Shown here piece by piece: positions 1 through 64,000 of a stretch of 64,000 nt of DNA (positions are counted from its first letter, which is position 1; every line of letters begins with the position of its first letter). The stretch lies in contig CM074812.1 of assembly GCA_037447605.1 (NCBI GenBank), positions 3,316,803 through 3,380,802 on the forward strand. Reading direction: 5' to 3'. Under the pieces are notes generated by a model. The model was given only the letters and a program-made list of their open reading frames with translations, was not told the DNA's origin and searched no databases. The DNA comes from Zygnema circumcarinatum SAG 698-1b. Its lineage: Eukaryota > Plantae > Zygnematophyceae. The position numbers and the translations under genes were made by a program.

Positions 1-1020
1 TTTCCTCCCTGTTGTATCCTGCCAATCGTAAAGACTTAGATTTTGGGTTCGCAGACATATGCGTCAATTCTGTACATTCAAGTGCCGTTCTGCTTCACTA
101 TATTTCTTAGAGGGCAACCTGTGATCCCACGTGACTTGGGTCGTGAGCTGCTGCATCCACAACCTATTGTGTACAAACCCAAAATGGAGGAAGCAAGCGA
201 CAATGCAAGTGATGCAGAAAGGCTCGCAACAGAGGAAGTAAGATTGCCCTGAATTTACCCCCATTGGGCTTACCGTTGTGTTCAATGTTCTTGCAGCCAT
301 ATTTTTCATTAAGGTAATCAATATTTCGATCCTTTATGCAGAAATTCTGCCAGGTTAGCCTTGTCGAGTGCCTACATACATAAGCAGAAGGGTTAAACCT
401 CTTTACTGGCAAGCTTCAGGAAGGATGCTTATCCAACTACTCCTTTCTAAGGTCTGCGGTAGAGTCACACAGTAGTCTATCGCAATACCTCGGGAATGGC
501 TGGTCAGCTTAGCAAATACTTTCTATTCTCTGCCTTATCAGCGTATTTTCTCTGACTGTAGTGAAGTAGGCATCCTAACCTAACCTACTTCTCCTCGGAC
601 GTTCAAAATGCACATACGGTAGAGTGTTAGAGACTTTAGTAAAGCATGTAAAGCATAAAGCACACATGCAGCTGTTTTCTAGGAAGGAAAATACGGCTTG
701 CATTTGACGAATGGGGCTTGCGTTGGAGTGGATAATTGCAGGTCTTAGCAATAATCGGATTTGACAGAAGAGCTCCGCATGCGAACGTGCAGGGCATCAG
801 TATTTACTGCAAAAACCGACTGATTTTGGTGATGAATCTTCCCCTCTTCTCTTCTCAGATTCGCCCTTAGACCTCACTATTGCTTGTCACGGACCTCCGA
901 ATCTCCTTCACCTTCATCTAAAGCTTTTCTCTTATGGAATGCCCTAAAGGGGCCGACATACTTAGCCTGTAATGAGCATCGAGAAGGACCGCATCAAAGA
1001 AAAATGGCAAACTGTCATTC

Positions 1021-1039
1021 TCTATCGCTCGCTCTCTCC

Positions 1040-1081
<42 letters not shown>

Positions 1082-1212
1082 CTCTCGCTCTCTCTATCTC
1101 TATCTCTCTCGCTCTCTCTCTATCTCTCACTCTCTCTCGCTCTCTCTCTCTCTATCTCTCTCTCTCTCTCACTCTCTCTCACTCTCTCTCTCGGTCTCTC
1201 CCTCTCTCTCTC
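1021..1212. repeat. (CT)n microsatellite, imperfect
   Basis: Long CT/GA dinucleotide run; it explains the SLSLSL/ERERER pseudo-ORFs. Confidence 0.95.
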
Positions 1213-1460
1213 ACTGCCTTCCCCCATTCTCTTCTGTGGGTTGTCTGTGGTGCAGCCTTTCCACCAATGCTGGTGCAATATGGAGCAGTGCGGAAGGGGG
1301 GTAGTGGGTGTAGTGGAAGCAAACTTCTTGCAGGCAGATGCAAGCAAGCAGTTCTTTACACCGAACAGCGAGTTGGTGCAGCTGGAGACATGGCTCTGCC
1401 TTGCGGTGCATAACTACTGGTGCTGCCTCTACCCTCCGGGAACACACTCTTCTCCCCCCC

Positions 1461-1461
1461 C

Positions 1462-1509
<48 letters not shown>

Positions 1510-1606
1510 CTCTCTCTCTCTCCCTCTCTCTCTCTCTCTCCCTCTCTCTCTCTCCCTCTCTCTCTCTCTCCCTCTCACTCTCTCCCTCTCTCTCTCTCCC
1601 ACTCTC
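1461..1606. repeat. (CT)n microsatellite, imperfect
   Basis: Second CT run. Confidence 0.95.
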
Positions 1607-1940
1607 GCCATTTATGCATGTGCGTGTGAACATGAACCTTCCAAGGACTCTGTCTGCTTTTTGGCCCACTCCCTGAACCCCCAGAACCTTTTCGATCCTG
1701 CTAAACCCTTTTTAACCACTCCAAGTCATGTCATCTCCGTTTGAACTCCTATCGCACCTCCGAATGCTGACTTTTCTAGGAGTATTAAGTTATTAGTAGC
1801 GATGTGTGCTGTACAACGTCCGTTCGTTTTGAAGCCAGTTATAAAAATGTTGAGTCGTTGCTTTGCTCGCTGCTGGGCCATCCTTTAATTTGCTCATTAT
1901 GCTCTGTGCGTGTTCTACTTTGTACGGTATCTCCTTTCAG

Positions 1941-3552
1941 GAAATTCAATGAGAAACGTCTTAAAATCCCCCCAATGCCAGTAACATCCCCTCTCTCCCC
2001 ACGTAAACAACCTCATCCTGAAAGCACAGGGAATGAATTAGCCAATCAGGACAAGCCACGTGTCCCTGAGCAGCCTACAGTGACGTCAGCAATGGAGTTG
2101 TACTCTGGGAGAGGATCGCATGTTTTGTCGGGAAGTGGAGGTGGACTTCCCTCATTGGTGGAAGGTGTAGGTTCACGGAAGGAGGCAGTTTCCGGGAATC
2201 TTCTGGACAGTCTGGCAGATGCAGCTGCTGCACTTGTGGATTTGGAAATCTGTCGACCTCAGGGAAGGGTTCAGATGGAGGGAAAACCCCCTGAAGTTGC
2301 AGGCAAGCAAAAATGTATCACTGGAAATTTGGGACAAAGCACACACGATGAGCTTGCGTTTCGATGTGTTGTGGAGAGAGAGGGATGTGAAGGGGGTCCC
2401 ATGAAGAAGACGAGGAAGGATTGTTGTGAAAACAGTTCTGAAGGGAGCGATGAAGGGAGAGAGGATTTGGAGGGGAGGAGCGGGGGAGAGGAGGGAGAGG
2501 AGGGAGTGAGAGCTGCTAACACTATGGAGGTATCTGCAACGACAGCTATGGCGGTGGCGGAGAGGATGGAGAGAGAGAGGAGCATAGGAAGGGAAATGGA
2601 AGGGAGACCGAGTCCTGTAGTCGTTTCAGCTGGCACATGCATTCGTGATGAACTGAATTCTGTTGAACTGACATGTGCACCCTTCCCTGCTGCGAAGCTG
2701 CTGGAGGAGGAGGTGGTAGTGGAGGGAAACCCTAAAAACCCTAAAAACCCTGAGAGGAAGGGAGTGAAGGATGGCACTGAGGAGGAGTCCATTATGGACT
2801 CTGAAGGAGCTGCTGACAGTGAAGAAAAGACCGGCATGCTTGCGGTTGCACTTCATGAGAGGGGGAGCAGAGAAGGGCAGAGAGTCCAATCAGAGATGAT
2901 GGCAATGGAGGCTGAGCCGGCGGTTTCGGGATGTGAAGACGACCCCCCTGAAGGGGAAGCCATGGCTGCAGGTAGGTCCTTTCAGGAGCTGAGGAGTTCG
3001 GGAGGCAGAGAAGAGAGAGGAGGAGAGAGACGAGAAGAGAGAGGAGAAGAGAGAGGAGAAGGGAGAGGAGAAGGGAGAGGAGAAGAGAGAGGAGAAGAGA
3101 GAGGAGAAGAGAGAGGAGACGTGTTGAGAGAGGAGAGGTGGCGGAGCATCTCTTTCTGTGGGGTGCGAGTGAGGGGTGGAAAGCTTCCTGCGACGGGTAG
3201 GGTAACGTGGGAGAGTTCGCGGCAGAAACTCTCAAAAGTGAAATTGCGGAATCTGAATGAGCTTAATGAGGTTTCCTTGAAACACTCTGTGAGGAGGAGA
3301 GGGGTGGGGGAGCTGGGAAGCCGCAACGCAGCTATGGAGGAAAGAGACGGCAGGGTAGAGCAAGTTATTGAAGAGAGAGAGGCATCTCCTCGAAAGCGAA
3401 GGAGAGTTGAGAGAGACACTGAAGGAGGGGATGACACGAGGGAGAGTTTGGTTGGAGGGGAGAATAGTGGGAGTGGGAAAGCAGCAGGAGGAGGAGGAGG
3501 GGCTGCACAGCAAAAGGAAGGGGAGAGCAGTGAACGGTATGTGGTGGCTTGA
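1941..3552 (+). CDS. Probable long terminal exon of a host gene encoding an acidic, low-complexity (E/G/R/S-rich) protein; upstream exons unresolved (candidate about 111-236)
   Basis: About 1.6 kb stop-free frame preceded by a pyrimidine-rich acceptor (ctcctttcag|1941); no recognisable domain. Confidence 0.4.
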
Positions 3553-4274
3553 AGAGATTGAGTGACAGAGGTTTGAGGTTCAAATCTTTTGCTGGGAAAA
3601 AATGGCGGCTGTTAAGGAATGCCGCCTGTTTGGCATCCCTTGACCCACCGCACATTTGACAAATGAATTGGATTCTCCGCCCCACCAAACTTCCTCCCCT
3701 CCTCTCTCTTTCCCTCTCTCCCCCCTCTCCCCCCTCTCCCCCTTTCTCCTTACGAGTCAGAATGCACGCAGTCGGCCCTGAAAGGTGAGGCGAGTGGGGG
3801 ATGCAGAAGATGTACGGAGCGGGAGGGGCCGACTGGCGAGCAGCGGAGGTGGACCTGTGACCGGGCGGCCCTTCAAAGCGAGGTGAGGGCGCAGGCTCGT
3901 GGTGGGCCTGTGGGGCACATGGCATGGGGTCATGGGGGGGGGGGGCATGGCCGGGGGCGCATGACGGAGGGGGGAGGCAAGGGGTTGCATGGCAGGGGGG
4001 TCGTGGCGGGGGCATGGCTGGGGGGTCATGGGGGCATGGCGGGCGTGGGCGAGTGACGCGCGGGGGGCTTGCTTGCCAGGTGGCGCGCCTCCACTGGCTG
4101 CTGCAGCGCCTGCAGGCCGACGACGGCCCCAAACGGAGGGCGCCGCCGCACAGGCGCTCCACCGCGTGACGACGCGTCACGTCATCTCACGTCACGTCAC
4201 GTCACGCCTGCTCGTCGCGTGCGGAGGCAGAGGCGGCGAACTGAACGGAGGGCCGTTCTGTGTTGCGCGTATTT

Positions 4275-4511
4275 AAGGAGGGAGGCCGGTCCGCAATAAT
4301 AAGAGAACCCTAAAAAGAGTGACAGAGGCCCGCCCGTGCGGCATGGCATTGTGCCCTCCTTCTGCCCAGTCGCACTGGCGGGCTGGCTCCTCGCCGTGTA
4401 CATTTGATGGCGTCGCTTAATCGCGAGATGCATGCCAGTAATGCCCTTGAGATGTTTTCCAGTATTGAGGTAGACGCCAGACGTCGTACGCGATAGCTTT
4501 CGTCTTTTTTT
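4275..4511 (+). ncRNA. Candidate structured ncRNA, possibly telomerase RNA
   Basis: AACCCTAAAA(A) at 4306-4316 is complementary to the TTTTAGGG telomere. Predicted helices: aaggaggg 4275-4282 / ccctcctt 4354-4361; ccagt-cgc-actgg hairpin; three-way junction ctggc/gccag enclosing cgccgt-GTACATTTG-atggcg and tcgc-ttaatc-gcga. T7 run at 4505-4511; TATTTAA at 4270. No convincing pseudoknot found by eye. Confidence 0.35.
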
Positions 4512-5528
4512 CATGTGCCCAATTGTCGTAGAGTCGCTTTAAAATATGCGATATGGAAGCAGTGTAGCAGCACTTGTATTCAAGCAGTGCAATGGAGTAA
4601 AGTGAGTTCTTGTTGCGAAAGTGCACCGAGTGAATTTCGTTGTCGCCCAACTCGGAGCGTTGAATCTGCGCTCTCAACGCCGGAGCAGGCCGCGGAAATT
4701 TTTGGTTGGGGGGGTGGGCTAGTCCGTCCTAAACAAAAATCCTGGACCCGCTATTGGCGGAGGTGGCGCCTCGCCCGCCAAAGCGCCGGCGCCGCCGCGA
4801 GGCACTTCACTTTTGAAAGCAAATGTCCGCTCGCGGTTTATTCTTCTCCTTCAGAGTCGATTGCCGCCTAAAATCACGCTGGTTCTTTATGTCGATGTGC
4901 GCCCTTTCCCACGGCGTGAGATCGATAGCGAAGACCATTCTTCAGTATTGGCACAGGTTGTAGGCGTACCCAAAACGCAGGGGTGCAGTAGAATTATCCT
5001 TTCCTTTAACGCACGGTACATACGGATCTATAGCCCCGCCCGCCCCGCGGTAGCGCTAGCGCTAGCGGCGAGCCCGTTTTCGTGCGATTGTTGCACAACG
5101 ATTGTCATTGGGCCGTTGGCTCGGCAACCATTGGCTGGCAATGGTTGGACGCCCAATGGTTGCCAACCATTTGAATGGTTGTTTTGGTCCGGCGCCAATG
5201 GTTGGCAACTATTCGAATGGTCCGACCCGTACATTGCGCCATTTCTCCTCGTACGGTCCGGTCCCAGCGCCGCCCCCGCCCCCGCCCCCGCCCGGGCCCG
5301 GGCCGGCGCTTTTTGGGCAGTGGCTCCGGCTCCTCCGACCGGCGGATAAGGCAAGAAAGGCGCGCGCCCGCCTCCCAACTCTCAGCAAGCCGAGGGCCTG
5401 CGTGGGAAGCCAAGCTCGTCCTACGCCTCCTCTTCGCCCTCTCCTTCGTCTCCCTTTCTTTCTCTCTCTCTCTCTCTCTCTCAATTACCCTCTACTCTCT
5501 CCTTCCTCTGCGGCCCTCGCAGGCAGCT

Positions 5529-7817
5529 ATGGCGGCAGTCCAAGCCGCTGCTCTTGCAGCCATGGAGGCTACCGCCTGCAGCTGCGCAGCTTTCCCCTCC
5601 TCCTCGCCAGCGCGACGCCCCTCTCCCTCCCGCCTGCGCGTCTCGTCCCTCTCCCGCCGCCTTCGTGCTGTAGCGGTATTGCCTCCCTCCTCTCTTCCTT
5701 TCCCCCACATCTCTCGCCTCCATTCTCCGCACCTGCCTCTGCAGATCGCTCCTTCTGCTCCTCTGCCTCAAACTGCGCAGCACGTTTGCATGCGCGTCCG
5801 GCGTCAGAGGTGCTGCGGTTATGTGGTGTGCGAGTATTTGAGAGGGAGTGTGACAGGGCAGGACAGGGCAGAATGTGCTCTGGGAGAGGAGAAGAGAGGT
5901 GCTGAGAGGGTGCGGAGTGATGCTGCAGTCTCTCCCTCCGTTGAGGATCATGGCGAGATCTGCGGAATCACACGAGACAGGCAAGGTCAGTGGGACTCCC
6001 TCGCTCCCTCCCTCCCTTCCTCGTTTTTCTTTGCAAGGCCCAGGAAGGCTTTCTGCCTTTGTATGGAAGCAGGGAATGCGAATAGGCTGTGCCTGTGGTT
6101 GTTAGAGACGTTTTGCTGCACCTTCATGCAAGGACGGAGGGAATGCTGAAGTGCCTCCTATAGGGTCTGATTCAACTCTTCTTGCAGTAGCCTTCGGATA
6201 CAGATTGTTGCTTGCCTTCTGCTCTGATGTTTATTTGAGCACATTGCACTCCAGTGACATTCAAAAGAAATGCTTGAAGTACTTCAGAATGGGCAGATTT
6301 TTCCGCGCAGGCATGTGAGCTACAGCAAGTTGGTGATGTTTAGCATCTTTCTAGCGAATAGGAGATGATACACATATACATATGCATTTTTTCTTTCTTT
6401 ATTCAGTTTTGCGAATTCTGGTCTCGTTTCTGCAGTAATGTGGAGAGTTATGGGAGGACTATCACATGTACTGTAGGGTGCGCTATTGATGCAGGTCCCT
6501 GCACAGCAACAAAGGAAGGTAGTTGAGACGCGGCTTTTGTCGACTGCAGCGGGACTCCTGCCGCTCATGCTTGCCTTTGTCGAGGCGGAGCTTCCAAGGG
6601 CCATCCCTGTGGAGACCTTCTACAGCGACTGGACATTGTCGGAATTGGCATTGAAATCTTTTTGTAAGTGTCTTTTGACTGCCCAGTTAGGTTATTTATC
6701 AAAAATGATCCTCGGAACATACGTGTTTGGGAGAGTAAATGAGATCCCTGCATGGTCATTCACTGTGGAGGAGGCTTCTTTCTCTGGGGGGAATGATGAG
6801 TCGGCCTCCGGATCTAATGCAGGATAACTACTTCTTAGATATTCAGAGCTTCAGGGGTCATCAGAATGACATGCAGTAACCCTAAATGTTCACTCTTCAC
6901 GGGAAGGCAGCGATTTTAAGTCGATTCCGTGATAATTTGGTCTTTATAAAGCAGCTGTGCGTCTCGTCTTGACTGCGGACTTGCCCCACAAGCGATAGAG
7001 AAAGAGACTTAGTGGAGGTTCTTCAATTGTATGTACTGAAGAGAGATGTCGATATGGCAGACCTTTGTAAGCTTGTCCCGCCTAAAAAACCGATTTAGGG
7101 AGGGAGTGGGCCCAGACATGATATTTGTGTGTGTCTTTTCGTGGGGAGCGGTTGTGTTCGCTTCTATGAATGTAAGACATGATCCATCCTTTACTCCGTT
7201 ACCCCCGATATTGTGCTTTACCTCGTAGCATCAAAGTAATTCTGGGTGTCTGCTTGAGCCATCCACACGCGCTCACAATTGCAGGGAGAGGGGTTCTGCA
7301 GGACCCGTACTACGAGAGTGACGAGTATCGCAATGCAGGAGGAAACGGCACACAACACTGGATATACACCCGGGTGAGCGCATCTCTCTGATGTGGGAAC
7401 CTTCTAACAACAGGGATGTTGGATATTCTGTGAATCCATTTGTAATTATTCTTTTTGTAAGGAACTGGAGGTATATTATATTTTGTGAATCCATTTGTAA
7501 TTATTCTTTTTGTAAGGAACTGGAGGTATATTATATTTTGTGAATCCATTTGTAATTATTCTTTTTGTAAGGAACTGGAGGTATGTTTGCTGGTTTGCAA
7601 GCGACTGCTGTCACTCCTTTGACCTAACAGATTTGCGGACAAATACCTTACTCGTTGCGTTAATTTTAATGTGTTCATGTTTGCGTAGGCTGAGGAGGAG
7701 GAGCAAGAAGCCCGAGAAGAGCTTTGGAGGGAGGAGCTCCGCAAGGAGATTGAGGATAAGCTTGGAGAAGTGAAGGAGTTGGAAAGTGCGGAGAAGAAGG
7801 AAAAGGAGCTTGTGTGA
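5529..7817 (+). CDS. Multi-exon gene, putative plastid-targeted protein of unknown function. Exons about 5529-5985, 6501-6662, 7285-7373 and 7689-7817; others are likely in between
   Basis: N-terminus MAAVQAAALAAM... is S/R/A-rich like a transit peptide. GT/AG boundaries at 5986, about 6663, 7374 and 7688. Spliced C-terminus DPYYESDEYRNAGGNGTQHWIYTR|AEEEEQEAREELWREELRKEIEDKLGEVKELE resembles a conserved uncharacterised land-plant chloroplast protein (from memory, unverified). Confidence 0.65.
7429..7584. repeat. Intronic tandem repeat, 55-bp unit, about 2.8 copies
   Basis: tgtgaatccatttgtaattattc... starts at 7429, 7484 and 7539. Confidence 0.9.
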
Positions 7818-8514
7818 GAGCTGACTGCGGCTCATCATTGCACGGGACGAGTGCAGTCTGTACGAGACGAAGACGAGAACGAGACGCTCTCGTCATGAAT
7901 AGATCCTGTCCTTCACTTCCACTGAGCAGCATTGTGCCTGCAGCCGCTTACTTTCACATGTGGCGCGTGAAAGTGAACCTGAGGACAGGACGAGGACAGG
8001 ATGCGGACGACGAGCTGGTGCTTGTGTTGTATTTAAGCACAGAAGTTAGTCCATTATGGAAAGCCACTGTGTTGTACAAAAGCAAGGAAAAAGGTCGATT
8101 ACAGCAGCGTGATGTTAAGGCTGCTCAGTTGTGGAAGCCAAATGAAAGGATGGAACTTCAAAGAAATTCTTATGGAGTCCTTCATGAAACAATTTTGACC
8201 ACTTCCTTTCGTTGCCTTCTCGACCAAGAGGCCTCCTCGTGCTTGCCTGACCGGGACCAGCATGTCCTCAGAAAGGAAACGAATCCTCACAGTATAATAC
8301 TCTCACAATTCCCCATGAGTCTCTCCATACTACCGGTTGCCAATCGTCCCTGCTGATGCCAACAACATTGCTGCTCGAGCTCCTCCCTTTTCGCTGAATT
8401 TCCAAGCATTACGCTGAATTTCCAAGCATTATGCATACATTAGGAGCAAGATGGTGAAGGGGACACTAGAGACCTGCTCAACATATGAAGCTCAGCGATT
8501 ACAAGTGCGGCCAT

Positions 8515-8686
8515 GCTCCCTTCGCGGCTGCTTCGAGGGAAGGCTTGAAGCGTTGTTGTGCTTAGGCGTAGTTTTCCTCTCTTAGCTTTATCCTTTTGTG
8601 CTTATAGGTCCTTTACGACCAGTTTTTCGTGGTTCCCCATGCTGATTTTGTCCATGTACATTTGAGGGCCTCGCCATCGTCAATGC
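8515..8686 (+). mobile_element. 3'-end fragment of a CRE-like non-LTR retrotransposon (related subfamily), interrupted by a solo LTR
   Basis: Aligns with the 3' UTR at 11890-12040 (ttgtgc-taggcgtagttttcc...tcgtggttcc...catgtacatttga-ggcctcgccatcg). Confidence 0.8.
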
Positions 8687-9286
8687 TGTTGGTGCAGCGC
8701 CCTCCTTGCGAGGTGCTGCAACCTCTCCTCCACCCTCGGTGGAACTTGACATCTTGAATGACTTGCTCAATCACACAAAAAGATGTAAAACACAAGGAAT
8801 ACACTCAGTGCAAGAGTGAGAAACTCAGCGAAAACAAGAAGATGTAAGGAGAAAGCCTCTAGCCTAAAACTCCTTAAGATAAAGATAAATACAACTTGAC
8901 GACACTAGAGCCAAGCTTCAAGCACCTCAACCCTAAGCAGCGTGAGTATAACACTCCACTACAAGCTGAACTCTTCCCACTATCTTCTAGGCCCAAAGCA
9001 AGATAGCCTCACTTCCCCTTGTGAGGCACGAAGTAAGCCTTCTTTACTATACACCATTGCTGTGTGACGTCCTTCCTCTTGACCGGACGTCACGTCACAG
9101 CGGCCACTTTGCAGATGCATGCATTCAGCAGCCAGCAAAACGTTCAATAGCCAGCTATGCGGCTCCGCGTGAACCTACGCTATTACCGACCTATGTAAGG
9201 CCTTCCGTACTGTTCCGCCGCCTGGCCGTACACATCCACCGCCCGTACTCGCATATCTGCCGCCCGCGCCCATCTTGACTCGGTCC

Positions 9287-12200
9287 TATAGATCCGTATT
9301 ATACACTTTGAGGTTCACTGATCGCATTCGTGCCCTGTCGGCGTCTGCCGCCACTCGCCCGCCCTCCCTTTCGGACGCCTCCGCTCGACATCGTCGGGCA
9401 GTTCAGTTAGGCCGATGCGGGGAGTTGTCTCGCGCTGCTCGCGCTCTTCGACCCTTTACGCCCNNNNNNNNNNATCCGGATGCGCCTGCGGATGTCCCTT
9501 CCTTCATCGACACTTTTGAGCCTGTCGACTCGTTTGTGCTTGATCGTGCCGCTTTCATTCGGGCGCTTACTCGCTCCCCTCATTTGTCTGCAGGGGGGCC
9601 TTCGGGCATGGTTTATGAGTTGCTTCGTGATGTGTTTTCTCCAGACACCGGGGATAGTGGGTTTGGTTTGCTTTTTCAGCTTGCTTGTGTCATATCGCAG
9701 GGTCGTGTTCCCTCGTCCGTGAGTCATATTCTTACGTCAGCTCGTTTGGTTGCCCTTGCCAAGCCTGCAGGGGGAGTTCGCCCCATAGCCGTAGGGGAGG
9801 TTTTGTATCGCATGGTTGCTCGCGCTATGTGTTTTCAGTTACAGGGGGCTTTTCAGGATCATTTTTCCCCTTACCAGTTTGGTGTGGCGACCCCTGGGGG
9901 CTGCGAGGCCGTAGTTCATGGCATTCGTGCGACGTTGGATCTTCACCCTGATTGGGTTGTTTTGCAGGTTGATGTGACAAATGCTTTTAATACGGTGGAT
10001 CGTCATGAGATTTTTCGCGAGTTACGAGAGGCCCCTGCACCGATTGCGTCCCTTTTTCCTTTTGTGCGCACATTTTATTCTCGTTCGAGCCCGCTCCTTT
10101 TTCCTCTTGGCGATGCATCTGGTGGAGTGGCGACCTTGGAGTCTGCGACCGGGACCCGCCAAGGCGACCCTTTAGGAGGTCCTTTGTTCGCTTTGGCGCA
10201 CATTCGTGCGCTTCGAGCTTCGGCACAGGCTTTTCCAGGCTGCCTTTTTCCATCAGTGGCCGACGATACTCATATCATTGGCCCTGCTGACCAGGTCGTT
10301 GCCGCGTTTACTGATTTTACTACTCGATTGGCCGCTATGCGTTTGACGGTAAATTTGTCGAAGTGTTTTGCTTGGTCTCCGGTTGGTATCCCTTCTACCC
10401 TTTCGCTCCCTTGTGGTATCCAGACTTGTGCTGATGGAATTGGTATTCGTGTTTTAGGCTGCCCTTTTGGCGTTGCATCTTATGTTGATCGTTTTGTTGA
10501 TGATGCTTTGGTTGAGGATACGTCTCAGGTCGATGAGCTTCCACATCTTTCAGATCCTCAGGTGGCTTTTTCTTTGCTTACTCGTTGTTTTGCTTTGCGT
10601 CCGTCATACCTTTTGCGAACTCTCCCTCCTAACCCTGCTTTCCTTGAGTCATTGCAATCTTTCGATGAGCGTTTGTTTTCTGTATGTCATCGCCTTTTGG
10701 GTCCTGGTATTTTCGATCGACCGGAGGGTCCGCTTGCACGTACGCAAGCCTCGCTCCCTATTTCGGCGGGCGGTTTAGGACTCATCCCGACAATTCGTGT
10801 GGCGCCTTCTGCGTTTTTGGGTAGTTGGGCTCTAGTTGCTCCTATTTTGTCTTAGCGTTTTATTGTGGCTGATCGTCCGTTGCTTCTGTCTGTTGTCGCT
10901 CATGTTGTTGTTGGTGATCTTCCGTTTCAGGTTGCATTGCGTGATGCCCATGGTTTGCTTCCCTGCTAGTGCTCGTGTTCGGTGCCCTCGCTTTGTTTCC
11001 CGCCGCCGAGCCTGCTGTTCCACGCCCAACTCACTTTTGACTACGATGAGGTTGTTGCTGCTGAGTTCTCTACCCTTATTGGCGGCTCGATGTTGCGCTG
11101 TAAGTCGGCTTCGGCTTCTTGTGCGGGTCCTTGGCTAGCTTGGTTGGCTGTTACCCCATATTTTCCACCCTTCGTTTGGACCCCTCAGGCCAGTTTCAGT
11201 TTGCAGCGCCACTTCGCCTCGGCTCCCCCATCCGCCATTGCAGGGTTCTCCTCGCTGTGTTTGTGGTGATTCGTTGATGCGCAGGGCGCTCATCTACTTC
11301 GATAAAAGTACACGGGCTGCAACGACGGCTCATACGTTGTGATGGCGCGACAAGCTGCGGTGGCTCAAGAAGGCCAACTACTCAGCGACGGGAGCCTGAG
11401 CCACCTGGTGTCCCCACGGCCACCATCATGAGCGCTGGAGTCGCCTCTATTTGCCTTCTTATGGATGGTGCCCGGCGATTTTTGGGGATATTGTGTTGGC
11501 CGCATCCAACCGCCGCCATTTACGGTCACGCAAAGACATCATGACGGCGGGTTGCTCAAGCGGGATGCAGCCTTTCTAAAGGAGCGCAGTATATGCTCAC
11601 CGTGATGCAGCCGACGAATTTGTTCCTATGGCTATTGAGATTTTTGGCTGCCTTCGCATTACCCTCGCTGATACTTCTTCTCGCCAGTGCGCCTCATCGC
11701 TTTCGGTGATGCATCGCCCCTAAAGCCCTCCTCCCAAAGGATCTTGGCTACCTTTTATCGACAGCGCATTTCCGTCGCCCTTCAGCGTTGCCTTGCTTCT
11801 ACGCTTCTTCGGCGTGCTGCAGTTGTTGGTGACCGTGTTGGTGGACTTCCGCCGCTCCCTCCTCGCGACGTGCCTCACATCGGTGACCTTCGCGGCTGCT
11901 TCTAGGGCTGCGTTGTTGTGCCTAGGCGTAGTTTTCCGCTCCTAGCTTTGTTTTATTGTGTTTCGGTCCTTTGTGACCAGTCCTTCGTGGTTCCACATTT
12001 TGCCTTTATCCATGTACATTTGATGGCCTCGCCATCGCGAGTTCAATGAAAGTTTGCTTCCTTTGAGGTTCGATACAATGTATAATACAGTATTAATACT
12101 GTATTATACACTGTATAATACCTTAACGCAACTGTTAACAGCCGTACAATCGGAACATAGACCCGTACGGAAATCATGTACGGAATGAGTGTACGAACGT

Positions 12201-12416
12201 GTACGGACCAAGTCACACGTGTTGAGTGTTTGGCAAGTGACGTGACTTGGCAAGTTCTGGAATTTCAATATTATAATCAAATTTTGTTCAACTAACCACG
12301 AAAATAAAAAAAATACGTTAAATACATTAAAAATACACTGTATTTTTAAAATGTTGTATAATACGCATGTATTATACAGTGTATTAATACACGCGTTTGA
12401 TACATACGGATCTATA
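9287..12416. mobile_element. Non-autonomous hAT MITE, about 375 bp once the nested CRE element is removed; AT-rich and palindromic
   Basis: 12-bp TIR TATAGATCCGTA (9287-9298) / TACGGATCTATA (12405-12416); 8-bp TSD CTCGGTCC at 9279-9286 and 12417-12424. Confidence 0.85.
9317..12060 (+). mobile_element. 5'-truncated CRE-clade non-LTR retrotransposon (RT + CCHC-type Zn motif + RLE), frameshifted
   Basis: RT motifs RPIAVGE, QFGVATPGG, VDVTNAFN, GTRQGDPLGGPLF, VADD; RCVCG..AQGAHLLR at about 11250-11300; FVPMAIEIFG at 11619-11648; 11-bp TSD CTTTGAGGTTC at 9306-9316 and 12061-12071. Confidence 0.9.
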
Positions 12417-12557
12417 CTCGGTCCCCACTTCAGTTGACCTTGTCAGGGCTTGCGGACTCCACTAACCGGCTGTCCACGTGGCACCGCTTGATTCGTAGTC
12501 GACATTCCGAAACGCCACCTGCTGACTCCTTGCGCTGTCCATGCGACGCGCCATATG

Positions 12558-13442
12558 CAGGCCTCTTCAAATAGGGGAGATCCCCTAAATATCGTAAATA
12601 GCTTATTTATGTAAGATTTTGAGATTAGTTTACGTGATTTCAACTTAAATACCACACAAGCCCCAAAAAAGCATTTTTTTGGTTAAAAACAAAAAGGAAA
12701 TGAATTGCATTTGCAACCACGATAGCAATGATGTATATGAACTTTACTTGTTGGTATAACAACACGGCTTTAGAAACTGGTGCAACCTCTTCGACTCTTA
12801 TAGATTGGTAAATTTTACCAATCAATTAGAACAACTGTGCATTTGGCAATCACAACATATAGTTGCTTATTCAAAAACCCAATTGCACTGAAACTTTGTA
12901 GATCCAATCCTAAGCTCTCTATTTCCTTTTCCATCCATCATTAATTACTCCAAGTATCATTTTAGAATCCATCATAGTCTTGAAATTTCCTCACAAAAAC
13001 TTTATTCCAAATCATAACCTCTGAAATTCTAGGTGTAGTCACAAAAGAAAAACTGAAATAGGAACTAAAATTAGAAATGAAATGAAAAATGGTCTCACTC
13101 CCTTAGGAGTTTTAGGCTGATCAAGACAGCTATAGAAGTAATGCAAACTACTCAAAGAGACCCTCAAAGAGCGGTCAAACTATCAAACTGTTTGCAGTGA
13201 AGAATGCCTTCCAATGAAAAGTCTGTCAACCTCTTTCGAAACTCGTCTTTCTCCCATCCAATTACTGAAAAATCAGACTCGACGGTAGCAGTGTTGGGAA
13301 ATGATGAAGCAAGGTCTCCACAAAATTATCGTCCGTACGTGTACGGTTTCGTCCTTACAGTCCATATTTACGTGTGTTTACAAAACCAAGTTAGGGGACA
13401 GTCCCCTATCTTAAGCCGAAATCCCCTATTTGAAGAGGCCTG
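12558..13442. mobile_element. Non-autonomous hAT DNA transposon, 885 bp
   Basis: Perfect 21-bp TIR CAGGCCTCTTCAAATAGGGGA; 8-bp TSD GCCATATG at 12550-12557 and 13443-13450; no intact transposase ORF. Confidence 0.92.
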
Positions 13443-13689
13443 GCCATATGCCCATATGTCGCACGCTCCGTACTCCGTACTCGCGCAGATATCCAAACTC
13501 CGCGCGCTAGGCGCACACCTCCGAAGTATCGTAGGTGTGCGAAACCCGGTCCATCATGTAACACCGTCACTAAGAGCACACCCCCGCCATTTAAAACTTA
13601 ATACCAACTTAGTGTATGCATCCCAACTCCCAAGTGACCAACTAGCTACTATTCACTAACAAATGCCACTTCCGTATTAGTGATTATTA

Positions 13690-13810
13690 TCTCGTTGTTA
13701 AGCCTAAATGTAGGTTTCCGCTCATAATGACCCGTTTCTCGTGGTTCCCACGATGATTTTGTCCATATATATTTGACACCATTGCCATTGTGCGATCAAT
13801 GCCACTTCAT
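13690..13810 (+). mobile_element. Degenerate CRE-like 3' tail
   Basis: tcgtggttccccacgatgattttgtccat...tcaatgccacttc matches 8618-8686. Confidence 0.6.
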
Positions 13811-13854
13811 TGATCGTCACATCAATGCACGGTGGCAGTCCACGCGGCAGCTAA

Positions 13855-14400
13855 AGCTGGATGACTAAAGGCGGATGACTAAAGCTTGATAACTAAAGCT
13901 CGATGACTAAAACTCAATGACTAAAGCTTGATGACTAATGCTCGATGATTAAACCAAACAACTAAAGCTCGATGACTAAAGCTGGACAACTAGACCTCGA
14001 TAACCAAAGCTCGATGACTAAAACTGGATGACTCAAGCCGGATGACTAAAGCTCGATGGCTAAATTGAACGACTAAAGCTCAATGACTAAAGCCAGATGA
14101 CTAATTTTGATGACTAAAGGTGGGGACGACTAAAGCTCGACCACTATATCTCGATGACTAAAAGCCGGATGACTAAAGCTCGATGACTAAAACTCGATGA
14201 CTAAACCAATTGACTAAAGCTCAATGACTAAAGCCGGATGACTAAAGCTCAATGACTAATCCGGATGACTAAAGCCATATGACTAAAGTTTGATGACTAA
14301 AGCTCGACGACTAAGGCAGAATGACTTAAGCCGGATAACTAAAGGATGACTAAAGCTAGATATCAAAAGCTGGATGACTAAAACTTGATGACTAAAGCTG
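13855..14400. repeat. Tandem satellite, about 14-bp unit GATGACTAAAGCTC
   Basis: Dozens of degenerate units read directly. Confidence 0.95.
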
Positions 14401-14439
14401 GATGGGTTTTTAAGGATTTAGGGGGCTTTTAGGACAAAG

Positions 14440-15815
14440 CGTGACTAAGAGTGCTTCTAATCACTCTTAGTCACAGCCGCTTTTAGTCACGCTTAGTCAC
14501 AGCCGCCCTTAGTCAGGCTCAATCACAGCCACTTATTCCCGCTTAGTCACAACCACTTAGTCAGGATTAGTCACATTCACTCTTAGTCACGCTTAGTCAC
14601 ATGTTGTGGTGTGGCCATCGTTTATGTCGAGAGTGTGTGAACGGACATCCTTCAGCCATCTGCACGTGGATTCCAACTTGAACTTTCCATGTTCCATTTC
14701 TCATTCCCTGTCCTTAGTGTCAATAGGTCACCCCGCGCTTCACAGGGAAGGGTTCTTTGACATATCCGTGCAAAAATTGTGACTACGCGTGACTAAGAGC
14801 GGCTGTGACTAAGCGTGACTAAGAGTGGTTGTGACTAAGAGTGACTAAAAGCGGCTATGACTAAGCGTGACTAAGACCGGCTGACTAAGCGTGACAAAAA
14901 GCGGCTGTGATTAAGTGTGATTAAGAGCAATTGTGACTAAGCATGACAAAGAGCAGCTGTGACTAAGCGTGACTAAGAGCGGCTGTGACCAAGCATGATT
15001 TAAAGCGATTGTGACTAAGCATGACTAAGAGTAACTGTGACTAAGCGTGACTAAGTGATTGTGACTAAGTGTAACTAAGAACAATTGTGACTAAGCATAA
15101 CTAAGAGCAAGTGTGACTAAGCGTGACTAAGAGCAGCGGTGACTAAACGTGACTAAAAGCTGCTGTGACTAAGCATGACTAAGAGCAGCTGTGACTAAGC
15201 ATGACTAAGAGCAGCTGTGACTAAGCGTGACTAAGAGCGGTTATGACTAAGCGTGATTAAGGGCGTGTTTGATAGCATGATGAAGAGTGGCTGTGACTAA
15301 GCGTGACTAAGAGCGGATGTGACTAAGGATGACTAGGAGCGGCTTTGACTAAGTGCGACTAGGAGCGGCTGTGACTAAGCGTGGATAAAAGCGGCAACTA
15401 AGAGTGACTTAAATCGGCTATGACTAAGCATGACTAAGAGCGGCTGTGACTAAGTGTGACTAAGAGCCACTATGGCTAAGGCGACTAAAAGCGACTGTGT
15501 CTAAACATGATTAAAAGCGGCTGTGACTAAACGTGATTAATAAGCATGACTAAGAGCGGCTGTGACTATGCGTGACTAAGAACGGCTGTGACTAAACGTG
15601 ACTAAAAGCTGCTGTGACTAAGCGTGACTAAGAGCGACTGTGACTAAGCGTTACTAAGAGCGGATGTGACTAACTAAGCGTGATAAAGAGTGGATGTGAC
15701 TAAGCATGACTAAGAGCAACGGTGACTAAGTGTGACTAAGAACGGTTGTGACTAAGTATGACTAAGAGCGGCTGTGACTAAACGTGACTAACAGGGGCTA
15801 TTACTAAGGGAGACT
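14440..15815. repeat. Satellite of about 26-bp unit (GTGACTAAGC-GTGACTAAGAGCGGCT) in two opposed blocks, about 14465-14600 reversed and about 14780-15815 forward
   Basis: ttagtcac array faces a gtgactaa array across a unique spacer of about 180 bp. Confidence 0.92.
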
Positions 15816-15820
15816 AAGAT

Positions 15821-15903
15821 CCTAAAAACCCTAAAAACCCTAAAAACGCTAAAAACCCTAAAAGTCCTTAAAACCCTAAAAACCCCTAAGAACCCTAAAA
15901 ACC
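15821..15903 (-). repeat. Interstitial degenerate telomeric array (CCCTAAAAA)n
   Basis: cctaaaaaccctaaaaaccctaaaaacgctaaaaacc... Confidence 0.85.
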
Positions 15904-15998
15904 TTGATGAGCATGACATCAACACCTTGTTGTGTTAGTTTTGGGCACTTGACGTAAATGTATCATCCTGCTTACGTGACTACATTGCACTGTAAACA

Positions 15999-16156
15999 TG
16001 TTAGTGTTAGTGTATGATAGTTAGACATTGTATGGCACACACTAACTTGTTGTGGTACTCAGTTTGTAGAACATGAGATCTGCTAGGCGTAGTGCTCTTA
16101 GATTTAGGAATGTCGGTGCTCTGACTCAGGTGAGTGCGCCGCGAGTGCGCGGAGTA
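15999..16156 (+). mobile_element. 5' part of a Copia family-A long LTR, ending at an assembly gap
   Basis: Near identical to 23094-23250. Confidence 0.8.
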
Positions 16157-16886
16157 CGAACGAGCGGCGCTGATTGNNNNNNNNNNTAGGCTGGAGATGC
16201 TGACTTCAGATGACTTCTGTCCGGAGTGGGAGAAATGAAGAAGTTGCTAAGATAGAGGAGGCTGAGCAGTCTTGAAGCGTTGAAGCGAAGACCTTGAAGA
16301 TTCGAGGAGCTGCGAGTGATCATGGAGATCAAGTGGCGGCAAGGAGCGCTGGGAGGCGCGGCTGGTGGCAACGGAATCAAGGGACGAGCAGAGTGTGGAG
16401 AATGTCATCATGATGATGGTGCAGTACACTTCCCTTATTAGTATTCCTTGGAAAGTCACTAAAGCTGAAGGAGGTGTTTTTCAGATGCATATGAAGGTGC
16501 AAGAGTTACACTCGTTGGAGAATTTGACACGCAATCAAGAAAGTGTCAAGCAGGGTTTGTAGGACCTTGATAGGGGAAGAGGAACATCTGGTTAGCTGGC
16601 TCATTGATGGAGTAAGTGAGCAGAATTAAGACCCCAAAGGTGGAGTACAAAAGGAGGGTGCAGAGATGTCAAAGCTAGAGGTGGCTTTGGAGGACCAGTC
16701 CTTGTACAAGGAGGCTGTTTAGCTTAAGAGGGGGTAGTTAAGGTGTTCAGATTCGACCTTGGCAGATGGTGCGGAGGGGAGCTTGTCCATGGGGGACAAA
16801 GGTAGTTCATAGTGTGGGGTCCCAGGATCGTGTAGAGGAAGTTGTTGGTGAAGACGGCACTTCATTTGGGTGGAGGNNNNNNNNNN

Positions 16887-19800
16887 GAGGCCTAGAGGAG
16901 TCCGGCCTTGTGTATGAAGGTCGTGAAGGAACTAGCTCTCATCATGCTAAGCTTTAGTGAAGGAGCTAGATGGTGTGTCCCTCATGTGTTGAGGTAGAGG
17001 AGGAGTTCATGGAGGCGAGTAGTGCTTGGCTACTGCAGTTGGGGTGTAGGCTATCTATGAGAGGATAGGATAGTGCTCATGTGAGGAGGAGAATCTAGCA
17101 TAAGGGATCTATGTAGATTTCCTCAAGAGCTTGTATTACACTCATGAAGTTTAAGGAGTTTTAGGGCCGTGGGCTTTCTCCTTACTACTGTATCATTCGT
17201 CATGTGAGTCCTCGTGTTGGATTGGCGTGGTGGATGAGTGGAGGCGACCATTGTATGGGCGGTGTGTTGCTCCACACGAGGAGACCATTGGAGGAGCGTG
17301 GAGTTGAGGAGCCGAGACCATGGAGGAGATGAAGAAGTGCACTTGTTGAGGTGGGGTGTTTAGTTTCCGCTGTGCGCACCTGGCAAGAGGTGGACGAGAA
17401 GGCATATCGTGGCGGAAGCGGTATGTGGCCCAAGGAGAAGAAAAAGAAAAGTTTTGAGCTCTGATACCCAGGGCATGTGTTGCCCTTTCCTTGTGTCTTT
17501 CCTTTCTTGCTGCCCCTTGCACCAACAAGTGGTATCAGAGCTAAGGGTTGAAGTCTTGGAGCATCTAGTGCTTAAGATTCAGTCTTAGAGCTTATGGTTG
17601 CAATCCGAAAGAGTACCAAGTGAGAGTGAGGGTCTTGGAGCATACTAGAGTGGGGGGTTTCAGATCCTTGAGAGTATGAGTTCCAAAGAGATAGATCCTT
17701 GACTAGAGAAAGAGCTAAAGGGTAGTTCTTTGGGGGAGCCGAATAGTTGGCTCAAAGGTACTCAAGAAGGATAGTTATGGTCAAACTCCTAATCACGTTG
17801 ATGGTCTCATTTGTAGCAAGCAAGTTGCCGAAGACTTAGCTTTGAGGAGCTAGAGTCATGAGAGGATGCGTTGAAGTACTAGTCTTGACAGCTCAAGGGA
17901 AGAGTGCGAAAGAAGGCTAGGTTAACGGCATTCGAAGTGGCGCTGTTTTGAGAGACTTGGCTCAAGGGAGTCAAGGTCCGGCGGCGTGGAGGTGGTGCAT
18001 CGAGTTGCACACATTCGAGGTGACCCAACTCAACGGAGTTGGACGAGGCAGCGTGAGGGACGCACAAGCAAGGGTGGGACTTACCCTTTGGAAGCTTGTA
18101 TGCTCGGATATGTCGAAGGCGAAGTTGCTTCATCGAAGGATTCGAGGGGAGGACTTGACGGCACTTCGAGAAGTGGAGAGGGCTCCAGTGCCATATCGAG
18201 ATTGCCATGGTATGTGGAGGGGACTGCCCTCCCAAGCACGCTCTTGGGATTAGAGACTAGCTTTGGAGTTAGAGACTAATGAACTAGACTCTTCACATAG
18301 GTTGTGGGAGAGGCTAAGAGAGGTGCAAGGTGGCAAGGAGTGCCAGGTAAGGAAATAGTTCACTTCAATGCGTTTGGGGTGAAGGAGGCCCAAGATCTAG
18401 GATCTAGGGGAGAAAGCTGCCCAAGGAACCATTGCTTGAATCCTGACTAGCCTGGTGGACAGAGCTAGTGGAATTGATAGTCACTAAGTTGTTAGTGATG
18501 GACCACTAAGGAGGAGTTTAGGGAATTCCCCAAGGAGTAGTGGAGGAGATCAATTCGGAGGTAGGAAGGTCGCAACTTTCTACAAGGAGTCTACTTCACG
18601 GAGGAGTAGATGTAGCAATGGAGGAGAATGGATCGAGTCAAGTGGCGTTGACGACCATTCAAGGAGGGGCAAGGCTGAAGTCGGACGAGGAGGATTCCAC
18701 TCCAAGTTGACTTGATGAAGACGAGAGATTATGGGAAGTCCTTTGGAGATCACATTGCTAACGAACTTGCAGGGCTGATTCTTGTGGAGGGATCATTCGG
18801 ATCCAAGGAGACGTCAACATGGAGGCTCAAGTGTGTCCAGACGTGGACCTGATCTATGTTCGAAGAGTTTGCTGGGAGTGCACGCCTAGTTTACTCGAGG
18901 AACATGGGATAGAGATTTTTTCGGAGGAGGAGCCAAGTTGTTGATCTCAAGAGGAGGCAAGAGGAGCTGATGGATCTCGAAGGAGAAGTGGCGTATAGCC
19001 GTCCTGGAAGACAAGGTTAAATCATTTTGGAAGCAAGCAGGTGGAGTTAGATGCAGGTTGCTGTGAATTTCGTCACATGCAAGTAGTGGAGACCCTTGTG
19101 AAGGGTGAGAGCGGAGTAGCTTGTACTTCTTCGAAAAGGGGAAGGTGCAGCGGTGGACGTTGGCACGATAGCTTGTGGAGCTCGGCATCGAAGTACTTGG
19201 ACACCTAAGCTGGAAGAGCTTGAAGACGCTTGCAAGGACTAGGATCTTGAGAGGTGCCTAGGTCCGGGAGTCACAAGAGGGAAGAGGCATCGACATGGAG
19301 CTGGCGAGATCGCACTCATGATGGGATGGCGCTCTAAAGCAAGGTACCGCAACCTTGCACCTTTTTGGTGATAGAATTTGGAGGGACAGGTTTCGGATTT
19401 CCCTTAAAGGAAGAAGATAGTAAGACTCAGGTACATGGTTGGAGGAGGGTGCTTCTAGTGTAGCCCGAGAGACCCAATCGTGCCTATCATTAGCGGAGGA
19501 GCAGCAAGACCATAGGCTGGAGATGCTGACTTCAGATGACTTCTGTCCGGAGTGGGAGAAATGAAGAAGATGCTATGATAGAGGAGGCTGAGCAGTCTTG
19601 AAGCGTTGAAGCGAAGACCTTGAAGATTCGAGGAGCTGCAAGTGATCATGGAGATCAAGTGGCGGCAAGGAGCGCTTGGAGGTGCGGCTGGTGGCAACGG
19701 AATCAAGGGACGAGCAGAGTGTGGAGAGTGTCATCATGATGATGGTGCAGTACAATTCCCTTCGTAGTATTCCTTGGAAAGTCACTAAAGCTGAAGGAGG

Positions 19801-21030
19801 TGTTTTCAGATGCATAAGACGGTGCAAGAGTTACACTCGTTGGAGAAATTGACACGCAATCAAGAAAGTGTCAAGCAGGGTTTGTAGGACCTTGATAGGG
19901 GAAGAGGAACATCTGGTTAGCTGGCTCATTGATGGAGTAAGTGAGCAGAATTAAGACCCCAAAGGTGGAGTACAAGAGGAGGGTGCCGAGATGTCAAAGC
20001 TAGAGGTGGCTTTGGAGGACCAGTCCTTGTACAAGGAGGCTGTTTAGCTTAAGAGGGGGTAGTTAAGGTGTTCAGATTCGACCTTGGCAGATGGTGCTAA
20101 GGGGAGCTTGTCCATGGGGGACAAAGGTAGTTCATAGTGTGGGGTCCCAGGATCGTGTAGAGGAAGTTGTTGGTGAAGGCGGCACTTCATTTGGGTGGAG
20201 GCCTACAACAAATGGCGAGAGTACCACTAGGAGGATTCGAAGGACAACTATGAAGGACCTCATGTTTATGAGGGGGTGAGCGGCAATGAAGAAGACGACA
20301 TTCTGAATGTGTGAGTTGGGAGGAGAAGTTGTGACTTCTCGGGTTTACCTTGGAGGATGAATTTGGAAGACTTTGGGGAAGTTGAAGGTTCCCAACACAT
20401 TGTTGACAAGGTGTCAATTGCGCTCAAGGAGGTTCTGATGTGCAACGATTGCACATGCGGAGTGAAGACCATCTTCAGGAGGAGGTGGCCCGGGGGAGAG
20501 TGCAATGGCTGTTGCATTCACGGTGGAATCAATTCAAGGGAATTGGTGAGCAAGCGGCAAGGTATGCTTAAGTGTTGCTTAAGCTTAGGGTGCCATGTTA
20601 GTATAGCTTGCAAGGAACTTACGTACCAAGAGGGGGATTGTTGATGTATAGGGTACATCAAGGTGTTGGTACTTAGTTCCTAGCATGAATGTTGTCCGGG
20701 ACATCAATGTGGTGGTATAGGGACAATGTCATGTATGAATGGTCATGTTTGGTGTAGGACCGAACATGGGGGGTGCCCGTATCGTTAGGGCATGAATGCA
20801 GTGAGTCTAGGGAGGAGTCTAGGGTCGTGGGATTGACGGGCTTGGAGCCGTGCCAAAGGGGGTTACCGCGGAATATTACTTGAAAGCCCGAAAAAGGCAC
20901 ATGGCCCGAAGTAAACCTAAAACCCTAAAACCCTCTCCCGAGAGCAAAGCGAAGTCTGAGGCTGAGGCGTTGATGGGCGAGGCGGTGGCTGAGGACCCGC
21001 ACCCAAAGCTGAGTTGGGGGTATTAATGCG
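16887..21030 (+). mobile_element. Highly degenerate Ty1/Copia element (family C)
   Basis: LTR end at 17527, PBS TGGTATCAGAGC (iMet tRNA) at 17530-17541, decayed integrase (about 18400-19000) before decayed RT (about 19500-20000), PPT aagagggggat, then 3' LTR from 20639. Confidence 0.75.
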
Positions 21031-21033
21031 AGG

Positions 21034-24000
21034 ATGTGGAGACCAGCGAAGAGGGCATGGACGCCTCTCAGGTCACAGCTTCAGAGGAGATCAGCACGCC
21101 TGAGAGCGCGGGAGCTGAGCTTGAAGCAACGCCAAACGTGGAGGCAGCCGTGGGAGTCGAACCTGAGGAGCCGCAAGCGGGGGAGCCGCAACCTTCGACG
21201 GAGACGGCACCACTACACACTCACCTGTCCGACGAGGAGAACTCGGCCGAAACTGTACCTTTGCATGGGCAGGAGTCTGAGGATTTGGAGACGGCTGAGA
21301 GAGAGGCTATGTTGTCGAGCATGCCTCCCGGGTTTGTCCCGGGGATTTTCTTCAACACGAGGAGCCGGAGAGCGCAAGGACCTCGGAGGAGCACCCGTGT
21401 GGTGAGGAGGCCTGATCACTACAGGCCTTCGCAGACTAACCTAGTACAGGAAAGAGTGCCTACAGACTCAGCGGACCTCGCGGGAGCTGCCCACTGTTTT
21501 ATGATCACCGAACCGCAAACCTTTGAGGAAGCGCACGACGGGGTCGATGGAGAGAAGTGGCGAGCAGCAATCGACAGCGAGTGGGACAGTTTGCTGGAGA
21601 ACGGCACATGGCGACTTGAGGAGCTGCCGAGGGGAAGGAGGGCCATTGGATGCAAGTGGGTGTTCAAGGTGAAGCGAAAGGCGGACGGGAGTGCTCGGGT
21701 TGGCTAACAACACGGGTGGTGGCGAAGGGCTCCTAGCCAGGGCGTACGGAGCTCCATGACTGAGAGCTTCCTCCTGTGGTGAAGTTCAACTCTCTTCCGT
21801 GCCCTGACATCGATCCCCAGCAGCCGAGGGAACCACGGACACCATTTTTACATCAGACTTGTGCTGCAGTGCACGGAGATCCTCGCTGAGGAGATCTACA
21901 TGGTACAGCGAAGGAGAAGTTGTCACGGCGGGAGCGCATCGTTTGTAGATGCTTGTGGCAGAGTAAATGCAGGGCCCGAAAGCGAGAGCGCCGAGTTGAG
22001 TACGAGAAAATTGATGACCTCTTGCGGAGTAACGGATTTGCGCGATTCGAGACGGATCATTCCGTGTACCGACAAGGAGAAGAGGCGGATCTCATGTACG
22101 TTGGGATCTACGTGGACGACCTCATAATGGTGAGCCTCTCATTGGAGAGAATCAATGATTTGAAGCAGCTTTTGGAAGCTAACTTCAAAATGTCGGATCT
22201 AGGGGAGGCGCAGTATCTCCTAGGAATGCAGTTGAAGAGGGGGCAGGACGGTAGCTTATTTCTTTGTCAGAAGAAGTACGCCGCAGATATACTTGCCAGG
22301 TTCAAAATGGAGGAGTGCCGTCCTTGTTCGAGTCCGATGGAGATCGGAATGCGATTGTCGAGAGATATGATGCCGGCGACAGATGCGGAGGTACAGAGAA
22401 TGTACGGAGTGCCGTACAGATCGGCAATCGGGAGTTTAATGTATCTGATGATAGGTACTCGTCCTGACTTGGCAAAAGCCGTGAGCTCAGCAAGTCGGTT
22501 CATGGAGAATCCCGGTCCTGAACATTGGGAGGCCGTGAAGCGGATTTTCAGATTCGTGAAAGGGACCTTGGATTACGGTCTCAGATTTGAAAGGGGGCCA
22601 ACCAGAGTGATCGGGTACACCGACTCTGATTGGGGAGGTGATGTGGACACGTCACGATCGACGTCAGGATTTGTGTTCCTGAACGGAGGAGGCGCGATCT
22701 CATGGAGCTCGAAGTTACAAGATTCGGTGGCGCTGTCGAGCACCGAAGGAGAGTACATGGGAGCGTGCCATGCAGCGAAGGAGGGGATGTGGTTCCAACA
22801 TTTCTTTGATGAATGTAAGCAACCACAAACACCATTGACTCTTTTTACGGACAACCAGTCATCTATAGCCCTCATGGAGAACCCTGTGTTTCATAAGAGA
22901 ACCAAGCACATTAGGGTGCAATATCATTATGTGCGAGAGTTGGTAGAGGAAGGGATGATAGTGGTGAAGTTTGTAGGAACAAAAGAGCAGGCTGCAGACA
23001 TGTTGACCAAGGGGGTCAGTGGGGAGACACTACTAGTGAACAGCAGATTGATTGGGCTAGGGCCCATGAGGAACTGAGTCCCAAGAGGGGGATTGTTAGT
23101 GTTAGTGTATGATAGTTAGACATTGTATGGCACACACTAACTTGTTGTGGTACTCAGTTTGTAGAACATGAGATCTGCTAGGCGTAGTGCTCTTAGATTT
23201 AGGAATGTCGGTGCGTTCACTCAGGTGAGCGCCGCTGGCGCGCTGAGTACCTAACGAAGCCGGGCGCCGGATTGACGCTGGGCGCCGACACATGTGCGCC
23301 GGAGAACGACGCCAAGAATCCTTTGATTGTCGAATGTAGTCGCCGATTCGCTGAAGTACGGACGACGCTACAAGAATCCTTGATTGGTCGCTGGCGCGCT
23401 GAACGCTGAGCCAGTTGCGCGCTGAAACGCATATAGATATTTTTGGCGGCTAACCGAATGCATTAATGGACCACTCTGCAATGTGGGTCCGCCAGTTTCG
23501 AGTGTACGGGCCGAGGTGTCGGCGGCTTAAGATCGGAAGGAGCGCCGGGCGAAACGGGCTAAATCAGACGGATGCGTACGGTAAAAGCCTATTAAGAATC
23601 CAGTCGGGCGCTTCGCCGTAGGTTTACGGTGCGCGTTCTTAGTCGGTCGCTATTCCTGAGTGCGCCCACTCAGACTCAGTGCATGGGTTTGCAATGGCGG
23701 ACGCGACGTGACATGTGTGTCACGTCACGGACGCCATATTATATAGTGCATAGTTTTATTATGGGAAGTAACCCACCCACACTACTTTGTCATAGTCTCG
23801 GGTCTTATTCTGTGCCTGCTCGTGCTGCTAGGCTGCCTACACTTGTGTCGTGAGGTAGTGAGTGAGAGGGACCTTGAAGTAGTGGGAGAACTTCATTGTG
23901 GGAAGACAGTTTTATTATAAGGAGTTTTAGAGCCGTGAGCTTTCTCCTAACACTCTCTCATTGTGATTTCCGCTGTGCTTGTCTTGTAGCTTCATTCTGT

Positions 24001-24132
24001 TGTTATGGGCGATGAGTGAAGTAAGATAGAGCTTTGAGTGTTTGAATGTCTTCATCCGTGGGAACTCAAGTTCCAATGGAGGGCGACACCCGAGGTGGCG
24101 CCGGAAGTGGGGAGCAAACCCCTGCTTCAACA
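21034..24132 (+). mobile_element. pol: Ty1/Copia family A, 3' half: RT/RNase H (21034-23077), PPT and a 1039-bp 3' LTR (23094-24132)
   Basis: IGCKWVFKVK, YVDD, GYTDSDWGG, KRTKHI motifs; LTR TG...CA. Confidence 0.95.
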
Positions 24133-24265
24133 AAAACGACCGCAAAGCTTTTGCCTACGGCAACGCAAAAACGAGAAATGCTTTTTTCACACCTTTCTGG
24201 AATCAATACAAACCTTTTCCGTCGGGTAGATTTTACCCCTGATTTTTTTTTTGGAGAGAAAAAAT

Positions 24266-27200
24266 TGTTAGTGTTAGTGTATGATAGTTAAGCATTACAT
24301 AGTACACACTAACTTGGTTGTGGTACTCAGTCATGGAAACTACCTAGTATGAGTCGCGATGACGTCAGCAACCTAGTCTGTCTCTCATTCTGTGCCAGCT
24401 CGTGTTGCTAGGCTGCCTTGCTCGTGTTGTGAGGTAGTGAGTAAGAGAAGATAGGTTCAAAGGGTGGGAAGTGAACTTTCATGTGGGAAGACATTTATTA
24501 AGGAGTTTTAGAGCCGTGAGCTTTCTCCTACACTTCTCTCGATTGATTTCCGCTGTGCTTGTCTCTGGTGTTCATTCTGTAGTTATGGGCGATGAGTGAA
24601 TTGTGAGATAGAGCTTTGAGAGTGCAAGAGTGGAAATGTCTTCATCGGTGGGAACACGAGTTCCTGTGGAGGGCGACACGCGAGGTGGAGCCGGAAGCAG
24701 CGAGATGTCCCCTACTTCAACAAGTGGTATCAGAGCCAATGGTGGCGACGAGGACCACGTGAAGTTCAGCATCCCGGCGTTCGATGGATCGGACTACAAG
24801 GGGTGGAGGTGGCGGCTGGTCCCCTTGCTCGTGGGCAAGGGGCTGTTAGGGTACGTTGACGGCACCATCAAGGCACCAGTGCTACCGGAGGGAGCCACGG
24901 CGAGCAGCAGTCGGAGTTCGACACGGCGCTCACCAGATGGAAGGCCAAGGACAACAAGGCCCTTACCCAGATCGTCATGAGTGTGAGGGGAAGTCCCTCC
25001 TCTATGCTGTATGATCTCAAGACCTCACATGCGATGTGGAGGTGCTTAGAAGAGATGTATGATGTAAAGGATAATGTGACGATTGTCAACCTTTACACGC
25101 AGCTAGGGAAAATGAAGATGTCCTCAGATGAGAAACTTAGCGAATATATGGTCAGGTTTGATACTCTGATGGAAAGGTTCATAGCCCTTCAGAAACCATT
25201 AGAGAGTGATCATAAGATTAGCCAGTTTCTGGGGGGACTGCCTGCCCGTTTTGATGTAGCAGTTGCGGCTCTTAGAACCGTCCTAACAAATTCGAAAATG
25301 ACCCTTGAGCAAGTGAAGCGAAGGATCAAGGAGGAGGACTCAGTTCAAGACGTTGGCAGCACCGAGGAGAAGGTGCTCGCGGCCGCATTACCACGCCAAG
25401 ACCAAGAGGAGGCGCTGTGTGAAGCCGTACCAGAGAAGTGTCCCGCTGGAGTGTGCTACACGTGTGGCAAGAGCGGCCACTACCGCATCACATAAGAACA
25501 AGGGGACCCTGATCGGGAGGAGCGCCTGCCATCCATCAAGAAGGATAAGAAGGGGTTCAAGGACCTCGCCTGGGCGCAAGAAGCGTGGCCACAAGAGTGC
25601 AGATTGCAGAGTGGCGGTGGAGACCAACCTCATGGTGACTGAACATTTTGACTTTGTTGGGAAGATCCAGGTTCAGGATCTGAAGCGGCCATGGCTGATC
25701 GACTCTGGCGCTTCCACACACATGTGTGGCGACAAGCAAATGTTTTCCACGTTGGACACGTTGGAGAGGACACGTTCCGTTCACTCAGCTACCGGAGAGG
25801 GAGTGACAGTCACGAAAGGAGGTGAAGTCAAGATGATCCCGAGACGGCTCCTGCGATCTACTAAGAAAAGAGGTAAGAGCGCCTTCGCGATTTGGGTGAC
25901 GCCCTTCACACCCCCAGCTGAAACAGAATGGCGTCCTAGCCAAGTGTATATAAGAAGGGTAAGGAGGTCACGTTCAGAGAGAAGTCATGTGTAGCTACTC
26001 ACCTTGTGACGGGGAAGCAGCTGTTTAAGGGGTTTGAGAAAGGAGGGTTGTATTACCTTCACTATAGGAGAGAAGAAGACGAGGAAGTCATGGCCGTGGC
26101 TGAAGATGCAGTGAATCTCTGGCATCGTAGACTTGGTCACCTCAACCATAGGGGCTTGCAGCAACTGGCAGAAAAGGGGCTGGTCCGTGGGTTGGATGTT
26201 GACGTAGTTGAGAAGGAGCTCGGTTTTTGCAAAGAGTGTGTGGAGGGGAAGGCGCATAGGAAACCGTTCGCGAGGAGTGGAGAAGAGGCGTTCCACGCAA
26301 AGGAGAAGTTGGAGTTAGTCCATACCGACCTCTGCGGCCCCGTGACACCGGCAACGACAGGAGGAGCCCGTTACTTCATCACCTTCCTCGACGACTTTTC
26401 GAGGAAGATCTGGGTGAAGATTCTCAAGAACAAGTCTGAGGCATTCGGAGGCTTCAGAGATTGGCAGATTCAGATGGAGAGAGAGACTGGACACAAGTTG
26501 AAGACTCTTCGTTCAGATAACGGAGGCGAGTTCAAGTCCAAGGAGTTCGGTGAATACCTGAAGTCTCGAGGCATAAGGCATGAATTCTCTGCTCCCGATT
26601 CCCCTCAAAGTAATGGAGCTGCTGAGAGAGTTAACATGACGTTGGGGGACATGGCGCGGACCATGCTAATTAATTCCCCATTTCAGGCATCTTTTTGGGG
26701 AGAGGCAGTGATGACTGCCGCTTACCTTAGGAACAGATGTCCATCCTCTGTCCTCAAGGATCAGGTTCCTGAGGATGTGTGGAGTGGGAGGAAACCCACG
26801 GTCACTCACCTGAAGGCATTCGGAGCGCGGTGTTGGTCGATAGTTCCAAAAGCGAAGCAGAAGAGGAAGTTCGACCCGAGAGCCGTAAAAGGGTACATTC
26901 TCGGCTACAACGCTGACAGTCGCACCTACAGGGTGTGGAACCCCCGATTGAATGAAGTTCAGAGTTCGAGGGATGTCACGGTGGATGAGAGAGGGGCGGT
27001 GGCACAACTAGGTGAGAGCCGACCCCAGAAGGCAGATTTGGAAATTGTGTACGAGGATGTGGAGACTAGTGGAGGAGGCGACGATGCTTCCCCAGTCCCG
27101 GCCCTGGAGGAGATCAGCACGCCAGAGAGCGGAGGAGCTGAGCCAGAGGCAGCACCAAGCGCTGAGGCGGCAGTCGGAGATGAACCCGAAGCGCCGCATG

Positions 27201-29457
27201 CGGGAGAACCGCAAGGCTCGGTGGAGACGGCTCCGGTACACACGCATCTGTCAGACGAGGAGAACTCGGACGAGACCGTTCCATTGCATCGACAAGGGTC
27301 TGATGACTTGGAGGCGGAAGAGAGAGAGGCGATGTTATCGAACATGCCTCCAGGGTTTGTTCCCGGCATCTTCTTCAACCCAAGAAGTGGGAGAGTGCAA
27401 GGAGTCCGGAGGAGCAGCCGAGCGGTGAGGAAGCCTGATCGTTTCAGGCCCTCACAAAATAACCTGGTGCAAGAGAGAGTGCCTTCAGACTCCGCTGATC
27501 TCGCAGGTGTTGCTCATTGCTTCATGATTACCGAGCCGCAAACGTTTATGGAGGCTCATGATGGGGTCGATGGAGATAAGTGGAGAGCGGCGATAGACAG
27601 CGAATGGGATAGTCTGATTGAGAATGGCACGTGGCGACTGCAGANNNNNNNNNNGTACGGAGTTGACTATACGGAGACATTCGCCCCAGTGGTGAAGTTC
27701 AACTCCCTTAGAGCCTTGATCTCGATTGCAGCAGCGGAGGGGATGCATGTCCATCAGTTGGACATCAAGACCGCGTTTTTGTACGGAGATCTCACCGAGG
27801 AGATCTACATGGAGCAGCCCGAAGGAAAGGTGGCTCCCGGTCAAGAGCATCTCGTTTGTCGTCTAGTGAAGAGCCTGTACGGACTGAAACAGGCGCCCAG
27901 GATATGGTACGAGAAGATAGATGATCTTCTCAGGAGGAACGGATTTGCGCGATTTGAGACGGATCATTCCGTCTACCGACAAGGAGAGGGGGAGGATCTC
28001 ATGTACGTTGGGATCTACGTTGACGACCTCATTATGGTGAGTCTCTCGTTGGAGAGAATCAATGATTTGAAGTAGCTCTTGCAAGCTAACTTCAAGATGT
28101 CGGATCTAGGGGAGGCGCAGTATCTGTTAGGGATTCAGCTGAAGAGGGGGCAGGACGGCAGCCTCTTCCTGAGTCAGAAGTAGTACGCGATGGATGTACT
28201 TGCGAGATTTCACATGGAGGATTGCAGACCGTGCACCAGCCCGATGGAGATCGGGGCGCGACTTTCGAAGAACATGTCGCCCACAACGGATGCGGAGGTA
28301 CAGCGGATGTACGGAGTGCCGTACAGATCTGCTATCGGAAGTCTCATGTACTTGATGATAGGTACGCGACTGGACTTGGCCAAAGCCGTGAGCTCCGCAA
28401 GTCGGTTCATGGAGAATCCAGGACCCGAACATTGGGATGCCGTGAAGAGAATCTTCAGGTATGTCCGGGGAACCTTGGAGTACGGCCTCAGATACGAGAG
28501 GGGGCCGAATCGGGTGATTGGTTACACCGATTCAGATTGGGGTGGTGACGTGGACACGTCAAGATCAACTTCAGGATTCGTATTCCTGAATGGAGGCGGA
28601 GCCATCTCGTGGAGCTCCAAGCTTCAAGATTCAGTGGCGTTGTCAAGCACCGAGGGCGAGTACATGGGGGCTTGCCATGCAGCGAAGGAGGGAGTGTGGT
28701 TTCAACATTTCTTCGAGGAGTGTAAGAGGCCGCAACTGCCCGTGGCTCTGTTCACGGATAATTAGTCGTCCATTGCCTTGGTGGAAAATCCAGTGTTCCA
28801 CAAGAGGACCAAGCACATCAGAGTGCAGTATCACTATGTGCGAGAGTTGGTGGAGGAAGGGATGATCGTTGTGAAGTCCGTTGGAACAAAAGAGCAGGCT
28901 GCATATATGTTGACAAAAGGTGTTAGCGGAGAGACCATACTAGTGAATAGCAGGCTTATTGGGCTGGGGCCCATGAGAGACTGAGTCCCAAGAGGGGGAT
29001 TGTTAGTGTTAGTGTATGATAGTTAAGCATTACATAGTACACACTAACTTGGTTGTGGTACTCAGTCATGGAAACTACCTAGTATGAGTCGCGATGACGT
29101 CAGCAACCTAGTCTGTCTCTCATTCTGTGCCAGCTCGTGTTGCTAGGCTGCCTTGCTCGTGTTGTGAGGTAGTGAGTAAGAGAAGATAGGTTCAAAGGGT
29201 GGGAAGTGAACTTTCATGTGGGAAGACATTTATTAAGGAGTTTTAGAGCCGTGAGCTTTCTCCTACACTTCTCTCGATTGATTTCCGCTGTGCTTGTCTC
29301 TGGTGTTCATTCTGTAGTTATGGGCGATGAGTGAATTGTGAGATAGAGCTTTGAGAGTGCAAGAGTGGAAATGTCTTCATCGGTGGGAACACGAGTTCCT
29401 GTGGAGGGCGACACGCGAGGTGGAGCCGGAAGTAGCGAGATGTCCCCTACTTCAACA
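24266..29457 (+). mobile_element. Full-length young Ty1/Copia element: 457-bp LTRs (24266-24722, 29001-29457), gag-PR-IN-RT-RH
   Basis: 5-bp TSD AAAAT (24261-24265, 29458-29462); PBS 24725-24736; CYTCGKSGH knuckle, WLIDSGASTH, LWHRRLGH, LELVHTDLCGP, YVDD, TDSDW; LTRs near identical (one C/T difference seen). Confidence 0.97.
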
Positions 29458-30011
29458 AAAATATCGGCTTGCCCGAATCTGATAGAGCGGAAAATCCGTC
29501 CGCCACGAGATCGTTCGCGGGTGTGCGTCCTTCACAAGTGCGGTGAATCTCCGCCGTCGATTCTCTCGCAGATTGCACAACGGCAGATCACCGTTCGATC
29601 TGCAGTCGGGCTCGGTCCCAGCGAATGGCACGTGCCCACGTGTCCCGCCGAAGCCAAAATGCAGTGATAGGGTGTCATTTTCCTTGGTTAGCAGAAATAA
29701 AATCAGCCGACGGAAGAAGGTGGGTATCGATTCCAAAAAGGTGTGAAAAAAGCATTTTCCGTTTTTAATCCCTTTTGAAATCTGCCCGGCCGGGAAGGGG
29801 AGTTTGGATCCAAAAAAGGGGTGGAAATATCACTACCCCAAAAACAACAGGCTGCGGATCAAGATCCTCGTGCGTTGCCTTTTTATAGAAATGTCTTCGA
29901 ACCTTAATTATGTGAAGTGAACTGAAACGGAAACTGATCGAACACATAAGCTGAATGGGTACGCGATATACCCCATTTTCTGCGCATTCGATCCAACAAA
30001 ACNNNNNNNNN

Positions 30012-31358
30012 NGCGAGTACATGGGGGCTTGCCATGCAGCGAAGGAGGGAGTGTGGTTTCAACATTTCTTCGAGGAGTGTAAGAGGCCGCAACTGCCCGT
30101 GGCTCTGTTCACGGATAATTAGTCGTCCATTGCCTTGGTGGAAAATCCAGTGTTCCACAAGAGGACCAAGCACATCAGAGTGCAGTATCACTATGTGCGA
30201 GAGTTGGTGGAGGAAGGGATGATCGTTGTGAAGTCCGTTGGAACAAAAGAGCAGGCTGCATATATGTTGACAAAAGGTGTTAGCGGAGAGACCATACTAG
30301 TGAATAGCAGGCTTATTGGGCTGGGGCCCATGAGAGACTGAGTCCCAAGAGGGGGATTGTTAGTGTTAGTGTATGATAGTTAAGCATTACATAGTACACA
30401 CTAACTTGGTTGTGGTACTCAGTCATGGAAACTACCTAGTATGAGTCGCGATGACGTCAGCAACCTAGTCTGTCTCTCATTCTGTGCCAGCTCGTGTTGC
30501 TAGGCTGCCTTGCTCGTGTTGTGAGGTAGTGAGTAAGAGAAGATAGGTTCAAAGGGTGGGAAGTGAACTTTCATGTGGGAAGACATTTATTAAGGAGTTT
30601 TAGAGCCGTGAGCTTTCTCCTACACTTCTCTCGATTGATTTCCGCTGTGCTTGTCTCTGGTGTTCATTCTGTAGTTATGGGCGATGAGTGAATTGTGAGA
30701 TAGAGCTTTGAGAGTGCAAGAGTGGAAATGTCTTCATCGGTGGGAACACGAGTTCCTGTGGAGGGCGACACGCGAGGTGGAGCCGGAAGTAGCGAGATGT
30801 CCCCTACTTCAACAAAAATATCGGCTTGCCCGAATCTGATAGAGCGGAAAATCCGTCCGCCACGAGATCGTTCGCGGGTGTGCGTCCTTCACAAGTGCGG
30901 TGAATCTCCGCCGTCGATTCTCTCGCAGATTGCACAACGGCAGATCACCGTTCGATCTGCAGTCGGGCTCGGTCCCAGCGAATGGCACGTGCCCACGTGT
31001 CCCGCCGAAGCCAAAATGCAGTGATAGGGTGTCATTTTCCTTGGTTAGCAGAAATAAAATCAGCCGACGGAAGAAGGTGGGTATCGATTCCAAAAAGGTG
31101 TGAAAAAAGCATTTTCCGTTTTTAATCCCTTTTGAAATCTGCCCGGCCGGGAAGGGGAGTTTGGATCCAAAAAAGGGGTGGAAATATCACTACCCCAAAA
31201 ACAACAGGCTGCGGATCAAGATCCTCGTGCGTTGCCTTTTTATAGAAATGTCTTCGAACCTTAATTATGTGAAGTGAACTGAAACGGAAACTGATCGAAC
31301 ACATAAGCTGAATGGGTACGCGATATACCCCATTTTCTGCGCATTCGATCCAACAAAA
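30012..31358 (+). repeat. Exact-looking duplicate of 28655-30001 (Copia RNase H + 3' LTR 30358-30814 + flank), probably an assembly artefact
   Basis: Constant 1357-bp offset, N-gaps on both sides. Confidence 0.8.
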
Positions 31359-31601
31359 CNNNNNNNNNNCTGACGTTTGTTACGTTTGGTTTGGGTGGTA
31401 TCAAACCGAACAAAAAGTGACGGAAAAGGAAAGTTACGAAAGTCAACAGGCCAACCAATCTGCCGCGCGTCGCATCTGCGCGTCGTATGCGCGTGTCGCA
31501 TGAACGATGTCGCCGGTGTCGCACGCGCGCGTCGCGAAATTTGGACCGTCCGATCAGCCACTATTGATTAATGATGACGTCAGCCATCCCTCGCTGCGAG
31601 A

Positions 31602-32014
31602 TGTTGGTGGAGGGACTCCTCCACTGCTGCCGGCTTCTCCACTCGCATCACCTTCCATCGGAGTTCGCGTTCCAATCGATGATGACATTTCCCAAACTCT
31701 CACATTCACTCATAGCCCATTTTACTCACAAAGTGAACCTCTCAGAATATGCACAGCGGAATAACAGAGAGAAAAGGATAGGAGAAAGTTCTCGGCTCTA
31801 AAACTCCTTAATAATAATCTTATCAACACAAAATGAGAGACCCCCTCTCAAATAGCCCAATAAACTCAAAAGCCCACTACCTCGCAGCACAAGCAAGTGT
31901 AATGTTAAGCAACACGAGCATCAGCTTCTCAGAGTCTACAATAGCTACGTTGATAATCAGAAGTTAAAGATTAACAACCAAACAAAACAACACACTATAT
32001 ACTATGTCACAACA
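31602..32014 (-). mobile_element. Copia family-B LTR, partial
   Basis: Matches 41647-41903 and 33017 onward. Confidence 0.85.
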
Positions 32015-32633
32015 NNNNNNNNNNCGAAACTCCTACGGAACAACCGCGATATCATCTTCCCCTGTTCTCCACCTCCTCCCGACTTCCATTTCTTACACTC
32101 GCCTGTCTAGCTGAGGAGTTGCTGGTGGTGCTTGCTGCCGTTTTGTTCAGAAATCTACCGTAACCAAACCTTATGTCGCTGCGGTTTCTCTGCCGTTCTG
32201 CTGCTGCAACAACTGCTGCATTTCTTCCTACCAGAGAAACCGAAATGACCGACAAATAATGATTGGTGGAGGAGGAGGAGGAAAGAGGAAGGAGGAGGAA
32301 GGAACATGGAGTGTGGTGAAAGGGAGAATGGTGGAAGGGCGAAGGAAGAAAAAGGAGAGGGTGTTGAGGAAGGAGGAGGAGGAGGAAGGCGGAGGAAGGA
32401 ACATGGAGTGTGGTGAGAGGGAAAATGGTGGAAGGGCGAAGGAAGAAGTTGAAGAGGGTGTTGAAGAAGGATGGAGGCTACTAACTAACAAGTCAATCAG
32501 TCAGTCAGTCAGTCTGTCGGCCAGTCTGTGAGTCCGTCTGTTAGTCAGTCAATCAGAAGTTAGGCAGTGTCTGTCAGTCAGTCGGTCAGTCAGTCAGTCA
32601 GTTAAGTTGTCCGTCGTTTTTTTTTTTCATTTT

Positions 32634-32802
<169 letters not shown>

Positions 32803-33016
32803 ATTTTCGTGTGTGACGTTTACAAACAAAAAAGTCAACAAACTAACAAGTCAGTCAGTCAGTCAGTCAGTCAGTCTATGAGTCCGTCTATCAGTCAGTC
32901 ATTCAGAAGTCAGTCAGTGTTTGTCAGTCAGTCGGCCAATCAGTCAGTCAGCTAGGTTGTCCGTCCATAGTCAGTCAGTCCTCTGGACTTAAAAGATTTT
33001 ACAGTCCTCTGGACTT

Positions 33017-34021
33017 TGTTGGTGGAGGGACTCCTCCACTGCTGCCGGCTTCTCCACTCGCATCACCTTCCATCGGAGTTCGCGTTCCAATCGATGATGA
33101 CATTTCCCAAACTCTCACATTCACTCATAGCCCATTTTACTCACAGAGTGAACCTCTCGAGGTATGCCGGTAGGAATAGCAGAGAAAGGATAGGAGAAAG
33201 CTCTCGGCTCTAAAACTCCTTAATAATAATCTTATCAACACAAAATGAGAGACCCCCTCTCAAATAGCCCAATAAACTCAAAAGCCCACTACCTCGCAGC
33301 ACAAGCAAGTGTAATGTTCAGCAACACGAGCATCAGCTTCTCAGAGTCTACAATAGCTACGTTGATAATCAGAAGTTAAAGATTAACAACCAAACAAAAC
33401 AACACACTATATACTATGTCACAACATCCGTGACACTACCATACAACGAAGCTCACAACATTGGCTAGCGGCCCCAAAGGAGCCCTATCCGATCTAATCT
33501 GTAGCGGAAATTGGATACAAATTAGGCTCCACCGCAGTTGCATTACGCGTTTTCCTCCGTCAGTCCGACTGCGGCCTCTAAGCTAATCCGTCTTGCTTGT
33601 AGTAGGATGGGCCCGCCTCCAAGATTGATGACTGGCGTCAAAACTCAGCACGATAAAATTACTTACGCCACCGACATGCGGCTCCGTACAATGTGATGAA
33701 TGTCAGCGGCATTTTGGCGCCCGCGCCGGCGTCAAGTCGAATCGTTCAATCAAAGGTTGGCAGCGCCCAGCGTCACTTCGGTCCTTGGCGCGGGGCCAGC
33801 TGGCGTCGTATCTTCCGGTGGCTCAGCCCGGCGTCCGTATATCTGCGTCACTTTTAGATTCGTCGCGTGGCGCCTGCGTCGCCGACTCCGCTGGCGCCAT
33901 AACCGGCCGAAATAATAAGATGCCGCGCCTACCCCAGCAGAAGCACACGCCATAGGAAACACACAACACAAACACACAAAACTAATGTTCCAACAAAACA
34001 TGCTAACTATCATACACTAAC
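33017..34021 (-). mobile_element. Copia family-B LTR, about 1 kb
   Basis: Same GACTT flank as the LTR at 37207, so probably an alternative assembly of the same locus. Confidence 0.8.
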
Positions 34022-34665
34022 CACGGGGCACACGGCGTAATTAAAATTGGCTGGCGTGGAGCAGCACCATAGCGTGCAGCCGGGCATTGTCAACCCGACA
34101 ATCACCCGATCCAGCGATGCACGAAAACGTAAAGAGGCGAATAGAGCCAAAATGAGAGCGTTTCATTAGCATGCGGGGCGTCGGCGGCGTTTAGATGGCG
34201 AAACTCTGGAACAACAGCGATATCATCTTCCCTGTTGTTCTCCACCTCCTCCCGACTTCCATTTCTTACACTCCTTTTTGTCACCAGAGTTCTTCGGTGT
34301 GCTTCTTTGCTTTAGTTTTGTTGAAATCTCACGCAGTGAAAGCGAACCTTATGTATTGCGGTTTCTACGCGTTCTATTTCTTTGCAACAATTTGCTCGTT
34401 TCTTCCTACCGAGAGAAACGAAATGACCGACAAATAATGATTGGTGGAGGAGGAGGAGGAAAGAGGAAGGAGGAGGAAGGAACATGGAGTGTGGTGAAAG
34501 GGAGAATGGTGGAAGGGCGAAGGAAGAAAAAGGAGAGGGTGTTGAGGAAGGAGGAGGAGGAAGAANNNNNNNNNNNNNNNNNNNNNNNNNNNNNNNNNNN
34601 NNNNNNNNNNNNNNNNNNNNNNNNNNNNNNNNNNNNNNNNNNNNNNNNNNNNNNNNNNNNNNNNN

Positions 34666-36067
34666 ATAAGCTTCTAGTTTCTACTCCTGAAGTCATCTTC
34701 ATCTTGCCTAGCTGAGTGTAAAGACTGACTATAGTCACATTGTCTTTCACATCATACATCTCCTCTAGACACTTCCACATGGCAGGGGAGGTTTTCTGAT
34801 CATACAGCATAGAGGATGGACTTCCTCTTACGCTTGGTAACGTATGCCAGTCGGGCTTTATTGTCCTTGGCCTCCATCAATGCAAGAGCGCCGCGTCGTG
34901 CTCCGCTCAGCCGGTTGAGGCTGATGCCAGTGACTCCGGCACCTGATGCTCCATCAGACGTGTCCAACAACCCTTTGCCCACAAGCAACGATCTGCATCT
35001 CCACGCTTTGTAATCCCGCCCATCGAACGCCGGTATGCTGAACTTGACGTGGTCCTCCGAGTCTCCATGAGCTCTGATACCACTTGTTGGTGCAGGGACT
35101 CCTGCACTGCTGCCGGCTTCTCCACTCGCATCACCTTCCATCGGAGTTCGCGTTCCAATCGATGATGACATTTCCCAAACTCTCACATTCACTCATAGCC
35201 CATTTTTACTAGCGGAGTGAACCTCTCAGATACTAGCGCAAAATGACGAGAAGAAAGTAGAGAAAACTCTGGCTCTAAAACTCCTTAATAATAATCTTAT
35301 CAACACAAAATGAGAGACCCTCTCTCAAATAGCCCAATAAACTCAAAAGCCCACTACCTCGCAAGCACAGCCATGTGATATTTAGCAACACGAGCATCGG
35401 CTCTTAGACCTACAATAGCTCAATTGATAAGTCAAAGTTAAAGATTAACAACCAAACAAAACAACACACTATATACTATGCACAACATGCGTAAAGCCTA
35501 CCATACAGCAAAGCTCACAACATCAAATCCAGCAAGGGCCCTGTCCCGATCCTAATGCTGCGCGATCAAGATGCTCGTCACTAGCGCGATCCGTCTTATT
35601 CCTCCGTCAGATCCGACTTGGCCTCTAAGCTAATCCACCATCTGCGCCGTAAGTGTGACCCCGCCTCCAAGATTGATGGCGCGTCAAAACCCCGCGTCGT
35701 CGCTCACCGACATCTGGCGCCGCTCGTACAATGATGAATGGCGACGCCGACATTTTGACGCCGCATCATCAAGTGCAAAGTCCATCAATCCAAAGGTGGC
35801 GCCGCGCCATAGCTTCGATTCAGCGCGCGGGTTCGCGCGTCGCGCCACATCTGCGTCGACTCGCGCCGCGTCACAGCCACATCACTTCCGATCCGTGGCG
35901 TCGCCGCCTCGTAGCTTACTGAGTTCCGCGCAGCGCGCCTCTTCCACCGACCAAATGTCCGTACCGCCGCCTACTAACTTAGGCGCACACCGCCGCCAAG
36001 GAAACACACAACACAAACACACAAAACTAATGTTCCAACAAAACATGCTAACTATCATACACTAACA
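34666..36067 (-). mobile_element. gag: Copia family-B 5' LTR (35085-36067), PBS and start of gag
   Basis: gctctgataccact PBS complement; MSSSIGTRTPMEGD...TSGIRAHGDSEDHVKFSIPAFDG. Confidence 0.85.
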
Positions 36068-36860
36068 CGAGACACCGCGTAGTCGTGACGGTGGCGTGAA
36101 GCCGCGCACACGCGTGCACTCGGGCATTGTAAGCCGACAATACAATGCGCGATGCGAAAAACGTAAAAAAAAACCAAATAGGGCCAAATAGAGCCATTTC
36201 GTTGCCTGTCGAGAACGTGACAAACGCTCGATGACGAAACTGCTACGGAACAACCGCGATATCATCTCCTGTTCTCCACCTCCTCCCGACTTCCATTTCT
36301 TACACTCGCCTGTATACCACTATAAAAATTCCCTAGTAGTGCTCCGTTGTTCAGAAATCTACGTGAGCCAAGCCTTTGTCTCATGACCTTGCGAGTTCTT
36401 TGCCTCCTCCAACAACTGTCATTTCTTGCTGCCAGAGAAGCCGGGAATGGCGACAAATAATGATTGGTGGAGGAGGAGGAGGAAGGAAGGAGGAGGAAGG
36501 AACATGGAGTGTGGTGAAAGGGAGAATGGTGGAAGGGCAAAGGAAGAAAGGGAGAGGGTGTTGAGGAAGGAGGAGGAGGAAGAAGGTGTGAGGGAAGACG
36601 CGGAGGAAGGAACATGGAGTGTGGTGAGAGGGAAAATGGTGGAAGGGCGAAGGAAGAAGTTGAAGAGGTGTTGAAGAAGGGATGGATTCCTAGCTCACAA
36701 CCCCATCAACCAAGCCAACCCAGTCTCTCAGCCACAGCCTCTGATCCGCCTGCTTAGTCGTCGCGGTCAAAACTTCCGCAGTGTCTGCTCAAGTCACAAG
36801 TTCGGTCGGCCCAGTCGGTCAGTTAAGTTGTCCGTCGTTTTTTTTTTTCATTTTCAGTGT

Positions 36861-36943
<83 letters not shown>

Positions 36944-37206
36944 TGTGTGTGTGTGTGAGGATGTGTGTGTGTGTGTGCGTGTGTGTGTGTGTGTGTATTT
37001 TCGTGTGTGACGTTTACAAACAAAACAACAAACTGACAAGTCAGTCAAGTTAGTCAGTCCATCTGCCTTGAGTCCGTCTGTCAGCCAATCATTCAAAGTC
37101 AGTCAGTGTTTGTTCAGTCAGTCGGCAATTCGTCGACCAAGCCTTTGACTGCGTTCCAGTAGTCAGTCATCTCTGGACTTAAAAGATATTACAGTCCTCT
37201 GGACTT

Positions 37207-40200
37207 TGTTGGTGGAGGGACTCCTCCACTGCTGCCGGCTTCTCCACTCGCATCACCTTAGTGAGAGTCGCATTACGATCGATGATGACATTTCAACTAG
37301 CATACACTCGTGTGGCCCATTTTACTCACGAGTGAACCTCTCAAGTATGGGCGGCGGAATGGCGAGAGAAGGATAGGAGAAAGCTCTTGGCTCTAAAACT
37401 CCTTAATAGTGATCTTATCAACACAAAATGAAGAACCCCTCTCAAATGGCCCAATAAACTGGAGGCCCACTACCTCGCGGCACAAGCAATGTGGGTGTTT
37501 CGCAACACGACATCAGCTTCTCAAGTCTTCAATAGCTGCGTTGATAAGTCAAAAATTAAAGATTAACAACCAAACAAAACAACACACTATATCTATGTCA
37601 CAACATCCGTGATCTCCCCATGCACGAAGCTCACAACATCGGCTGCAGCGGCCCACAAGGCCCTATCCCGATGCTAATGCTTGGCCGGTCGGATCCTCGT
37701 CAGCTCACACGATCCCGTCTCCTCCGTAGGACCCAACGCTGTCTGATCCACCGTCTTGCGCGTAGGTGTTGACCCCACCTCCAAGGGTGATGCACGTCGG
37801 ACTCCACCATGAGCCATCACACGCCACCGACATCTGGCGCCGCTAGAGTCAATGATGATCGCGCGCGACATTTAACACCGCGTCACGTGAGTGAATCCGG
37901 CCCGCTCCAAAGGCTGGCGCCGCCACGTCCAGCTCCGCTGGCGCGCGGCTCGCGCGTCGCGCCACATCTCCAATCGCTGCGCGCCACGTCCCCACGCAGC
38001 GTTACTTCCGATTCATCGCGTCGCGCCTCGTCACTTCTGACTCCGCCGCGCCGCGCCTCTTCCACCGACCAAATGTCCGTACCGCCGCCTACTAACTTAG
38101 GCGCGCACCGCCGCCAAGGAAACACACAACACAAACACACAAAACTAATGTTCCAACAAAACATGCTAACTATCATACACTAACAATCCCCCTCTTTGGA
38201 ACTCCTGCTCCCGCAGACCCCGGCCCGATGGGCCTCCCGTGACTGAGCATGCTCCACTAACTCCCTTTGTTTAGCCTATCTCCGTCCCACCCTTGGTGCC
38301 TACGAACTTCACCCTGGATCAGGGCCCTCCTCGACGAACTCTCATACATGGGTGGTATCACCGAATGTGCTTGGTCCTCTTGTGGAACACGGGTTCACAG
38401 GGCGATCGGCAAAGTTGGTGTCGGTAAACAAGGTAAGTCGTCGTGGTCCCTCTTGCATTCTTCAAAGAGCTGCGTGAACCACACTCCTTCCCCTCGAAGC
38501 AGACAGCACCCGTGTACTGGCCTCCCGTGCTCGATGGCCGCCACGAGTCCTGCGACTTGGAACTAACCAAAAATCGCTCCTCCTCCATTAAGTAAACAAA
38601 ACCCAAAGTCAACGTGACAATGTCGACATCTATCCCGAGTCTGAGTCTGTATAGCCAATCACTTTGGGTGGCCCCCTCTGAGTGTTACTGTGACATTTGA
38701 CAATCAGCGTCCCTTCACATGTCTCGAAAATCCTCTTCGCTGCCTCCCCAATGCTAGAAAACTAGATTCTCCATGAATCGGCTGGCCGAGCTCACCGCTT
38801 TCGCCAAGTCCGGACGCGTTCCGATCATCAAGTACATTAGACTCCCAATCGCGGATCTGTATGGCACTCCGAACATCTTTTGTGCCTCCGCATCCGACGA
38901 AGGTGACATCTCCTTCGAAAGCCTAGTGCCGATCTCCATGGGGCTGGAACACGGCCTAGCATCCTCCATTCGAAATCAGCACATATGAAGCATACCTTAT
39001 TTAACATAGAAACAAGCTTACCTCCTGCCCCTTCTTCACTGCATTCCAGCGGTGTACGCTCTCCAGTGGCATTTTGAAATTTGCTGAAGCAATTCCTTCA
39101 AAGAGTCTGATTCTTTAAGAAAAGCTCACCATCAGTGAGGAATCGTCGACATAGATTCCAACAAACATGATGCTGTCCCCTTCTCCTGACGCAGTGAATA
39201 ATCTGTCTCAAACCAAGCAAAGTCATTCCTCCTGGGAGGTCAGTCATCTTTCGTCCACACTCGGCAGCCTGCTTCAAGCCGTGCAGACTCTTACAAGTCG
39301 GCAGACTAGGTGCTCTCCAGGAACGACCTTCCCCTGCGGCTGCTCATGTGAGTCCTGCGTGGGGTCACCGTGCAAAAATGCGTCTTGATGTGCGGTGATG
39401 GGCGTGCATTCTCAAGCCCACTGGATGGAATGAGGCTGTCAAGGAATTGAACTCCTTTGAGCGAGACGTCTCCATGTGCATGGTCCCACTCTGCTGGCAC
39501 CTGCTTGCGCACTAACCGCGCCTTGTACCTATCCACGCTTCCGTCTGCCTTCCTCTTGACTTTGAAGACCCATTTGCAGCCGATAGCTCGCCTCCCTTGA
39601 GGCAGCTCCTCCAATCTCCACGTGCCGTTCTCGATCAGGCTGTCCCATTCGCTATCAATCGCAACCCGCCACTTATCGCCATCGACTCCGTCGTGCGCCT
39701 CCTCAAAGGTCTGTGGCTCGGTAATCATGAAACAGTGGGCAACTCCCACAAGGTCAGCTGAATCTGATGGCACTCTCTCTTGGATCAGATTGGTACCAGG
39801 CAAAAATCGATCTGGTCGCCTCGTGTCTCGGCCGCTCCTCCGGACTGTCTTCGCACTTCGGCCTCTCGGGTAGAAATAGAGTCCGGGAACAAATCCTAGG
39901 GGCATGTTCGCTAACATTGCCTCCCTGCTCAACCACTTGAGTCCTCTGAGTCTTAACGTGAAGACGGACCAACACAGCTGAGCTCTCCTCTTCACCATTT
40001 CGATGATCTGAAGGGGAAGTGACCCTGGCTGAGCTGTCCAGCTCCTCCGCATACGCTGGCCGGGCGTCTCTCATCATGGCCGGCTCAGCCTGTGCGCACG
40101 CTGGCTCGGCCTGCTCGTGCGGCGTGCTGGCACCACGCAGCACCACCTTCTGTCCAGGCTGTTTCTCCCTCCTCATTGTATGGATCTCTGGAAGTCGACC

Positions 40201-42657
40201 TCGACGGAGGTAAGATGTAGGAGTCTGCAACACGCTCAACCACACTGTCTTCATCAAGCTGTGATGTCTGGTGGAGAATTCCCTTGGTCAAAGGGTGCAA
40301 ATCCTGTAGGTGCGGGCTCTGGTGTTGTAGGCCGAGCACGTAGCCCTCACAGCTGGGGGTCAAAGCTTCTTCCTATGTCGCGCCTGGGCGGTGCAGCCCA
40401 GCATGACGCCAAACCCTGGGGTGGGAAGCTGTGGGCTTCCTCACACTGCACATCTGCTCAAGGACCTGGTCTTTCAAGACAGAAGACGGACATCTGTTCC
40501 TAATGTAAGCAGCCGTAGAAACTGCTTCTCCCCAAAAGGAAGCCGGAAAGGGGGAATCAATCAACATGGTCCTGGCCATGTCCCCCAATGTCCTATTCAC
40601 ACGTTCAGCTGCTCCATTACTCTGTGGGGAATAGGGGGCAGAGAATTCATGCCTTATACCGCGGTTCTTCAGGAACCCTGCAAACTCCTTTGATTTGAAT
40701 TCGCCGCCATTGTCTGAGCGCAAAGCCTTCAGCTTCTGTCCTGATTCTGTCTCCGCCTGGTTCAGCCAATCTCGAAAGGCTCCGTAAGCCTCTGACTTGT
40801 TCTTCAGGAGTGTAATCCAAATCTTCCTCGAATAGTCGTCAAGGAAGGTGACGAAGTACCTCGCTCCGCCACTGGTCGCCGGTGTAACTGGGCCACACAA
40901 GTCAGAATGTACCAGTTCCAACTTCTCTCGCGCTCGATAGGACTCGTCTCCACTCCTCACGAATGGTCTCCTGTGCGCCTTGCCCTCCACACATTCTCGG
41001 CGGACCCCCGACTCCTTCTGCACTGTACACCCGGGTCTGGCCCACGACTGGCCCCCTCTGGCCCAGCGGCTTCAGTGCCTCTGTGGTGTAAGTGACCAAG
41101 TCTACGATGCCATACATCTACGGCATTCTCTGAAACTGCATTCACCTCCTCATGATTCACCCTCTTATAATCAAGATAATACAGCCCTCCTCTCTCATAA
41201 CCCCTGAACAGCCGTCTCCCAGTTTCTGAGTGGATAGCCACGCATGACTTCTCCTCAAACAGAACACTGTATCCCTTCTTGCACACTTGGCTCACAGACA
41301 TGAAATTCTGCATGAGGCCAGGGGTGTGAAGAACATCACCAATGAGCAGTTTCTCCTGAACATCGTCTTCATTGATGACTGAGCCGTCTCCAAGGACCAT
41401 CCTCACGGCTCCACCTCTCGTCACAGTGACTCCTTCACCGGTTGCTGAATGAACTGAGCGAGCCTTCTCCAAGTTGTCGAGCTTGGAGAACATCGATGTG
41501 TCTCCGCACATANNNNNNNNNNGCAACCCTTTGCCCACAAGCAAAGGCACCAACCTCCATCTCCACGCTTTGTAATCCTGCCCATCGAACGCCGGTATGC
41601 TGAACTTGACGTGGTCCTCCGAGTCTCCATGAGCTCTGATACCACTTGTTGGTGGAGGGACTCCTCCACTGCTGCCGGCTTCTCCACTCGCATCACCTTC
41701 CATCGGAGTTCGCGTTCCAATCGATGATGACATTTCCCAAACTCTCACATTCACTCATAGCCCATTTTACTCACAGAGTGAACCTCTCAGAATATGCACA
41801 GCGGAATAACAGAGAGAAAAGGATAGGAGAAAGCTCTCGGCTCTAAAACTCCTTAATAATAATCTTATCAACACAAAATGAGAGACCCCCTCTCAAATAG
41901 CCCNNNNNNNNNNAGTGGCGAATCGGAAGGCGCCACGTGTCGGGTTAAAGGGAAGGCCTGTACGGCCTAGGTCGGTGGCGCTCGTAGGCTTACGGGGTCC
42001 CACATGACGCCAAGTAATGAGGAGTCAGATCCTACGGTGGAGGACTCGGATGGAGATAAGGCTGAGGCGGATCTGACGGCATTGATGTGCTGGATCCGTG
42101 CAAGCTGAGGAGGATCCGACGGCGCGAGATTAGGATCGGGATAAGGGTCTTGCAAGGCGTAGCATGTGCGGCCGTGACGTGACAATGTCACTAATGGCGC
42201 CATATTGTATTTAAGGGTTAGATTGTTTGGTAGAAGTTAACCTTCTCGTGACTCACATTGGGAGTGAGGCTATCTTGCTTAGGGCCAAGGAGATAGTGGG
42301 AAGAGTTCAGCTTGTAGTGGGTGGTTTATTCACGTAGCTTGAGAAGAGGTGCTTGAAGCTTGGCTCTAGTGTTGTCAAGTTGTATTTCATCTTTATCTTA
42401 AGGAGTTTTAGGCTGGTGGCTTTCTCCTTACATTTTCATATTTCCGCTGAGTTGTTCTCTTGCATTTAGTGTGCTTTGTGTGATTGAGCAATTCATTGAA
42501 GATGTCGAGTTCTACAAGTGCTAGAGGAGAAGTGGCAGCCCCACCAAGGGAGGGCGCTGCAACCACACTTAGGCGCGCACCGCCGCCAAGGAAACACACA
42601 ACACAAACACACAAAACTAATGTTCCAACAAAACATGCTAACTATCATACACTAACA
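37207..42657 (-). mobile_element. Full-length Ty1/Copia family-B element, error-rich; LTRs 37207-38185 and 41647-42657
   Basis: 5-bp TSD GACTT (37202-37206, 42658-42662); PPT at 38186; PBS 41633-41646; IN (LELVHSDLCGP, RSDNGGEF) and RT/RH motifs. Confidence 0.9.
41934..42567 (+). mobile_element. Copia family-D LTR inserted in the 5' LTR of the family-B element
   Basis: Homologous to the reverse complement of 8687-9100; family-B LTR sequence resumes at 42568. Confidence 0.75.
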
Positions 42658-42677
42658 GACTTTAAAGAGAAATCGTT

Positions 42678-42742
42678 GGAAATCGCAGGAAATCGCTGGA
42701 AATTGCTGGAAATCGCTGGAAATCGCTGGAAATCGCTGGAAA
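42678..42742. repeat. 10-bp tandem repeat GGAAATCGCT, about 6 copies
   Basis: Read directly. Confidence 0.85.
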
Positions 42743-42862
42743 TTTTGAAAAGCTGGACATTTTAAAATCCTGGACATCTGGAAATTTGGACATTTCGCAG
42801 TTTTGAAAATTACCAAAAAAAAAAAAAAAAACTGATAAAAATGACATCATGANNNNNNNNNN

Positions 42863-45349
42863 GGTAGACAAGGACAAACTCATCCATGCGGACGAACATT
42901 TCGTTCATCACAGCTTGGAATGTAGCCGGAGCGTTGGTCAGTCCAAAAGGTAGCACCTTGTACTGGAAGTGACCAATCGGCGTCCGAAATGCTGTCTTAG
43001 GCACATCGGCATCCGTGACACGGATCTGATGGTACCCTTGGGCAAGGTCGAGCGAGGTGAAGACCTTCGCCCCTTGCAAACGATCCAGCAGATCATCTAT
43101 CCGCGGTAAAGCAAACCTGTTCTTTACCGTGATCTTATTGAGTGCTCGATAATCGATGCACATCCTCAAAGACCCATCCTTCTTACCGACGAAGAGGATG
43201 GGAGCTCCAAAAGGGCTCTGGCTGGGTTCAATCCAGCCCTTATCTCGCAGATTAGCGAGTTGCTTTCGCATCTCCTCAGTCTCCTTCGGACTAAGCCTAT
43301 AGATAGGCCTCCAAGGAGGTTTCTGTTCTGGCTCAAGGGGTATGGTATGCCCCACCCCTCGGGCTGGAGGCAAACCCCTTGGCAGATCGTCTGGGAACAC
43401 ATNNNNNNNNNNCTTGGTAATTGAAGCCCAAGCCGCACGCAATTCCCGTAGGAATTCAGCCACGCTTCCAGTCTGCATGAGCGACTGGAACCTGTCCCGT
43501 GCAACAGCACTGGGGTCCAGGATGCCAAAGTGTTTGAGAAGTTCCGACTCGAACTTCTCAAAGTCTTTGCCGATTAACGCCTTGCGGCCGGCATAGACGC
43601 TCCATGCCACGCCCCTCAAAGCGGGTGAAGCAAAGTTCACCCATTGATCGGGAGGGCATTGGGTAGCACACAGGTACCCACGCACCTGCCCCAGCCAATG
43701 ATCAATTGGGCAGTCGGTGCACGCGTCGCATCCCCATGGCGAGAGATCGGAGGGACTCGCCCGAGGGTCTCTGCAAAGCCGGGCGACCCCCAATGGCCGC
43801 CCCGGCCCGCCAAAGAAGACCGCCTCGTAAGGTGGATTGCCGCCTGGCGTCCGCCACCTCCTTCGGCGAACGCCGCCGGGCCTGCTCCCCGCCGAAGCGG
43901 CGCTGGGGCCGGCGCCGGGCGGAGCCCCAGCCCCTCGTGGCTGGGAGCGCCCCGTGGACCCACGCCCGCTGCCAGAGGCAGCCGGACGAGCAGAGGGTCC
44001 TTGCACACCTACGGGCGCTGCAGCTCCTCTATTTCCCCCCCTAGGAGCTGCCGCCTCTCCTACTGTATCAGCAAATGCTACAGGAGGAGGGGTTGTGGGC
44101 TTACCAGTGGCTGGAGGGGGAGGGTCCTCGCGGTTCTGCCGGCCCTGCTCAAAGATCTCGCCGAGGAGGCGCCCCACGTTCTGCTGGAACGCGTCCTGCT
44201 GGCTCGCCATCCGAGCCAGCGCCTCCTCCAGCGCGGAAAAGCGCTTATCCGCGCTGGCCTCCGCTCGGCGGAGGACTTCATCCCCATCCACGGGGATGGG
44301 CACCCCCATACTCACCGGGGGTGCTCGGGTGCTCCGCCCGCCGAAGGGGGCAGCCCCTGCCGACCTCTGTCGGGGCGCCTCAGGTGGAGGCGCTGCCGCT
44401 CCCTGCGGCTGCGACTGGCGCTGCTCCTCTGGCAGCGGCTGGTCGCTGAGTTCCGGCCCCCGTGAAGAAGAAGGGGCAGCCGGAGGTGGGGCCGAAGGCC
44501 CAGGGCCCGTGTCCATGGGGTCGCCGAAATCGCGCCCCTGGTTCGCGCCCATGTCCACGTCCTCCTCCGAATCTGGAGAAGGGGGAGGTGAATGGCGCGA
44601 CGCCATCTGTTTCGGCCGCGCTTTCGGCATGACTGCGCGGCGCGTGCTGGCCCCCTCCCAAAAGAAGTTCCCGAGGCTCTAAACTCGGCTCTGATACCAA
44701 TGTAACACCCTGCCCCCTGGCAGGCTGCTCTGAGAGTCTAAGTGTCAGGAGAGGAAGAGAGAGAGAGAAGAGCGTGAGCTCAATGCTGGTACAAAGAGCT
44801 CGGATGGCCTCCCATCCGGGCGCAGCCCCCTTAAGCTCCCCCCTTCGAACCCCCTACCAGCATGGAGGACCGGGAGCGGGACTGCCCAATCAGAGCCCGC
44901 CGCGTGGCGGTGATCCTTAGCCGAGTTATCGGCTGAGGACAAGCCCGTGGTCTCGCCGCATCTCACGGGGCGCGTCGCGTCGCGGCGCGCCGTCGTGCAG
45001 CGGCGCACGGCTAAGTCTGACAGAGTCAGCCCGTCCGTACAGTACGGACGGTACTTGTCAAAAGATGCCGCCGCATCTCGTGGGTCGCGCCGCCGTGCGG
45101 CGCGCCGACGTGCGGCGGCGCGCGGCCAGATCTCTGGCCGCGGGATCCGTAAGTCGGTGCGTCCGTACATCTGTACGGACGACCAGTACGATCCAAAAGA
45201 GATCCTTTGCACGCCACAAGGATCGAGCCCAAGACCTCCTGCGGTCTTGGCAGCGTCCTAACCTATCCGCTAGGCGCTGAGATGAAGGGATAGTCATAGT
45301 ATCACTATGAGTACGCCCTGGTCACGCCAGAAGCGCTGCTACGCTTACA
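42863..45349 (-). mobile_element. Ty3/Gypsy retrotransposon: 5' LTR (about 44701-45349), PBS, gag (from 44630) and RT fragment (42863-43401)
   Basis: PBS complement ctctgatacca at 44689-44699; RT motifs [50 protein letters not shown]; LTR 5' boundary estimated. Confidence 0.92.
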
Positions 45350-45627
45350 TAATGCCACACTCTTGCATTGTACGCCAAATAACCCCGAAAGATTTCTCTC
45401 GGAAGGACCCGTCCCGATATAGCGATGTTCGAAAAGATCGACAAAATTTCGGAAACATAAGATCTTCATGAAAAAAGGTCCGTACTTACGCTCACACCCA
45501 TGTATTGTATAGCAAATAACCCTGGAAAGATTTCGGAAGGACCCGGTCCTGGATATGGTGATGTTCGCATTCTTCATCATTTTCTTCATCATTTTCTGAA
45601 TTGTTTTTTTTTTTTTTCATTTTTTGT

Positions 45628-46560
<933 letters not shown>

Positions 46561-47144
46561 GAAGACAAAATGAGGCCTCATTCTGTCGTCGCAGTTTGTG
46601 TGTGGTTTTTTTTTGGTTTTTTTCCCATTTTAGGGCTACGTGGCAACACCTGATTGGATAACAGACATCCAAAAACACACTACCGCACCAACGTGGCAAT
46701 TTCTGACTGGATAAGAAGTATAACTAATTCCGTTCGTGCTAACCAATAGGAATGCACCACGTGGCCACTTTAAACACGCTGCGCAATTACCCTATTTACA
46801 TTAATACGTCCCGTAAAACATTCAAACCAAAAACTGTCGTACATAGAAAACGACACGTGGCAATGACAGAATGGGANNNNNNNNNNAGTACGCAATATAC
46901 CCCATTTTCTGCGCATTCGATCCAACAAAACGCACAACCAATCAGGACGCGCGACGTGGCAACGTCAGACTCGCGGCAACTATACCCCATTTTCATTAAA
47001 TTAATCTTTCACAACATAATCGAATCTGTCGTACGGATCAAAACGACCGCAAAGCTTTTGCCTACGGCAACGCAAAAATGTGTCCGGGCATCTTCTCCGG
47101 AACGTACCACACTATATGATTGTACGGTTACACATCACGATAGA

Positions 47145-48211
47145 GGGTAGTGTTATTTCCACCCCTTTTTTGCATCAAAACACCCTTCCCGGCCGGGCAG
47201 ATTTCAAAAAGGATTATGAACGGAAAATGCTTTTTCACACCTTTTTGGAATCGATACCCCACCTTCTTCCATCGGGCAGATTTTATTTAGCAAAACAAGG
47301 AAAATGGTACAGTACCCCGTCACCACATCTTGAATATCCCGCCTCCCTGAATTTTTTTTTTGAGGGAAAAAAAATATCTGCCTGCCCGAATCAGCTCCGA
47401 GCGGAAGATCCGCCCGCCACGAGATTGTTCCGGTTGTGCGTCCTCACACGTGTGGTCAATCGCAGCTGCCGATTCTCTCGCAGATCGCACCACAGCAGCA
47501 CCGTTTGATTTTCAGCCGGGCTCTGTCACAGCGAATGACACGTGCCCACGTATCCCGCCAAAGCCGTCTCAAAAGTGGGTCCGTACAAACTTCGTACGGT
47601 CGCAACTTCGAGGAAACGCAAAATATTTTGTACATTTAGAGCTTCAACCAATCAAAACGTGCCATGTCATAAATATAACACGCGGTAGATGTTGATTGGC
47701 TGGAAGTGGACAATGGCGAGCCGCCGCAGGCTGGCCGGTCCAGCTCATAATTTTACGAAGATCTAGGGCCGAGGGACGCGCGCACTCGCACGTGCCATAC
47801 GGCTTTGGCGAGACCCGTGAGCGCTTGGCATTCGCTGGGATGGAGCCCGGCAGATCAAAGGCTTATCTGCCGTGGGGCGATCTGCCAGGGAATCGACGGC
47901 TGAGATTGACTGCACTTGTGAAGGACGCACACCCGCGAACGATCTCGTGGAGGACGGATCTTCAGCCCCGAGCGGATTCGGGCAGACCGATATTCTCTCA
48001 AAAAGAAAATTCAGGGAGGCGGGATATTCAAAATGGGGTGATGGGGTATCATTTTCCTTGTTTCACAAAAAAAAAAACTTGCCCGACGTATCGAGGGTAT
48101 CGATTTTAAAAAGGTGTGAAAAAAGCATTTTCCGTTTTCAATCCTTTTTGAAATCTACCCGGCCGGGAAGGGGTGTTTTGATCCAAAAAAGGGGTGGAAA
48201 TAACACTACCC
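47145..48211. mobile_element. Foldback / long-TIR non-autonomous element (MULE-like; superfamily uncertain)
   Basis: About 420-bp imperfect inverted arms (47145-47565 vs 47790-48211) beginning GGGTAGTGTTATTTCCACCCC; related copies at 24133-24265 + 29458-29840; no TSD found. Confidence 0.75.
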
Positions 48212-48269
48212 AAAAACAAAAACAAGTCAGCCACAACCCAAGATGCCCAGGAAGCCCACCCGCTCGCCC

Positions 48270-48740
48270 GCCCGCCCGACAGAAGATGCCGTCCCCGCCT
48301 GCGCCTGCGCAGAGAAGATTCCCGGACACATTTTGTTTGTCGCATTAGGCCTCTGCGAAGATTCCTTGCCTCCGCCGACGCGCGCCGTACGGTGGCGGCT
48401 GCCCGCCTGAAGATGCTGTCCCCGCCTGCGCCCGCGCAGTAAAGATGTCCGGACACATTTTATTTGTCGCATTCTGCCTCTCGAAGATTCCTCGCCTCCG
48501 CCGACGCGCGCCGTACGGTGGCGGCTTGCCATCCCCGCCCGCGCCAGCGCAGAGAAGATTACCGGACACATCTTTTTTGTCGCATAGGGCCTCTGCGAAG
48601 ATTCTTCGCCTCCGCCGACGCACGGCCGCCACTGGTCTGGCAGCACCTGACGACAGCGCCCGTCGCGGCTTTACCGCCCAAGCGACAAATAGTACCGCGC
48701 CGTACGGTGGCGGCTGCCCGCCCGCGGGTCCGTGCGTAGC
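48270..48740. repeat. GC-rich tandem repeat, about 120-bp unit, 3-4 copies
   Basis: Recurring ...ccggacaca...gtcgca...gaagatt...gcctccgccgacgcgcgccgtacggtggcggct. Confidence 0.8.
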
Positions 48741-48879
48741 CGGGCGGCGGGTGGCGGTGGTGTAGTCCTCACTCATAACAGACAGAGGATCTTCCGCGAC
48801 CTCTGCGACCGCGCTCATCACTTGGGTGAAGTCAAGTCTCTCTAAAGACAAACAGCCTCTCACAGAACATTCTGAAGTC

Positions 48880-50014
48880 ATGGCCGCCCTCGTGTTCGTC
48901 GCCGTCGTCCTCCTCGCCTCCGCCACCGCCGCCTCCGCTTTGAACGTCGTCAGTCATGGCGGAACAAGATACTTTGAGTCGGTGAGTGGTCTCCAACTAC
49001 TGCCGCAGTGGAAATTGTTTGCACCGCATCGCTGGATCCCGGTTGACGTGGTCACCGCGGTATACTGAGCGCATCTTTCTTCTTCGGTTCGCTTTGCAGA
49101 TCATGAATCCGGCCAAAGACGGCTTCAATAGCGTTCCTTACGCCCCTGGCTACACCTCCGTCGGACAGTACGTACCCTGGGGCTCCGACACTGGCTTGAC
49201 TTATTTTAAGTCCGGGAGCCTCGATGTCGCCTTCTCCGAAGTTCCCTTCTCGCCCAGCGCGGACACCCTCGGATCCAGCAAGTACGCCATCCCCTTTGCC
49301 GCGGTGTCCTACTCCTTCTGCTCCAAGAAGACGGGCTCCGCCACCCTCCGCCTCAACGGCTCCCAGCTGGCCAGGATCTACCTCTCTAGCTCCTTCATTC
49401 CCTGGTCCACCTTCATCCCCGGAGCTTCCGGAAACGTTCTGCCCGTAGCTCGCTCTGACTACTCCATCACCAACCAGGTGATCGGGAAATGGCTCAAGAC
49501 CCAAAACAGTAGCTGGCCGTTTACCGAATCGTACCCTTGGAATGGGTATGGAATATCCCCGAAGATCAGGTTCGTGTTCGGATGGGCTAACATGGTGGAC
49601 GCGCTGCAGAGCGACTCCAACAGGATCGGATACATGGAAAGCGGGTATTGCAAACTGGGCAACATATCCGCGGTGGCGGTCAACAACGCCGACGGCAAGT
49701 TCGTTTCGACGAACATCGATCCGGACCTCACCGTGTTCCTGCCCACGCCCATCCCGCCCTTTGACGGGACGTTCTGGACCGGAGTGGACCCCGTCAACAC
49801 GCCCGGCGCCAAGGCGTACCCGCTGACCTCCATCATCTTCATGTTCGTGCGCAAGGCGTACACCGCCGACACCAGGGTTCAGCCCTTCCTCAAGTACTTC
49901 ACCACCACGCTCAAGTTCCAAGCCCTCCTGCCGTACTACGGCCTCTACCCCGTCCCCTCGAACTACCTCACCGCCGCTATCGCCGCAGTCGATACTATCA
50001 TCAGTTCACCGTAG
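48880..50014 (+). CDS. pstS: Secreted PstS/DING-like (type II periplasmic-binding fold) phosphate-binding protein homologue, 339 aa; exons 48880-48981 and 49100-50014
   Basis: Signal peptide MAALVFVAVVLLASATAASA|L; phase-0 GT-AG intron 48982-49099; collinear PstS motifs GGT, GSDTG, LDVAFSEVP, LRLNGSQLARIYL, VARSDYSIT, IGYME, NADGKFV, PGAKAYPLT. Confidence 0.85.
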
Positions 50015-51562
50015 TCTCATGGCCGTTTAGAAAACATGTCCAAGCGGCCTATCGACAATGAAAGAAATAAGAGGGGGAATTTGAATTCAATTACTTTTTG
50101 TTGTTATTACTATTCACCTGAATGAGGCTAAGCTATGTTTATCACTAAATCCAATGTATTGTTTGTTTGTGAACCATCTTCTTTCCTTTTAAAACTACTG
50201 TTTATGTAGGTTTAACCCCAGATAATGACTATGATTAGCAGTAATTATACTTGTATCTTTTTTCATCTCTAGGGGCTTTTTAGTGTTGTTTAGGGGTTTA
50301 CGGGTCAGGGGTTGGCCCGGGGTTTGGAGGGGTCGTCAGGGGGGCCTTCCGGGGGGGTGTTGAGGCGGTTTCTGGGGTTTAGCAAGTCGTACAGTAACGC
50401 CTGCGTTCGTCAGCGCTGCCGTGCAAGAACGCGCGAAATTGAGCACGAGCAAACAGGCGCATGGCCCCCCTCCCAGGGCGGCTGCCATTTCCCCCTTCTG
50501 CAGCGCAACGCAGCGGGCTGCTAGAGCTGCAGGGAGGACGATCGGGGGGTAGAGAAACGTCGCTAGATAGCCTTCAGCGGGGTTGTCAAGTTTATCTGTT
50601 TTGCGCAATAATTTACATCTGACTCTGAAAATAAGTGCAGCATGTGAAGAAGAGATAAATGCAAAATGGATAACTTTATGAAAAGAAATTTCAATTTTTC
50701 ATTTTTTTTTTTCACATCTTCAAGTGCAGTTACCCAAAAACCTCTTTTTTATGATTATATTTTTTTTGAGTCTACTATCTCCATTTTCTAGGGTTAAACC
50801 CTAAACAAAACCTAAAAACCCTATAAACCCTGAGAACCCCTATTAAAACGTTGTACATGCTTTCATCTTTTTATCTTCCATGAAATAATTGCTTTCTTCT
50901 TATTCTTCTTGACAATACACCGGTACTAGTCGGATAAATTCCGAAAAACTCTGAAAACCCTGAAACCCCTCAAAACCAGATACTTGTACAAATTCAGTAT
51001 GCAGTAGACAGAAGTTCTTGTACATGTCGTTCCCCTCCCAGTTTTCGCTCCGCCTGTCATCCTCTGCCCTCACCTAGAGCTTGCTATTCTCACTCCTGAG
51101 TAAAGAAAGGTGCAAGATTCCGGGAGAATTGGCTGCTGCTGAATGACAGCTACCACCTACCTGTATTCATTGTTACAATTTTCTTACAACACTAATTGCA
51201 AGAGCGAGAGTTGATTGGGTCACCATCATTTGAAAGTTCAGCAGGCAGTAGAAATGGTTGGCTCTGATGTACGCCTTCCTCAGTTTTCCTGCGGCCACTA
51301 CAACGCAACAACTACATCAATTTGCCTAAAAAACATTTGCTTTCAATCGGGTTTTTAGGGTCAAGGATCCGTGGCTAACCGTTTGCATGAGGCGGTGACT
51401 AAAGCCAACCAAGGCACAAAAAAAGCCTCGACCATATGGTTGACCATCTGACCATATGGTTAACCGTCTGGTGAAGACTTTGTGGCTGACCATTTGCATG
51501 AGGCGGTGACAGCCAACCAAGGTGCAAAAAAGCCTCGACCATATGATTAACCATCTGGTGAA

Positions 51563-51700
51563 GGGTTTATAGGGATTTTAGGATTTTTTAAAGTTTTTAG
51601 GGCTTTTAGGGCTTTTAGGTTTTTTAGGGTTTTTAGGGTTCTTAGGGTTTTTAGCGTTTTTAGGGTTTTTAGGGTATTTAGAATTTTTAGGGTTTTTAAG
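51563..51700 (+). repeat. Interstitial degenerate telomeric array (TTTTTAGGG-like), followed by (GAGAAGG)n to 51760
   Basis: Read directly; same polarity as the terminal telomere. Confidence 0.85.
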
Positions 51701-51760
51701 AAGGGAGGAGAGAGAAGGGAGAAGGGAGAAGGGAGAAGGGAGAAGGGAGAAGGGAGAAGG

Positions 51761-51913
51761 TGTTAGAGTTAGAACACCCAGCAGATGTTCCCTCACTTGA
51801 ATCGGTAGACATTTCAGAATGAAAAACGTGCAAGGGAATATAATGTACACTGCAAAAGTTTTGGAGAAAGCTTTGCGGCCTAAAACTCCAATACAGAATA
51901 AACAGAATGAGAG
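51761..51913 (-). mobile_element. 3' end of another Copia-type LTR, interrupted by the CRE element
   Basis: tgttag terminus; carries the shared ggagttttagg..gctttctcc motif and an MSTDSSEG... start. Confidence 0.55.
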
Positions 51914-54900
51914 AGCAAACTTTCATTGAACTCGCGATGGCGAGGCCATCAAATGTACATGGATAAAGGCAAAATGTGGAACCACGAAGGACTGGTCACA
52001 AAGGACCGAAACACAATAAAACAAAGCTAGGAGCGGAAAACTACGCCTAGGCACAACAACGCAGCCCTAGAAGCAGCCGCGAAGGTCACCGATGTGAGGC
52101 ACGTCGCGAGGAGGGAGCGGCGGAAGTCCACTAACACGGGTCACCAACAACCGCAAAGACGCCGGGGCTAGCGAAGCAAGGCAACGCCGGCGGGCGACTC
52201 AAATACGTTGTCGGCGTGCTGTAAGCTACCCGCCGGAGTGAGGGCTTCCGGGCCGTAGTATCTCGAAAGAGCGATGGGCGCACCGGCGGCGAAGGTATCC
52301 AAACGGGTGTCGCAGGCAGCCAAAAATCTCAATAGCCATAGGAACAAACTCTGCCGGGCTGCATCACGGTGAGCATATGCACGCTTCCGCGGCGGGCTGC
52401 ATCGCTGGCAGCCACGCTTCGCCATGATGTGCCGCGACGTGACAAATAAATCAGCGACGGGTTGGATCGGCCAACACAATATCCCCAAAATACGCACCAT
52501 CCATAAGAGCCAAATCGTGGCTTAACTCAAGGCCGCCACGTAATAGCTTCCGCTGGGACACCAGGTTTCCAGCCCCGCCGCACAAGGTAGTTAGCTTTAC
52601 CGGGCAAAGAATGTGACCCAACACAACATTACGTAGCCAAAATGCGCTCGCCTGCGCACATCGGCAGTATGAACGCCCCGCCGCATCAACCTAATCACCA
52701 CAAACACAACGAGAACCTCGCAGAATGGCGGATGGGGACCGAGACGGTCGCTACCAGTAAGCTGAAACTGGCCTGGGGTCAAACGAAGGGTGGAAAATAT
52801 CGGGTAAATAAACGCAAATCCAAGCCCTTTTCGTGCCCCCGTGACCCGCGACAAGAGCTTGCCGAGCACGCCGCAAATAATCGTAAGGAAGAGCCGCACA
52901 AGGGGTAGAGAGAACTCCTCAAAGAAATAAATAACCTCATCAGTCAAAGTATTGACACGCGGAAATGCACTGACGCAAAGTTTAAACAAACGGGGGCGCA
53001 CGAGACTGAGCACTAGAAGTAAGCAAACCATGGGAGTCAATCAATGCAACCTGAAACGGAAGATCACCATCATCAACATGAGCGACAACAGACTGAAGCA
53101 ACGGACGATCAGCCACAATAAAACGCGAAGCCAACATAGGAGCAACGAGAGCCCAACTACCCAAAACGCGTATGCCACACCTAACTGTCGGATGAGACCT
53201 AAAACCGCCAAATAGGAGCGAGTTTGCGACGTAAAGCGGACCCTCCGGCCAAATCGAAAAATACCTCGCCAGACCCAAAAGGCTGGCGACATAGAAACAA
53301 ACTTACCCAAAGATTAAATGACTCAAGGAAAGCAGAGGGTTAGGAGGGAGAGTTCGCAAAAGGTGCACTTAATGAAAGCAAAACAACGAGTAAGCAAAGA
53401 AAAAGCCACCGAGGATCTGAAAGATGTGGAAGCTCATCGACCAGACGCATCCTCAACCAAAGCATCAATAACAAAACGATCAACATAAGATGCAACGCCA
53501 AAAGGGCAGCCTAAAACACCTAATACCAATTCCATCAAAGACAAGTCTCGATACCGGCCAAGGGAGCCGAAGCGGGTAGAAGGATACCAACCGGAGACCA
53601 AGCAAAACACTTCGACAAATTTACCGTCAAACGCATAGCGGCCAATCGAGTAGTAAAATCAGTAAACGCGGCAACGACCTGGTCAGCAGGGCCAATGATA
53701 TGAGTATCGTCGGCCACTGATGGAAAAAGGCAGCCTGAAAAGCCTGTGCCGGAAGCTCTGCCGCCGCTGAATGTGCTTGTGCCGTAACAAAGGATCCCTA
53801 AAGGGTCGCTATGGTCCCGGTCGCAGACTCCAAGGTCGCTTACCCACCAGAGATGCACGCTAAGAGGAAAAGGAGCTGGCTCAATGAGAATAAAATGTGC
53901 GCGACAAAAGGAAAAAAGGACGAATCGGGTGGCCTCGTAACGAAAAATCTCATGACGATCCACCGTATTAAAAGCATTAGTCACATCAACCTGCAAAACA
54001 ACCCAATCAGGGTGAAGATCCAACGTCGCACGAATGCCATGAACTACGGCCTCGCAGCCCCCAGGGGTCGCCACACCAAACTGATAAGGGGAAAAATGGT
54101 CCTGAAAGGCCCCTTGTAACTGAAAACACATAGCGCGAGCAACCATGCGATACAAAACCTCCCCTACGGCTATAGGGCTTAACCCCCGCAGGGCTTGGCA
54201 AGGGCAACCAAACGAGCTGACGGCGAACGCGACCTACCGGACGCAGGGAACACGACTCGCGATATGACACAAGCAAGCTGAAAGCAAACCAAACCCACTA
54301 TCCCCCGTGTCCGGAGAAAACACATCACGAAGCAACTCATATAAACCATTCAAGGCCCCCGCAGCATAAATGAGGGGAGCGAAAGTGTTTACCTCAATGA
54401 AAGCGGCACCATCATACAAACGAGTTTTACGTGCCTGCGCGTCGGCGAAGGAAGGGATATCCGCTGGCTTATCCGATGGAGAGTCCGGCGCATCCAAAGT
54501 GTCGTTGTTGCGTCGCGGCGAAGGGTCGGCGAGCGCCGAAAGCAAAATACGAGATAAACCGTGATCGGGCTCATCCCAACTGCCTCGACGATGTCGGAAG
54601 TGAGTCCGAAAAAGTGAGTATGTACAGGCGTGACGCCGCATTGTGGCACAAATGTGCGACGGGTGTTCGCCCGCAGAAAAGCCCCACCCCACCCGCAACG
54701 AAGACATTATCGCCGACGGAATTGAACGGCGCTTCGCCCCACCAATTTAGGGCAAAATTGGGAAACCCAAAGGGGAAAAAGCAGCGGCGAAGGCGCTTAT
54801 GCAAAGAACATCTCGATGGATCAGCACGCTAAGACGCAGCAAGAGTAAACGCAGCCATCAATGCAACACAAAATAACACGCAGTCTGTGGGGCCACGAAG

Positions 54901-55394
54901 CGAAAGACGACGACGACCCAACAAAACGACCCAAGGATATCTAAAGACCGGAAGCATACGCCTAAGCAGCCGGATTCAGGCCCAACATGCAAAGTGGTGA
55001 CCCGTGGGTGGCAAAGTGGACGGGTGTAGAAGAAGAGGGAGTAGAAGAAGGGTCGACAATGGAGGAGGACGAAGAGGACACGTACAGATATGCCGACGGG
55101 AACCCGCTACCCCGACCAAAACAATTCCCACAATGATCACAAGGAACCCGGGGGAGAGGCCTGGGGCGAGCAGCGGGAGGGGAAGAAGGAAGAGGGGAAG
55201 AACGGACAGGAGGGGGAAGAGCAACAGCAGATGACAAGGCAAGGGGGTGGGAAGGGGAAGGGGAACGAGAGGAGCGACGAAGAGCCATGACGAAGGAGAA
55301 GGGAATGGATGAGGGAAGGGAAGCGGGTGGGCGGGGAGGAGAAAGGGGAAGGAAGGGTAGGGAAGAGAAGGGAAGGGACGGGAAGGGGAGGGAG
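51914..55394 (-). mobile_element. Near full-length CRE-clade non-LTR retrotransposon (copy 2), heavily frameshifted
   Basis: Reverse complement of 9500-12058 over its 3' 2.5 kb; additional 5' region with CDHCGNCF Zn-finger-like motif (about 55110-55140). Confidence 0.88.
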
Positions 55395-55404
55395 NNNNNN
55401 NNNN

Positions 55405-56043
55405 AGAATAGGCAGAGGCTGAGGCCTAGAGGAGTCCGGCCTTGTGTATGAAGGTCGTGAAGGAACTAGCTCTCATCATGCTAAGCTTTAGTGAAGGAGC
55501 TAGATGGTGTGTCCCTCATGTGTTGAGGTAGAGGAGGAGTTCATGGAGGCAGGAAGTGCTTGGCTACTGCAGTTGGGGTAAAGGCTATCTATGAGAGGAT
55601 AGGATAGTGCTCATGTGAGGAGGAGAATCTAGCATAAGGTATTGATGTAGATTTCCTCAAGAGCTTGTATTACACTCATGAAGTTTAAGGAGTTTTAGGG
55701 CCGTGGGCTTTCTCCTTACTACTGTATCATCTGTCATGTGAGTCCTCGTGTTGGATTGGCGTGGTGGATGAGTAGAGGCGACCATTGTATGGGCGGTGTG
55801 TTGCTCCACACGAGGAGACCATTGGAGGAGCGTGGAGTTGAGGAGCCGAGACCATGGAGGAGATAAAGAACAGTTCTTGTAGGTGGCGCGTTTAGTTTTC
55901 CGCTGTGCGCACCTGGCAAGGGGTGGAATGGAAGGCATATCGTGGCGGAAGCGGTATGTGGCCCAAGGAGAAGGTGAAGAAAGTTTTGAGCTTCATCCAG
56001 GCATGTGTTATCCTTCCCTTAAGTCTTGCCCCTTGCACCAACA
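55405..56043 (+). mobile_element. Copia family-C LTR, 3' portion
   Basis: Near identical to 16887-17527; no PBS follows. Confidence 0.85.
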
Positions 56044-56318
56044 GACCCACTAGGCCCCTCGCACCTGGGGATGGGTATCCACCCCCGGTCCCTCTTTTGG
56101 ATCGTACCGGTTGTCCATACAGGCCGTACGGACGAACCGACATACGGATCCCGCGGCCAGAGATCTGGTCGCGCGCCGCCACACGTCGGCGCGCCGCGTC
56201 CCGCGAGATGCGACGACACTTGAGACAAGTACCGTCCGTACTGTACGGACAGGCTGACAGGTCTGACTCTGTCAGACCTAGCCGTGCGCTGCCGCACAAC
56301 GGTGCGCCACATCGCTAC
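56044..56318 (+). mobile_element. Fragment of a Gypsy LTR related to 44701-45349
   Basis: 56090-56290 is the reverse complement of a diverged copy of 45005-45210. Confidence 0.75.
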
Positions 56319-56746
56319 TGTTAGTGTTAGTGTATGATAGTTAGACATTATATGGCACACACTAACTTGTTGTGGTACTCAGTTTGTAGAACATGAGATC
56401 TGCTAGGCGTAGTGCTCTTACATTTNNNNNNNNNNGTCGGCGGGCGAAGACTGCGAAGGAGCGCTGGCGAAACGGCGAAACAGTACGGACGGATGTACGA
56501 TCCGACAAGAACTAGGTCGGCGCCGCCGTAGGTTTACAAGGCAGCTAGCTAGTCGTTTATTTCTGAGTGCGCCCACTCAGAATCGGTGAATGAGTTTGCA
56601 ATGGCGGACGCGACGTGACATATGTGTCACATCACGGACGCCATATTATATAGTATGTAGTTTTACTATGGGAAGAACCCCACCTACACTACTCTGTCAT
56701 AGTCTCGGGTCTTATTCAGAACCTGCTCGTGCTGCTAGGCTGCCTA
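56319..56746 (+). mobile_element. Copia family-A long LTR, partial, cut by another LTR at 56747
   Basis: Matches 23094-23830. Confidence 0.8.
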
Positions 56747-57218
56747 TGTTGGTAATTCCATGGTGGAACCACCCTCGACAGAGTCGCCTCCACTCGGCTC
56801 TTGAGTCGTAGACATCTTCGCAGCAGCTGTTTCGCGAAAGGAAAGCTCAAGACAGATGCAAGACAAGAGACGTCAAGATAGAGAAAGCCCCACCGGGCAT
56901 AAAACTCTGATTTTCTTTGGAGGTGAAGTACAACAGATTCAAGCAGCCCCTGGCTGCTTAATGCAGCTTGCACTACCCCACTTACTATTTCCCAAGACTA
57001 GCAGCACTACTCCTCTCCTTAACTACAGGCTCGGCCTCAACTCGCTACACACCCCCATTGGCATGTGGTATGAGGTTATTTACTCTGAGGAATGCTACTC
57101 TCTATATACTTCCTACGACTAAGCTACGTGACAGCGTCCTGTGGACCGGCTTGTCACGCCCGCCCTGAGCGGGTGCATGCAGTCCGCAGCCAGCTGCGCG
57201 TTCAGCAGCCAGCTCGTC
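56747..57218 (-). mobile_element. 3' part of a distinct Copia LTR (family E, probably the LTR of the terminal family-F element)
   Basis: tgttgg terminus; shared gagttttat..gctttctc motif; in-LTR ATG at 56815. Confidence 0.6.
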
Positions 57219-57228
57219 NNNNNNNNNN

Positions 57229-60200
57229 TATTGAATCTCGCAAGTACATCCGCGGCGTACTTCTTCTGACTTAGGAACAGACTTCTGTCCTGCCCCCTCT
57301 TCAGCTGTATCCCCAGGAGATACTGCGCCTCCCTATCCGACATCTGGAAGTTAGCTTGCAAAAGCTTCTTCAGATCATTGATTCTCTCAAGTGAGAGACT
57401 CACCATAATGAGGTCATCCACGTAGATCCCAAGGTACATGAGATCTCCCTCCTCTCCTTGTCGGTAGACGGAATGATCCGTCTCAAAGCGCGCAAATCCG
57501 TTTCTCCTCAGAAGATCGTCAATCTTCTCGTACCAGATCCTAGGTGCTTGCTTTAGTCCGTACAGACTCTTCACTAGGCGACAGACGAGATGTTCCTGCC
57601 CCGGGACAACTTTCCCTTCGGGCTGCTCCATGTAGAACTCCTCAGCGAGATCTCCGTACAGAAACGCGGTCTTGATATCTAACTGATGGACATGCATCCC
57701 CTCAGCAGCTGCGATCGAAATTAGGGCACGGAGGGAGTTAAACTTCACCACCGGGGCGAAAGTCTCCGTGTAGTCGATTCCGTACTTCTGGCTGTATCCC
57801 TTCGCCACCAGCCGCGCCTTGTAACGGTCGACACTCCCGTTCGCCTTCCGCTTCACCTTGAACACCCATTTGCATCCAATAGCTCTCCTTCCCTTCGGCA
57901 GCTTCTCCAGTCGCCACGTTCCGTTCTCTATCAGACTATTCCACTCGCTATCGATCGCTGCTCGCCACTTTGCTCCATCGACCCCATCATGAGCCTCCTC
58001 AAAGGTTTGCGGCTCAGTGATCATGTAGCAGTGGGCAACTCCTGCGAGGTCAGCANNNNNNNNNNGAATGGTTTCCGATGCGCCTTCCCCTCTACACACT
58101 CCTTGCAAATACCGAGCTCCTTCTCCACGACATCTACATCTAACCCATGGACCAGCCCCTTAGCAGCAAGCTGTTGCAACCCTCGATGGTTAAGATGTCC
58201 AAGTCTACGATGCCAAAGATTTATGGCAGTTTTAGCCACAGCCATCACATCTTCATCCTCTGTCCTTCTATAATGAAGATAATACAGGCCTCCCTTCTCA
58301 TATCCCTCAAACAGCCGCTTCCCCGTCACTGCGTGAGGAGCTACGCAAGACTTCTCTTTGAACGTGATCTCGTACCCTCTTACACACCTGGCTAACAGAC
58401 ATGAAGTTCTGTTTCAGCTCGGGGGTGTGGAGTACATCACCGATACACAAACGATCCTCCCTCTCCTCTTCGTAGATGACAGAGCCGTCTCCGAGAATCA
58501 TCTTGACTACTCCACCCTTCGTGACTGTCACTCCCTCTCCGGTTGCCGAGTGAACGGATCGAGTCCTCTCTAGCGTGTCCAGCGTGGAGAACATCTGCTA
58601 ATACATATGTATAGAAGCGCACGAGTCGATCAACGAGGGCAGCCGGATCCACGAACCTGGATCTTCCCAACAAAATCAAAATTTTCAGGCCTTTCAGCCA
58701 TCATCAGATTGGTCTCATTCGACCCTCTGCACTCGGTGCTCTTGTGACCTCGCTTCTTGCACTTGAAGCAGATCCCCTTGAAGCCTTTCTTCTCCTTCTT
58801 GCGAATGCGGTAGCGCCTCCTCCTCCCGATCTTGGGACTCTTGTTCTTGTAGCGGTCTGCCCGAGTGGTGTGATCTTGCCACCGTGTAGCAGCTCCCTTG
58901 AGGGTGTTCTCCGGTCAGGCCGAGGCGCACCTCCTCGCCGGTCTTATGCGTGAGTGCGGCGCTAGCACCTTCTCGGTGCTCGGTGTGTGGGCGGTGTCAC
59001 TCCTCGCCGATACTCCGCTTCACTTGCTCAAGGGTCATTATCGAGTTCGTTAGGACAGACCTAAGCGCTGCGACTGCAACAATCAAATCTAGAGGTCAAT
59101 CCCCCTAAGAACTAGCTGATCTTATGGTCACTCTCTAACGGTTTCTGTAGAGCTATGAACCTCTCCATCAAGGTATCAAACCTGACCATATATTCACTCA
59201 GTTTCTCATCCGAAGTCATCTTCATCTTCCCAAGCTGCGTGTAAAGACTCACTATCGTGACGTTATCCTTTACATCATACATCTCTTCTAAGCACCTCCA
59301 CATAGCATGTGAGGTCTTGAGATCATACAGCATGGACGAAGGATTTCCCCTCACACTCATGACGATCTGGGTGAGCGCTTTGTTGTCCTTGGCACTCCAT
59401 GCAGCGGCGCCACTTCGTGTTCAGCTACAACGCTCGGCGGTGGCTCCCTCCCGGTAACACCCGGTGCCTTGATAATTGCCGTTGACACCCCGCAGTCCCA
59501 CTTGCCCACGAGCAAGGAGCAGCCGCCATCTCCACCCCTTGTAGTGTGACCGTCGAGATGGAATCTTTGAACTTCCGCGTGGTCACCATTAAGCCACCAT
59601 TGGCTGCGATACCACTTGTTGGAGTCTACGGATCTGCTCAGCTCAGGCGCCTGCGTGTCGCCCTCCATTGGAACTCCGGTTCCCACCGATGAAGACATCT
59701 TAACTCTCTCAGCTCTATCTCACTTCATTCATAGCCCATAACTCACAGAATGAACCCAGAGACAAGCACAGTGGAAATAACACACGAGAGAGTATAGGAG
59801 AAATCTCACGGCTCTAAAACTCCTTTATAATAAGAATGTCACCCACATGAAGTTCTCCCCCTCTCACTAGCTACTTCTCCCCTTACTCACTACCTGGCGA
59901 CACGAGCAGGGCAGCCATGCAACACGAGCAGGCACGGAATAAGTCACGGGAATACAATAGTCTAATGTGGTTATCCTACGTAATCAAGCTAGGCCCTATA
60001 TGCCGCCATGGCCGTGTTACGTGACATCTTCCTTGTTGACCGATGTCACGTCACGGCCGCCCTCATGCGTTCAGCAGCCAGGTACGCGTTCAACATCCAG
60101 CTTTGCGGTCTTTCGCAAACCTACGCCCGGCCACCACGACCCTAGTCGGTCGTCCCGTACTGATTCCGCGCCCATCACAACTTATGCGTCCGTTGGCCTT

Positions 60201-60603
60201 GAAACTTCCGCCGCCCGTCCGTCAGCGTCCGCCCGCCGCGCCTTGGCCTATCAATATTCGTTCAGCGCCGTACACATTCAGCGCCCGTCCCGCTGGCAAA
60301 ATCTCCGTGTCGTCGCATTTCCCGCGCCCGTTCACACACACTTGTCCGCGGCGTGAGTAGCGACTCCCGGTCCTCCTCCGTAGTTGACCTCGTCAGAGTC
60401 CGCGGACCGCACTAAGGGTCTGACGCGGTTTCGCCGACATCACCGACATCCTCTGCGCCCGAAAAGCGTACGGGCCACCGACATTTGGCCCGACCATATT
60501 CCCTAGGACACCTACTAGCAGATCTCATGTTTCCCAACTGAGGACCACAACAATGTTAGTGTGAACCCGTACAATGTCTAACTATAGCACACTAACACTA
60601 ACA
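57229..60603 (-). mobile_element. Ty1/Copia family-A element (5' LTR 59617-60603, PBS, gag, PR, IN and RT fragments, gapped)
   Basis: PBS complement at about 59605-59616; LWHRRLGH, IGCKWVFKVK, LDIKTAFLYG, YVDD. Confidence 0.9.
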
Positions 60604-63600
60604 CGTACAACATTCCCCCTCTTGGGGTCTAGGCTCTAAAGGGACCGAGATTCAGGAGGACGATGTTCCTCCACATGATTGGTCCGTTGACCCCCTTGGT
60701 CAACATATCTGCGGCCATATCTTTGGTCTTCACAAAAGACACCGCGATCTCGCCCGCCTCCACTAGATCTCGCGTATAGTGGTGCTGGATCTTAATATGT
60801 TTGCTTCGCCTATGAAATACGGGATTCTCGATCAACGCGATGGAGGATTTGTTGTCCGTCAGGATATGCAAGGGAATCTGTGGTCTTCCACATTCCTCGA
60901 AGAATAGTGCCAGCCAGACCGCCTCTCTGGCAGCGTGACATGCGGCCACGTATTCTGCTTCGGTACTCGACAGAGCCACCGTATCCTGTAATTTTGAACT
61001 CCACGAGATGACTCCTCCCGCGTTCAGATACGCGTATCCTGAAGTGGACTTCGCCGTATCTGGGTCTCCTCCCCAATCTGCATCCGTGTATCCGAACACG
61101 GAACTGCCGCGCCCCCTCTCGAACCGTAGTCCATAATGGGACGTCCCTTTTAGATATCGAAAGATTCTCTTGACTGCCTCCCAATGCTTAGCCCCTGGAT
61201 TCTCCATGTACCTGGAAGCCGTACTGACTGCTTTCGCCAGATCCGGGCGTGTTCCCACCATAAGGTACATTAGGCTGCCGATGGCAGACCTGTACGGAGT
61301 ACTCGCCATCTCCCGCGCCTCCGCCTCTGTCTGAGGGCTCATGTCCCGGCTGAGCTCCGCGCTACCGTCCATGGGAGTGGAGCATGGTGAACATTTGTCC
61401 ATGTTGAACTTTGCCAAGACCTCCTTGGCGTACTTCTCCTGGCAGAGGAACAAGCTTCCGTCTCTCCCCCTCTTAAGCTGGATGCCGAGGAGGTATTCCG
61501 CAGGGCCGAGATCTGACATCTGAAAATTCTGCTTTAGGAGGTCCTTGAGACCTTGAATGCTCTTCATGGAGGAACTCACGATGATGAGGTCATCTACGTA
61601 GATACCTACGAACATTTGTGCGTCTCCCTCCCCTTGCGTGTACACCGAGTGGTCGGCGTTGAAGCGCGTGAAGCCATTCTTGATAAGCAATTCGTGGATT
61701 TTCTGGTACCAAATTCTCGGCGCTTGTTTCAGCCCATACAGGCTCTTGACAAGTCTGCAGACGAGGTGCTCTGCTCCTGGTTCAACCGTTCCCTCCGGTT
61801 GCTGCATGTAGATCTCCTCCTCGAGATCTCCATAAAGAAATGCCGTTTTGATGTCCAGCTGGTGGACGTGCATCCCCTCGTCCGCCGCGATCGAAATCAA
61901 TGCGCGCAGTGAGTTGAACTTGACTACGGGTGCAAAGGTTTCAGAATAGTCGATGCCGAATTTATGTGCGAAACCTTTCGCCACTAGCCGTGCCTTGAAC
62001 CTATCTACACTCCCATCTGATTTCCGTTTGACTTTAAACACCCATTTGCAGCCGATTGCCTTGCGTCCTGGGGGCAGCTCCTCTAGCCGCCATGTCCCAT
62101 TCTCCTTAAGACTATTCAGCTCGCTATCTATGGCGACTCTCCACTTCGTTGCGTCCGCTCCATCTAATGCGTCGGAATAGGTAGGCGGCTCCTCGAAATG
62201 TGCCATAAGGCAAAGTGCCATTCCTGTGAAGTCGGCTGAGTCAAGGGGTACCTTTTCTGGGTTACCCCTCGGCCTCTTCCCCCTCTGAGTCCATGGGTTC
62301 CTTGGACCGAAGTCCCCGTATTTCACAGGCTTGTTCCTGGGCCTCCAAGGTGGTTTTGTCCCGTAGTTGGGTGTAAACCCCGCCCAGCGTTGGCATCACG
62401 AGGGGTGGATTCATCCCATGCAGCGGTACCCATTTAGGTTGTCCACTGCGCGTGGGGCTCTCAGCTTCATCGCCGGTGATGTCTTGATGCGTTGTCGGCG
62501 GTATCGAAATTTCCTCCGGGGAATGCGGTCGGGCCGCTACCTCACGAAAGGCCTCTTCTCCGTTCGCGGTGACACGGCGCCGAGTGAGTTACGGTCCGTT
62601 AGATTGAGGGCGCTGGTGGGAACGAATCCTCACCTCGAGAACATCCCTCACTGGGAGAAATTCTATGGTCGGGAGCGGCTCCACTCGAGTCCGCGCGTGC
62701 TGCGTCTCCTTGCGGTTTTCCTCAACGGTAAGGTCGCGACTGGTCAGGACCTTCTCTGTGGACGGATTCCATATGCGATAAGTCAAACTGTCGGCGTTGT
62801 AGCCAAGGAAGTAGCCGAATTCTCCTCTCGGGCTGAACTTCGTCGTCTGCTTGCTCCTTGGAATCGCTAGCCAGCATGGCGAGCCGAATACTCGTAAGTG
62901 CTGAATCGTGGGCTTTCTCCCACTCCACATCTCCTCCGGTACTTTCCTGTGATCCTTCAGGGCGCTGGAGGGACATCTGTTTCGGATATAGGCCGCCGTG
63001 AGGATGGCTTCTCCCCAAAAATTTAAAGAGAAGGGTGACTCACTTAACATCGACCGTGTCATGTCGCCGAGGGTACGGTTCACTCTCTCCGCTGCTCCGT
63101 TGCTCTGTGGGCTGTACGGGGCCGTGAACTCGTGTCGGATCCCAAGGGACTTGAGATATTCAGAGAATTGGAGGGATTTATATTCTCCCCCATTATCCGT
63201 CCGGAATCTCTGAATCTTCTCACCGGACTGCCTTTCTACCTCTGTCTGCCAAGTACGAAAGGTATCAAATGCGTCGCTCTTGTGCTCGAGTAGCACAACC
63301 CAGATCTTCCTTGAGTAGTCATCAAGGAATGTGATGAAGTACCTTGATCCTCCCTTCGTCTCGGGTGGTCGGTCCTGAGATAGCCATTTGTGAACGAGCT
63401 CCCGACACCTCCGTGTCCTTGTGAGCGCCTCCGCGCCGTGGGTGCGTGAAAAGAGGTGGCGATGGGTCTTGCCTACAGCGACGGTCTCGGATTTTTTCGA
63501 GGCGTCATTGAGGGAAAACCTCGGGCCGAGCTCACGAGGTAAAGGGTCTCCAGTTCCATTTATGCGATAGGTGCCCAAGTCGGCCCGATTGCCCGCGGTC

Positions 63601-63748
63601 GGGCTGGTCAGGCGGCGTCATGCGGACTTGAGTCCCCATTCAATCGCGGCGTGTTACTCGGTAAAATTCGTAGCGCCCGCCCGTGACGCGAACATTGATC
63701 GACTTGTCATGTCACGGCGTAAAGGATTTCAGGCGCCGACCAAAATTA
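60604..63748 (-). mobile_element. pol: Ty1/Copia family-F element (PR-IN-RT-RH, PPT), lacking gag and 5' LTR because the telomere starts in its protease region
   Basis: 565-aa RT/RH ORF 60629-62326 (YVDD, GYTDADWGG, RRSKHI); IN 62589-63578 (RTDNGGEY, PQSNGAAER); PPT complement ttccccctc at 60613. Confidence 0.93.
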
Positions 63749-64000
63749 AGGTTTTAGGGTTTTAGGGTTTTAGGGTTTTAGGGTTTTAGGGTTTTAGGGT
63801 TTTAGGGTTTTAGGGTTTTAGGGTTTTTAGGGTTTTAGGGTTTTAGGGTTTTAGGGTTTTAGGTTTTAGGGTTTTAGGGTTTTAGGGTTTTAGGGTTTTA
63901 GGGTTTTAGGGTTTTAGGGTTTTGGTTTTAGGGTTTTAGGGTGTTTTTAGAGTTTAGGGTTTTAGGGTTTTAGGGTTTTAGGGTTTTAGGGTTTTAGGGT
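63749..64000 (+). repeat. Telomere (TTTTAGGG)n
   Basis: About 30 units running to the window end, G-rich strand 5'->3' outward, occasional T5 variant. Confidence 0.97.

Follow-up and report, generated by a model that had tools for sequence, protein, structure and literature searches.

The window, i.e., the whole 64,000-nt stretch of DNA that was analysed, carries a gene encoding a predicted PstS-like product of 338 aa in two exons (Table 1), and no second copy of this gene was found within the 64-kb window. The translation of exon 1 reads M-A-A-L-V-F-V-A-V-V-L-L-A-S-A-T-A-A-S-A, followed by L-N-V-V-S-H-G-G-T-R-Y-F-E-S; the first ligand loop, S-H-G-G-T-R-Y-F, is encoded in this exon shortly after the signal peptide. 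The start codon at 48880 has G at both -3 and +4, and the inferred 5' UTR ahead of it is free of further ATG codons. Hydropathy analysis of exon 1 revealed a hydrophobic core (KD19 2.37) and an A-S-A (A-x-A) cleavage motif; hydrophobicity and the comparison of N-termini within the family form the whole basis of the signal peptide call. In exon 2, hydropathy analysis detected no membrane-span-like stretch (maximum KD19 1.01); this exon encodes three N-x-S/T sequons and two cysteines, and has a pI near 8.9. The coding frame is intact, and the other two forward frames of exon 2 contain five and seven stops. For exons 2 and 1, GC3 equals 0.82 and 0.79, respectively; the GC content of the intron is 0.55 and that of the 3' flank 0.46. 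The original prediction had listed an intact frame of 339 aa, strongly C/G-ending codons, a eukaryote-type signal peptide and the lack of a transmembrane segment; the frame is intact indeed, its length by our count being 338 aa rather than 339, and the values given here bear out the other three traits.

Table 1. Features of the PstS-like gene, its ligand-site residues (numbering of E. coli PstS on the left of each arrow), neighbouring retroelement fragments, and two related genes with an intron at the same position
Feature	Position	Strand	Description
Exon 1 CDS	48880..48981	+	34 codons; ATG at 48880; translation ends ...G-G-T-R-Y-F-E-S
Signal peptide	48880..48939	+	residues ~1-20, ...ASA|LN
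Intron	48982..49099	+	118 nt, GTGAGT...TTGCAG, phase 0, six codons past the Gly-Gly of loop 1
Exon 2 CDS	49100..50014	+	304 codons + stop (50012-50014); PstS-type two-lobe binding fold (predicted)
5' UTR	48745..48879	+	~135 nt; RNA contigs begin at 48745-48808, one with an adapter abutting 48745
3' UTR	50015..50700	+	at least ~700 nt; contigs of two runs unbroken past 50700
Tandem repeat	48287..48722	.	~3.5 copies of a GC-rich 113-127-nt unit (repeat families D1, D2)
Thr10 -> Arg30	48967-48969		ungapped, intron-anchored alignment with Closterium and L003
Ser38 -> Ser29 of exon 2	49184-49186		retained
Asp56 -> Glu47 of exon 2	49238-49240		Glu likewise in two other algal sequences
Arg135, Asp137, Ser139, Thr141 -> R-S-D-Y-S-I-T	49451-49471		all four retained
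Gly138 -> Tyr			position variable within the family
Gly140 -> Ile			unique among 45 sequences; others Gly, Ala or Ser
RVT_1 + gag ORF	42810-44630		retroelement fragment
RVT_1 ORF	53535-54155		retroelement fragment
RVT_2 ORFs	57119-58108 and 60629-62326		retroelement fragments
Integrase (rve) ORF	62589-63578		retroelement fragment
Closterium sp. NIES-53 gene	L005 6001-7170		exon 1 of 34 aa, ...G-G-A-S-T-F-A-T, GTAAGT; intron of 162 nt, phase 0; remainder one exon
Metagenome contig L003 gene			exon 1 of 33 aa, ...G-G-A-T-S-C-K-D, GTAAGT; intron of 193 nt, phase 0

The large ORFs that flank the PstS-like gene on both sides are fragments of retroelements (RVT_1, RVT_2, rve and gag), and (TTTTAGGG)n telomere repeats, 13.7 kb away from its stop codon, extend from 63750 to the window end. 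In tblastn searches with E. coli queries, no homologs of PstC, PstA, PstB or PhoU were found in the 64-kb window, the matches being at the level of chance (E of at least 0.1). A setting amid decayed transposons, about 14 kb from a chromosome end and with no partner pstCAB genes in the window, had thus been described correctly from the sequence.

Several types of repeats were observed around the gene. The GC-rich tandem units listed in Table 1 stop ~25 nt short of the transcript start and may represent either a minisatellite close to the promoter or what is left of a repeat element. At 45625-46160, (TG)n microsatellites of 53 and 176 units give rise, on either strand, to spurious ORFs longer than 150 aa. 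On the 3' side of the gene (51562-51760), the sequence TTTTTAGGG, which as a 9-mer differs from the 8-mer telomere unit, is repeated about 15 times and followed by (AGAAGGG)9, and degenerate telomere-like pieces in both orientations are found nearer the gene (50270-50300, 50780-50850 and 50940-50980). This interstitial telomere-like DNA sits ~12 kb inward of the telomere proper, and an older chromosome end may have left it behind.

Exon 2 matched the Pfam family PBP_like_2 (PF12849) with E 4e-13 and 50.1 bits (cut-off 27), covering positions 30-264 of the 267-position profile, and PstS chains from PDB with E from 6e-7 to 1e-5, among them cyanophage PstS (7xg7, E 6e-7) and E. coli PstS (1ixh, E 7e-6); the homology searches, as well as the folding, were run per exon and not on the joined two-exon protein. 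Exon 2 was modelled with AlphaFold2 from 29 sequences of the family (pLDDT 87.7, pTM 0.86). The best Foldseek matches of this model in PDB were M. tuberculosis PstS-1, Xanthomonas PstS/PhoX and E. coli PstS (E 1e-19 to 1e-17), with TM against the best PstS structures of ~0.7, and all top 20 matches were PstS, PstS-1 or PhoX phosphate-binding proteins (E 1e-19 to 1e-15). According to the profile match and the model, the product of exon 2 is a member of the PF12849 superfamily with a predicted two-lobe type II periplasmic-binding-protein 'Venus flytrap' fold, and the PstS homology that had been claimed for the gene is upheld by the profile, by the PDB chains and by Foldseek alike. The alignment of exon 2 to TIGR00975 spans 275 residues and scores 48.4 bits, the equivalog cut-off being 205; with this score, an incomplete ligand set and no pst linkage in the window, the protein falls outside the TIGR00975 equivalog.

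An exhaustive phmmer search in 1.84 billion representative proteins yielded 170 matches at E <=1e-3, of which 26 had E <=1e-10, and the identity of the window protein to any of the representatives did not exceed 35% (20-35%). The best matches were proteins of Mesostigma, Mesotaenium, Spirogloea, Closterium and Tetraselmis; the best-scoring named relatives are nuclear green-algal proteins, including three loci of Mesotaenium endlicherianum, two Closterium strains and MMETSP transcripts, and the first named bacterial match (Brocadiia) had E 9e-13. A word-indexed protein search with exon 2 gave no match, which reflects the index and not an absence of relatives, as 170 of them were found by the exhaustive search. 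The same type of search with the family member P0006 returned two algal-type relatives and then bacterial PstS at ~30% identity; no match of the latter search bore a land-plant name, most of the matches being nameless.

Phylogenetic trees were constructed with FastTree (161 domains) and IQ-TREE (LG+C20 PMSF, 45 rows). In both trees, all algal-type rows are set apart by a 100/100 branch from the rows of bacteria (E. coli, Brocadiia and others), and the window protein falls inside a 26-row algal clade with support 100/99 (100 in the FastTree tree). Besides the window protein, this clade contains secreted proteins of ~330 aa from Mesotaenium, Spirogloea and Closterium. A phylogeny against PstS had been proposed as a check of the original prediction, and in the trees the window protein is algal in position and stands apart from the bacterial rows. 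The end branch of the window protein is the longest in the IQ-TREE tree (1.75, the median being 0.74) and could reflect relaxed constraint.

According to crystallography of E. coli PstS, whose sequence was taken from the annotated MG1655 record, the phosphate ligands are Thr10, Phe11 (NH), Ser38, Asp56, Arg135, Ser139, Gly140 (NH) and Thr141, plus Asp137. The ligand positions were tabulated across 45 sequences. Five of eight classical phosphate ligands (Ser38, Arg135, Asp137, Ser139 and Thr141) are retained in the window protein, and three (Thr10, Asp56 and Gly140) are altered. The residue immediately before the Thr10 site in loop 1 of the window protein is Thr29; the placement of Arg30 at Thr10 is supported by conservation of the intron position (see below). 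As judged from the alignment, the anion-clamping core appears intact, the discriminating carboxylate is predicted to be lengthened, and the Gly140 backbone donor would now carry a bulky side chain; Arg30 would be a new positive charge at the pocket mouth. With three ligand positions changed, phosphate binding by the window protein is uncertain. Moreover, degenerate sites were also found in the family members P0003, P0010, P0011, P0021, P0024 and P0029, and therefore the family as a whole may not be uniformly phosphate-specific.

Given the signal peptide, the sequons, and the lack of both an anchor and a transporter partner, export followed by oxyanion capture is the most economical mechanism. 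First, the mature protein, probably glycosylated, would be exported to the cell wall, mucilage or medium. Second, its two lobes would close around a small oxyanion outside the cell, with no ABC partner involved. Finally, the bound ion would be held, or handed over, near the alga's own H+/Na+ phosphate symporters. Slightly more likely than not, the ligand is still orthophosphate or a phosphate ester, in which case the protein could act as an extracellular phosphate buffer or scavenger feeding these symporters. More generally, the gene may have a role as a phosphate scavenger, a sensor or a 'contingency gene', as the original prediction had proposed.

The main competing explanation is a neofunctionalised copy, in which the fold has been kept, and the pocket has come to bind an oxyanion other than orthophosphate, some phosphorylated organic molecule or a polymer of the wall; alternatively, such a copy would have a non-nutritional role, for example in sensing or interaction with microbes. 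It would account for Arg at the Thr10 site, Glu in place of Asp56, and Tyr and Ile substituting for two glycines of the D-G-S-G-T loop, and it would agree with the longest branch in the family, with the degenerate sites of P0003, P0010, P0021 and P0029, and with the fast-evolving subtelomeric setting. However, the core of the anion site (Arg135, Asp137, Ser38, Ser139 and Thr141) is retained completely, the change of Asp to Glu is conservative, and Gly140 provides a backbone NH, which a side chain need not abolish. We regard this explanation as possible but doubtful, and we rate a shift in the ligand of the window protein alike; that the protein has ceased to bind a ligand is less likely still. 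It seems unlikely that the protein is a rapidly evolving subtelomeric member whose pocket has been remodelled (Arg, Glu, Ile) to serve, as a neofunctionalised protein, another ligand, extracellular sensing or interaction with microbes.

From 81 to 88% of the sampled words of 48700-50300 are present in seven public runs of one organism, which come from three studies. Contigs of four of these runs, with all three studies represented, were aligned to 48300-50700, and in all four runs 48981 is joined to 49100, exactly 118 nt (GT..AG) being skipped. In the records, the type of the runs is either unknown or a guess, and the RNA nature of the runs was inferred from the coverage pattern: they were taken as RNA assemblies because the upstream region 48300-48744 is not covered by contigs of any of the four runs, the assembly sizes total 33-41 million letters, and the intron-less form is present with no intron-containing piece among the contig pieces shown. 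The contig word depths over the PstS-like gene are 100-1500 in the four runs; the contigs fix neither the strand nor the true 3' end of the transcript. The gene is transcribed, and its single intron is removed, exactly where a spliceosomal intron had been predicted just past the first ligand loop and where splicing had been suggested for verification with RNA data. One contig (X1, record 1) carries the spliced CDS and, 5' of 48808, a CT-rich extension of ~1.2 kb. Neither this extension nor the 30-nt loose end of the same contig occurs anywhere in the window; the extension may stem from chimeric assembly, from the 5' end of a paralogue or from an alternative first exon located far away.

These data also bear on whether the gene is an expressed but decaying relic, that is, a nascent pseudogene whose function selection no longer maintains. 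Its extreme divergence, the dead transposons around it and the altered ligand residues would all be expected of such a relic. We nevertheless find this explanation very improbable: the frame of 338 codons is intact and has a strong GC3 bias that the intron and flanks do not share; the contigs from three studies are deep and precisely spliced; the predicted fold has high confidence; and, in the family alignment, the family-invariant core and structural residues are retained in the window protein.

The intron occupies the same position in the window gene, in the gene of Closterium sp. NIES-53 (L005) and in the gene of the metagenome contig L003, six codons after Gly-Gly and in phase 0. In L003, exon 2 begins after a pyrimidine tract and CAG, and a matching acceptor site was found in a second metagenomic relative (L002). 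The Spirogloea gene spans 1234 nt for 329 aa, which leaves room for one short intron. The chance of an independent intron gain at the same codon and in the same phase is roughly one in a thousand. The shared position and phase imply that the intron, the signal peptide and nuclear residence predate the split of the window gene from the Closterium, Mesotaenium and Spirogloea genes.

Two further observations concern these relatives. In Spirogloea, P0038 (s365:27332-28565, minus strand) and P0174 (35640-36873, plus strand) form, by their record names, a near-identical inverted pair ~7 kb apart. On L003 (ENA ERZ27272759; 478-1344, 3241-4483), the two-exon gene of the PstS-like family lies beside a Copia-type integrase; hence, eukaryotic algal members of the family are annotated in metagenomes as bacterial 'phosphate transport system substrate-binding protein'.

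The original prediction had explained the gene by horizontal transfer followed by intron gain. A recent, lineage-specific transfer of a bacterial pstS, which would then have gained a signal peptide and a new intron, is compatible with the mere 20-35% identity of the window protein to anything known, and transposon-rich subtelomeric DNA is plausible as a landing site. As the branch of the window protein is so long, the AU test was applied to a tree constrained to unite this protein with the seven bacterial rows; this tree was worse by 32.5 lnL units, with p 0.056, and the bacterial grouping was thus not formally rejected. The test marginally disfavours this grouping, and the sequence tree taken alone is suggestive. 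Since the tree by itself is not decisive, the argument for an old algal family is carried by the shared intron. A recent transfer would have to produce an intron at the codon and in the phase seen in Closterium and L003, a chance match expected at ~1 in 1000 positions, as well as the exon 1 length and the signal peptide placement typical of the family; in addition, the best matches of the protein are all algal nuclear proteins and the algal clade is supported at 100/99. We therefore consider such a transfer hardly credible, and transfer with subsequent intron gain is not supported as the history of the window gene, whose nearest relatives are nuclear genes of streptophyte and green algae and whose intron position recurs in Closterium and L003. 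Inheritance within the green lineage, which had been named as the finding that would speak against transfer, is seen across Mesotaenium, Spirogloea and Closterium at least; the family itself may stem from the plastid ancestor or from another bacterium. Finally, an assembly artefact or bacterial contamination, to which nothing beyond the bacterial-type fold points, is rejected with near certainty, as the spliceosomal intron is removed in RNA of the same organism in three studies, the flanks consist of eukaryotic retrotransposons and a eukaryotic telomere, and a scan for sigma-70 promoters detected no promoter-like site on the plus strand upstream of the ATG.

The window gene is an unusually divergent copy of an old algal family and not a fresh bacterial import. 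Probably, although we stop short of certainty, we are dealing with a functional nuclear gene in a streptophyte (plant-lineage) green alga, namely a fast-evolving subtelomeric paralogue in an old zygnematophyte family of ~330-aa secreted PstS-like proteins.

To our knowledge, eukaryotes are not supposed to capture nutrients with solute-binding proteins of the bacterial type. In literature searches we found no published study of the zygnematophyte PstS-like family, whose members occur in public protein sets as unnamed or automatically named entries only. The reviews searched on how the green lineage acquires phosphate make no mention of eukaryotic proteins of this type, one of them, from 2024, naming PstS for bacteria only, and Zygnematophyceae are, according to a review, the closest algal relatives of land plants. 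A secreted PstS family without a transporter in Zygnematophyceae is a small open question about the handling of scarce phosphate by algae at the boundary of water and land. The window locus contributes a family member that is expressed, has diverged strongly and differs in its pocket, and it can serve in asking which ligand the family binds. Should neofunctionalisation prove true, the algal family would be a eukaryotic example of solute-binding proteins diversifying their ligands without transporters.

Compared with bacterial PstS (E. coli 1ixh, M. tuberculosis PstS-1 1pc3, TIGR00975), the window protein has the same fold, and in both the mature N-terminus lies just ahead of loop 1, Ser38, Arg135, Asp137, Ser139 and Thr141 also being common. 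The identity is 20-23%, and the window gene differs in having an intron and a eukaryotic signal peptide, in lacking pstCAB/phoU neighbours, and in the three altered ligand positions.

DING proteins are phosphate-binding proteins with the PstS-superfamily fold, reportedly obtained from eukaryotic material and acting without a known transporter. The window protein resembles them (PfluDING 2q9t, HPBP 2v3q) as a putative stand-alone Venus-flytrap anion binder, but its mature N-terminus is L-N-V-V-S-H-G-G-T, without the D-I-N-G-G-G signature, and it is ~40 residues shorter. Membership among DING proteins was rejected, since their structures were matched at E 1e-13 with target TM 0.55, below classical PstS, and the signature is absent.

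The multi-domain, membrane-anchored PstS repeats of algae (Mesostigma viride Mv02212, Tetraselmis A0A061RD09, MMETSP transcripts) share with the window protein a PstS-type domain encoded in green-lineage nuclear genomes, and like it they are parted from the bacterial rows by the 100/100 branch. They differ in containing two to five tandem domains with the loop H-G-S-G-T-T-N-P-S-K, the Mesostigma viride protein, with three tandem domains, having in addition a hydrophobic C-terminal tail; the window protein has a single domain and is predicted to be soluble.

Finally, the secreted PstS-like proteins of Zygnematophyceae are represented by Mesotaenium endlicherianum ME000013S00800, ME000026S04527 and ME000351S05973, Spirogloea muscicola SM000365S13725, and Closterium CAI5530945.1 and CAI7732424.1. 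The window protein is at most 35% identical to the members, has the longest branch and lies 13.7 kb from a telomere; its loop 1 reads G-G-T-R-Y-F in place of the family G-G-A-T/S-S-V, Asp56 is replaced by Glu, and its D-G-S-G-T loop contains Tyr and Ile. In the remaining features it follows the family: a length of ~325-345 aa, the PF12849 fold with no membrane anchor, a signal peptide that, in the alignment of N-termini, ends directly before the Gly-Gly loop 1, and two exons with a phase-0 intron six codons past Gly-Gly.
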